From UHGV virus genome UHGV-0098635: a stretch of 39,409 nt of DNA, one strand, 5' to 3'. The first letter of the stretch is position 1. Each line of letters begins with the position of its first letter. The DNA is from a virus. A program made the translations under genes and the position numbers. The notes beneath the pieces were generated by a model. The model saw nothing but the letters and a program-made list of their open reading frames with translations. It had not been told where the DNA came from and made no database searches. Below, piece by piece: positions 1 through 39,409 of the stretch.

Positions 1-49
1 ATGTTTGCAGTTTCAAGGCATTTCCTTAAATCTGCTGGTGATGCCCTGT

Positions 50-712
50 TCATGCTGCACGCTCCCGCCCCTGGTTGTCTGTTGGTGACAGCGGAGCATT
101 GCTGAATGCATTTGTTAATCCGGCAATATCCAACGCGTATCCAGGGTGTAGTTGCACTGCCGGGTCTTCGCACTGATTACCCCAAACATCGAAGCCATGA
201 GACGTCTGGCGGGCGAACAGTTCAATGCGAGAAACATCGCCTAACAATTGCACAAGTTTTTCACGAACAATATCTGGTTTTCTTGAATGCTCAAGCCGCG
301 GTGCGGTAAATGACTGAACGATCCCTGCATTAATGCGCGTAGGTAGTTTTCCCTTTACTGCAAACAGGCAATCTTCACTATTGGCGCGAGTCATGTGTCC
401 CATACCCATAACCAGTTTATCTGGTTGTCGACTACCACATTTTATCCACGTGAAGCCCTTCATGGTCATCAGACGGAATCCCCAGGCTTCAACAACTTTT
501 AGTGCTTCGAGTGGTTGTGTTGGCACCCACCACATGGCCAACAGACAGTTTTCATCGGCCAAATCCCACACAGGAAGGCGGCAGATATCCAGCACACTCA
601 TAACCGGATATTTAAAACCGGCACCGCGATTACCATCTGCGGCTTTGTCCCGGTATACCCAGGGTGGATCTGCATAGATTAGTGTGTATTTCTTAGTCAT
701 AAACCACCCCAC
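50..712 (-). CDS. MT-A70 family DNA N6-adenine methyltransferase
   Basis: 220-aa ORF with the DPPW catalytic motif (YADPPW) near the N-terminus. The likely true start is the ATG at 700 (MTKKY). Confidence 0.8.
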   Translation of the reverse strand: MGWFMTKKYTLIYADPPWVYRDKAADGNRGAGFKYPVMSVLDICRLPVWDLADENCLLAMWWVPTQPLEALKVVEAWGFRLMTMKGFTWIKCGSRQPDKLVMGMGHMTRANSEDCLFAVKGKLPTRINAGIVQSFTAPRLEHSRKPDIVREKLVQLLGDVSRIELFARQTSHGFDVWGNQCEDPAVQLHPGYALDIAGLTNAFSNAPLSPTDNQGRERAA

Positions 713-992
713 AACATCCTATGCCGCTATAGTCGCCACGGCGAAGGCCGTTACCTTTTGTGATACATTGGTCCCTGCGAACCGCGATCCTTGCACGCTC
801 AACATCACCAGAAGCAACATCCATACACTGAAGCCAAAGGTGGGCGGCAATGCGGAACTGCCCTTTTTTCTCTCTTTCAATCGCGCGTTTTTCGAACTCT
901 ATCGCCGCAGGAGTAACGGCAACAACCTTTGAAGGGCTGCGCATTGAAACCTTGTTCATGTGATATTTTTCAAGTCGGCTTAACTTTCTCAC
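693..992 (-). CDS. hypothetical small protein upstream of the methyltransferase
   Basis: 99-aa ORF whose stop overlaps the methylase start; GTG start at 992, internal ATG alternatives, no recognisable motif. Confidence 0.4.
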   Translation of the reverse strand: MRKLSRLEKYHMNKVSMRSPSKVVAVTPAAIEFEKRAIEREKKGQFRIAAHLWLQCMDVASGDVERARIAVRRDQCITKGNGLRRGDYSGIGCCGVVYD

Positions 993-1101
993 TTAATCCA
1001 ACACTCTCTGAAAATTAATGCCAGCAGATAAAGCCATGCTGAAACAGAGGCCAGGAATAAGTACCATCCTGACCATTTGCTCCAGTGCCTTAGCAGCGCA
1101 C

Positions 1102-1350
1102 TCATGCAGCGTTGCTCACAGGACGATATACACGTTGCTGAACAGGAGGTTTTTTACCCTGGAACTCTGCCGGGCTTGCTGCCTGACGTTCATCAAGCCA
1201 ACGCTCAACTTCATCACGGTTCCATGCGCAGCGTTTATCGGTGATATACCAGCGTTTAGGAAATTCCCCTGCGCGCTCCATACGGTCGATAGTGCTCCAT
1301 GACAGTGGAACCACCGCCAGGAGTTCCTTCTTACCTAATGCACCTTTCAT
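1102..1350 (-). CDS. AlpA-family phage transcriptional regulator / excisionase-like DNA-binding protein
   Basis: 82-aa ORF; the segment LSWSTIDRMERAGEFPKRWYI...WNRDEVERWL matches the AlpA/Xis-type winged-helix pattern. Confidence 0.75.
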   Translation of the reverse strand: MKGALGKKELLAVVPLSWSTIDRMERAGEFPKRWYITDKRCAWNRDEVERWLDERQAASPAEFQGKKPPVQQRVYRPVSNAA

Positions 1351-1399
1351 AAATACCTCTCTTGGTTGCAGTGCGGCGCGCGTGGCGCCGCGGTGGTGG

Positions 1400-2281
1400 T
1401 TACATAGATGTTTCGTTTAATTCTTCCCGACGAACGCTGTAAACGTCGGTGGCTTTTGCCAGCAGTTCGTCATCATCTGAAAGTTTTTGTGCAATGTATT
1501 TGTAAGCCTTATCCAGTTCGGAGACAGTGCTGTAATTCATCGCTGCGCTGGTAAAGGCCATCAGCATTTCTTCTGGATCACGGCTATCCGCTTTACGCGT
1601 TTGCTCATCAGGCTTTTTCGCTGGTTTAGCGTTGATCAGACTGTTCATTCCCGCAGCAGTGGTCGTTTGCGGAGTAATGTCTCGCTCAACGCGCGGTGCC
1701 GTTTCCTGTAATTCGTCTGGTGTGTAAACACCGAGAAGTACATCAGGAGCGTGCAGGCGAGCCCATCGTTTCGTGCAAAGATAGGCAAGTTGCTGACGCG
1801 GATCCTGTTCCCACAATGGAGAGTTACGCACTCCGGCTTGCGCCATACTGATGGTAAGCTCACGGGGTTCTGCTTCTCCTTTAAGAACTGCTGACACAGT
1901 TACCGTCAGATTCGGTGATTTATCTGTTTTGCCGTTAACATTCGACCAGTCACCGCTCCAGCGATAATTCAGGCGTGTCGCTAGCAGGCTGGAAGAGGAT
2001 ACGACCGCGTTTACCAACTGTGCTTCGTAGCCTAACGTTCCGTTTACCACATGCGTTTTCTGCGCCACGGCGAAAGGGTTCATTCCCCACTGTGCCGCCT
2101 GCATGGTCACCGCCAGACAATCGGCAGGTTTGCCTTCAAGATGTTTCGGTACAGTCGCTTTGCTTTGTGACATCAACTCCGCGAAACGAACCAGTTGATT
2201 CATGCCCTCGGGGCTGAATATTGCCGCAGCAGTGCCTACAGTTGCGCCTGGTTGTGATGTGATTGCGATATCATTGCTCAT
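1400..2281 (-). CDS. RecT/Red-beta-like single-strand annealing recombinase
   Basis: 293-aa ORF next to a PD-(D/E)XK exonuclease gene in a leftward early operon; sequence pattern fits the RecT family (from memory, not searched). Confidence 0.7.
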   Translation of the reverse strand: MSNDIAITSQPGATVGTAAAIFSPEGMNQLVRFAELMSQSKATVPKHLEGKPADCLAVTMQAAQWGMNPFAVAQKTHVVNGTLGYEAQLVNAVVSSSSLLATRLNYRWSGDWSNVNGKTDKSPNLTVTVSAVLKGEAEPRELTISMAQAGVRNSPLWEQDPRQQLAYLCTKRWARLHAPDVLLGVYTPDELQETAPRVERDITPQTTTAAGMNSLINAKPAKKPDEQTRKADSRDPEEMLMAFTSAAMNYSTVSELDKAYKYIAQKLSDDDELLAKATDVYSVRREELNETSM

Positions 2282-3099
2282 ACGTACATATCCTGTTTAC
2301 GTGCCCAGTCAGGGCGTTTAATAATTTCCACTCCGCCCCATTCATCGTTGATGCGGCATTCGTGATAGGTATTCAGATCCCGGCGGAACAGAGCGTGCCC
2401 GGCATCGACATCTGGCGCATCCAGCTCGAACACGCGTACCGGATACCGACCACAATCAATGCTTTCGCTCACGGCAAGAAAGAAAAAACCATGCGGCTGA
2501 CCAGTAACCCTCATTGCGCCTTCGCGGTACATTGCGTCCTGCACGTGGTAGCGGAATTCCTCGATGTGGCGTGCAAAACGGTCCATATCTGCAACCTTTT
2601 TCACGTCGACGATCACGTTGTGCTCGTTCAGCCATTTGTCTGGACGAATTCGGCACAACTCACCCGTCTCTTCATCGTTCCAGTACATTGATGCTTCGCA
2701 GTAACCAGGTGCTTCCAACATCCAGCGTGCCGCCGGATGAGCCATTGCGCTATCACGCATCAGCTCCAGTTTCCGCCACTGCTCGGCATCAAGTACCGTA
2801 ATCCCCATATCCGCCACATCACGAAGAAATGCCTCTTCGTCAGCTTTACCTTGTTTCGTCCGACGATCGAATTTCGGTGAAACAATGAAGCGTTTGTCGA
2901 ACTCTCCAGGCTCCAGAAGCAGACAGTGCAATGCGGTTCCCATATCCAGTGCAGACTTTTTCTCTTCGTCTTCTGGTGCTGCCTGAACCCATTTAAGAAG
3001 CGCCGGATTCTTGGCAACCATGTCCAGTTGCGACTTACTCACGCCGTCACCGGCGTGGTAGTCTTCGTTGCTGATGTCGAAATAAATTCCCGGTTTCAT
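2278..3099 (-). CDS. PD-(D/E)XK exonuclease (RecE C-terminal-like, partner of RecT)
   Basis: 273-aa ORF; the N-terminus MKPGIYFDISNEDYHAGDGVSKSQLD is typical of phage PDDEXK exonucleases; start and stop overlap the flanking genes; RBS GAGGGA upstream. Confidence 0.75.
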   Translation of the reverse strand: MKPGIYFDISNEDYHAGDGVSKSQLDMVAKNPALLKWVQAAPEDEEKKSALDMGTALHCLLLEPGEFDKRFIVSPKFDRRTKQGKADEEAFLRDVADMGITVLDAEQWRKLELMRDSAMAHPAARWMLEAPGYCEASMYWNDEETGELCRIRPDKWLNEHNVIVDVKKVADMDRFARHIEEFRYHVQDAMYREGAMRVTGQPHGFFFLAVSESIDCGRYPVRVFELDAPDVDAGHALFRRDLNTYHECRINDEWGGVEIIKRPDWARKQDMYV

Positions 3100-3395
3100 G
3101 CCGCGTCCCTCTGTCCATCAAGCTGATCCGCCAGATCCCAGCGGGCGATAATTGCCATTGCCTCTCGCCGATAGGCATCCATCAGTTCTTCGAACTCAGG
3201 GCTGTCTTTAGCAGCCTCCAGTACTTCCTGACGAACGCCTTTGCCTGTTACAACGTCGAAAGTTGAGGACAGTTGATGAAGTCGGATGCTCTCAATCAGT
3301 TCGACTTGTCGGTCATATAGCTGTTCTGACAGGCGGTAGTCCTTGTCGAATGCCAGCATGATTTTTTGAAGATTTTTCTGCTGATTAACGTTCAT
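3096..3395 (-). CDS. hypothetical early protein
   Basis: ORF in the leftward early operon; start taken as the ATG at 3395 (MNVNQQ) with GGAGG 7 nt upstream, not the longer track start. Confidence 0.6.
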   Translation of the reverse strand: MNVNQQKNLQKIMLAFDKDYRLSEQLYDRQVELIESIRLHQLSSTFDVVTGKGVRQEVLEAAKDSPEFEELMDAYRREAMAIIARWDLADQLDGQRDAA

Positions 3396-3397
3396 TA

Positions 3398-3550
3398 TCA
3401 GCCCTCCCATATCTCGTTATCGTTGGCCACATCGCGAGCTTCTTTGCTGACGAAAGCCCACTTAATGCCTTCCTGTAAGGTGCGGAACTTCCAGCTCATG
3501 AATCCGCATGCAGTAACGCAGTACCAACCGTTGATGATTTTCCACTGCAT
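3398..3550 (-). CDS. hypothetical 50-aa protein, first gene of the leftward early operon
   Basis: Not in the ORF track (under 60 aa). ATG at 3550 with GAGGT RBS; the TGA stop overlaps the next start (TGATAATG). Translation MQWKIINGWYCVTACGFMSWKFRTLQEGIKWAFVSKEARDVANDNEIWEG. Confidence 0.4.
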   Translation of the reverse strand: MQWKIINGWYCVTACGFMSWKFRTLQEGIKWAFVSKEARDVANDNEIWEG

Positions 3551-3569
3551 AACTTGTTACCTCGGTCTG

Positions 3570-3646
3570 TTACCGTTGAGGTAATGATTATGCGTATTTG
3601 GTTTGGTGTCAATAGATATGAGTTAAAAAAATTACCCTTAAGGTAA
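3570..3646 (-). promoter_or_regulatory. candidate leftward early promoter flanked by two TTACC-N5-GGTAA operator palindromes
   Basis: Minus-strand TTGACA (plus 3607-3612) and CATAAT (plus 3587-3592), though the spacer is only about 14 bp. Palindromes at 3570-3584 (TTACCGTTGAGGTAA) and 3632-3646 (TTACCCTTAAGGTAA). Confidence 0.5.
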
Positions 3647-3652
3647 TTGTGT

Positions 3653-3683
3653 AGACAATAAAAAAGCCGCCAGAAGGCGGCTT
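3653..3683 (-). terminator. rho-independent terminator after the repressor gene
   Basis: Stem AAGCCGCC / GGCGGCTT with a 4-nt loop, followed on the minus strand by a T-run. Confidence 0.6.
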
Positions 3684-3703
3684 ACTTACTGAAAAATATG
3701 ATT

Positions 3704-4288
3704 TTATTGTTTGTTTTTTTCGTTCTGGTTGATGACAAATTCAATGTAACTTTCGATCTTTGCTTTCTCGGTTTCGGGTAACAATGCGTAGCGCGAGCGG
3801 TCATAGTTGATGGTCGCAGGGTCGTGCGGGTGAATCAGTAATTCATAGCCGTGACGCCCGAATGCGGATGCAACATTCTCCAGGGTGGAAATGGAAACGC
3901 TGACCTCATTGTTTAACAGGCGGCTGATTGTCACCTGGGCGACGCCGGATGCGCGGTGAAGTTTTCCCTGTGTTGAAAGGTCGCGGCTTTCGCTCATCCA
4001 GCGTTCCAGGTTGTGAGCCGCCAGCTGACCAATGTCGCTTGGGCCGACAGGCTGAAAACCTTCCTGAGAAAGCGAGCGATCGATATCAAGCCAGTTACGG
4101 GGTTTATTGGCGGCAGCTTCAATTTTTCGCGCAACCTGGTCGCCGATAACCTTCTTGCCAAGAGCCCAGCGGTTTACCAGATTTGCCTGAGTTCCAAGTT
4201 TTTCTGCCATCCGCGTCTGAACACCATTGAATTCACGGTCGATCAAGTCGTTGAGATTTTGCCTGCGGACGTCCTGGATACTTTTCAT
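3704..4288 (-). CDS. phage repressor, CI-like role, two HTH regions, no S24 peptidase domain
   Basis: 194-aa ORF divergent from a Cro-like gene. HTH-like segments at residues about 25-45 and 110-140. No Ser/Lys autoprotease motif (no GDSM-type segment). Confidence 0.7.
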   Translation of the reverse strand: MKSIQDVRRQNLNDLIDREFNGVQTRMAEKLGTQANLVNRWALGKKVIGDQVARKIEAAANKPRNWLDIDRSLSQEGFQPVGPSDIGQLAAHNLERWMSESRDLSTQGKLHRASGVAQVTISRLLNNEVSVSISTLENVASAFGRHGYELLIHPHDPATINYDRSRYALLPETEKAKIESYIEFVINQNEKNKQ

Positions 4289-4343
4289 TTTCTGGAAAAT
4301 CGCCTCGTATATGAATCAGTAGATGATTCAATTTAAAGCAATA

Positions 4344-4406
4344 TTACCCAACAGGTAAATGCACCCCATAGGTAACTATCCTTGATTTTTGTTACCTTAT
4401 GGGTGA
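4344..4406. promoter_or_regulatory. tripartite operator cluster between the repressor and Cro-like genes
   Basis: TTACCCAACAGGTAA (4344-4358), imperfect GCACCCCATAGGTAA (4361-4375), TTACCTTATGGGTGA (4392-4406). A candidate rightward promoter TTGTTA-N17-TATTAT overlaps the third site. Confidence 0.6.
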
Positions 4407-4442
4407 ATATTTATTATCTGAAATAAATATCAGGCAATAGCT

Positions 4443-4673
4443 ATGAGCGATAACGGACATTTCGATTTCAAAAAGCACTGGCTTGCACTTACTCCGGATG
4501 AGCGTGAAGCCTTCGCACAGGAAGCCGGAACGACGAGTCACTATATCCAGACTCACTTAACAGGTAAGCGCAAAATGCCAGGTAAAGTATTGATGAATGG
4601 GCTTTTTAAAGCCTGTAAAACAAGACAATGGCTGCGCTCAAAAGCAGAACTGGCATACTTCTTCTACTCATGA
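4443..4673 (+). CDS. Cro-like small DNA-binding protein (YdaS-like)
   Basis: 76-aa ORF transcribed divergently from the repressor, directly downstream of the operator cluster. Confidence 0.55.
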   Translation: MSDNGHFDFKKHWLALTPDEREAFAQEAGTTSHYIQTHLTGKRKMPGKVLMNGLFKACKTRQWLRSKAELAYFFYS

Positions 4674-4695
4674 TATCCAGCCACAACCCTCTGTA

Positions 4696-4720
4696 GACCG
4701 CCACCCGGCGGTCTTTTCAT
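4696..4720 (+). terminator. rho-independent terminator after the Cro-like gene (tR1-like position)
   Basis: Stem GACCGCC / GGCGGTC, loop ACCC, followed by TTTTCAT. Confidence 0.5.
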
Positions 4721-4823
4721 ATCTATTCGCACCTCAAAGGTAATAAAAAACCAAATCTGGTTGATCTTTTTTTTGTGTCAGCACAAAATGACCGTAATCC
4801 CAATACTAATAACAGGGCTTACC

Positions 4824-5024
4824 ATGGAAATCATTACACGTATTGATGCCGCAAAGCGCGGACTTAAACGCTACTACACCGGAAAAACATGTAAGCACGG
4901 ACATGACAGTGAACGCTGGGTTTACAACGGACACTGTGTTGAGTGCACCATGGAATCAAACCGTCGTATCAGGGCAGAGATTAAGCAGATCATGATTAAT
5001 TCCTCCCCACAACATTCAAGCTGA
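4824..5024 (+). CDS. small zinc-ribbon protein in the cII position
   Basis: Start taken as the ATG at 4824 (MEIITR). Contains TCKHGHDSERWVYNGHCVEC with Cys/His ligands. Confidence 0.45.
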   Translation: MEIITRIDAAKRGLKRYYTGKTCKHGHDSERWVYNGHCVECTMESNRRIRAEIKQIMINSSPQHSS

Positions 5025-5039
5025 TAGCGGAGATTAATC

Positions 5040-5855
5040 ATGAGCAGACATGCAACAGATTGGGCCTGGGAGACAGATCCAGGTAGCTCGTCATTAAAGC
5101 TCATACTGCTCTCGATGGCTGACAGAGCCGATGAATATAACCTCTGCTACCCCAGCATAGAACGCCTCGTTAAAGACACTTGTCTGAATAAAAAAACCGT
5201 GCAGGCCGGGCTTATATCGCTCATGAAAATGGGGCTTATTTCAGATACCGGAGAGAGAAAGGGAGCGACAAAAAGAGTGCGGGTTTTCTCTCTTAATATA
5301 ACCAAAAACGGGAACATTAAAGGCAACCGGGAGGGGGGCAATGAACCCGAAAACGGTAATGTTACCGAAAACGGGAATATACCCAAAAACGGGATGTTGA
5401 ATGATCCCAAAAACGGGATGTTGAATGATCCCAAAAACGGGATCCAGAACCAGTCATATAACCAGTCATTTAACCAAGAGAGGGAGAGCAGGACAAAAAA
5501 CGGGGATTCTGTGCCTCATGACCCCGACGCAAACAACGCCGTGATGAATAACTTTGTTCCTCCTGGTGGGCCAGGGCAATTAGGCAAATTTGTCATGCAT
5601 GAACAATGGCAGCCATCAGATGACTTTCTTCGGAAAAGCTCATTGCAGGGGATCTACCTGGACAGTCTGCCAACGGCACAGGAACTTGCAGAGTTCAGAA
5701 TTTACTGGATGGCTGAGGGTAAGGCATACCATCAGGCACAGTGGGAGCAGAAGCTGGCAAGGCGGCTGCAGATTAGCAGACAGAAGCAATCAACATTACC
5801 TGATAACAACGTTCCGCACTGGAACAGCCCTGAAGCATGGGAGGATTTCTTGTGA
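5040..5855 (+). CDS. replication initiator (O-like role) with internal iterons
   Basis: 271-aa ORF with an N-terminal winged-helix-like region, a low-complexity KNG-repeat middle encoded by direct DNA repeats, and a P-like gene immediately downstream. Confidence 0.65.
   Translation: MSRHATDWAWETDPGSSSLKLILLSMADRADEYNLCYPSIERLVKDTCLNKKTVQAGLISLMKMGLISDTGERKGATKRVRVFSLNITKNGNIKGNREGGNEPENGNVTENGNIPKNGMLNDPKNGMLNDPKNGIQNQSYNQSFNQERESRTKNGDSVPHDPDANNAVMNNFVPPGGPGQLGKFVMHEQWQPSDDFLRKSSLQGIYLDSLPTAQELAEFRIYWMAEGKAYHQAQWEQKLARRLQISRQKQSTLPDNNVPHWNSPEAWEDFL
5302..5514. repeat. iteron array inside the initiator gene; candidate replication origin
   Basis: About seven copies of the core CAAAAACGGGA, including a perfect 24-bp tandem duplication cccaaaaacgggatgttgaatgat at 5382-5405 and 5406-5429. 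Confidence 0.6.
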
Positions 5856-6637
5856 ACAACGTTTTTACCGCGATACAAAACCGTGACGGAGAAGCCCTTT
5901 CTCGCATGTCAGGTTATGAGCATCAGTACGTCAACAATGACAATGTGGTGAACATGTCAGCAGAGAGGCTTGTTGATGCCCTTTTTAAACAGCTGAAACA
6001 ACTGTTTCCGGCGGCAGTGGTAACCAACCTGAAGACGCCAGAGCAGGAAGTTGCTGCAAAACAGCAGTGGATTGCTGCGTTTGCCGAAGGGGGGATCCGA
6101 ACCCGTGAACAGGTTTCTGCTGGTATGCGCCACGCCCGCGCCAGTGAATCTCCGTTCTGGCCGTCTCCAGGGCAATTTATCAAGTGGTGCAAAGACAGCA
6201 AGATGGTTCTTGGCGTCACCATTGACGATGTGATGGCGGAGTTTCACCGGTACAGCAAGGAAAAAAGTTTATATCCTGGTGGTCCCGAAAGATTCCCGTG
6301 GCGACATCCGGTTATGTACTGGGTCGTATGTGATACCCGCCGCGCAATGTATCAGCGCCAGCTTAGCGAGATTGAGGTTGAGAAACACGCACGCAGGCTG
6401 CTCGATGATTGGGCGAAAAAGGTGGCTTCCGGACAGCAGATACCCGATCCGGTGATCAGCATACAGGCAAAGCCAGAACCCATGAGTACGCCTCCGGACA
6501 CAGGGAGAGACGTTTACCATCCACCAGGGCGAAGTTTCGGGTGCATGCCTAACGCCGCCACCCTTGGGGGAATAACACCGGCGCAGTGGCTGATGGAGGA
6601 ATACAGGCGGGGAAAGGCGGCAGGATTTATCAAGTAA
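5852..6637 (+). CDS. lambda P-like replication protein (DnaB helicase loader)
   Basis: The segment LFPAAVVTNLKTPEQEVAAKQQWIAAFAEGGIRTREQVSAGMRHARASESPFWPSPGQFIKWCKD aligns with the conserved lambda P region (recalled). Likely GTG start at 5852 with GGAGG RBS, overlapping the upstream stop. Confidence 0.8.
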   Translation: MNNVFTAIQNRDGEALSRMSGYEHQYVNNDNVVNMSAERLVDALFKQLKQLFPAAVVTNLKTPEQEVAAKQQWIAAFAEGGIRTREQVSAGMRHARASESPFWPSPGQFIKWCKDSKMVLGVTIDDVMAEFHRYSKEKSLYPGGPERFPWRHPVMYWVVCDTRRAMYQRQLSEIEVEKHARRLLDDWAKKVASGQQIPDPVISIQAKPEPMSTPPDTGRDVYHPPGRSFGCMPNAATLGGITPAQWLMEEYRRGKAAGFIK

Positions 6638-6674
6638 TACCAGCGCGATAGCGCATTTTTTTACGCCTTGATAA

Positions 6675-6751
6675 TTACCTGTTGGGTAATAAAATATTCT
6701 AAACTCTATTGATTTCGTGTCTTATGTGGTTTTTAATTACCTTAGAGGTAA
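6675..6751 (+). promoter_or_regulatory. composite regulatory module upstream of the nin-like operon
   Basis: TTACCTGTTGGGTAA (6675-6689), CTTATGTGGTT (6721-6731), TTACCTTAGAGGTAA (6737-6751) ending 3 nt before the ATG at 6755. Confidence 0.5.
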
Positions 6752-6754
6752 ATC

Positions 6755-7102
6755 ATGAGAAAACAGATACAGGCTCTTGGTCGACTCAAAACAGGCCAGA
6801 TGAACAAAACAGAATCTGCGTATTGCCAGCACCTTGAGCAGCGTAAACGTGCAGGGGAAATCGCCTGGTATCGATTCGAGGGTATCAAGCTGCGGTTAGC
6901 TGACAACACGTTCTATACGCCTGATTTCGCTGTGATGCTCGCCACCGGAGAGATGGAACTGCACGAAGTGAAAGGGGGATTCTGGACCGACGACGCCAGG
7001 GTGAAAACCAAAGTAGCCGCAGATCAGTATCCGTTCCGAATCATCGGGGTAACGGTTAAACCAAAGAAAGCAGGTGGCGGCTGGAACATCGAAGAGTTCT
7101 GA
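6755..7102 (+). CDS. DUF1064-like phage protein (possible resolvase-like nuclease)
   Basis: 115-aa ORF; the pattern YCQHLEQRKRAGEIAWYRFEGIKLRL...YTPDFAV...HEVKGG recalls DUF1064; nin-region position. Confidence 0.55.
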   Translation: MRKQIQALGRLKTGQMNKTESAYCQHLEQRKRAGEIAWYRFEGIKLRLADNTFYTPDFAVMLATGEMELHEVKGGFWTDDARVKTKVAADQYPFRIIGVTVKPKKAGGGWNIEEF

Positions 7103-7163
7103 ATCGACGATCTTTTTAGTTATCAATGTAATCAATAAGTTATGTGGATAAGCGAGGGTAAAG

Positions 7164-7721
7164 ATGGAAAGTAATATCAAAGGGTTAGTTGCCGCCGGGC
7201 ATGAGATGGCTTCGGAACTGAAAGCAGAATGTGGTGCCGTTGATATGCGCAGTGTGGCAAAGCTGATCAGCGATTTGGCAACGCAACTGGAAGTTCAGTT
7301 GGTGCGTGCTAATGAGCTGGCTGAAGACCAGCAGAAAGCGATTGAGTCAATTAAGCAGGCTGATTCGGCTGTTAAGTTGGCACACGAGAAGTTTTCGGAG
7401 CTGGCAGCGGAGAATGCGGGGCTTAAGGCGATATGTGATGACCGTCGCAGGTTCATCATGAATGGGGTGCAGATGGGTTATATCAAGGTTCCAGCAGCGG
7501 AAACAGATCCAGACCTTGAGACAATTCGCATTGCTATATCACCACAAAAGCCCATTCCAGCCACCGATGCTTTCCTGACTGAAATTGAACGCAAAGCAAT
7601 CCGAAAGTTCATTAACAGCATTGAACACATCCTGCGTGACAAGCTGTCTCCGTATGACACCGAAGAGATGCTTGAGGCTATGCGTATTTTTCTGGAAGAA
7701 CAGGAAGGTGAGCAAAAATGA
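7164..7721 (+). CDS. hypothetical phage protein
   Basis: 185-aa ORF with start/stop coupling to the next gene; predicted helical. Confidence 0.55.
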   Translation: MESNIKGLVAAGHEMASELKAECGAVDMRSVAKLISDLATQLEVQLVRANELAEDQQKAIESIKQADSAVKLAHEKFSELAAENAGLKAICDDRRRFIMNGVQMGYIKVPAAETDPDLETIRIAISPQKPIPATDAFLTEIERKAIRKFINSIEHILRDKLSPYDTEEMLEAMRIFLEEQEGEQK

Positions 7722-8023
7722 CGATCACAAAACAACGTGTAGAAGAAATCATATCCCGTATTGAAATGTATGGGCATGGTGCCGGGTATACCGCTGATGA
7801 GGTTTATGACCTTGCTGTACTGGCGCTGAATTTATCAAATATCGCAAAACTCAAGCGATACGAGCTTGATATGGATGGTTGTGACTCGTTCGGTCAGGAT
7901 TGTGGCGCTGACATGACTGAAGATTCTGATGGCGATTATGTCCTGTTTGATGACGTAGTTAAGTTGTTTGAGTTTGATACATTCGAAAGCCCAGCAAAGG
8001 AGGCAACCAGTGAGCAAGATTGA
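7718..8023 (+). CDS. hypothetical acidic phage protein
   Basis: 101-aa ORF whose start overlaps the upstream stop. Confidence 0.5.
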   Translation: MTITKQRVEEIISRIEMYGHGAGYTADEVYDLAVLALNLSNIAKLKRYELDMDGCDSFGQDCGADMTEDSDGDYVLFDDVVKLFEFDTFESPAKEATSEQD

Positions 8024-8534
8024 TTATCAGGCACTGCGTGAGTTAGCAAAACAGGCAACACAAGGAGAATGGGTTGCATTTATTTCGACGGGTACTGGTA
8101 CGTATGCGGTGCATACGCCCGGTGATAAACGATGTGAAGACGTTATCAAATGGACCGGCTTTGATGGACAGAAAAACGCAGAGAACAACGCTCGTTATAT
8201 CGCAGCTTTCAACCCAGAAGTAGTGCGGGCACTACTGGATGAACGGGAAAGAAACCAGCAATACATCAAAAGCCGTGATCAGGAGAACGAGGATATTGCG
8301 CTAACGGTAGGGAAGTTGCGCGTTGAGCTTGAGGCAGAAAAACAGCGGGCAAAGGATCTGTTTATGGAAAATGCTCGGCTTAAGTCAGGTATAGCCGGTC
8401 TGATACACCTCGGTATTCGATATGCAGATGTTGATGTCATGAAAATTGCTGGAGATGCCCAGCTTTCTACCCCATGCACTGACAGCATCATAAACAGCAT
8501 TGCAACAGGCATTCGCATCAACGGAGGTGAGTAG
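8010..8534 (+). CDS. Ead/Ea22-like family protein
   Basis: GTG start at 8010 with AAGGAGG 6 nt upstream; QGEWVAF...YAVHTPGDKRCEDVI...NARYIAAFNPEVVRALLD resembles Ead/Ea22-like early proteins. Confidence 0.6.
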   Translation: MSKIDYQALRELAKQATQGEWVAFISTGTGTYAVHTPGDKRCEDVIKWTGFDGQKNAENNARYIAAFNPEVVRALLDERERNQQYIKSRDQENEDIALTVGKLRVELEAEKQRAKDLFMENARLKSGIAGLIHLGIRYADVDVMKIAGDAQLSTPCTDSIINSIATGIRINGGE

Positions 8535-8706
8535 TGCGTGTGGCATGTATTGGCTTGTTACCGTACCCGACTCGTTTTTTGGCTTCTGCGCTAATTGCAA
8601 AGCCGTATGTCCTGATGGCTGACAACATCATCCCGGCACCAAAGCGCCGCCATACCGGTATTGCAGCGGCACGACGAGCAGCAAAGAGACGCAGGAGAGC
8701 AAAGCG

Positions 8707-8883
8707 ATGAAAAACCGTAAGGCAAAACGACTTTTTTTACAGCGACCTGTGCGTGTGGTGGAGCTGGTTATTAGCAACCATAAGATAGCGGTACTCCATC
8801 CATTTGGTCAGGTGGCTTTTGCCGCAAAGCGTAAGCCTACTGCGTCACAGAACAGGCGGAAGAAAGGGTACGCTGTAAGATGA
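8707..8883 (+). CDS. small basic protein, paralog of the next ORF
   Basis: 58-aa ORF not in the track; starts MKNRKAKRLFLQRP, with the first roughly 40 nt nearly identical to the start of the ORF at 8880; its stop overlaps that start. Confidence 0.35.
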   Translation: MKNRKAKRLFLQRPVRVVELVISNHKIAVLHPFGQVAFAAKRKPTASQNRRKKGYAVR

Positions 8884-9068
8884 AAAACCGTAAAGCAAAG
8901 ATTCTGTTAGTTCGTAGAAACGCTCCTGGCGTCTGGCAGTGGGTGAGACTCAGCAACCGACGGATGGGGTTGATGAAATATTACGGGATGATGGATTGTG
9001 GTTTTTGCAAAAAGCCCAGCGCGGCGCAAAACCGCTGGAAAAACCACTTGCGCACTAAAGGAGAGTGA
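8880..9068 (+). CDS. small basic protein with Cys pair
   Basis: 62-aa ORF starting MKNRKAKILLVRR. Confidence 0.45.
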   Translation: MKNRKAKILLVRRNAPGVWQWVRLSNRRMGLMKYYGMMDCGFCKKPSAAQNRWKNHLRTKGE

Positions 9069-9069
9069 T

Positions 9070-9333
9070 ATGGCAACTTTGACAAAAAAAGAACAAGCAT
9101 GGTTGAGCGAATTACAGGACGTTCTTGATCGCTGTCCATCACCGAAAAAAATTGGTTTTTACACCATTGGCGATAAAAGCATTTACCTGTATGACCTGCG
9201 CCGCATGGATGAAATCATGGAGGCTCTTGATAATCGTTCGTCGATGGATTGGTGTGTTGCTGTTCATGATATGAATGCAGGGTTTGATGAAAAGATTTTG
9301 TTCCCCTCATCAGTTGAAAGCACTGCGGGTTAA
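9070..9333 (+). CDS. hypothetical phage protein
   Basis: ATG at 9070 with GGAG RBS, directly after the upstream stop. Confidence 0.5.
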   Translation: MATLTKKEQAWLSELQDVLDRCPSPKKIGFYTIGDKSIYLYDLRRMDEIMEALDNRSSMDWCVAVHDMNAGFDEKILFPSSVESTAG

Positions 9334-9343
9334 GGAGTAACAC

Positions 9344-9940
9344 ATGACCACTATAACCGATAAGAAACAGTATCCAGGCGAGCAATATCTTAATGAGCTG
9401 ATCACCAACATAGAGTTTGCTGCAAGGGCACCAGTTGAAGTCGTGAGAGCAATGGCAGCAGAGCTACAGAAGCGGCGCGAAGCTGATAGTGCCGAACCTG
9501 CAAGTAATCATGAAGAGTTGCCGCTTGATTATCTCCAAGGTCAAAAAGATGGTCTTGAATGGGCTGCGCAGCTTGCAGAAGCAAATCACCCACAAACTGG
9601 CGACTGGCTTTACGATGACCCTGTTGAGCTTGCAAAGGCTATTCGCAAAGGTCCGGATATGCCCGAGGCCGCTGGCAACTCTCCGGTAACTCCGGATGGT
9701 TGGATAAGCTGTAGTGAGCGAATGCCAGAAATGGGAGAGCGACAATGCTATGTGTTAGCAGCTGACTTTAAAAACAACTACCCGCCAAACATCCCCAACA
9801 CTCAGGTCGGCGTATATGGCGACTGGTTTAATGATGGCAATCCCACTTGGGATGACGGTGATGGCGAAGACCTGTATCTCAAAGAGGTAACCCACTGGAT
9901 GCCGCTACCAGAACCGCCGAAGGAGGTTAACCGTGGCTAA
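9344..9940 (+). CDS. DUF551-domain phage protein
   Basis: The C-terminal segment DGWISCSERMPE...THWMPLPEPP is the DUF551-type signature (recalled). Confidence 0.6.
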   Translation: MTTITDKKQYPGEQYLNELITNIEFAARAPVEVVRAMAAELQKRREADSAEPASNHEELPLDYLQGQKDGLEWAAQLAEANHPQTGDWLYDDPVELAKAIRKGPDMPEAAGNSPVTPDGWISCSERMPEMGERQCYVLAADFKNNYPPNIPNTQVGVYGDWFNDGNPTWDDGDGEDLYLKEVTHWMPLPEPPKEVNRG

Positions 9941-9970
9941 CATGCAACTTATCCTTAAAGGTGAAAAGAT

Positions 9971-10192
9971 TTGAGGATTCGCATCATTAATAACACCGAC
10001 AAGCATCCGGAAGATTATTTGGATTGCTCGTTAGCAGAGTGCGGTATTTCCGTATGGGATGAGTTCGATGTGATGCGTAAAACCGCTTACGGCTATGTCG
10101 TAATTCATAACGGAGACGAATTATTTGTTCGTCGGTCAGAATGCGTGGAATTGATAGAAGAGAATCTCCGCACATCGGCAACACACAGCTAA
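9971..10192 (+). CDS. hypothetical phage protein
   Basis: 73-aa ORF with an apparent TTG start preceded by AGGTGA. Confidence 0.4.
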   Translation: MRIRIINNTDKHPEDYLDCSLAECGISVWDEFDVMRKTAYGYVVIHNGDELFVRRSECVELIEENLRTSATHS

Positions 10193-10219
10193 GTATGTTC
10201 GCGATAAAGGTAAATATTG

Positions 10220-10558
10220 ATGGCTAAATCAGCAGCAGAGCGCAAAGCCGCTCAGAGAGCCAGACAAGCTGCATCTGGTGTGCGTAAGCTGGAGATTGTG
10301 CTTGATGCTCAGGAAATTGAAATGCTGGAGCGTAACTGTGCCACGCGTCGCCCCGGGCGTGCGCCTTACGAATTTGGTGAGTATATAGCGTTACTGATCC
10401 GCCAGGATGATGCACGCGTGCGCGGGCGTATAAAATCGATCAGCAGAAAACGTTGCGGTAAGTGCGGCGAGAGAGTTCCTGTGAATTCATGCCCGTGCAA
10501 TGGTGACTCGCAATGCTGGGTGACTAAAGGCTGGCATGAAACGAAATTAATAGTGTGA
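10220..10558 (+). CDS. zinc-finger protein at the end of the early region; candidate late-gene regulator
   Basis: 112-aa ORF with a basic N-terminus and a CGKCGERVPVNSCPCNGDSQC cluster; it is the last gene before a terminator and terminase. Confidence 0.45.
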   Translation: MAKSAAERKAAQRARQAASGVRKLEIVLDAQEIEMLERNCATRRPGRAPYEFGEYIALLIRQDDARVRGRIKSISRKRCGKCGERVPVNSCPCNGDSQCWVTKGWHETKLIV

Positions 10559-10566
10559 CATGTCAC
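10555..10566. repeat. perfect 12-bp palindrome GTGACATGTCAC, copy 1
   Basis: Overlaps the stop codon of the 10220 ORF; an identical copy lies at 30674-30685. Confidence 0.7.
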
Positions 10567-10607
10567 GAGTAGATTATGCATGATGAATTTGATGGGTTTT
10601 GAATACT

Positions 10608-10634
10608 GCCGCCAACTATGGCGGCTTTATTTTG
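10608..10634 (+). terminator. rho-independent terminator upstream of terminase (tR'-like position)
   Basis: Stem GCCGCC / GGCGGC, loop AACTAT, followed by TTTATTTTG. Confidence 0.5.
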
Positions 10635-10676
10635 CATGGTACTATTACCACAACGGTAACTATTACCACGGTGGTT

Positions 10677-11273
10677 ATGATGCCTGCTGAACCTAAAACC
10701 TATAAACGCAAATCAACGCAATTTAAGCCACTAACAGCAATGCAGGAGGCTTATTGCCAGTCATACATCAAAACGCCTGAAAACCAGACTCAGGCAGCGA
10801 TTAACGCAGGATTCTCCCCAAATACAGCGGCAGTTAAAGCCAGTGTCATGATGCGCGATGAACGCATTCAAAAACGGATTGCCGAGTTGATGGAGGAGCG
10901 CAACAAACGAATGCGCGTCAGTGCTGATTACGTTCTCATGCGCCTGGTGGAGATCGACCAGATGGACGTGATCGATATCCTCAACGACGATGGGAGCCTT
11001 AAACCAATCCGTGAGTGGCCGAAAATCTGGCGCACTACGCTTAGTGGCTTTGATCTGTCATCGACCATCATGAACATGAACGAGGATTCGATAGAGACAA
11101 TCCTCAAAAAAATTAAATGGCCTGACAAGGTGAAGAACCTTGAGCTGATTGGTAAGCATGTTGATGTCAACGCGTTCAAAGAACGTCTGGATGTTAATGT
11201 GAATGTGACAATTGCTGATCGCATAGCAGCAGCCAGGAAGCGACTCAAAGAACGTCAGGATGGTAATCAGTGA
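10677..11273 (+). CDS. terminase small subunit
   Basis: Start ATG at 10677 or 10680; positioned directly upstream of the large subunit with a 4-nt overlap. Confidence 0.65.
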   Translation: MMPAEPKTYKRKSTQFKPLTAMQEAYCQSYIKTPENQTQAAINAGFSPNTAAVKASVMMRDERIQKRIAELMEERNKRMRVSADYVLMRLVEIDQMDVIDILNDDGSLKPIREWPKIWRTTLSGFDLSSTIMNMNEDSIETILKKIKWPDKVKNLELIGKHVDVNAFKERLDVNVNVTIADRIAAARKRLKERQDGNQ

Positions 11274-12745
11274 CAGATACCGTGTTATCTCCTGAAGAGC
11301 AGTTAATCGAGGATATTGCAGGGTTCACTCACGATCCGCTTGGTTATGCCCTCTATGCGTTCCCTTGGGGGGAAGAGGGGACTGAACTGGCACATGCTAC
11401 CGGCCCACGTCAGTGGCAGGCCGATGCGTTCCGAGAGATACGTGATCACCTGCAGAATCCAGAGACGCGCTATCAGCCGCTTATGCTGGCACGCGCTTCT
11501 GGTCACGGTATTGGTAAATCCGCATTCATCTCAATGCTGATCAACTGGGGCATGTCCACTTGCGAGGATTGTAAGGTCGTGGTGACCGCCAACACCGACA
11601 ACCAGCTACGAACGAAGACCTGGCCGGAAATTATCAAGTGGTCGAACCTTGCTATCACGAAAGACTGGTTTACCTGTACCGCTACCGCGATGTACAGCAA
11701 TGATCCTGGGCACGACAAGCGGTGGCGAGCTGACGCAATCCCCTGGTCTGAGCACAACACTGAGGCATTCGCCGGACTACACAACGAGCGCAAACGCATC
11801 ATCGTGGTATTCGATGAAGCGTCGAACATTGCGGATCTGGTGTGGGAAGTTGCTGAGGGTGCGCTTACGGACGAAGACACTGAGATTATCTGGGTGGCGT
11901 TCGGAAACCCTACACGTAACACCGGGCGTTTCCGCGAATGTTTCCGCAAATATAAACACCGCTGGAAAACTGCGCAGATTGACAGCCGGACGGTGGAAGG
12001 CACTAACAAACAGCAGTTGCAGAAATGGGTTGATGACTACGGGGAAGACAGCGACTTCGTTAAAATCCGTGTGCGCGGCATATTCCCTGATGCATCTGAA
12101 TTGCAGTTTATCCCTACCGGTCTTACTGATGAGGCAATGAAACGGGTGGTAACCGCTGCGCAGGTGGCGCATGCTCCGGTGATAATCGGTGTTGACCCGG
12201 CATATTCAGGCGTTGATGACGCGGTGATATACCTGCGGCAGGGGCTACACAGTAAGATGCTGTGGACTGGCAACAAGACCACTGACGATCTGATTATGGC
12301 GAAGCGTATCGCTGACTTTGAAGACCAGTATCAGGCTGACGCGGTGTTCATCGACTTCGGTTACGGAACCGGTTTGAAGTCAATCGGTGATGGCTGGGGG
12401 CGTACTTGGCAACTTGTTCCGTTCGGCGGCGCGTCTACTGACCCGCAGATGCTCAATAAGCGCGGGGAGATGTTCAACTCATGCAAGACATGGCTGAGGC
12501 TGGGCGGCATGCTGGATGACCAGGAAACAGCAGACGACCTGTCGGCGGCAGAGTACAAAGTTCGAGTGGACGGTAAAATCGTTATCGAACCGAAGGAAGA
12601 TATCAAGGAGCGGCTTGGGCGTTCACCGGGTAAAGGCGATGCGCTACTGCTGACGTTTGCGTTCCCTGTGTCGAAGCGTCTGCGAATTCCCGGGCAGCAG
12701 AACCAGCAAGGCAAGGCCATTACAGATTACGATCCCTATGCTTAG
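11270..12745 (+). CDS. terminase large subunit
   Basis: 491-aa ORF with an ATPase-like N-terminus and nuclease-like C-terminus, in the canonical position before the portal. Confidence 0.85.
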   Translation: MTDTVLSPEEQLIEDIAGFTHDPLGYALYAFPWGEEGTELAHATGPRQWQADAFREIRDHLQNPETRYQPLMLARASGHGIGKSAFISMLINWGMSTCEDCKVVVTANTDNQLRTKTWPEIIKWSNLAITKDWFTCTATAMYSNDPGHDKRWRADAIPWSEHNTEAFAGLHNERKRIIVVFDEASNIADLVWEVAEGALTDEDTEIIWVAFGNPTRNTGRFRECFRKYKHRWKTAQIDSRTVEGTNKQQLQKWVDDYGEDSDFVKIRVRGIFPDASELQFIPTGLTDEAMKRVVTAAQVAHAPVIIGVDPAYSGVDDAVIYLRQGLHSKMLWTGNKTTDDLIMAKRIADFEDQYQADAVFIDFGYGTGLKSIGDGWGRTWQLVPFGGASTDPQMLNKRGEMFNSCKTWLRLGGMLDDQETADDLSAAEYKVRVDGKIVIEPKEDIKERLGRSPGKGDALLLTFAFPVSKRLRIPGQQNQQGKAITDYDPYA

Positions 12746-13560
12746 TCTTTATTTTTATCCTCGAAACCTGATAATCCAGATAGAACACCAAAGTTATTAA
12801 AAACGTCTGGCTTACCAGATTTTAATCCGGATAAGTTGTGTTGCTCCAAAAAGTTGCTAATTGTTTGGCCGTTGCCAAGTGCAAGACTTTTTATTTGAGA
12901 TTTTTCAGGGTATTTGAGTTTGTATTCGTCGAAATCATTTTGGAGGGTCTTATATGCCTCATTCATTCTTCCCAGAGTTTCCGATATCTCTTTTAATGAA
13001 TGATTTAGAGCTGCTAACTGAGCACTGGCGGATCTCAATTCGTCATCTTTAGCTTTCAACTCGGCAGTCAATTCCCCCATACTATTCTTTGATCGAATAA
13101 TCTCTTCTTTCATCTCTTGGATGTCTTTTTCCGCGCCAGTCTTAACTTTGTCGTATGTAACATCTTTTTTAGCCAATAACCTCTGCAGTCTGGTTTCACG
13201 CTGGATTTTTCTTGCCTTCAGGTGATTTTCGATTGAGTCATTATTATCAAGAGGCTTTGCTTGCCATACGTTAATGATATTGTTTACCCATGGTAATAGG
13301 CAGCAGATAGCAATTACAGATAAGCATGGATAAAACATAACAGTTTTCCATGTGCTGTTATCTGAGATATATGAAATTTTATCTATTATGTTTGATTTGC
13401 TAAAAAATAGATAAAGAATTGATTTCCAGTTGAAGGCGCACCAGGACATAACAAAAGCACCAAGCACAGGGTTTTTGGCTCGATTCACGGCAGTATTGGC
13501 AGTAGATAAAAACAGCTCTTTGAAGGATTCAAACATGCTAATTACCTTGAAGTTTTTCAT
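12742..13560 (-). CDS. accessory membrane plus coiled-coil protein of unknown function
   Basis: AT-rich and opposite in strand to the flanking late genes. Start taken at 13560 (MKNFKV). Two hydrophobic segments and a long charged helical region. Uses AGA/AGG Arg codons. Confidence 0.6.
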   Translation of the reverse strand: MKNFKVISMFESFKELFLSTANTAVNRAKNPVLGAFVMSWCAFNWKSILYLFFSKSNIIDKISYISDNSTWKTVMFYPCLSVIAICCLLPWVNNIINVWQAKPLDNNDSIENHLKARKIQRETRLQRLLAKKDVTYDKVKTGAEKDIQEMKEEIIRSKNSMGELTAELKAKDDELRSASAQLAALNHSLKEISETLGRMNEAYKTLQNDFDEYKLKYPEKSQIKSLALGNGQTISNFLEQHNLSGLKSGKPDVFNNFGVLSGLSGFEDKNKD

Positions 13561-13564
13561 GATT

Positions 13565-13579
13565 ATACCTTTAAGGTAA
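13565..13579 (-). promoter_or_regulatory. operator-like palindrome abutting the accessory gene start
   Basis: Minus-strand TTACCTTAAAGGTAT followed by AATC and the ATG. Confidence 0.5.
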
Positions 13580-13595
13580 TTTGCGGTCATCAAGC

Positions 13596-13619
13596 AAAAA
13601 AATGCCCGGCGAACCGGGC
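13596..13619 (-). terminator. rho-independent terminator (second of two after the tRNA)
   Basis: Stem GCCCGG / CCGGGC, loop CGAA, followed on the minus strand by a T-run. Confidence 0.5.
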
Positions 13620-13696
13620 GAACTGGAAGCAATGAGTTATGCCTTCCGTGGCTGTACTGGTTTACAGCATGAAGTCATCGCAATGGCGTCCTGCTG

Positions 13697-13739
13697 TAAA
13701 AAGGGCGGTGATAGTCCTTCAAGGGAAACCATCACCGCC
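13697..13739 (-). terminator. rho-independent terminator after the tRNA
   Basis: 9-bp stem GGCGGTGAT / ATCACCGCC, followed on the minus strand by CTTTTT. Confidence 0.55.
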
Positions 13740-13782
13740 AAGCCCCTGGAACTTCTGGCATCACGGTCCTTAGGCGTGATTC

Positions 13783-13859
13783 TGGCGTGGCATGCAGGAT
13801 TCGAACCTGCGACCAACCGCTTAGAAGGCGGTTGCTCTGTCCAACTGAGCTAATGCCAC
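13783..13859 (-). tRNA. tRNA-Arg, anticodon UCU (reads AGA)
   Basis: Hand-folded 77-nt cloverleaf: 7-bp acceptor stem GTGGCAT/ATGCCAC, D-arm GCTC..GAGC, anticodon loop CTTCTAA, T-arm GCAGG-TTCGAAT-CCTGC, discriminator G, encoded CCA. Confidence 0.85.
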
Positions 13860-14181
13860 AACGCTGAGAGCACTTAGCCTGTTAAGGCACCACACTTTGT
13901 CGCGGCTCCATAAATGCTCTCATCGTTGTACCCTCGTCTCTTCCGAGGCGTCACACCGAATCGCCGGGATGGTGAATCCCCGTGCGCGGAATAAAACCGC
14001 TCGACTTGCACATTCCGGCTACCTGGTTCGTTTGCCCGAGCAAGGGAGGGTGCCCCTTAAACGTATCCAGACCGCTATCGTCGCATGTGCCATACGCCGT
14101 ACTGCTCAAAATAAAAGCTCACTCCACCTGTTCAATTTAACGACAAGCCAGTCAGGTTAGTAACCGGAATGAACTCTTTAG

Positions 14182-14258
14182 TTACCTGAAAGGTAATAAT
14201 TCGCGCGTTAAATGTCAACTGTCTACGATAAATAAATCATATGTGGTTAAATTGGTAA
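14182..14258 (+). promoter_or_regulatory. composite regulatory module upstream of the portal operon
   Basis: TTACCTGAAAGGTAA (14182-14196), CATATGTGGTT (14237-14247), GGTAAT half-site (14253-14258). Confidence 0.5.
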
Positions 14259-14286
14259 TGATTTAATTGCGTACGGAGTCATTGAT

Positions 14287-14493
14287 ATGTGCATGGGTAG
14301 CTCACCATCAGTGCCTGCAACACCAGAAGTTCAGGCAGCACCACAGGAGCAGGATGCCGCCGTTGTTGATGCCCGCGACGAAGAAACTCGTCGCCGTCGC
14401 GCTGCTGCTGGTCGTAGTTCTACGCTGCTTACCGGTTCTCAGGGCGACACATCAACCGCTAATACCAGCGGTAAAACGCTGCTTGGTCAGTAA
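14287..14493 (+). CDS. small hypothetical protein upstream of the portal
   Basis: 68-aa ORF, Ala/Ser/Thr/Gln-rich; its initiation region GGAGTCATTGATATG is nearly duplicated at the portal start. Confidence 0.4.
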   Translation: MCMGSSPSVPATPEVQAAPQEQDAAVVDARDEETRRRRAAAGRSSTLLTGSQGDTSTANTSGKTLLGQ

Positions 14494-14507
14494 CCGGAGT
14501 CATTGAA

Positions 14508-16187
14508 ATGGCGGAAACAACTAAAGAGCGATTGAACAAACAGTTCGCACAACTTGAAAGCGAGCGTCAGTCGTTCGAGCCGCACTGGCGCGAGTTGAGT
14601 GATTACATCAACCCGCGTGGTTCCCGCTTTCTGACTTCTGAGGTCAACCGTAACGATCGACGCAATACACGCATTATTGATTCGACCGGGACTATGGCGG
14701 CGCGCACTCTCGCCAGCGGCATGATGTCAGGCATCACAAGCCCCGCGCGTCCGTGGTTTCGCTTGGCTACGCCAGATCCTGAAATGATGGATTATGGCCC
14801 TGTTAAGTTGTGGCTTGAGGCGGTGCAGAACCGCATGAACGATATGTTCAATAAGTCGAATCTCTATCAGTCGCTGCCGCAGTTATACGGAAGCCTCGGC
14901 ACATACAGCACTGGTGCAATGGCAGTGCTGGAGGATGACGAGGACATCATTCGCACAATGCCATTCCCGATAGGCAGTTACTACCTGGCTAACTCACCTC
15001 GTGGCAGTGTGGACACCTGTTTTCGCAAGTTCTCTATGACTGTTCGTCAGCTTGTTCAGGAGTTCGGGCTAAATAACGTCAGCGAATCCGTAAAAAGCAT
15101 GTGGGAAAGCGGCACCTACGAGAAGTGGATTGAAGTGATGCATTCGGTTTACCCGAACATTGACCGCGATACATCGAAGCTGGATAGCAAGAACAAGCCA
15201 TTCAAATCGGTTTATTACGAGGTTGGTGGCGATAACGACAAGTTGTTGCGTGAGTCCGGATTCGATGAGTTTCCAATTATGGCTCCGCGCTGGGAAGTTA
15301 ACGGCGAAGATGTTTATGGATCATCATGCCCGGGTATGCTGGCGCTTGGACCTGTTAAGGCATTGCAGCTTCTCCAGAAGCGCAAGTCGCAGTTGATTGA
15401 TAAAGCCACCAATCCGCCGATGGTTGCTCCGACTTCCCTCAAGAATCAGCGCGCCTCCCTTCTTCCTGGCGACATCACGTATATCGATCAGATTACTGGT
15501 CAGGATGGCTTCAGGCCTGCTTATCTGGTTAACCCCAGTACAGCAGATTTGGTGGCAGACATTCAGGACACTCGTCAAATCATTAACAGCGCCTACTTTG
15601 TCGATCTGTTCATGATGTTGCAGAACATCAATACCCGCTCGATGCCTGTTGAAGCGGTGATCGAAATGAAAGAAGAAAAACTTCTGATGTTGGGGCCGGT
15701 TCTGGAGCGTCTGAACGACGAATGTCTTAATCCTCTCATTGACCGCGCTTTCTCGATGATGGTGCGTAAAAACACGCTGCCGCCACCGCCTGACGCGATG
15801 GAAGGCATGCCCCTGAAGGTCGAATACATTTCCGTCATGGCTCAGGCGCAGAAGTCTATCGGCCTGTCCAGTCTGGCGTCCACGGTTAACTTCATTGGTC
15901 AACTTGCGCAAGCGAAACCAGAAGCTCTCGACAAACTCAACGTTGATCAGGCGATCGATGCATTCGCTGATATGTCCGGAGTGTCTCCAACCGTCATTGT
16001 TCCGCAGGAACAGGTTGAGCATGCTCGCCAGCAACGGGCACAGCAGCAACAGCAGCAACAAATGATGGCGATGGGGATGGCGGCGGCACAGGGTGCCAAG
16101 ACGCTAAGCGAAGCTAAAACTTCGGATCCGAGTGTTTTGTCAGCTATGGCGAATGCAGTTAGTGGTCAGGGTGGGCAATCACAATGA
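14508..16187 (+). CDS. portal protein, T7 gp8-like head-to-tail connector
   Basis: 559-aa ORF after terminase; the C-terminal Gln/Ala/Met-rich tail (QQQQQQQMMAMGMAAAQGA) resembles the T7 gp8 C-terminus (recalled). Confidence 0.8.
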   Translation: MAETTKERLNKQFAQLESERQSFEPHWRELSDYINPRGSRFLTSEVNRNDRRNTRIIDSTGTMAARTLASGMMSGITSPARPWFRLATPDPEMMDYGPVKLWLEAVQNRMNDMFNKSNLYQSLPQLYGSLGTYSTGAMAVLEDDEDIIRTMPFPIGSYYLANSPRGSVDTCFRKFSMTVRQLVQEFGLNNVSESVKSMWESGTYEKWIEVMHSVYPNIDRDTSKLDSKNKPFKSVYYEVGGDNDKLLRESGFDEFPIMAPRWEVNGEDVYGSSCPGMLALGPVKALQLLQKRKSQLIDKATNPPMVAPTSLKNQRASLLPGDITYIDQITGQDGFRPAYLVNPSTADLVADIQDTRQIINSAYFVDLFMMLQNINTRSMPVEAVIEMKEEKLLMLGPVLERLNDECLNPLIDRAFSMMVRKNTLPPPPDAMEGMPLKVEYISVMAQAQKSIGLSSLASTVNFIGQLAQAKPEALDKLNVDQAIDAFADMSGVSPTVIVPQEQVEHARQQRAQQQQQQQMMAMGMAAAQGAKTLSEAKTSDPSVLSAMANAVSGQGGQSQ

Positions 16188-16480
16188 CAGATTACGAAGA
16201 CGATCAACTGAAAGAAGAAAACGCCCGTAAGCAACGTGACATGGCGCAGCGTGAAATTGATGACATTCGCTTTGTCATGAGCAGTGAACAGGGGCGTCGC
16301 GTTGTCTGGTCGGTGCTGGAGAAAGGCCGTGTGTTTTCCGCTATCTCACCGATGGACGCTATGGCAATGGCATTTAATGAGGGGCAACGCAATCTGGCGC
16401 TGGAACTGTTTCAGCGCGTTATGGCGCATTGCCCTGAACAGTATTTGAAGATGGCCAAAGAGGCCAGTGAACAGGAGTGA
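16184..16480 (+). CDS. hypothetical head-module protein
   Basis: 98-aa ORF coupled by overlap to the portal stop. Confidence 0.55.
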   Translation: MTDYEDDQLKEENARKQRDMAQREIDDIRFVMSSEQGRRVVWSVLEKGRVFSAISPMDAMAMAFNEGQRNLALELFQRVMAHCPEQYLKMAKEASEQE

Positions 16481-16482
16481 TC

Positions 16483-17178
16483 ATGAATTTGTTTGAGCGT
16501 TTGCTGTATAGCCGTCTTTGCAATGAGCAACCAGTCGATGGTGGAGCAGCTCCGGCTGCGTCAGAACCGTCAGCGCCTGCAGGTGATAACCCTGCTCCAG
16601 TTGGTGATCCATCACAACAGGAAGGTGATAAGCCACAACCTGTTGCTGATGTCGATAAACCTGCTGATGACAAAAAGCCTGAAAACGATAAGCAGGATGA
16701 AAAAAAGGACGGCGATAAACCAGAGGGTGCGCCTGAGAAGTACGAGTTTCAGGCTGCCGAAGGCGTAGAGCTGGATACAGAAGCGTTGAAGGAATTCGAG
16801 CCGGTGGCGCGAGAACTTAACCTGACCAACGAGCAAGCGCAAAAGCTGGTTGATGCTTATCCGAAGATTCTGGCAGGTGTTCAGCAGCGCCAGGCAGAAG
16901 CCTGGCAGAAAACAACCGAGCAGTGGGCTGCGGATGTAAAAGCTGACAAAGAAATCGGTGGCGACAAGTTGATTTCTAACCTTAGCGCCGCACAGCGTGC
17001 GCTTGACCAGTTCGGGACACCTGAACTCAAAGAATATCTGAACACCACCGGGCTGGGTAATCACCCTGATCTGGTCAAAACGTTCGTGAAAATCGGAAAG
17101 GCGATGTCTGAAGATGGCATGGTCACCGGTGGTAATGAAGGCCAGCGTAGTGCGGCCGAAGTGCTCTATGGCAAATAA
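16483..17178 (+). CDS. scaffolding protein (gp9-like position)
   Basis: Acidic, low-complexity, helical ORF between portal and capsid; ATG at 16483 with AGGAG RBS. Confidence 0.6.
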   Translation: MNLFERLLYSRLCNEQPVDGGAAPAASEPSAPAGDNPAPVGDPSQQEGDKPQPVADVDKPADDKKPENDKQDEKKDGDKPEGAPEKYEFQAAEGVELDTEALKEFEPVARELNLTNEQAQKLVDAYPKILAGVQQRQAEAWQKTTEQWAADVKADKEIGGDKLISNLSAAQRALDQFGTPELKEYLNTTGLGNHPDLVKTFVKIGKAMSEDGMVTGGNEGQRSAAEVLYGK

Positions 17179-17186
17179 GAGAGGAA

Positions 17187-18179
17187 ATGACAATGACTGT
17201 TAAAGGCTTAACTGCGCTAACGCTGGCTGACTGGGGTAAGCGCGTCGATCCAAACGGGAAAGTCGATAAGATTATCGAGCTTCTCGGTCAAACTAACCCG
17301 ATCCTTCAGGATATGCCTTTTGTCGAAGGGAACCTTCCTACCGGACACCGAACCACCATTCGTTCTGGTTTACCTTCAGCTACCTGGCGTTTGCTGAACT
17401 ATGGCGTACAGCCAAGCAAATCAACCACAGTGCAGGTAACCGATTACGTTGGCATGCTGGAAACCTATGCTGAAGTCGATAAATCACTGGCTGATCTGAA
17501 CGGCAATACCGCTGAATTCCGCCTGTCTGAAGACCGCGCATTTATTGAAGCGATGAATCAGCAGATGGCGCAGACGCTGTTTTATGGTGATTCCAGCGTT
17601 AACCCTCAGCAGTTTATGGGACTGTCCTCCCGCTATTCCAGCCTGTCTGCGGGTAATGCTCAGAACATCATTGATGCTGGTGGCACGGGTACAGATAACA
17701 CCTCAATCTGGTTAGTGGTGTGGGGCGAAAACACCGTGCATGGCATCTTCCCGAAAGGGCAGAAGGCTGGCATCCAGATGGAAGATAAAGGCCAGGTGAC
17801 ACTGGAAGATGCTAATGGCGGCAAGTACGAAGGCTATCGCACCCATTACAAATGGGACAACGGACTTGCTCTGCGTGACTGGCGTTATGTTGTTCGCATT
17901 GCAAACATCGATGTCAGCAATCTTTCAGAACCTTCCTCTGCCGCAAATATTGCGAAGTTGATGGTTAAAGCACTGCATCGCATTCCAAACCGTGGAATGG
18001 GTCGCCCGGTGTTCTACATGAACCGCACTGTAGGCCAGGCTCTTGATCTGCAATCTCTGGAGAAAACATCTCTGGCGATCAGCGTAAAAGAGACTGAAGG
18101 CGAGTGGTGGACTTCATTCCGTGGTGTACCAATCCGTGAAACTGATGCGCTTCTGGAAACAGAAGCCCGCGTGGTGTAA
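17187..18179 (+). CDS. major capsid protein
   Basis: 330-aa ORF after the scaffold with a strong RBS and followed by a terminator-bearing region; start may be 17193. Confidence 0.75.
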   Translation: MTMTVKGLTALTLADWGKRVDPNGKVDKIIELLGQTNPILQDMPFVEGNLPTGHRTTIRSGLPSATWRLLNYGVQPSKSTTVQVTDYVGMLETYAEVDKSLADLNGNTAEFRLSEDRAFIEAMNQQMAQTLFYGDSSVNPQQFMGLSSRYSSLSAGNAQNIIDAGGTGTDNTSIWLVVWGENTVHGIFPKGQKAGIQMEDKGQVTLEDANGGKYEGYRTHYKWDNGLALRDWRYVVRIANIDVSNLSEPSSAANIAKLMVKALHRIPNRGMGRPVFYMNRTVGQALDLQSLEKTSLAISVKETEGEWWTSFRGVPIRETDALLETEARVV

Positions 18180-18230
18180 CGCCTGTTATTAACCTGTGGG
18201 TCGTAACAGACCCACTAATGGAGAAAGAAG

Positions 18231-18668
18231 ATGATCACCGACAAACTGTTGATGTTCTCCGAAGCTCAGGCGGTTACGAATACCGCGGCTTCTACTGACG
18301 TAATCGATCTCGGTCCAATTGATGGAAACCGTCGCGATATCGGCGTGGGTTATCCGCTTGAGTTTTGGGTGCTGGTTAACGAAGCCGCCACGGCAAGTGG
18401 TGAGGCAACTGTAAACATCCAGTTGCAGACGAGTGAGAATAACAGCTCATGGTCCACTATTTATGATAGTGGCGCACTGGCAAAGGCTACCCTGACAGCA
18501 GGTAAACGAGTTGTTTCTGCAAAGGTGCCTGCCGGTGTTCAGCGATATCTGCGTGTTAACTACTCCGTCGCAACTGGCCCACTAACGGCCGGCAAATTCA
18601 CTGCGGGTATCAGTCTGGATGTTGATGCCAATACGCCGTACCCGATCCGCTCAAAAGTAACTGGTTAA
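18231..18668 (+). CDS. virion structural protein, possible capsid decoration protein
   Basis: 145-aa ORF with beta-rich composition immediately after the capsid gene. Confidence 0.5.
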   Translation: MITDKLLMFSEAQAVTNTAASTDVIDLGPIDGNRRDIGVGYPLEFWVLVNEAATASGEATVNIQLQTSENNSSWSTIYDSGALAKATLTAGKRVVSAKVPAGVQRYLRVNYSVATGPLTAGKFTAGISLDVDANTPYPIRSKVTG

Positions 18669-18669
18669 G

Positions 18670-19014
18670 GTGATATCGATGTCAGGTGAGAAACCAAGAT
18701 ACCGCGTTCTGCGCCTCTCTCATATCCATAACACACTGTGGCCGGAGGGGGAAGAAATCGAATACGAAGGTGAGCCTGGTAGCGCACTGGAACCTGTTAA
18801 CGATGCAGCCAGACAGGCAAAAGCAAAGGTAGCAGGAAAGGTGTCTATGGCAGCAACCAGCACCAAAATCATCAACGATGTGTCAGATGATGGTGAACTG
18901 GATAAGCTCCGTGAAGAGTACGAATTGCTCTTTAACGAGAAGCCACACCATAACGCTAAAGCCGAAACGCTCCGCGAGAAGATCGCAGATAAGCGTAAAG
19001 AACTGGGCGTGTAA
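18670..19014 (+). CDS. hypothetical virion-module protein
   Basis: 114-aa ORF with a 1-nt gap to the upstream gene. Confidence 0.5.
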   Translation: MISMSGEKPRYRVLRLSHIHNTLWPEGEEIEYEGEPGSALEPVNDAARQAKAKVAGKVSMAATSTKIINDVSDDGELDKLREEYELLFNEKPHHNAKAETLREKIADKRKELGV

Positions 19015-19032
19015 GCCTCGCGAATCCGACAA

Positions 19033-19052
19033 GGGGCTTCGGCCCCTTTATT
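19033..19052 (+). terminator. rho-independent terminator within the late operon
   Basis: Stem GGGGC / GCCCC with a TTCG loop, followed by TTTATT. Confidence 0.5.
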
Positions 19053-19064
19053 GCAGGAGTGTAT

Positions 19065-19388
19065 ATGGAACTCGTAAACCTCAAAACCGGCACTGACAGC
19101 TACCAGGATGAGAGCGGAGAAACCAGAACTCGCGATGAATACCCGTGGGGGCTGTGCATCACTCTTAATAACGACACATTGAATAAGCTGAAGGCGCAAC
19201 CTCAGGGCGTCGGAACAGAAGTGATGATAACTGCAAAGGCTGTTATTCGAGGCCTGTCTGCCAGAGAAACTGACGATGGTGTTAATCGCAGCGCCGATCT
19301 GCAGATCACTGATATGGCGATCGCTCCTGTTTCCAGGGATGTAGAAAAATCAGCGGCTGAAACTCTGTACGGTAACGGAGGTGAGTGA
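19065..19388 (+). CDS. hypothetical virion-module protein
   Basis: ATG at 19065 with GGAG 5 nt upstream. Confidence 0.5.
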   Translation: MELVNLKTGTDSYQDESGETRTRDEYPWGLCITLNNDTLNKLKAQPQGVGTEVMITAKAVIRGLSARETDDGVNRSADLQITDMAIAPVSRDVEKSAAETLYGNGGE

Positions 19389-19993
19389 TGGCCTCTGTAG
19401 TAGAGATCTGTAATCGTGCGCTGTCCAATATTGGCAACAGCCGCAGTATTAACAGCCTGACGGAAGCCAGCAAGGAAGCGGGTGAATGTTCGCTGCACTT
19501 TGAGGCCTGCCGTGATGCTGTTCTTTCTGATTTTGACTGGAACTTTGCTACCAAACGCGTGGCGCTTGCAGATACGAGCAATCCACCGCCTGACTGGGAA
19601 TATGCGTACCAGTACCCGTCCGATTGTCTGCGCATTACTGAAATTATGCTTCCTGGTGTACGCAATCCAACAGCAGCAATGCGCGTTCAGTACGAAGTTG
19701 GTGCAGACACCAACGGAACAGGAAAGTTGATCTACACAGACCAGCCGCAGGCATGGCTCAAGTATGTCTCTCGCGTTTCAGATGTGAACATGTTTGATGC
19801 CATTTTTATGGAGGCGTTGGCCTGGCGTCTTGCGGCAGCTATTAACATGGCGCTGACTGGGAATGCAGACCTCGGTACGTTTGCCCTCAATATGTACAAT
19901 CGCGTGATTCTTAGTGCTGGCTCGCATAGCCAGAATGAATCACAGGAACCACAGCCACCGGTTGACGAGTTTACCATTGCGAGGTTGTCCTGA
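19388..19993 (+). CDS. tail adaptor, T7 gp11-like (tail tubular protein A)
   Basis: About 200 aa; the N-terminal pattern ICNRALSNIGNSRSINSLTEA resembles the T7 gp11 N-terminus (recalled); precedes a roughly 800-aa gp12-sized gene. Confidence 0.55.
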   Translation: MASVVEICNRALSNIGNSRSINSLTEASKEAGECSLHFEACRDAVLSDFDWNFATKRVALADTSNPPPDWEYAYQYPSDCLRITEIMLPGVRNPTAAMRVQYEVGADTNGTGKLIYTDQPQAWLKYVSRVSDVNMFDAIFMEALAWRLAAAINMALTGNADLGTFALNMYNRVILSAGSHSQNESQEPQPPVDEFTIARLS

Positions 19994-22446
19994 TGGCTAT
20001 CAGTTGGATCCAGCCCAGCTTTGCCGGTGGTGAGATTGGACCGTCGTTGTACGGTCGTATCGACATGGCGAAGTACCAGGTGGCATTGCGCAAGTGCGAT
20101 AACTTTATCGTGCGGCAGTATGGCGGCGTTGAGAATCGACCTGGTACGCGTTTTGTCGGTGCCGCCAAATACCCAAATCGGAAATGCCGCCTGATCCCGT
20201 TCCAGTTCTCGACGGTTCAGACTTATGCTCTGGAGTTCGGACACCAGTACATGCGCGTTATCAAAGATGGTGCGTTGGTGCTGAACAGCAGCAATGTTAT
20301 TTATGAAATTGCCACGCCATATACTGAAGCCGATCTGTTCCGAATTAAATTCACGCAAAGCGCAGACGTGCTTACGCTGGTTCATCCGGCATACCCGCCG
20401 AAAGAGTTGCGCCGCTATGCGCATGACAACTGGCAACTGGTTGATGTGGTAACGAAGAACGGGCCATTTGAAGATATCAATATTGACGAGTCAGTGACGG
20501 TTTATGCCAGCGCCAGCACCGGGACAATTACGTTAACGGCAAGCGCCTCAATTTTTGGCGCGGAGCAGGTAGGCAAATTGTTCTATCTGGAACAGCCTGC
20601 AGTGGATTCTGTGCCGGTATGGGAAACCAGTAAGAGTACGTCGATTGGCGATATTCGCCGTGCAGACAGTAACTACTATCGCGCCGTTACAGCAGGCAAA
20701 ACAGGCACTTTGCGCCCTTCGCATACAGAAGGCACATCATGGGATGGCTGGGGCGGATCCGGTGATGATGATACCGGCATTGAGTGGGAGTATCTGCACA
20801 GTGGTTTTGGCATTGCCCGTATCTCTGCTGCAAATGGAACTACTGCAACTGCCGAGGTGATTTCCTATATCCCTTCGCAGGTAGTTGGCGAGGATAATGC
20901 CAGCTATAAATGGGCTAAATATGCCTGGAACAGTATTAACGGTTATCCTGGCACTGTTGTTTATTATCAACAACGCCTTTACTTCGCCGCATCGACTGCG
21001 TTCCCTCAGACTATCTGGGCCAGCCGTACCGGGGATTATAAGGATTTTGGCAAAAGCAATCCTACGCAGGATGACGACAGAATTATCTACACCTATGCCG
21101 GGCGTCAGGTTAATGAGATCCGCCACCTGATTGATGTCGGTTCGCTGGTGGCACTGACTTCCGGAGGTGAGTACGTCATCACCGGCGACCAGAACAAAGT
21201 GTTAACCCCATCATCATTTGCATTCAGCTCTCAGGGATCAAATGGCTCGAGCAATGTCCCACCAATTGCCGTGGCGAATATTGCTCTGTTCGTCCAGGAG
21301 AAAGGCAGTGTTGTCCGTGATCTGGCCTACTCATTCGATGTTGACGGCTATCAGGGGAACGACCTGACCATCCTTGCCAATCATCTTTTTCAGAAGCACA
21401 GCATTGTTGACTGGTGCTTCTCTATTGTCCCTTACTCCAGCGCCTTCTGCATTCGTGATGACGGTAAATTACTGGTGATGACCTATCTGCGTGATCAACA
21501 GGTTTTTGCATGGGCACCACAGTCCAGTACCGGAAAATATGAAAGCACATGCAGTATCAGCGAAGGCAATGAAGATGCGGTGTATTTCGTCGTTAACCGA
21601 ACCGTTAACGGGCAAACAGTGAGATACATCGAGCGACTGTCCAGCCGTTTATTTACCAGCGATGAAGATGCTTTCTTTGTTGATTCTGGCCTTAGCTATG
21701 ATGGAAGAAATACGTCTGACAGAACGATGACCATCACTGGTGGTTCTGGTGAATGGGATTACCGCGCGGAATATACAATCAGTGTTTCTGGTGGTGCGTA
21801 CTTCACCAGTAGTGATGTCGGTGCGCAACTACAGTTCCCTTATACCGGCGATGAAGTGTCAAAAGAATTACGTTGCGACATTATTTCTGTAACCAGCAAT
21901 ACCGCAGTAGTGGTTCGTGCTAACAGGAACGTCCCGCCATCCCTCAGGAATGTGGCTACCACAAACTGGCAGATGGCGCGCCGGACATTTGGCGGCTTGT
22001 CTCATCTTGAAGGCCAGACCGTAAACATCCTCTCTGATGCGAACGTGGAACCACAAAAAGTGGTTTCCGGAGGTGCCGTCACGCTGGAATCACCGGGGGC
22101 TGTTGTGCACATCGGCCTGCCAATAACTGCTGAATTCGAAACACTGGATATCAACATTAACGGACAGGAAACGCTGCTGGACAAAAAACAGGTGATCCCG
22201 TCCGTTACTCTGGTTGTGAATGCCAGTCGCGGCATCTGGGCGACTACGCCCGGCGGTAAATGGTACGAATATCCACAGCGTGAATTCGAGTTCTACGATG
22301 ATCCTGTTGATGACGCTACCGGAAAAGTAGAAGTGAAACTGGACAGTAACTGGGGCAAAAACGGACGTGTAAAAATCCGTCAGCTTGACCCGTTGCCGCT
22401 GTCTGTTCTTGCCGTTATTCCTCGCCTTACTGTTGGGGGATTCTGA
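19993..22446 (+). CDS. tail nozzle, T7 gp12-like (tail tubular protein B)
   Basis: 817-aa ORF in the gp12 position; call rests on size and synteny. Confidence 0.6.
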   Translation: MAISWIQPSFAGGEIGPSLYGRIDMAKYQVALRKCDNFIVRQYGGVENRPGTRFVGAAKYPNRKCRLIPFQFSTVQTYALEFGHQYMRVIKDGALVLNSSNVIYEIATPYTEADLFRIKFTQSADVLTLVHPAYPPKELRRYAHDNWQLVDVVTKNGPFEDINIDESVTVYASASTGTITLTASASIFGAEQVGKLFYLEQPAVDSVPVWETSKSTSIGDIRRADSNYYRAVTAGKTGTLRPSHTEGTSWDGWGGSGDDDTGIEWEYLHSGFGIARISAANGTTATAEVISYIPSQVVGEDNASYKWAKYAWNSINGYPGTVVYYQQRLYFAASTAFPQTIWASRTGDYKDFGKSNPTQDDDRIIYTYAGRQVNEIRHLIDVGSLVALTSGGEYVITGDQNKVLTPSSFAFSSQGSNGSSNVPPIAVANIALFVQEKGSVVRDLAYSFDVDGYQGNDLTILANHLFQKHSIVDWCFSIVPYSSAFCIRDDGKLLVMTYLRDQQVFAWAPQSSTGKYESTCSISEGNEDAVYFVVNRTVNGQTVRYIERLSSRLFTSDEDAFFVDSGLSYDGRNTSDRTMTITGGSGEWDYRAEYTISVSGGAYFTSSDVGAQLQFPYTGDEVSKELRCDIISVTSNTAVVVRANRNVPPSLRNVATTNWQMARRTFGGLSHLEGQTVNILSDANVEPQKVVSGGAVTLESPGAVVHIGLPITAEFETLDININGQETLLDKKQVIPSVTLVVNASRGIWATTPGGKWYEYPQREFEFYDDPVDDATGKVEVKLDSNWGKNGRVKIRQLDPLPLSVLAVIPRLTVGGF

Positions 22447-22910
22447 TGATCGACGTTCAAATTATTCCCGCTACCGAAGAGCATCTTCAGATGATTTTGC
22501 CGGATGTTCGTCAGGCTGATATTGACGAACTGTATGCGGTATCGCTGATGACTACCGAAGATGCGCTGCGTGTTGGTCTGCGTACTGCGACTATGGCCTG
22601 GTCAGGATTTGCGAACGGAGAACTGGTAACCATGTTTGGCGTATCTCCGGCGTCAATGATCGGTGGCAATGGTACGCCCTGGCTGGTCGGAACCAGCCGT
22701 ATCGAAAAATATCAGAAGACATTTCTTCGCCACTGCCGCCCTGTATTGCAGCAGATGCTGGCAGTTTATCCGCGCCTGGAAAACTATGTCGACGAGCGAA
22801 ACCATGTTGCCAAAGCATGGCTGCACTGGCTTGGATTCAGGCTTGAAGAAGCCGCGCCTTATGGTGCTCTTGGTCTTAATTTCCACAGATTTCACATGGA
22901 GAGAAAATAA
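22446..22910 (+). CDS. small internal virion protein (gp13-like position)
   Basis: 154-aa ORF coupled to gp12-like and gp14-like genes. Confidence 0.5.
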   Translation: MIDVQIIPATEEHLQMILPDVRQADIDELYAVSLMTTEDALRVGLRTATMAWSGFANGELVTMFGVSPASMIGGNGTPWLVGTSRIEKYQKTFLRHCRPVLQQMLAVYPRLENYVDERNHVAKAWLHWLGFRLEEAAPYGALGLNFHRFHMERK

Positions 22911-23455
22911 TGTGCGATCCGGTTATTGCTGGTGGCGCAATGCTCGCCATGAGTGGCATTCAGGCATACACCCAGTACCAACAGGGAAAGTATGCCTCGA
23001 AGGTTGCAGAAGCGAACGCAGATATAGCCACAGCTCAGGCAAATGATGCAATAAACAGGGGTAACGCTGAAGCTGAGCAACGGCGCAGAGAGACCCGACA
23101 GCGGCTTGGTACACAGGCGGCGACAATGGGGGCTACCGGCGCTGATTTATCTACCGGTAACGCGCTGGATATATTTGGTGACACTGCTCAGTTTGGCGCT
23201 CTTGATTCGCTGACGACGGTGAATAACGCGCAACGCGAGGCTTACGGTTATCAGGTTCAGGCTGCCAACTATAAAGCAGAAGCCAGTTCAGCCCGTAAAC
23301 AGGGGAATGTGGGAGCAGCAACAACATTGCTCACTGCGCCTCTGAAGGCATACGGTGCGTACCAGATGTTTGGTGGGACGTGGAGTCCGTTTACTCAAAG
23401 CACCCCTGCGCCAATCGGGGCAGCAGCAGGAACCAGATTACCCGGAGGATTATAA
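22910..23455 (+). CDS. internal virion protein B, T7 gp14-like
   Basis: The N-terminus MCDPVIAGGAMLAMSGIQAYTQYQQGKY parallels the T7 gp14 N-terminus MCWAAAIPIAISGAQAISGQNAQAKM (recalled); similar size. Confidence 0.65.
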   Translation: MCDPVIAGGAMLAMSGIQAYTQYQQGKYASKVAEANADIATAQANDAINRGNAEAEQRRRETRQRLGTQAATMGATGADLSTGNALDIFGDTAQFGALDSLTTVNNAQREAYGYQVQAANYKAEASSARKQGNVGAATTLLTAPLKAYGAYQMFGGTWSPFTQSTPAPIGAAAGTRLPGGL

Positions 23456-25968
23456 TGCCAGTCGTACCAACAGTATCCGGACGCCAGGTTGAGAGCCGTG
23501 GAGTTCAGTCAGCAGGCTTGCAGACGTTTTCTCAGCCAGGTATTGGTGATGCTTTTGTTCGGGCAGGGACAGAGGCAATTGATGTTTTGGGGCAGGCAAA
23601 ACAGCGTGCCAATATCGCTCTGGCTCAGGAGGCATCTCTTAACCTCAGTCAGATAAGCAGTGATCTGCTGAATAACCCTGAAACAGGTTTGCTTAACCTG
23701 AAAGGGAAAAATGCTATTGGAAAAGGCCATGAGTATACGCAGCAGTTTGATGCTCAGGTCGAACAACTGGCTATGTCGCTGCCGGATGAACAGGCTCGTA
23801 ATGCTTTCATGCAGCAGGCGCAGCAGCAGCGCATTCAGTTCACTACGCAGGCCGGGCGACACGAGATAGGGCAAATTAATGCCTACGAAGAAGGCCAGTT
23901 TCAGGCGACACTGCTGAACAATGGTAAAAATGCCGCAGCATTGTATGGCGACAACGCCGCATACGTATTGGCTAACAAACAAACTTTCCAGCAAATTGAG
24001 GAGTACGGTGTTGCACATGGCTGGAGCAACGAGCAAATCCAGGCCAAGAAAATCGAGTTTAAAGAGAAGGTTGCTGATGCTGCATTGTCCCAGTGGTCGG
24101 CAAACAATGCGACCGCATTCATCCAAAGTAATGGCGAGTTAAGTGATACTGCTGCTGGAGCTCGCCGTGCTGTAGCAGATAGTGACTCTTCCGAGCGTGC
24201 CCGTGGCATACGCAACAATAACCCAGGAAATCTCGAATACAGCAAAACTAATCCGTGGGTAGGCCAGACCGGTGATGATGGTCGATTTGCTAAATTCGAA
24301 ACACCTGAACACGGGATTCGTGCATTAGGGCGGAACCTGATGTCGTATCAGAGGCAGGGTATTGATACCGTCAGCGAGATAATTAATCGCTGGGCACCGC
24401 CTGCTGATAAAAATGACACTATGTCGTATATCAAAGCAGTGTGCGAACAACTTGGCGTTTCTGCTGATGAGCCTCTCGATGCATCTAATCCTGATACCCT
24501 GAAGGCGCTTTGTGCAGCCATTATCCATCATGAGAACGGTAGCCAGCCATACAGTGATCAGCAGTTAACTGCTGGTGTCAGTGCAGCACTTGGTTTATCA
24601 ACAATTCCAACCAACACCAAACGCTATACCGGTAATGCAGCATTCGATGCGGCATCTCCTGAGGCTCAGGCAAGTTTTATGTGGCAGGCGGATCAACTGC
24701 GTCGGCAGCAGCAGGCTGAATATAAAACGATGATTGACAGCCAGGTTCGCGATGCGACGGCTGCGTATATGCGTGGCGTTGAATTTCCTAACCCACCTGG
24801 TGAGGCTGATTTTATTGCAGCTTATGGAGTCAGAGAAGGAAACCTGCGATATACCGAGTTTAAGAATACGCAGATCGCCGGACAGTATATAGGCTCTTTC
24901 CGCAACATGCCGACAAGCAGCATTACAGCATATGTTGAGCAATTACGCCCGGATACTGGTGAGACAGGGGAGGGTTATGCGGCTCGCGCAGCTCTTTATG
25001 ACAACGTTGTTTCGGCTGCAAATCAGGTGATAAAGCAGCGGCAGTCTGATCCTGTGCAGTTCTCTCTTGCCTCCGGACAGGCAAAGCCTATCGACATGAG
25101 CAATAAGGATAACTTTGGACAGAGCGTTGCCTTGCGTGCCGCTCAGGTCAGTGACCTTGCTAAGTCATATGGCACTCCACTGACGTTCTTTTCCAAAGAC
25201 GAGGCCAATCAGATCGGTGTTTTTTTTCGTGATGCTCCAGTTTCCCAACAGGCAGCATATCTCGATACCATCAGGCAGAGCACTGGTGGTGGGCAGGTGT
25301 ATATGTCAGCACTACAGCAGATCAGTGCCAACGCTCCATCTGCTGCCGTTGCCGGGATACTGATGGACAAGCCTGGTGGTATTTTGGCAGAAAAAAACTG
25401 GTTTAATCCGGATGTTTCCGTGTCTCCTGAAACCGCTGCGCAGACAATTCTTACTGGCGCGGCGGCTCGTAAAGGTACTGATGATGCGAAAGGTATTCCG
25501 ATGCCTAAAGATGCTGATCTTCGCCTTGAGTTTTCTGACATGGTGAAGGATGCATTTGCTGGTGATGCTCAGGGGGCATCAATGGCATACGAGATCGCAA
25601 AGGACTATTACGCTGGTGTGATGGCGAAAAAAGGCGTGATATCAGGCGAAATTGACAATGATATCTGGAAACAGGCTGTTAACGTAGCTACAGGTGGCGT
25701 GCATGACTATAACGGAATGGGGAATGTTCTTTTGCCGTGGGGAATGTCTGCAGAGCAATTCGATAAGCAGGTTAATCAGGCTTGGAATGAACAAGTTGTC
25801 GGCACAGGGATAAAAACACCGCCTGGTCAGTATGGTTTGCAAAGTTACGGCGATAGTCAGTACCTGGTAAAACTTGGGGCTGGATATCTGCTGAAGGATG
25901 ATGGTTCTCCTGTTGTTCTTGATCTGACACAGAAGCGTCAGAGATTCTCCGGAGATATTCCGCAATGA
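23456..25968 (+). CDS. internal virion / ejection protein (gp15-like position)
   Basis: About 837 aa from the ATG at 23456 (GGAGG RBS); the track ORF from 23380 overlaps the upstream gene in another frame. Contains an RNNNPGNLEY...NRWAPP segment. Confidence 0.6.
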
Positions 25969-27767
25969 GTTACTTTGGCCTTAATCCAGTAAACCAGAAT
26001 CAGCAGCTTGACGAAGCAGCATCAAATCCAGCTGGCTTTAACAGCGATGTTGGTTTTTTCGACAATGCTGTAGGAGCGGCATTGTCTGGTTTGTACTCCG
26101 GGCTGGTGGCAAAGCCAGATCAGTTGCTCTGGGCAGGGATGGATAAAATCGTATCCCCGATTGCTCAGTTTATTAACGAAAACACCTCGCTCAATGATAC
26201 TTCAGTTTCATACATTGCCGAGCAGAGAAAACTAGCAGAGCAGCAGGTTAAGCGGCTGACGCCTGATGCCGCGACAACCGGAACCGCCGGGCAGGTTCTT
26301 TATGGGTTGTTCGATATGGGCGGGCAGGCTGTTGTCGGTACAACGCTCGGTGGTCCTGTCGGAGGTGCAGCGGCGGTAACTTCGCTACAGGGTTTTTCTG
26401 AGTTTGAACGGCTGACAGCACAGGGTGTTGATTTCAGGACGGCGCAGGAAGCGGGATTAGTGCAGGGCATTACTGCTGGTGCCGGAACACTGATCCCTAT
26501 GAGCCTCGGGTTACGTGCTGGTGGTGCGCTGGCGGAAGGTGTGGCGGCTCAGCTTGCGCGGACGGGTGAGAGTTCAGTGCGACGCGCCGCAGCAACAGCA
26601 GTACGTGCAACGCCAGATATTGCCTATGCCGCAGGTACAAATATTGCGTTCGGTATGGCACAGCGTGGGCTTACTGCAAAAACACTTCGTGATGGTGGCT
26701 ATAGCGAAATGGCTAACCAGTATGATGTGTTGGATCGACAGGCAATTGCTATTGATGCTGTTCTTGGGGTGGCGTTTGGTGGTGTCGGCAGATTTATTAA
26801 CTCTCGCGGCGAGTCTACAAGCGCACCAAATTTTTCACCAGTTGATATTGATGCTGCACTGGCGGCGAATGCCGCTCATCATGCTGAAATTGATATTGCT
26901 CCCGGCGTTCCGATCAACGTGCTTTCGCGTAATTCGCACATTCAGGCTCTGCGAAAAGCCATGTCTGATGTTAGCCAGGGGAGACCTGTAGACGTTGCCA
27001 GCATTGTTGAGTCTGCATCTTTCAGTGAAATTCCTGGGCGCAAGAGTCTGCTGTCTCAGGCAGTTAATGAGGCTCTGTCATCTGTAGATGATGGAGTAAC
27101 GGCGCGCGCTATAGAAAATCGGTTGCTTGAAGAACAGGCCGCGCAGCTTTTGTCGCGTGGCGATAGAAAGGTTTACCAGTCTGAAATCGCTAATAGCCAA
27201 CGAATTATTGAAAATCTCACTGAACAGCGCGCACAAATTCTTGCAGAAGAGCCAACCGGTAGCGGTAAGGCTTTATCTCGTGCTCGATCAGATAAACAGG
27301 CCAGACTTCGCGATATTGACCAACGAATCCGGCAGGCACAAGAACGCCTGGAATTTTCTCGTAACGCGTTGGCGCCGCACGAGCCTGGAGGTCAGTTTTT
27401 TGAAGCTCGAGCAGAACTGGCACGACGACAGCAGGCAGAAAGTGAACTTAATGCTCAGGCTGTTTCATTCTATAAAACAGCAGAGGTCAGGACGCCAGAA
27501 GAAGTAGCTCCTTTTGAGCCCGGTAAGATATTGCAACAGACAGAACAAAAAATGATGGCAGATCCGGCAGGAGATATTGATCTGCGTATAGCTGAAGACT
27601 CGCTGCTTGAATCACCTGACATGATAATCACCGTGCTGGATGATGATGGTAATCCACAATCGCGCAGTGCGCGTGAAGTACTGGATGAAGCGAACAGGGA
27701 AAGTGAGCAGGCAATACAGGATTCCAGCCTGTTTGATGTTGCTGTGGCGTGTTTCTTGAGAGGTTAA
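25965..27767 (+). CDS. internal virion / ejection protein
   Basis: 600-aa ORF coupled by ATGA overlap; Ala/Gly-rich N-terminus and a charged helical C-terminus. Confidence 0.6.
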   Translation: MSYFGLNPVNQNQQLDEAASNPAGFNSDVGFFDNAVGAALSGLYSGLVAKPDQLLWAGMDKIVSPIAQFINENTSLNDTSVSYIAEQRKLAEQQVKRLTPDAATTGTAGQVLYGLFDMGGQAVVGTTLGGPVGGAAAVTSLQGFSEFERLTAQGVDFRTAQEAGLVQGITAGAGTLIPMSLGLRAGGALAEGVAAQLARTGESSVRRAAATAVRATPDIAYAAGTNIAFGMAQRGLTAKTLRDGGYSEMANQYDVLDRQAIAIDAVLGVAFGGVGRFINSRGESTSAPNFSPVDIDAALAANAAHHAEIDIAPGVPINVLSRNSHIQALRKAMSDVSQGRPVDVASIVESASFSEIPGRKSLLSQAVNEALSSVDDGVTARAIENRLLEEQAAQLLSRGDRKVYQSEIANSQRIIENLTEQRAQILAEEPTGSGKALSRARSDKQARLRDIDQRIRQAQERLEFSRNALAPHEPGGQFFEARAELARRQQAESELNAQAVSFYKTAEVRTPEEVAPFEPGKILQQTEQKMMADPAGDIDLRIAEDSLLESPDMIITVLDDDGNPQSRSAREVLDEANRESEQAIQDSSLFDVAVACFLRG

Positions 27768-27772
27768 ATTAA

Positions 27773-30247
27773 ATGAGACAGGAATGTATACAAGCGGTCC
27801 AGCAGGCGGCGCAGCGCACGTTAACGGCGCGAGAAATACAGAACATTGAAGACCGCATTTATCGAAATATGCGCTCCATTGCTCGTGATGACCCGATGTC
27901 GTGGCGACAACTTTCCGAATCAGAGCGGCTGTATCGTGCAGCACAATTGGCATCTGAAGAATTACAGCGAGAAGCGGCATTAAAGAAACGTCGTGTGGCC
28001 CTCACTATAGCCGCACGTCAGAGATTGGATAAATTTATCAATAGCTATCAAGGGGCTGATGGGAAACTTGGCGCTCTTAACCGTACTATTGCTTTTAATG
28101 CAGACGGTAAATCGAATTTCCTCTCTGTTGAATCCAGAACAAAAGCCACCCGTGATTATGCATTGAGTCAATTACAGGAGGCATTCGAAGCAGTTGATCC
28201 TCGCTTTTTTGGTCTGTTTGAAGATGAAGCGGGCGTACGTGACCTGGTATATGAAATGCGGGGGCAAAATACTGGCAATGCTAAAGCAAGAAAAGGTGCT
28301 AAGGCGTGGAGAGAAGTGACAGAGCTACTGCGCCGCCGGTTTAATGATGCTGGTGGGGACATTGGCTATCTCGAAAACTGGGGGATCCCTCAACATCATT
28401 CTATGGAAAAGGTTGGGGCGGTATCAAAAGATAAATGGGTTAGCGATGTTATAGGTAAGCTGGATCGCAAATATTATACCCGAGCCGATGGACAACTGAT
28501 GAACGATGCCGAGTTGTCTGCATTTCTTGGAGAGGCTTATAACACGATCGCTACTGGTGGGCTGAATAAGCTTACTGATACCGGAATGCGAATTTCCGGC
28601 GCACGTGCTAACCGTGGTAATGCATCACGACAGATACATTTCAAAGATGCAGATTCCTATCTGCAATATCAGCAACTTTATGGCGATCGCTCTCTATGGG
28701 AAATCATGGTCGGTCACCTGGAAGGGATCAGTAAAGATATTGCTTTGGTGGAAACATATGGTCCAAACCCCGATCATGTTTTCCGTTCCCTTCTTGATCA
28801 GGTGAAGGCAGAAACGGCAACAGCTAACCCGAGTAAAACCGGTAGCGTCGAGCGGCTGGCGAACAAAACAGAGAACCTGTACAACTTTATTTCCGGAAAG
28901 ACACAGCCTGTTGCGAATCCTCACATCGCGCGCTGGTCTGACAATATCAGAAACTGGCTGGTTGCCAGCAGGCTCGGATCCGCGTTGCTGTCATCGTTCT
29001 CTGATCTTGGAACCATGTATCTGTCTGCGAAGGTTACCAACCTTCCAATGAACCAGTTATTCCGCAACCAGCTTGAAGCTATGGACCCAACGAACCGTAC
29101 AGAACTTGCGCGGGCGCGCCGCGCTGGTCTGGCGATGGAATCTCTACTTGGCAGCGTTAACCGCTGGGCGATGGATAATATGGGGCCGTCAGTGTCTCGT
29201 TGGGCGGCAACGGCGGTAATGCGTGCCAGTGGGCTTACAGCATGGTCAGATGCGCACAAGCGCGCTTATGGCGTAACCATGATGGGAAGCCTGGGAGAAG
29301 TAGTGTCACGGACACCAGACCTTCGTAGCCTCGATGACTCTGATTTTCGTATCCTGAAAAGCAAAGGGATTACTGACACAGACTGGAGCGTATGGAAGCT
29401 GGCGCAACAGGAGGACTGGGGGAACGGTAATAATACGATGCTGACACCGGAAAGCATTATGCGTATCCCTGATTCAGCAGTTAAACATCTTGGTGAGCCT
29501 GAACGTGTGAAATTTGAGGCAATGCGTAAACTGCTCGGTGCCGTAACTGAAGAAGTTGATATGGCTGTTATTACACCGGGCGCACGTGAACAGATGTTCG
29601 TAGGGTCTGGTCTTCAGCGTGGAACATGGAAAGGTGAATTAACGAGAAGTGTTTTCCTGTTTAAATCGTTCCCTATCTCGGTAGTTATGCGTCACTGGCA
29701 TAGAGCTATGGGGATGCCGTCTGCTGGTGGGCGTGCGGCATATATAGCAACGTTTTTAGCAAGCACAACCATGCTTGGTGCTCTTTCCATGCAGATTACT
29801 GATCTTATTAATGGGAGAAATCCAAAAGAAATGACCGGTGACAACATGGTTAAATTCTGGATAAATGCATTTTTAAAAGGTGGTGGGGCAGGGTTGTATG
29901 GTGATTTTCTTTTCTCTGACCACACCAGGTACGGGAGCGGCGCACTAGCGTCGATGCTTGGCCCGGTAGCTGGTCTGGTTGATGACGTAGTGAAGATTGC
30001 TCAGGGCATACCGTTAAATGCTGTGGAAGGGAAGAATGAGCAGACTGGTGGTGATCTGGTTAAGCTTGGGAAAGGTTTGATGCCTGGTGCGAATCTCTGG
30101 TACTTGAAGGCGGCTCTCGATCACATGATCTTTAATCAGATGCAGGAGTATTTTTCACCAGGCTATTTGCGTAAAATGGAGCAACGTTCGAAGAAAGAGT
30201 TTAACCAGACATACTGGTGGCGACCTCAGGATGTCACTCCGCAATAA
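27773..30247 (+). CDS. internal virion protein, T7 gp16 C-terminal-region-like
   Basis: The segment LFKSFPISVVMRHWHRAMGM...AFLKGGGAGLYGDFLF parallels the T7 gp16 segment QFKSFTIKSLNSKFLRTFYDG...MGLAGGFYAM (recalled). Confidence 0.65.
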   Translation: MRQECIQAVQQAAQRTLTAREIQNIEDRIYRNMRSIARDDPMSWRQLSESERLYRAAQLASEELQREAALKKRRVALTIAARQRLDKFINSYQGADGKLGALNRTIAFNADGKSNFLSVESRTKATRDYALSQLQEAFEAVDPRFFGLFEDEAGVRDLVYEMRGQNTGNAKARKGAKAWREVTELLRRRFNDAGGDIGYLENWGIPQHHSMEKVGAVSKDKWVSDVIGKLDRKYYTRADGQLMNDAELSAFLGEAYNTIATGGLNKLTDTGMRISGARANRGNASRQIHFKDADSYLQYQQLYGDRSLWEIMVGHLEGISKDIALVETYGPNPDHVFRSLLDQVKAETATANPSKTGSVERLANKTENLYNFISGKTQPVANPHIARWSDNIRNWLVASRLGSALLSSFSDLGTMYLSAKVTNLPMNQLFRNQLEAMDPTNRTELARARRAGLAMESLLGSVNRWAMDNMGPSVSRWAATAVMRASGLTAWSDAHKRAYGVTMMGSLGEVVSRTPDLRSLDDSDFRILKSKGITDTDWSVWKLAQQEDWGNGNNTMLTPESIMRIPDSAVKHLGEPERVKFEAMRKLLGAVTEEVDMAVITPGAREQMFVGSGLQRGTWKGELTRSVFLFKSFPISVVMRHWHRAMGMPSAGGRAAYIATFLASTTMLGALSMQITDLINGRNPKEMTGDNMVKFWINAFLKGGGAGLYGDFLFSDHTRYGSGALASMLGPVAGLVDDVVKIAQGIPLNAVEGKNEQTGGDLVKLGKGLMPGANLWYLKAALDHMIFNQMQEYFSPGYLRKMEQRSKKEFNQTYWWRPQDVTPQ

Positions 30248-30256
30248 GGAACAACA

Positions 30257-30670
30257 ATGAAGGAATTATTGCTGTTATCGGTATTTTTGATATCCGCTTG
30301 CTCGACATCCTATGATGTTTATGACGGTGTTGATAAGGCATATTGCGACAAAGTTAAAATGGATTTTTCTCTTGCCAAGACGGCGAAGGATAGTTGTATT
30401 GATCACTACGTCAAGACTTATACCAAGCCAGCCTCATCGGCATCTGATATTGCTGAAGGTGCTGTGTTTGAGTGTAACAAGGTGATATCCATCGCAGCGA
30501 GTTCTTCATACGATGCTGCTGTATGTGCAATGGCTGAAAGAAACGGCATGTCAGTGCAAAAAATTAATAGCATGATAAGCAGTAATGACGAAGCCAAAAT
30601 AAGAACTGATATCAGCTCGGTGAAAAAAGATGCCATGAACAGAGTTGTAAAATATCAGTCATCTTTATAA
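30257..30670 (+). CDS. lipoprotein, accessory gene
   Basis: 137-aa ORF with a signal peptide and lipobox (LISAC); AT-rich; last gene of the late operon before a terminator. Confidence 0.65.
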   Translation: MKELLLLSVFLISACSTSYDVYDGVDKAYCDKVKMDFSLAKTAKDSCIDHYVKTYTKPASSASDIAEGAVFECNKVISIAASSSYDAAVCAMAERNGMSVQKINSMISSNDEAKIRTDISSVKKDAMNRVVKYQSSL

Positions 30671-30673
30671 GTC

Positions 30674-30685
30674 GTGACATGTCAC
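30674..30685. repeat. perfect 12-bp palindrome GTGACATGTCAC, copy 2
   Basis: Lies 4 nt after the lipoprotein stop and abuts the terminator stem. Confidence 0.7.
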
Positions 30686-30710
30686 AGGCCGCTTTCGCGG
30701 CCTTGTTTTT
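30686..30710 (+). terminator. rho-independent terminator ending the late operon
   Basis: Stem AGGCCGC / GCGGCCT, loop TTTC, followed by TGTTTTT. Confidence 0.6.
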
Positions 30711-30870
30711 AACGAATGCCACCGCCACCCGGGCGGGAATCCGCAGAACGCCCACCGCAGCGGGAGCCGTCAGCGGCAGTATCGCTGTCGTGCTGACAAC
30801 GACCGGCAAAGGCCTGAGTTGAAGCTACCAGAGACAACAAAACGAACAGTGCAGCAAATGCTTTTTTCAT
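30709..30870 (-). CDS. small secreted peptide precursor
   Basis: Start taken at 30870 (MKKAF). Signal peptide MKKAFAALFVLLSLVASTQAFA followed by a roughly 31-aa Gly/Arg-rich peptide with two Cys. Confidence 0.4.
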   Translation of the reverse strand: MKKAFAALFVLLSLVASTQAFAGRCQHDSDTAADGSRCGGRSADSRPGGGGIR

Positions 30871-30951
30871 TGTGAAATTTCCATCTATAATCCACCTCAA
30901 TGCGGCGTCAATGAGTGTAGCACTGACTTTTGTTTCGTCCATAAAAAACTA

Positions 30952-31464
30952 CTATGCAGGCTTTTTGGATTTGTACGAATAATCCCACGGATAAACATTT
31001 CTACTAAGCGGAGCTGTATTCGTTCGTTCATGAAATAATTTTGTGAAATTCAATACGGAATCCATCCAAACTTTTGCGTTAGCTTTGGTGTGTGCGGGCG
31101 GGTCCCAATAAGCTAGTAAGGCTGCATCTCTTATTTCATTGACTGCATATATGAGATATGCGTTACTGGTTGGTTTTGGCCTGTAATTTCCTTGTTCATC
31201 AATCAATCCATATGACCACTCATCCCAACACTGTTCAGTACATGAGTATGAATATGATGCATATTCACCAATATTGACATGAACCTTTCTGAGATGGAAA
31301 CCTAATACTTCGTCTGGTCTTTCAAAAAGAGTATCTTTTCCCAGATCAGGATGATGACCATGACGCCAGTGTTGTTTAAAAGCATCTTTTAGCGAAATCA
31401 GAAAGTCATCAGTTTTAAACTCACCAGTAGGTATAACCTTCCCGCTATACTCACTCAAAAACAT
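30952..31464 (-). CDS. candidate toxin (weak YafO-like resemblance) of a two-gene accessory module
   Basis: 170-aa ORF overlapping the upstream gene by 14 nt; the segment GKDTLFERPDEVLGFHLRKVHVNI loosely resembles the YafO core FGRDALYD...KFERVAHIHL (recalled). Confidence 0.5.
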   Translation of the reverse strand: MFLSEYSGKVIPTGEFKTDDFLISLKDAFKQHWRHGHHPDLGKDTLFERPDEVLGFHLRKVHVNIGEYASYSYSCTEQCWDEWSYGLIDEQGNYRPKPTSNAYLIYAVNEIRDAALLAYWDPPAHTKANAKVWMDSVLNFTKLFHERTNTAPLSRNVYPWDYSYKSKKPA

Positions 31465-31777
31465 CGAATTCCTCTTCCTTCATATGCGTTTCTAATGAGT
31501 TAAGCTGGCGGAAAGATATCTCTTTTGATTCTGCAGATGAGAGCTTTTTTATCCGCTTTATATTCTTTGTGATAGGAATAGTCATTGTATGCACATCAGC
31601 GGATGCTCTTGGCTTTGTGCTGATAAAAATATGGCGCAATGCCGCATTTTCACTATTGAACGAGCCAATAGCTGATTTACGTGCTACAACCTTACCAGTA
31701 AAAATACGACTCTTGCTACGCTTTGCATGAGTTCCGCTTCTTACCGGACCTCTCATCACGAATCCAAGTTTTGTCAT
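31451..31777 (-). CDS. basic small protein, candidate antitoxin/partner
   Basis: 108-aa basic ORF, first gene of the operon, with GGAG RBS and an operator palindrome about 45 nt upstream. Confidence 0.5.
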   Translation of the reverse strand: MTKLGFVMRGPVRSGTHAKRSKSRIFTGKVVARKSAIGSFNSENAALRHIFISTKPRASADVHTMTIPITKNIKRIKKLSSAESKEISFRQLNSLETHMKEEEFDVFE

Positions 31778-31819
31778 CTTTAATCTCCGGTAAGTTACAG
31801 GTATAAAATAAAAACAGGT

Positions 31820-31834
31820 TTACCTTTAAGGTAA
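31820..31834 (-). promoter_or_regulatory. operator-like palindrome upstream of the accessory operon
   Basis: TTACCTTTAAGGTAA. Confidence 0.5.
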
Positions 31835-31906
31835 TAGTACGCTATTCACCCCCAGTCTGCAATCTGTACAGAATTATTTAAAGGCACATCCCTGTGCCGC
31901 CGCCCG

Positions 31907-32563
31907 TCAGAAGAACCCTGCCTTGTCGTTGATGTACTCCGCGTGGGTCTGGATATCACGCAGGCATTTGCTCACACCGACGATGTAGCAGAACATGGTG
32001 GTCAGCTCCGCCGCCGCGCCCGATACGTCGTGCCCGTCTTCCTGTAACTGGTTCAGCAGATTCATCAGCAGTGAGTTCTCCGTCAGGCCGAGAACACCAG
32101 ACGGAGAATGAATCAGGCTGCGGTAGCCGGGCTTCAGTGGGGCGCTGTATTCTTTTTTGTCTTCCAGCTTGATCGCCTCCATAATGGCGGGCATGAAGCC
32201 TGACAAGACCTTCTCCACTTTTGTTTCTTGTTGTCTTAAACGTTTCTCGCATTCAATGAAGTAGCGTCGCACCTGGCGACCTTTTTCGTTACGCTCGACC
32301 ATCGCCAGCTCTTTGGCTGTATCAAGGGTGAGGTGGTACTCTTTGCGGTTGTGGCCGCCTCTACCAGATGTTTGCTTTCCCAAATTGGAAAGCAAAATAT
32401 AGTCTTGATTTTCAATGAATTCGTATTCTGATATGCGATTTGTAATCCATGCTGCAAACACCTTTTTAACACCTAAAAAAGCGTGCAGATCGCGGGCATT
32501 ACAAAGTAGGGCTGTTTCGTTAGATATAGTGCCGTTGAATACGGGGATGAGTTGAGCGTTCAT
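31907..32563 (-). CDS. phage antirepressor, AntA-type N-terminal domain
   Basis: The N-terminus [32 protein letters not shown] matches the AntA/Ant antirepressor pattern; the C-terminal roughly 80 aa are paralogous to the ORF at 32881-33138. Confidence 0.75.
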
Positions 32564-32723
32564 GATGGCGTCTCCACTTAGCGAATTACATCACCACCGC
32601 TGAGACCAATCAGATGGTGGTGAACTGAACGGAGTTGGTCTTACCGGCCTAAGTGGTACCGGCGTCCTTTCGGACCCCCATTCAGCCCACCATAATTCTG
32701 GCATGACTGTGCTATACGCATAA

Positions 32724-32801
32724 AAAAACCACGTCTGGCGTGGTATGCGCCACTTAGTAATCCGGGAGACCAATCCCGGCACTGGATTTTGCCAGTGCCC
32801 G
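32724..32801 (-). ncRNA. structured non-coding segment with terminator; candidate small RNA or attenuator
   Basis: Minus-strand series of stem-loops: GGCACTGG/CCAGTGCC (plus 32780-32801), CCGGGA/TCCCGG, then CCACG-CCAGA-CGTGG followed by T7. The track ORF here (32591-32914) is judged spurious. Confidence 0.3.
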
Positions 32802-32834
32802 ATTACTATGGCACAAGAGGAGTGCGATGTAAAT

Positions 32835-32849
32835 TTACCGCAAAGGTAA
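32835..32849 (-). promoter_or_regulatory. operator-like palindrome
   Basis: TTACCGCAAAGGTAA. Confidence 0.5.
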
Positions 32850-32880
32850 ATATAAGCACTCATCTTGGTAATTTCAAGCC

Positions 32881-33138
32881 TTATCTGGTTTGTTTTCGTA
32901 ATTGTTCGGCACAATAGTCGAGATGTGTTTGCAGATCCCGCATAGACATCTGTGAGCTGGTGACGTAGTTAATCAGTGCAGTCAGTTCGGCAAGTGGGCC
33001 ATCGACATTAAATCCATCCTTATCGAGATCCCGGAGTAATTTCATCAAGTGCGATCCCTCCACTAGTGATCTGACGCCTCCCGGCGTGTGAATCCTTTCG
33101 GTAAATCCGTCTTCCAGTGGATAGTGATACTGCTGCAT
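32881..33138 (-). CDS. small antirepressor-like protein, paralog of the AntA C-terminal domain
   Basis: Start taken as the ATG at 33138 (MQQYHY) with GGAGAA RBS. IHTPGGVRSLVEGSHLMKLLRDLDKDGFNVDG...MRDLQTHLDY aligns with the AntA C-terminus [32 protein letters not shown]...[10 protein letters not shown]. Confidence 0.6.
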   Translation of the reverse strand: MQQYHYPLEDGFTERIHTPGGVRSLVEGSHLMKLLRDLDKDGFNVDGPLAELTALINYVTSSQMSMRDLQTHLDYCAEQLRKQTR

Positions 33139-33159
33139 CTTATCTTCTCCATGCAATAA

Positions 33160-33175
33160 CTGTATATTTATACAG
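33160..33175. promoter_or_regulatory. LexA (SOS) box
   Basis: CTGTATATTTATACAG; with flanks AACTGTATATTTATACAGTA it matches the 20-bp LexA consensus TACTGTATATATATACAGTA at 18 of 20 positions; about 22 nt upstream of the start at 33138. Confidence 0.75.
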
Positions 33176-33214
33176 TATCAAATAATTTGTTTGCTATCCA
33201 GCACGTTTTGCAAA

Positions 33215-33280
33215 TTACCCGAAAGGTAATATCTATTCGTATTTACAGTCTTTCTATCCATATGTGGTTTTTCGGGTAAT
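33215..33280 (+). promoter_or_regulatory. composite regulatory module in the antirepressor/tailspike divergent region
   Basis: TTACCCGAAAGGTAA (33215-33229), CATATGTGGTT (33259-33269), GGTAAT (33275-33280). Confidence 0.5.
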
Positions 33281-33333
33281 AGAATAACCAGATATGCGGC
33301 GCAACGGGTGCTGCGACTATCTGGAGATTTAAC

Positions 33334-35349
33334 ATGACGGTCTCAACCGAAGTTGACCACAACGAATACACAGGTAACGGCGTTACGACATCATTTCCGT
33401 ATACCTTCCGTATTTTCAAAAAATCCGACTTGGTTGTTCAGGTGTCTGACCTGAACGGGAACGTAACAGAATTGGTTCTGGATACCGGTTATACGGTAAC
33501 TGGGGCGGGCACTTATAGTGGCGGTTCTGTTGTTCTTCCGTCGCCGCTTGCTGCTGGATGGCGAATTACGATAGATCGTGTGCTTGATGTAGTGCAGGAG
33601 ACAGACCTTCGCAATCAGGGAAAGTTTTTCCCCGAAGTGCATGAAGATGCCTTTGACTACCTGACGATGCTGATCCAGCAATGTTTTGGGTGGTTCAGAC
33701 GTGCATTGATGAAACCATCTTTGCTTGCAAAATATTACGATGCAAAGCAAAACAGAATTTCTAACCTTGCAGATCCATCACTTGAGCAGGACGCTGTAAA
33801 TAATCGCTCAATGCGTAATTATGTCGATGCTGCAATCGCCGGGGTTGTTGGTGGTTTTGGTTGGTTTATTCAGTATGGTTCAGGCGCGGTATATAGAACG
33901 TTTCAGGATAAGATGCGGGATACTGTCAGTGTTCTTGACTTTGGCGCTAAAGGTGATGGAGTCACAAATGATACAGATGCTTTCATTGCCGCGGCATCTG
34001 CTTCGCCACAAGGTGTTTATGTTCCTGATGGCACGTATTTATTGCCGGAAGATATTAATGGAAGATTTTATGGCCCAGGAAAAATAATTAAAGAGACAGG
34101 AGCGGAACGAATTCCGTTTACCAATGTAGCTCAGTCTCATAGCAACCTTATTTTAGGTTATGATGCCGCAAAAAATTACACTGACTCTGGTAAAGGTAAT
34201 CAATTGGTTTTGCTTGGACCAAGTTCTGGTCGCAACATAACTAGCGGCACTAACACAATCGTGGTTGGTGTGGGTGGTTTGTCAGGAGATACTCTAGAAG
34301 ATGATCTTACAGATAAGTCGCCATTTTCTGGAACAGAGATTATCAGTATAGGTATTAATGCTTTGAAGAAAGCCACCACTGGAAATAACATGATTGGTAT
34401 TGGCAGGGATGCGCTAAACGAGTGTAAGGATGGTAGGTTCAATGTTGCAGTTGGTATGTCAGCTTTGCAGCAACTCCATTCTGGAGAAGCTAATGTTGCA
34501 ATAGGACGCTCTGCAGGAATGCGTACTGGCATCTACACAGACCCTCAAGGTGTACGTCTTGGGTATAATAAATGTAATGGAAATACCCTTATTGGTAATG
34601 CAGCTGGTAGGGAGTTAAAGCAAGGTGATCATAACACAGCTATAGGTAATGGAGCATTGCGAGGAGTATCATCAACAGAGAACCCATACACTGGGACTCT
34701 CACAGGTAATTTTAATACAGCAATTGGTGTTGATGCTCTCAATTCCCTATCCTCAGGTGACCTGAATGTTATGATAGGTGCAAGAGCAGGAAGAAAATTA
34801 CCAACTGGAAATGGTAATATTTTTATAGGTCCAGATGCTGGTACCGGAATATCAGAAGATACCTCCAATAAATTCATTGTAAATAATCACAAAGGATTGC
34901 CTTTTTTAGAAGGTGTTATGGGAGGCGCACAAGCGGAAGATAACTATTTGCGTATAGATGGTAGTGTTGCCCCCCAGATGGATAATCAAAGAACTTGTGG
35001 TCAATCTAGTCGTAGATGGCAAACTGTCTTTGCAACTAATGGTGTAATACAAACATCTGACGGTAGATGTAAAGATGTGTATGAGATATCTACGGCAGAG
35101 TATAGTGCAGGGCTAGAATTAGCCATTAGCATGATAAAGTTTAAATGGACAGATGCAGAATCTGATAAGTATCACTTCGGATGTATGGCTCAAGAAGTAA
35201 TGCTGATTATGGAGAAATATAATCTTAACCCTACAGACTATTCTCTGGTTACTTATGATAAAGAATCGGATATGTATGGTGTAAATTACGCTGACTTATC
35301 TTGTTTCTGTATTGCAGCTATGTCTAAACATTTATTACGAAGTGCGTAA
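33334..35349 (+). CDS. tailspike/tail fibre: T7 gp17-like N-terminal adaptor, receptor-binding region, C-terminal S74-type self-cleaving chaperone
   Basis: The N-terminus (YTGNGVTTSFPYTFRIFKKSDLVV) parallels T7 gp17 (recalled). The C-terminus DGRCKDVYEI...MIKFKWTD...YSLVTYD fits the intramolecular chaperone pattern. The middle is AT-rich. Confidence 0.75.
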   Translation: MTVSTEVDHNEYTGNGVTTSFPYTFRIFKKSDLVVQVSDLNGNVTELVLDTGYTVTGAGTYSGGSVVLPSPLAAGWRITIDRVLDVVQETDLRNQGKFFPEVHEDAFDYLTMLIQQCFGWFRRALMKPSLLAKYYDAKQNRISNLADPSLEQDAVNNRSMRNYVDAAIAGVVGGFGWFIQYGSGAVYRTFQDKMRDTVSVLDFGAKGDGVTNDTDAFIAAASASPQGVYVPDGTYLLPEDINGRFYGPGKIIKETGAERIPFTNVAQSHSNLILGYDAAKNYTDSGKGNQLVLLGPSSGRNITSGTNTIVVGVGGLSGDTLEDDLTDKSPFSGTEIISIGINALKKATTGNNMIGIGRDALNECKDGRFNVAVGMSALQQLHSGEANVAIGRSAGMRTGIYTDPQGVRLGYNKCNGNTLIGNAAGRELKQGDHNTAIGNGALRGVSSTENPYTGTLTGNFNTAIGVDALNSLSSGDLNVMIGARAGRKLPTGNGNIFIGPDAGTGISEDTSNKFIVNNHKGLPFLEGVMGGAQAEDNYLRIDGSVAPQMDNQRTCGQSSRRWQTVFATNGVIQTSDGRCKDVYEISTAEYSAGLELAISMIKFKWTDAESDKYHFGCMAQEVMLIMEKYNLNPTDYSLVTYDKESDMYGVNYADLSCFCIAAMSKHLLRSA

Positions 35350-35622
35350 GTACATATTTTATTGTTATTCCTAAACCACCTCCTTGTGAGGTGGTATGTT
35401 ATAGCTATCTTTTACTGATTAAATCAGTGAATTAATAACTTAAATATTGTAATTATGCCTAAATTACTCGTTAATAATTTCTCTACCGTGTTTTAATCAG
35501 TGACACTTTTTCGACAGTAATGAGTTTAACATTAGTATTACAATGAATTACCTGTTTAACCACATGTGGTTTATTGTGTATGATGAACCCCTTAAATTAG
35601 GAGGGCATATGCACATTAAACG

Positions 35623-36036
35623 GTGGTTTTTATGTCAGTTCAGATAACCAGTGAGTCTTTAAATCAGTGGCTTAGCATGAGTTCTCTGGTGGCGGTTATA
35701 GCAGGAGCACCTCCTGAGGTTGCTTTGGGGTCTTTGGCTGGAGCGGTTATTTTTGTTACCTCTGCAGTAGAGTATCCCATTCGTCGTCGCGTACTCTTGT
35801 CGATGCTTAGCTTTCTCTGCGGACTTCTTTTCTACAAACCAGCAGCATCAATTCTTATCGGCATAGCCAGCCTGATCCCTACAATTACGCAGGACTCGTT
35901 TGAGAAAGGGATTGTTTTCTCTGCTGGTGCATTCGTGTCAGCAATCGTCGCAGTTCGAATTGGAATCTGGCTCTATCACCGTTCCGATAATCCACGCGAG
36001 TTAATTCCGGGGAGAAAAGACGATGGTAACGCATGA
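35623..36036 (+). CDS. holin-like membrane protein
   Basis: Multiple hydrophobic segments; possible dual start GTG 35623 / ATG 35632 (M-V-F-M); sits directly upstream of the endolysin. Confidence 0.5.
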   Translation: MVFMSVQITSESLNQWLSMSSLVAVIAGAPPEVALGSLAGAVIFVTSAVEYPIRRRVLLSMLSFLCGLLFYKPAASILIGIASLIPTITQDSFEKGIVFSAGAFVSAIVAVRIGIWLYHRSDNPRELIPGRKDDGNA

Positions 36037-36331
36037 GTTTTTTTTGCTTATCACCAATGCAGTTATTTGCACTGGCATAGCAATTCGCGTTGTCACATTC
36101 CGGCGTAACGGCTCTCAACACCGAAGGTGGGGAGGATGGCTTGCTTATTTCCTGATTGTTGCTGCGGCCAGTATTCCTGTTCGTGTCGCCTATGCAATCT
36201 GGTTACGTACGCCAATGGCTGTGGATTTATCTGAGGTCATTATCAACGCTGTCATGCTAGCTGCGGTTATTAAAACTCGCGGTAACGTTGTTCAGATTTT
36301 CAAAATAACGAGGTCTAAACATGGAGATTAA
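36023..36331 (+). CDS. second lysis-cassette membrane protein (holin/antiholin-like)
   Basis: 102-aa ORF with three hydrophobic segments, overlapping both neighbours. Confidence 0.45.
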
Positions 36332-36950
36332 ACAATTCCAACGAGCTGCTGGTATTAGCGAGGCGCTGGCCGCACGCTGGTTCTCGCATATAACTTCTGC
36401 GATGAAAGAGTTTGATATCAGCAAACCAGAAGATCAGGCAATGTTTATTGCTCAGGTCGGGCATGAGTCTGGAGGCTTCACCCGGTTGCAGGAAAATTTC
36501 AACTACAGCGTCAGCGGACTGGCGAGCTTTGTCAGGACTGGACGCCTCACCCAGGGACAGGCTAATGCACTGGGGCGCCGTGCTGGTGAACCACCATTGC
36601 CACTTGAGCGCCAGCGCGCGATCGCAAATCTGGTTTACAGCAAACGCATGGGTAACAATGCTCCCGGCGATGGCTGGAATTACCGTGGGCGCGGGCTTAT
36701 CCAGATTACCGGTTTGAATAACTATCGTGACTGCGGAAACGGTCTGAAAGTTGACCTGCTGGAGAATCCTGAACTGCTGGCGCAGGACGAATACGCGGCT
36801 CGTAGCGCGGCGTGGTTCTTTGCCAGCAAAGGATGCATGAAGTATACCGGTGATATTGCACGTGTAACTCTGATTATCAATGGTGGCCGGAACGGCATCG
36901 ACGACCGGCGCGCGCGGTACGTCACTGCCAGTAAGGTGCTGGCTATATGA
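36321..36950 (+). CDS. endolysin, glycoside hydrolase family 19 (chitinase class I-like)
   Basis: 209-aa ORF with [11 protein letters not shown] and GRGLIQITG motifs. Confidence 0.8.
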
Positions 36951-37429
36951 TCTGGGCATTCGTAAAAGCATATTGGAAACAACTGATTATCGTGGTGATG
37001 CTTGCTGCTCTGTTCATCGTCGGAGTGGTTGTCTGGAATATACACGGCAGTCGCCAGTACGATGCCGGGTATGCGCAGGCGGAAGAAGATCGCAAAGACG
37101 AAGAAGACAAAGTTCGTCAGTACTACGAACAGGAGAAAGTGACCAATGAACGTGAAGCGCAGCAGAGAATCGACCAGGCGCGCAATGATGCTCTTGATGC
37201 TGCCGCTCGCGCTGGCAGGTTGCAGCAACAACTCTTTGCCATCCGTGAGCAGCTCAGGCAGTATAACGCCATTGTCGGCGCTGGGACGTCAGCCGCAGAC
37301 ACCGGAGTTTTGCTTGCCGACGTGCTCAGCAAATCTCTCGAGAGAAACAGACAACTGGCAGAGTATGCTGACCGGGCAGCCGAAGCCGGAAGAGTCTGCG
37401 AAAAACAGTATGACACCCTGACAAGATAG
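36947..37429 (+). CDS. i-spanin (Rz-like)
   Basis: N-terminal transmembrane segment then a charged coiled-coil; follows the endolysin with ATGA overlap. Confidence 0.7.
37146..37421 (+). CDS. o-spanin (Rz1-like), embedded in the +1 frame of Rz
   Basis: Signal peptide with lipobox LALAGC and a Pro/Ser-rich mature part; the likely real start is the ATG at 37185. Confidence 0.6.
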   Translation: MNVKRSRESTRRAMMLLMLPLALAGCSNNSLPSVSSSGSITPLSALGRQPQTPEFCLPTCSANLSRETDNWQSMLTGQPKPEESAKNSMTP

Positions 37430-37580
37430 CATGGCATTTTTCATGGCACTGATTTCCGGTGACGGTATATAAAACGGTACGGTGAAAATCATGTGGCAGA
37501 AAGTTGTTATCAGTCAATTGTTTATGTGTGTCGTAAATAATTGAGTGGGAATGATTTTGATCCCTGCACTATGAATGAAC

Positions 37581-37612
37581 AAAACCCTCTGTTACTACAG
37601 AGGGTTTTTTAT
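37581..37612. terminator. bidirectional rho-independent terminator
   Basis: Stem CCCTCTG / CAGAGGG, loop TTACTA, preceded by AAAA and followed by TTTTTT. Confidence 0.6.
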
Positions 37613-37648
37613 CTTCAAGAATTATAGGCTTGAAGTTACTTACATCGA

Positions 37649-38188
37649 TTAATTAAACCAGCTGTCCGATTTGTTCTCTTCTGCTTTGCCCACGCTTTTC
37701 ATCAGATCGCGACCGCCCTCAGTCATATTCCTGTTTGCGTCAGCTTCAGATTGCACCACATCGGTTTGCGCAGCTTTGTGCTTCAGTTCCTGATCGATAA
37801 ATTCGTTTTCGCGCTTAACGCGGGCTTCTTCTTTCGCCAGCGCCAGTTTTTGCTTCTGAATCTCTAAGCTACGTAGCTCATCTTCATAACTTTGATCGCG
37901 TTTTTTGTCCGCAGTGGCTTCGGCGTCCAGTTTATCCTGACGAGCTTTCTTATTCGCTGCTGCCGTTGCCGCTCTTTTATTAGCCGCGGCCTGGGCGTTT
38001 GCGCGACGTTGCTTCTCTTGCTGGATTTCCCTGTTGCGCTCCGCGACCCATTCGTCATGCTGCCTTTGCTCTTCATTTTTACCTTGCTGTTCCGCTTCTG
38101 CGACAGCCGAGAGTTGATCCTGCAATGATGAGGCGATAGCCGGATAGCTTAAGGAGGCTAAGATGGCGCAAAGAAAAACTTTCTTCAT
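37649..38188 (-). CDS. secreted coiled-coil protein (periplasmic; host gene or lysogenic-conversion gene)
   Basis: Signal peptide MKKVFLCAILASLSYPAIA then a Lys/Ala/Gln/Glu-rich helical region. Confidence 0.55.
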   Translation of the reverse strand: MKKVFLCAILASLSYPAIASSLQDQLSAVAEAEQQGKNEEQRQHDEWVAERNREIQQEKQRRANAQAAANKRAATAAANKKARQDKLDAEATADKKRDQSYEDELRSLEIQKQKLALAKEEARVKRENEFIDQELKHKAAQTDVVQSEADANRNMTEGGRDLMKSVGKAEENKSDSWFN

Positions 38189-38203
38189 GACTCCTCCTGA
38201 TTA

Positions 38204-38722
38204 TTAGCTCTTTTCAGGACATTTGGTATTTGGCTGAATACGCGTTTCGTTATACGTCGTGGTAATAACAACGGCTAAACCTGTCGTAAACTGGCACTCT
38301 TTACCCACCTGGGTGGAGGTATACACTTTGGTGCCTTCCTTATATGTTAAAGAAACACCTTCCACTAAGGTTTTATCATTCACCATAGAACCCGCTGCTG
38401 CGCCAACAGCTCCGCCGCCAACTGCACCTGCTGTCGTTCCGGAATTGCTGCCAGACCCGACGTTGTGGCCGATAACACCGCCAGCGACAGCGCCAATAAG
38501 CGCGCCGAAGGCTTGTGCGTTCCGTTTATTTTGGGCGTTGTCTACGGCAACTTTTGCGGGAAGAATGGAAATAATATTAACGGTTTTAGTTTCTTGTTTG
38601 GTATTCAGTTGATCGGTTTGATAAACATCGGCGGCATGATCATCAGCATTTGACTGGCATCCTGCCAGAGTAAATGACGCTAACATTGCCACAGGCAGAA
38701 GACATTTTTTTAATTTCATCAC
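38204..38722 (-). CDS. glycine-zipper outer-membrane lipoprotein
   Basis: Lipobox LAGC after a signal peptide; GALIGAVAGGVIGHNVGSG glycine zipper. Confidence 0.6.
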   Translation of the reverse strand: MMKLKKCLLPVAMLASFTLAGCQSNADDHAADVYQTDQLNTKQETKTVNIISILPAKVAVDNAQNKRNAQAFGALIGAVAGGVIGHNVGSGSNSGTTAGAVGGGAVGAAAGSMVNDKTLVEGVSLTYKEGTKVYTSTQVGKECQFTTGLAVVITTTYNETRIQPNTKCPEKS

Positions 38723-39032
38723 TATTCCTTGTTATACACATTACGAAAAATAAGACATTTAAGATCATCAAAAGAGGAAAGTAAATGTATTGCGTATAAA
38801 GGAATAGATTAAATTTATTAAAATTCATATGGGAAATAATTTATAAAAATACATCATCACAACATATGTATTAATGATGTATTTATTTCGCAGCCGAACA
38901 GGATGAACTTCAGTCAGAACAAAGACGTAAAATTTAAGATGAAAGAATATCTGCCGCTTTGATAATCTCAAAGAGCAAAAGCATCCGACAGCGAGGTGCC
39001 GTTATGTTCTGTGAGAGTGGAGAAGGTAACCG

Positions 39033-39224
39033 CTAACGTTGTACCGGTGATTCGACGGAGAGTGTGGATTGCTGAGCTTCTTTTTTGCTCTGATGGTGCT
39101 GCCAGGCACCGACGGACGAGTAGATAAAACGGCCAAAGAAGAAGATAAAGCTGATGAGCAGTACGATACGGGTCATGCGACTGTTAAATCGGTGTCGTTT
39201 TCGCATACTGGTTGCCTGACTCAC
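39033..39224 (-). CDS. small membrane protein
   Basis: 63-aa ORF with one hydrophobic helix (IVLLISFIFFFGRFIY) and a basic N-terminus. Confidence 0.35.
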   Translation of the reverse strand: MSQATSMRKRHRFNSRMTRIVLLISFIFFFGRFIYSSVGAWQHHQSKKEAQQSTLSVESPVQR

Positions 39225-39409
39225 AAAAGGTTCCTTGAAGTATGTCCCACGCCGTGGACGGTACTTACATTAAGGCACAACAGGACAAAATGGTCAATTC
39301 TTCGTTATGTAAAAAAGCGTCAGTGGATACATATTTTAATGTTATGGAAGTTAATTTAATTATTTACAATGATGATGTAATAATGATGAGTTAACATGAT
39401 AAACGTAAT

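Follow-up and report, generated by a model that had tools for sequence, protein, structure and literature searches.

A putative SOS-controlled antirepressor and a second, apparently RNA-controlled antirepressor in a phiV10-like prophage of Escherichia coli

Genes of the antirepressor locus

The stretch of DNA analysed here (39,409 nt, referred to below as the window) is, as judged from its sequence, a phiV10/epsilon15-like (Uetakevirus) prophage of E. coli. It carries two putative antirepressor genes, ant and ant2 (Table 1), both on the minus strand and separated by a 317-nt spacer that contains no further gene, beside the tail-fibre gene and ∼29 kb from the repressor gene rep. The region is 98.8% identical to phiv142-3 and is also similar to phiV10, ZX5 and other phages. 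A match to part of this region was found in 868 of 5,426 complete genomes, and at least 80% of it was matched in 79 of the 5,426.

Table 1. Coordinates of the genes, small RNAs and DNA sites discussed in the text (window numbering; empty cells, no strand given).
Feature	Position	Strand	Remarks
rep, 194-aa repressor, putative target of Ant	4288..3704	minus	PDB 5D50 chain A match
rep-cro spacer palindromes	4344..4406		TTACCCAACAGGTAA at 4344-4358; one-mismatch copy at 4392-4406
ant2, 218-aa putative modular antirepressor	32563..31907	minus	AntA N-terminal domain and Ant-like C-terminal domain
ant2-leader C4 target sites	32572..32609	minus	a2 UUGGUCU 32609-32603; b2 CUAAGUGG 32581-32574
C4 antisense RNA	32613..32697	minus	Rfam RF01695 (clan CL00128), 61.2 bits vs 45, full-length 1-87
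C4 a' AGACCAA	32641-32635	minus	single-stranded junction
C4 b' CCACUUAG	32656-32649	minus	loop of hairpin 2
isrK sRNA	32722..32798	minus	Rfam RF01394, 67.7 bits vs gathering score 50
isrK b1 site CUAAGUGG	32757-32750	minus	complementary to C4 b'
isrK a1 site UUGGUCU	32773-32767	minus	complementary to C4 a'
15-bp palindrome TTACC-N5-GGTAA, putative Rep operator	32835..32849		between two candidate promoters
ant, 85-aa putative antirepressor, SPC32H Ant orthologue	33138..32881	minus	PDB 5D50 chain E match
LexA operator (SOS box) TACTGTATAAATATACAGTT	33158..33177	minus (33177-33158)	18/20 vs consensus TACTGTATATATATACAGTA
15-bp palindrome TTACCCGAAAGGTAA	33215..33229		upstream of ant promoter, in spacer with divergent tail-fibre gene

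The product of ant is 86.7% identical to the ant product of phage SPC32H, and its residues 2-84 align with residues 3-85 of PDB 5D50 chain E (E 1.4e-46). Translation from ATG 33138 is preceded by a Shine-Dalgarno (SD) sequence, GGAG, 8 nt upstream, whereas a 91-aa extension of the frame to a TTG codon has no such sequence and was rejected. Among the homologues listed, no Pfam family was recorded for any Ant-like protein; a match of Ant to DUF724 (17.1 bits against a cut-off of 38.4) was below threshold and was dismissed as noise.

The repressor encoded by rep matched HTH families only in a Pfam search, with scores for HTH_3 and HTH_26 that exceeded the cut-off; the autocleavage domain Peptidase_S24 was not among the matches listed, in agreement with the first-pass annotation of this DNA, which had described the repressor as lacking such a domain. 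Rep is 100% identical to the Rep proteins of phiV10, ZX5 and phiv142-3, aligns with 5D50 chain A over residues 1-190 (E 4e-42) and is homologous to SPC32H Rep over its full length at 41.8% identity. By analogy with these homologues, Ant would bind Rep in this prophage too, but since identity to the SPC32H counterparts is about 87% for Ant and only 42% for Rep, the Ant-Rep contacts should not be assumed to be unchanged.

The larger protein, Ant2, is modular. The Pfam AntA domain (PF08346; 91.8 bits against a cut-off of 27) covers residues 22-92 and thus the N-terminal module only, and an Ant-like domain occupies about residues 137-213. In a BLASTP comparison Ant and Ant2 shared 32 of 74 residues without gaps (43% identity, E 6e-17, Ant2 residues 137-210), which bears out the paralogy claimed in the first-pass annotation, and the Ant2 domain itself matched 5D50 chain E (E 4.6e-14). 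The sequence matches to 5D50 were taken to settle the assignment of folds. A tblastn search of the window with Ant returned these two copies only. A match of Ant2 to 7OYC (E 5.5e-4) was rejected as low-complexity and unrelated.

How the two copies are related was judged from their divergence and occurrence. Because the aligned codons of ant and ant2 are only 48% identical in nucleotide sequence, the paralogy is old, and because, in addition, Ant and the Ant2 C-terminal domain form two old sister clades, a recent tandem duplication was rejected. The first-pass annotation had regarded the stand-alone gene as a duplicate of the C-terminal domain of the AntA-type protein; this direction is probably backwards, since each of the 35 phage records with an Ant homologue includes a copy that spans 80% or more of the 85-aa protein, and the fused copy occurs in only a subset of phages, where it arrives in a cassette together with isrK and C4. 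In every locus inspected the stand-alone copy was an annotated gene of its own. The ant genes of SPC32H and epsilon15 have no gene downstream at all, which argues that ant is a self-contained unit. Given that Ant, Rep and the LexA box all match the SPC32H system, the small ant gene is probably the ancestral SOS antirepressor and not a spin-off of the large gene.

A word-indexed protein search recovered the stand-alone Ants and missed the full-length fusions, for which an exhaustive HMMER search was needed. The HMMER search found the Ant-like domain fused to AntA, Bro-N, Rha or ORF6N modules, and a natural chimera of the two paralogues is present in P0138. It is probable that the Ant-like domain is the specificity module of these modular antirepressors.

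DNA sites and small RNAs

The near-consensus LexA box that the first-pass annotation had reported upstream of the 85-aa gene is indeed present, as are all other elements of that annotation at the positions it gave, with its CTGT-N8-ACAG core at 33160-33175 and the end of this 16-mer 22 nt before the ant ATG. It aligns with the box of SPC32H, which has the same position before ant. The TACTGT..ACAGT residues are kept in phiV10, ZX5, SPC32H and Tyrion, with one change (ATGT) in the Klebsiella phage; in an alignment spanning four genera the core is conserved and the flanks drift. SPC32H and SPC32N differ at two positions in the 1,049 nt compared, one of which converts ACAG of the aligned LexA box to AAAG in SPC32N, a phage in which Ant is reportedly produced constitutively.

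Two candidate core promoters for ant were read by eye, TGGATA (33200-33195) with TACTGT (33177-33172) and TTGATA (33181-33176) with TATTGC (33158-33153), and the LexA box overlaps both. These hexamers are weak and uncertain, and a promoter scan of the region reported no ant promoter. By homology with the related phages, LexA would be expected to bind the box upstream of ant.

A second kind of site, the palindrome TTACC-N5-GGTAA, is present in 10 copies in the window, compared with 0.06 expected, and flanks the promoter regions of both ant and isrK. The copy upstream of ant shows no variation in ATTACC..GGT among the six aligned phages; its counterpart in SPC32H lies at 20013-20027, the same place, and the rep-cro spacer of that phage contains two further copies. 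Another copy in the window is at 31820. The copy upstream of isrK follows one candidate promoter, TTGAAA-17-TATATT (32877-32849), and precedes another, TTTACA-17-tgCATAGT (32833-32805), for which transcription would start near 32798, the position where the isrK match begins. It was present in five of five Uetakevirus cassettes aligned and absent from the isrK locus of Gifsy-1. The positions of these copies suggest that the palindrome is probably the Rep operator.

The spacer between ant and ant2 contains two small RNAs of known families, isrK and, directly downstream of it, a C4-family RNA, in the same order as in Gifsy-1. The intrinsic terminator of isrK (stem at 32744-32728), a GC-rich hairpin followed by seven T, is the sole site resembling a terminator on the minus strand from the ant stop codon to ant2. 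In the minimum-free-energy fold of C4 (-41.2 kcal/mol) both a' and b' are unpaired. The complementarity of a' to a1 and a2 is exact over 7 nt and that of b' to b1 and b2 over 8 nt, with the sites in the expected order, and b2 overlaps the SD sequence of ant2 (GGAG, 32575-32572). Furthermore, the three a sites vary in concert, as do the three b sites, across six phages (the window, phiV10/ZX5, Tyrion, Kp4865 and Gifsy-1). Because a' and b' of C4 pair with isrK and with the ant2 ribosome-binding site, and do so with co-variation across phages, ant2 is apparently under RNA control of the P1 immI/Gifsy-1 IsrK type and not under simple LexA control. The AntA-type gene thus lies downstream of ant, as the first-pass annotation had it, but does not simply belong to the LexA unit: the terminator, two candidate promoters, isrK and C4 intervene.

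The isrK, terminator and C4 elements of the 317-nt spacer had been missed in that annotation. A 107-aa ORF starting at TTG (32591-32914) overlaps both small RNAs and was rejected as a coding sequence. The frame equivalent to orf45 of Gifsy-1 meets a stop after 3 codons; a 37-aa ORF in another frame is unconserved, and none is present in Tyrion.

Proposed circuit and alternative explanations

The best explanation for this arrangement, and one that we consider likely, is that SOS-induced Ant acts on a non-cleavable Rep and is accompanied by an ant2 gene gated by C4 and isrK. Its first tier (LexA, Ant and Rep) is proposed because these components are orthologous to the SPC32H system. LexA would bind the box over the ant promoter, and removal of LexA upon DNA damage would allow the 85-aa Ant to be made. 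An Ant tetramer would then, as the SPC32H protein reportedly does, bind two Rep dimers and strip Rep from its operators, and the lytic cycle would start. The central proposal of the first-pass annotation had been that SOS induction proceeds via a LexA-repressed antirepressor directed against a non-cleavable repressor, and its first option had been that the stand-alone protein is the one that binds the repressor; the SPC32H orthology of Ant, Rep and the LexA box lends support to both.

The second tier would be supplied by a mobile cassette directly after ant, consisting of isrK (with a1, b1 and the terminator), C4 (with a' and b'), the a2/b2 sites and ant2. If the RNAs function as in P1 immI and Gifsy-1 IsrK, C4 would pair with a2 and b2 and, because b2 overlaps the ant2 ribosome-binding site, would keep ant2 untranslated. 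RNA carrying the a1/b1 sites of isrK would compete for C4 or refold the leader, and translation of ant2 would be switched on. The resulting Ant2 would combine an interchangeable N-terminal module (AntA here, Bro-N in sister phages) with a C-terminal domain that is an old paralogue of Ant, only 43% identical to it, and that most likely docks on the same Rep.

The two tiers may also be connected. Transcription from the LexA-controlled promoter could extend into isrK and end at the isrK terminator, so that SOS would deliver a1/b1 as well. If the palindrome located at the isrK promoters is, as seems probable, a Rep operator, inactivation of Rep would raise expression of isrK and ant2. Delivery of a1/b1 together with feedback through this operator would then lock in induction by a combination of feed-forward and positive feedback. 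We offer only tentatively such a two-input, self-locking circuit, in which an ant mRNA made upon SOS carries an a1/b1 decoy that relieves C4 repression of ant2 and Rep feedback reinforces the response; it is possible but rather doubtful. If it were true, the cassette could also allow SOS-independent induction via IsrK, as in Gifsy-1, and the Ant-like domain would be a portable repressor-targeting module carried on AntA, Bro-N, Rha and ORF6N heads.

One alternative is that ant and ant2 form a single LexA-controlled operon whose co-transcribed genes both encode plain SOS antirepressors, the spacer RNAs having no regulatory role. The common strand of the two genes and their separation by 317 nt without an intervening gene are consistent with such an operon, and in Gifsy-1 some transcripts do read through the isrK terminator (PMC4825925). 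However, the spacer contains the GC-rich hairpin with seven T, the two candidate promoters and two Rfam families above gathering, the co-varying a/b complementarity at the ant2 SD sequence is hard to explain without a function, and ant occurs in SPC32H and epsilon15 with nothing downstream; we therefore judge a shared operon quite unlikely. It is most improbable that the palindrome before ant is an AT-rich inverted repeat due to chance or unrelated to LexA, and that the small ORF lies outside SOS control in E. coli. Although the -10/-35 hexamers are weak and CTGT-N8-ACAG occurs three times in the window, the box is the sole window site within three mismatches of the 20-bp consensus (none was found in 100 shuffles), its core, unlike the drifting flanks, is conserved in four genera, and of the two positions at which SPC32H and SPC32N differ over the compared stretch, one falls in the aligned SPC32H box.

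We also considered the possibility that Ant2 is not directed against the resident Rep, and instead either forms co-oligomers that damp or tune Ant or is aimed at heteroimmune Uetakevirus repressors, as in Gifsy/Fels. SPC32H Ant is tetrameric, so a paralogous domain could co-assemble with it, and the P0138 chimera suggests that the paralogues are structurally compatible; the divergence of the paralogues to 43% identity and the documented action of antirepressors on non-cognate repressors (PMC3121763) would also fit. Nevertheless, we regard this possibility as unlikely, because ORF4 of ZX5, which has the identical 80 C-terminal residues and the identical Rep, shifted the phage towards lysis when overexpressed. 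In addition, phages of E. coli, Enterobacter and Klebsiella retain the clade of the Ant2 C-terminal domain alongside the Ant clade although their Reps differ, a pattern consistent with a function in the switch of the phage itself. For the suggestion in the first-pass annotation that the stand-alone protein might be a competitor that tunes induction we found no evidence, and the ZX5 fusion promotes the lytic cycle.

Comparison with known systems

In the preferred reading, in which Ant is SOS-induced and ant2 is gated by C4/isrK, the first tier resembles the Ant/Rep lytic switch of the Salmonella podovirus SPC32H (Kim & Ryu 2013 J Virol; Kim et al. 2016 PNAS; PDB 5D50 and 5D4Z), with an Ant ∼87% identical, a homologous Rep, a LexA box at the same aligned position, an ant gene divergent from the tail-fibre/tailspike gene and dispersed TTACC-N5-GGTAA palindromes. 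In contrast to the window, SPC32H has no isrK, C4 or second antirepressor, and its ant adjoins a convergent structural operon. Cleavage of LexA leads to the production of antirepressors of this type (PMC7380047).

The E. coli phage vB_EcoP_ZX5 has an 'anti-repressor', ORF4, at the same locus (PMC9782041). Its 80 C-terminal residues are identical to Ant2 residues 139-218 and its Rep is identical to that of the window, whereas the N-terminal halves do not align, the N-terminal module of ORF4 being Bro-N and not AntA (PMC9782041). Overexpression of ORF4 reduced lysogens from 1e9 to 1e6 and cut rep mRNA by 75% (PMC9782041), the one experimental result in favour of a lytic role for the fusion protein. 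These overexpression data are crude, being obtained with a GST fusion and with lysogens and rep mRNA as readouts. A term search of the ZX5 paper (PMC9782041) found no mention of LexA or SPC32H. In the authors' ZX5 record the small ant is a 'hypothetical protein', as it is in most phage records seen, and no RNA gene is annotated.

In the immI region of P1 and P7, a' and b' of a C4-family RNA are complementary to a1/b1 upstream and to a2/b2 downstream, b2 lies at the ribosome-binding site before the antirepressor gene, and changes in the a and b sites set specificities, as between P1 and P7. The window has the same pairing of a' and b' with upstream a1/b1 and downstream a2/b2. The order in immI is c4 antisense RNA, icd and ant (Citron & Schuster 1990, as cited in PMC7313666); in comparison, the window has no conserved icd-like leader gene, the SD sequence targeted is that of the antirepressor itself and the protein is unrelated to P1 Ant.

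In the isrK-orf45-anrP locus of Gifsy-1 (Hershko-Shalev et al. 2016, PMC4825925) the RNAs are arranged as in the window: isrK and its terminator come first, then a C4-family RNA and an antirepressor gene. There b2 covers the SD sequence of anrP, and AnrP is modular, its N-terminal module being KilA-N/Bro-like. Translation of anrP rose about 140-fold when IsrK was provided in trans, and the prophage was induced by AnrP (PMC4825925). This activation by IsrK works via translation of the leader ORF orf45 (PMC4825925); since the corresponding frame is closed in the window and the 37-aa ORF is unconserved, the mechanism is not transferable in detail. A further difference is that the Gifsy-1 isrK locus comes after antQ rather than after a LexA-controlled ant and is without the TTACC-N5-GGTAA palindrome. 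AnrP, which has an ORF6N domain, has no detectable similarity to Ant2 and was rejected as its homologue (best E 0.18). A tblastn search of the whole Gifsy-1 genome with Ant, Ant2 and Rep found no homologue (best E 0.49), so that homology of Ant or Rep to Gifsy-1 proteins was rejected and the likeness is one of analogy only. The first-pass annotation had matched the system to the induction by trans-acting antirepressors of Gifsy-type prophages, a comparison that holds for the logic but not for homology, the family being that of the SPC32H/epsilon15 Ant-Rep pair. This logic, a non-cleavable repressor and a small, directly LexA-controlled antirepressor gene outside the immunity region, is that of GfoA/GfhA of Gifsy-1 and Gifsy-3 (Lemire et al. 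2011, PMC3121763), and is shared also with Tum of coliphage 186.

Prophages of the phiV10-like type are common in E. coli, and the literature found on E. coli phages treats the large Bro/AntA protein as 'the' antirepressor. The parts of the locus are already known, and a characterised counterpart exists for each component, so no new principle is opened; only their combination, ant with an isrK/C4-gated ant2, is undescribed. Linking these E. coli phages to the structure of SPC32H Ant/Rep and to the riboregulation of P1 and Gifsy-1 provides a testable wiring diagram of their induction.

The gene ant, its LexA box and the repressor Rep

The region 31700-33400 was 98.8% identical to Escherichia phage phiv142-3. 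Two or three pieces of it, together ~2/3 of its length, also aligned at 90-94% identity with Uetakevirus (epsilon15-like) podoviruses, among them phiV10, ZX5 and TL-2011b. In a set of 5,426 complete E. coli genomes, 868 matched part of the region. Annotated relatives share its layout: a tail-fibre gene runs rightward, and the genes for an 'anti-repressor' and for a small 'hypothetical protein' run leftward. The tail-fibre gene has only its N-terminus in common with epsilon15-like Salmonella phages, and SPC32H, a Salmonella phage, carries a tRNA-Arg (2788-2861) at the place equivalent to that of the window.

The first-pass annotation had placed a near-consensus LexA box 22 nt upstream of an 85-aa gene (ant), and this box was recovered as an 18/20 match, unique in 39.4 kb. 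The ant ATG lies 22 nt past the end of CTGT-N8-ACAG, with a GGAG 8 nt upstream of it. When upstream regions of the window, phiV10, ZX5, SPC32H and Tyrion were aligned, TACTGT..ACAGT was kept while the flanks drifted; a Klebsiella phage had one change in this motif. The protein Ant matched chain E ('Anti-repressor protein') of the SPC32H structure PDB 5D50 (E 1.4e-46) and was 86.7% identical to the annotated ant product of SPC32H. Residues 1-190 of the prophage repressor Rep, which is identical to Rep of ZX5, matched chain A ('Repressor'; E 4e-42), and only HTH families matched Rep, in agreement with the earlier claim that it lacks an autocleavage domain. Together, the Ant and Rep matches and the conserved LexA box identify ant, at the level of sequence, as an orthologue of a characterised LexA-controlled antirepressor gene, which supports the suggestion that the stand-alone 85-aa protein is the repressor-binding antirepressor. 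SPC32H and SPC32N differed at two positions in the 1,049 nt compared: one in the tailspike gene, the other an ACAG to AAAG change inside the LexA box aligned with that of the window. Kim and Ryu reportedly attributed constitutive Ant in SPC32N, in 2013, to a point mutation affecting its LexA site. One account describes antirepressors of this kind as produced after LexA cleavage and as inactivating the repressor by binding (PMC7380047).

Features of the locus and of related sites in the window
Feature	Coordinates	Strand	Remarks
rep	4288-3704	-	194 aa
LexA box, 20-mer TACTGTATAAATATACAGTT	33177-33158	-	LexA consensus match 18/20
CTGT-N8-ACAG	33160-33175		
ant	33138-32881	-	85 aa
isrK	32798-32722	-	Rfam, 67.7 bits (gathering score 50)
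a1; b1	32773-32767; 32757-32750		in isrK
isrK terminator	32744-32728	-	hairpin, then T run; isrK 3' end
C4 antisense RNA	32697-32613	-	Rfam, 61.2 bits (gathering score 45)
37-aa ORF (MPELWWAEW...)	32591-32704	-	overlaps C4 RNA; frame other than that of orf45
a2; b2	32609-32603; 32581-32574		ant2 leader
ant2	32563-31907	-	218 aa
Two overlapping genes	30952-31777	-	108 aa and 170 aa; downstream of ant2
Tail-fibre gene	33334-35349	+	divergent; pectate-lyase-like domain, C-terminal endosialidase-chaperone (Peptidase_S74)
tRNA-Arg (anticodon TCT)	13783-13859	-	phage-borne
TTACC-N5-GGTAA	3570-3584, 3632-3646, 4344-4358, 6675-6689, 6737-6751, 10645-10659, 14182-14196, 31820-31834, 32835-32849, 33215-33229		

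Small RNAs between ant and ant2

The 317-nt spacer between ant and the large gene ant2 holds two same-strand RNAs found by Rfam, isrK and the C4 antisense RNA, both overlooked in the first reading. The isrK terminator is the only terminator-like site on the minus strand from the ant stop codon to ant2. In the C4 fold two segments, a' (AGACCAA) and b' (CCACUUAG), are unpaired, and each has two exact complements, a1 and a2 or b1 and b2, with b2 overlapping the GGAG of ant2. The three a sites covary among the window, phiV10/ZX5, Tyrion, a Klebsiella phage and Gifsy-1, as do the three b sites.

Covarying sets, with sequences written as the a1 or b1 side
Set	Sequence	Found in
a	TTGGTCT	window, Tyrion
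a	TTGGCGT	phiV10, ZX5, Gifsy-1
a	TTGAGAC	Kp4865
b	CTAAGTGG	window
b	CTAAAAGG	phiV10, ZX5
b	CTACAAAGG	Tyrion, Kp4865 (Tyrion b1 is CTACAGAGG, a G-U wobble)
b	TCACCG	Gifsy-1

The frame of orf45, the Gifsy-1 leader ORF, meets a stop after three codons in the window; with this ORF not kept, the simplest reading would be that b' directly occludes the ribosome-binding site of ant2. The frame of the 37-aa ORF is not conserved among relatives, and the ORF is missing from Tyrion; the 37-codon 'ash family protein' CDS that a RefSeq-style annotation of ZX5 places over the corresponding C4 region is therefore probably an artefact of the RNA gene.

Paralogous Ant domains and a dispersed palindrome

Ant aligned without gaps to residues 137-210 of Ant2 (43% identity, E 6e-17), as expected of the proposed paralogy with the C-terminal domain of the AntA-type protein; there is no third copy in the window. 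Ant2 carries a Pfam AntA domain (residues 22-92), and its C-terminal part also matched SPC32H Ant (5D50_E; E 4.6e-14). The same C-domain sits on a Bro-N head in Tyrion, Klebsiella and phiV10 and in ZX5 (PMC9782041), where the last 80 residues of ORF4 are identical to those of Ant2. The ZX5 paper mentions neither LexA nor SPC32H (PMC9782041), and the ZX5 record lists the small gene as a 'hypothetical protein' and annotates no RNA genes. The domain family is small: an exhaustive profile search of 1.84 billion proteins returned 65 representatives (E<=1e-3), in which the domain either makes up the whole protein (about 82-96 aa) or forms the C-terminal part of AntA, Bro-N, Rha or ORF6N proteins.

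In a neighbour-joining tree, stand-alone Ants and fused C-domains of Uetakeviruses formed two sister clades, each with E. coli, Enterobacter and Klebsiella members, and the two copies in the window share 48% nucleotide identity, which argues from divergence that the paralogy is old. Its direction was probably not that of the first-pass annotation, in which the C-terminal domain had been duplicated as a stand-alone gene: an Ant homologue was present in 35 phage records, each of them with a copy that spans 80% or more of the 85-aa protein and is annotated as a stand-alone gene at every locus inspected, whereas the second, fused copy occurs only in a subset. SPC32H and other Salmonella phages have the stand-alone copy only, and the fused copy is accompanied by the isrK-C4 cassette. 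A mobile riboregulated antirepressor cassette likely gained, or has retained, a repressor-targeting domain suited to the phage group; shedding of a stand-alone gene from the C-terminus of the large gene is less likely.

Several variants were seen. In phiV10 (DQ126339, 2512-3191), p23, a 194-aa Bro-N antirepressor, retains only the first ~31 residues of the Ant-like domain and is followed by a 29-aa ORF, p22; this is apparently a second antirepressor broken by a frameshift or truncation. An 84-aa protein (P0138) is a natural chimera, with an N-terminal half like stand-alone Ant and a C-terminal half like the fused lineage, which suggests recombination between the paralogues. HEMP4 (OR424387) and TL-2011b (JQ011317) have three Ant-matching places each; the AntA-type protein of HEMP4, 99% identical to that of the window, is encoded several kb from ant, and the position of the fused gene is therefore not fixed.

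The palindrome TTACC-N5-GGTAA (15 bp) occurs 10 times in the window (0.06 expected; 13 with one mismatch allowed), mostly in intergenic positions ahead of operons. The rep-cro spacer holds one (4344) and the one-mismatch copy at 4392; others lie upstream of the ant promoter (33215), between two candidate isrK promoters (32835) and ahead of the next leftward genes (31820). The 10 copies in SPC32H occupy corresponding places, two of them in the rep-cro spacer and one ahead of ant; the isrK-promoter copy is kept in 5 of 5 aligned Uetakevirus cassettes and is absent from the Gifsy-1 isrK locus. These sites are probably a dispersed Rep (or Cro) operator set, and we infer that the imported isrK-C4 cassette has probably become part of the Rep regulon. 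Just downstream of one copy, the low-GC (0.40) gene pair beyond ant2 encodes a 108-aa protein with no family match and a 170-aa protein with a weak, sub-threshold YafO_toxin match, whose homologue is named a YafO-family toxin in RefSeq; phiv142-3 has no match to the initial 120 nt of the query, and the genes annotated leftward of ant2 in its record differ. The pair looks like an accessory (moron), toxin-antitoxin-like module.

Proposed induction circuit and known systems

By orthology, LexA would keep ant off until DNA damage frees it, and Ant would then take Rep off DNA. From the observed RNA anatomy, C4 would block ant2 translation at b2 until RNA bearing a1 and b1 lifts the block, and Ant2, once translated, would act on the same Rep via its Ant-like domain. 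More speculatively, LexA-controlled transcripts may end in isrK, and a Rep operator probably lies at its candidate promoters; a1/b1 RNA might then rise both with SOS and as Rep falls, in a feed-forward and positive-feedback loop. Such a self-locking circuit is a tentative proposal. IsrK could conceivably also offer an SOS-independent route, as in Gifsy-1.

A chance resemblance to a LexA site is very unlikely: the box is the one site within three mismatches of the consensus, and 100 shuffles gave none. A single LexA operon covering ant and ant2, which lie on the same strand, is unlikely given the terminator, candidate promoters and covarying RNA sites in the spacer. Ant2 might instead be a damping competitor, or a cross-talk factor for other prophages, but this is disfavoured by ZX5, in which ORF4 overexpression took lysogens from 1e9 to 1e6 PFU/mL and cut rep mRNA by 75% (PMC9782041).

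Every component of the locus has a characterised counterpart. Ant and Rep are homologous to those of SPC32H. P1/P7 immI, where ant is described as controlled by c4 RNA (Citron & Schuster 1990, as cited in PMC7313666), has the same RNA anatomy, with homologous RNAs and unrelated proteins. The same holds for Gifsy-1 isrK-orf45-anrP, which gives the same Rfam matches in the same order; there the isrK terminator is partially read through and the long RNA is silent in translation, but anrP translation rises ~140-fold when IsrK is provided in trans, and the prophage is induced by AnrP (PMC4825925). Gifsy-1 uses the leader ORF orf45, unlike the window. The earlier likening to Gifsy-type trans-acting antirepressor induction (PMC3121763) thus holds as analogy but not as homology: Ant, Rep and the AntA-type protein all lack homologues in Gifsy-1, and Gifsy GfoA/GfhA and 186 Tum are analogues only. 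Only the combination is undescribed in the literature searched, namely a LexA-controlled Ant directly followed by an isrK/C4-gated modular antirepressor with a paralogous Ant domain, both flanked by a dispersed palindrome.

Follow-up and report, generated by a model that had tools for sequence, protein, structure and literature searches.

Control of antirepressor synthesis by antisense RNA has been known since the work on phages P1 and P7, and RNase P processing and Rho-dependent polarity are features of the P1-type c4 system. In the immI region of these phages (c4-icd-ant1/ant2), an operator and promoter are followed by a hairpin, the short elements a1 and b1, a terminator, the C4 segment with its b' and a' stretches, and the matching elements a2 and b2 at a ribosome-binding site; the direct target is translation of icd, which lies between C4 and ant, and expression of ant is coupled to it. 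The c4 RNA of P1 represses Ant synthesis (PMC8546580; PMC8201110). The second closely related system is isrK-orf45 (STnc1160)-anrP of Gifsy-1, where one promoter yields the short terminated IsrK, a read-through mRNA, and the processed STnc1160 from a C4-like segment, and where overexpression of IsrK activates translation of AnrP (PMC4825925). The authors of that study explain their data through structures acting in cis and translational coupling via orf45, with no C4-type repressor invoked, and they regard SeqA as structurally homologous to IsrK (PMC4825925). The CI RNA of P4, with seqA and seqC, is likewise a processed antisense RNA that has target copies upstream and downstream on its own transcript; it acts through premature transcription termination of replication genes and not by blocking the ribosome-binding site of an antirepressor.

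The window analyzed here is the whole 39,409-nucleotide stretch of UHGV virus genome UHGV-0098635, which is a Uetakevirus (epsilon15/phiV10 group), a small integrating podovirus, whereas P1 is a plasmid prophage. The gap under study, positions 32564-32880 on the minus strand, lies between the stop codon of a small antirepressor gene (ending at 32881) and the ATG of a large one (32563), borders that an earlier note on this DNA had placed correctly. From the letters alone, that note had listed an operator palindrome, two hairpins, a terminator, and three alternating repeats, all five of which are present on the minus strand within these borders, and it had proposed either a small RNA derived from a LexA-controlled transcript or an attenuator gating read-through into the large gene. 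It overlooked an 85-nt C4 stem-loop, a second repeat triplet (a), and a promoter just 5' of hairpin 1. When the complete set of elements is placed beside the described systems, we consider it very likely that the gap is an antisense module of the immI type, which gates translation of the 218-aa antirepressor as in P1/P7 and at the isrK locus of Gifsy-1.

The 5' half of the module corresponds to an IsrK-like short RNA, or a1-b1 leader. A whole-window Rfam scan at gathering thresholds matches the isrK model (RF01394) to positions 32722-32798 on the minus strand with 67.7 bits against a gathering threshold of 50, and the match is full-length (model positions 1-77 of 77). Its parts are hairpin 1, hairpin 2 with a1 in the loop, b1 in the linker, and an intrinsic terminator. 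Both hairpins had been recognized in the earlier note: the perfect 8-bp hairpin 1 is formed by GGCACTGG (32799-32792) with CCAGTGCC (32785-32778), and the 6-bp hairpin 2 by CCGGGA (32779-32774) with TCCCGG (32767-32762), all on the minus strand. As both use the two C's at 32779-32778, full formation of one hairpin precludes that of the other; in the Rfam consensus they have 7 and 5 bp. Element a1 (UUGGUCU, 32767-32773, minus) is complementary to a' of C4, and b1 (CUAAGUGG, 32750-32757, minus) is complementary to b'. The short RNA ends at the terminator ACCACG-CCAGA-CGTGGT with its T7 tail (32721-32744, minus), the stem of which (32744-32728) comprises 6 bp, 4 of them GC, followed by T7 at 32727-32721. 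This terminator, also claimed before, was found independently of Rfam and coincides with the helix that forms the terminator in the isrK model. Comparison of 14 loci reveals compensatory changes in 7 of the 15 pairs of the IsrK stems. A related motif, c4-a1b1 (RF03163), stays under its gathering threshold at 32811-32759 (39.9 versus 46.7 bits), and the bases concerned are also covered by the stronger isrK match.

A predicted promoter for this RNA spans 32805-32833 on the minus strand, with a -35 element TTTACA (32833-32828), a 17-nt spacer, and an extended -10 element, TGc-CATAGT (-10 at 32810-32805). Its 3' end lies 7 nt ahead of the first model position, and the promoter scan places the start of the short RNA near 32798. 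The -35 element is weak in the window and degenerate in phiV10; nonetheless, a sigma-70-type promoter ending about 7 nt 5' of the first IsrK position is predicted in each of the 17 loci compared, among them loci of Stx phages, of APSE-2, and of a P1-like phage that have no LexA-controlled gene upstream. It follows from such a predicted dedicated promoter that the short RNA need not come from the LexA transcript. The proposal of a small RNA is thus borne out insofar as a short terminated RNA is predicted, while a LexA origin for it is unnecessary.

Directly adjacent to the isrK match, in the canonical order, the same strand carries a C4 antisense RNA (RF01695) at 32613-32697, an element of 85 nt that scores 61.2 bits against a gathering threshold of 45 and matches the model over its full length (1-87 of 87). 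Its predicted fold, with a minimum free energy of -40.7 kcal/mol, is a long basal stem enclosing two hairpins, and 10 of the 27 consensus pairs of its stems show compensatory changes across 16 loci. The basal stem resembles a tRNA acceptor stem, starts at G 32691, and is followed by a discriminator A and CCA that end at 32615; the predicted mature C4 (32691-32615, minus) would accordingly be an RNA of 77 nt with an ACCA end, which is expected to be cut from its precursor by RNase P. The length agrees with the title of Citron and Schuster (1992) on the P1 RNA, as cited in PMC8546580.

Two stretches of C4 are available for pairing. The b' stretch (CCACUUAG, 32649-32656, minus) forms the loop of C4 hairpin 2 and has a mean unpaired probability of 0.85, and a' (AGACCAA, 32635-32641, minus) is a single-stranded stretch with a mean unpaired probability of 0.995. 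Their downstream targets precede the start of the large antirepressor gene: a2 (UUGGUCU, 32603-32609, minus) lies just 3' of C4, and b2 (CUAAGUGG, 32581-32574 within the element at 32573-32581, minus) overlaps the Shine-Dalgarno sequence GGAG (32576-32573), which is situated 9 nt before the ant ATG. The duplexes are short, with 7 bp for a' with a2 and 8 bp for b' with b2, and have predicted energies of -9.2 kcal/mol for a and -12.4 kcal/mol for b.

The same elements account for the repeats. Three copies of an 8-mer in alternating orientation had been reported in the gap, and we find CTAAGTGG twice (32757-32750 and 32581-32574) with CCACTTAG once between them (32656-32649), all on the minus strand; the b 8-mer occurs nowhere else in the window. 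Rather than parts of an attenuator, they are the loop by which C4 recognizes its targets (b') and the two sites that it recognizes (b1 and b2). The overlooked a triplet is built in the same way, with GATTGGTCTC twice (32775-32766 and 32611-32602) and the facing AGACCAA once (32641-32635; core TTGGTCT/AGACCAA). When the gap was shuffled 20,000 times, 50 of the shuffles contained an 8-mer triplet of the type x..rc(x)..x; a chance origin of the repeats is excluded by the comparison with other loci.

That comparison drew on a wide set of relatives. The gap and its flanking genes (33340-31700) are 98.9% identical to phage phiv142-3, and the gap DNA is similar by blastn to 251 phage records, which include Stx phages, APSE-2, phiP27, a Klebsiella phage, and the c4-icd region of a P1-like Punavirus. 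Copies resembling the gap occur in 467 of 5,426 complete E. coli genomes, and 22 E. coli genome records have one that is at least 99% identical. The family to which the module belongs has long been known, and the module is common in E. coli prophages. Eighteen matching loci were fetched, all of which contain C4, with isrK just 5' of it in 16, and 17 were compared for a/b elements and promoters. Among these 17, which stem from unrelated phages and include the P1-like locus, there are at least 8 types of a' and at least 12 types of b', each complementary to the a1/a2 and b1/b2 of its own locus, and the targets keep their positions relative to C4, at about -76 and -60 upstream and at +4 and +32 to +36 downstream, the last at the ribosome-binding site. 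The per-locus table was the informative form of this analysis; an all-versus-all complementarity matrix was noisy because the windows used for it took in stem bases and allowed G-U pairs. This locus-specific co-variation of the a/b elements is, from sequence comparison, the strongest evidence that they are functional pairs of antisense and target.

The correspondence with P1/P7 immI extends over the order of elements, the common C4 fold, the predicted 77-nt RNA ending in CCA, an antirepressor as the target, and short a/b elements specific to each phage. The Punavirus locus in our set shows the full layout, with an operator-like sequence, hairpin, a1, b1, terminator, C4, a2, and b2 at the icd ribosome-binding site, and its upstream sequence presumably resembles the P1 C1 operator consensus. 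Several differences accompany this likeness. Whereas immI has icd, the window lacks it, no open reading frame but ant starts at b2, and b2 covers the Shine-Dalgarno sequence of ant itself. The antirepressor differs from that of P1/P7 in combining an AntA domain with an SPC32H-like C-terminal domain, the a/b sequences are different, and the C1 operator is replaced by the motif TTACC-N5-GGTAA, putatively for an SPC32H-type Rep. With Gifsy-1, the window shares an isrK match above threshold and a downstream antirepressor, and its sequence likewise predicts that one promoter gives rise to a terminated short RNA as well as a read-through mRNA, with a processed RNA from the C4 segment. In contrast to Gifsy-1, which couples orf45 to ant, it has no orf45-type reading frame ending at the ant start; its module stands behind a LexA-controlled small ant and carries a putative Rep operator, and the Rfam scan of the window gave no match to isrJ, which lies downstream in Gifsy-1. 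The Gifsy-1-like Salmonella phage SW-37 among the fetched loci (L010) does have isrJ downstream of C4 and ant (1717-1791), as in the published order isrK-anrP-isrJ.

The anatomy of promoter, leader, terminator, C4, and a2/b2 is found in the DNA together with complementarity, co-variation, and homology, and the steps beyond it rest on homology with these systems. On this basis, the promoter just 5' of 32798 would drive a leader bearing a1 and b1, and most transcripts would stop at the terminator and give the IsrK-like RNA of about 77 nt. Transcripts that read through would be cut to release the 77-nt C4 (32691-32615), which would pair with a2 and b2 on the ant mRNA and block ribosome binding, with polarity as a probable secondary effect. 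In a lysogen, C4 would thus keep the large Ant from being made. The short RNA, which has the same a/b sites, could compete for C4, and a higher level of it would unlock ant translation, with Rep and LexA setting the transcriptional input. Our literature search found no explicit model of IsrK as a sponge for C4. No icd- or orf45-like reading frame conserved across the loci was found either, and with neither an icd-like frame nor one that ends at the ant start, the coupling and Rho-dependent steps of the described systems are not simply transferable to this locus.

Either repression by C4 or activation by the short RNA may carry the greater weight, because the Gifsy-1 authors explain their data differently. 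Under their explanation applied to the window, the read-through mRNA would silence itself, the short RNA would refold it in trans, and the C4-like segment would be part of the mRNA or an upstream reading frame rather than a separate repressor. Genetic and structural data stand behind this model in Gifsy-1 (PMC4825925), and the isrK match is in line with it. We nevertheless judge it unlikely as the whole explanation here, as an orf45-like frame running up to the ant start is missing from the window, the loci do not share any frame through C4, and b2 lies directly on the ant Shine-Dalgarno sequence. Moreover, the C4 segment has a tRNA-like stem and ends in ACCA, and its predicted product, at 77 nt, is as long as the processed P1 RNA; Gifsy-1 itself yields the stable processed STnc1160 from its C4-like segment.

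Less probable still, and in our view quite improbable, is a simple attenuator, a small RNA cut from the LexA-controlled small ant transcript, or both, with the terminator alone deciding expression of the large ant after SOS. The sequence at 32744-32721 is a good intrinsic terminator and is placed to gate read-through, as happens at the isrK locus of Gifsy-1, which has been studied by experiment (PMC4825925), so this part of the attenuator proposal stands. There is also no minus-strand terminator between the small ant stop (32881) and the gap, and LexA-controlled transcripts should enter it. The predicted dedicated promoter in 17 of 17 loci, some of them without a LexA-controlled gene upstream, speaks against this explanation, which in addition leaves C4, the a/b triplets, and their locus-specific co-variation unaccounted for; control would be exerted chiefly on translation, by antisense pairing as in P1/P7 immI, rather than by a simple attenuator. 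That the gap is protein coding (through a 107-aa frame at 32914-32591 or a shorter internal one) or a decayed remnant is extremely improbable: an open frame does span it, and in some GenBank records the homologous region carries annotated hypothetical proteins, but frames, starts, and stops vary among loci, substitutions track RNA pairing, the elements are all intact and perfectly complementary to their cognates, and copies are widespread in E. coli. Compensatory changes, unconserved frames, and shuffles together speak against both coding and chance repeats.

In the preferred antisense reading, one further element may bear on how transcripts are used. The sequence GGUGGUGA at 32591-32598 (minus), outside the span of the Rfam C4 match (32697-32613), can base-pair with the 3' strand of the basal stem of C4 (32614-32621). 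The alternative hairpin that it could form has a predicted energy of -17.1 kcal/mol and would display a2 in its loop, and across 16 loci this helix is paired in 97.7% of cells, with compensatory change in 2 pairs. It could be speculated that this anti-stem may partition transcripts between C4 production and use as mRNA.

The module is flanked by two related antirepressors. The small gene upstream (32881-33141, minus; phrog_450) encodes an 86-aa protein of the SPC32H Ant type, 86.7% identical to SPC32H "ant" by tblastn and matching PDB 5D50 chain E with E=1.3e-46; a Pfam search of this frame gave no significant match, and its identification comes from PHROGs, tblastn, and the PDB search. The large gene downstream (31907-32563, minus; phrog_377) encodes the 218-aa protein with an AntA N-terminal domain (PF08346, E=4e-26) and a C-terminal domain that shares homology with the small Ant, at 43% identity over 74 aa (E=6e-17), and matches 5D50_E with E=4.6e-14. 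A Rep homologue at 4288-3704 matches 5D50_A (E=4e-42), so that the window has close homologues of both partners of the SPC32H Rep/Ant switch (PDB 5D50), with E=1e-46 for Ant.

Upstream of the small ant, and outside the gap, lies the LexA box CTGTATAAATATACAG (33160-33175, minus), an exact CTGT-N8-ACAG; epsilon15 has CTGTATGTTTATACAG at the corresponding position. LexA control of the small ant homologue of SPC32H was reportedly described by Kim and Ryu in 2013. Further matches to CTGT-N8-ACAG at 13652 and 18194 have AT-poor spacers and are probably due to chance. As no terminator follows the small ant, SOS-induced transcription probably also enters the cassette.

The palindrome reported in the earlier note, ATTTACC-TTTGC-GGTAAAT at 32851-32833 with the core TTACC-N5-GGTAA at 32849-32835, is a plausible operator, as the motif is annotated as a repressor site in the epsilon15 record. 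This putative Rep operator O2 (32833-32851) overlaps the -10 element of one candidate promoter and abuts the IsrK -35 element. A second putative operator, O1, with TTACC-N5-GGTAA at 33215-33229, lies upstream of the small ant promoter, and its homologous site in epsilon15 is annotated in the RefSeq record as protein_bind "repressor / lysogeny"; epsilon15 thus has a LexA box and a repressor palindrome upstream of ant as in the window. The motif TTACC-N5-GGTAA occurs at 13 sites in the window against 0.68 expected, the 15-nt palindromes being located at 3570, 3632, 4344, 4392, 6675, 6737, 10645, 10663, 13565, 14182, 31820, 32835, and 33215. Two of them lie between the Rep homologue and a divergent cro-like frame, and among the 17 loci compared, a palindrome at the O2 position is present only in those of Uetakevirus type. 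It is therefore plausible that the phage repressor Rep uses O2 as an operator, which would occupy the place of the C1 operator in P1. The sites are often paired and intergenic, flanking the Rep gene, after replication genes, before terminase genes, and around the ant cassette. Taken together, the scattered palindromes look like a multi-operator Rep regulon with a layout similar to that of the P1 C1 operators.

A more far-reaching hypothesis can be formulated, which we put forward as a tentative and rather doubtful one. The locus would be a two-key switch on a single repressor: LexA cleavage would turn on the small Ant, read-through together with inactivation of Rep would flood the cell with the IsrK-like decoy RNA, and C4 would be titrated so that the second Ant, with its C-terminal paralogue of the small Ant, is released. 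The a/b types would then be immunity groups at the RNA level, and GGUGGUGA would set the fate of transcripts as C4 or ant mRNA. Were this true, a/b groups would decide cross-induction and cross-silencing among co-resident prophages (Uetakevirus, Stx, P1-like, and APSE). In many E. coli Uetakeviruses, the SOS-controlled antirepressor is immediately followed by a second one, very likely gated by RNA, which may affect spontaneous induction and prophage cross-talk.

For annotation, the gap should read IsrK-like RNA followed by C4 antisense RNA. Neither is annotated in the GenBank and RefSeq records examined; in some of these the RNA region is covered by hypothetical or over-extended proteins, and a paper on a related Uetakevirus treats the antirepressor with no mention of an RNA module (PMC9782041). 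Among the fetched loci, annotated genes cross IsrK and/or C4 in L009 (831-1490), L013 (470-1618), L016 (580-1602), L007 (963-1136), and L018 (932-1099), under names such as "Rha protein," "phage antirepressor Ant," or hypothetical protein. These are probably over-extended starts or spurious frames, and the true start in those loci is likely to lie about 50 to 55 nt after C4, behind b2.

The whole cassette is absent from SPC32H, epsilon15, and PAS61, where the small ant is followed by a terminator, whereas the window adds an insert of about 2.6 kb (30251-32880) that begins with IsrK/C4 and supplies the second, larger Ant. Homology to SPC32H and PAS61 breaks exactly at 32881, the end of the small ant stop codon, and resumes at 30250. 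By this comparison, the IsrK/C4/large-Ant unit is an accessory insert directly behind the SOS-controlled ant, and 30251-32880 is a variable accessory ("moron") region. The part at about 30252-31818 also differs from phiv142-3. Just behind the third Rep-type palindrome (31820-31834), two overlapping frames occupy 30952-31777 on the minus strand, one of 108 aa (phrog_5933, with no assigned function) and one of 170 aa (phrog_1651), the latter with a sub-threshold Pfam match to a YafO-like toxin (E=9.5e-4); the pair may represent Rep-controlled accessory or toxin genes. Elsewhere in the window, a tRNA gene was detected at 13786-13859 on the minus strand (Rfam tRNA, 73.3 bits), and phiv142-3 has an annotated tRNA-Arg(tct) in the aligned region.
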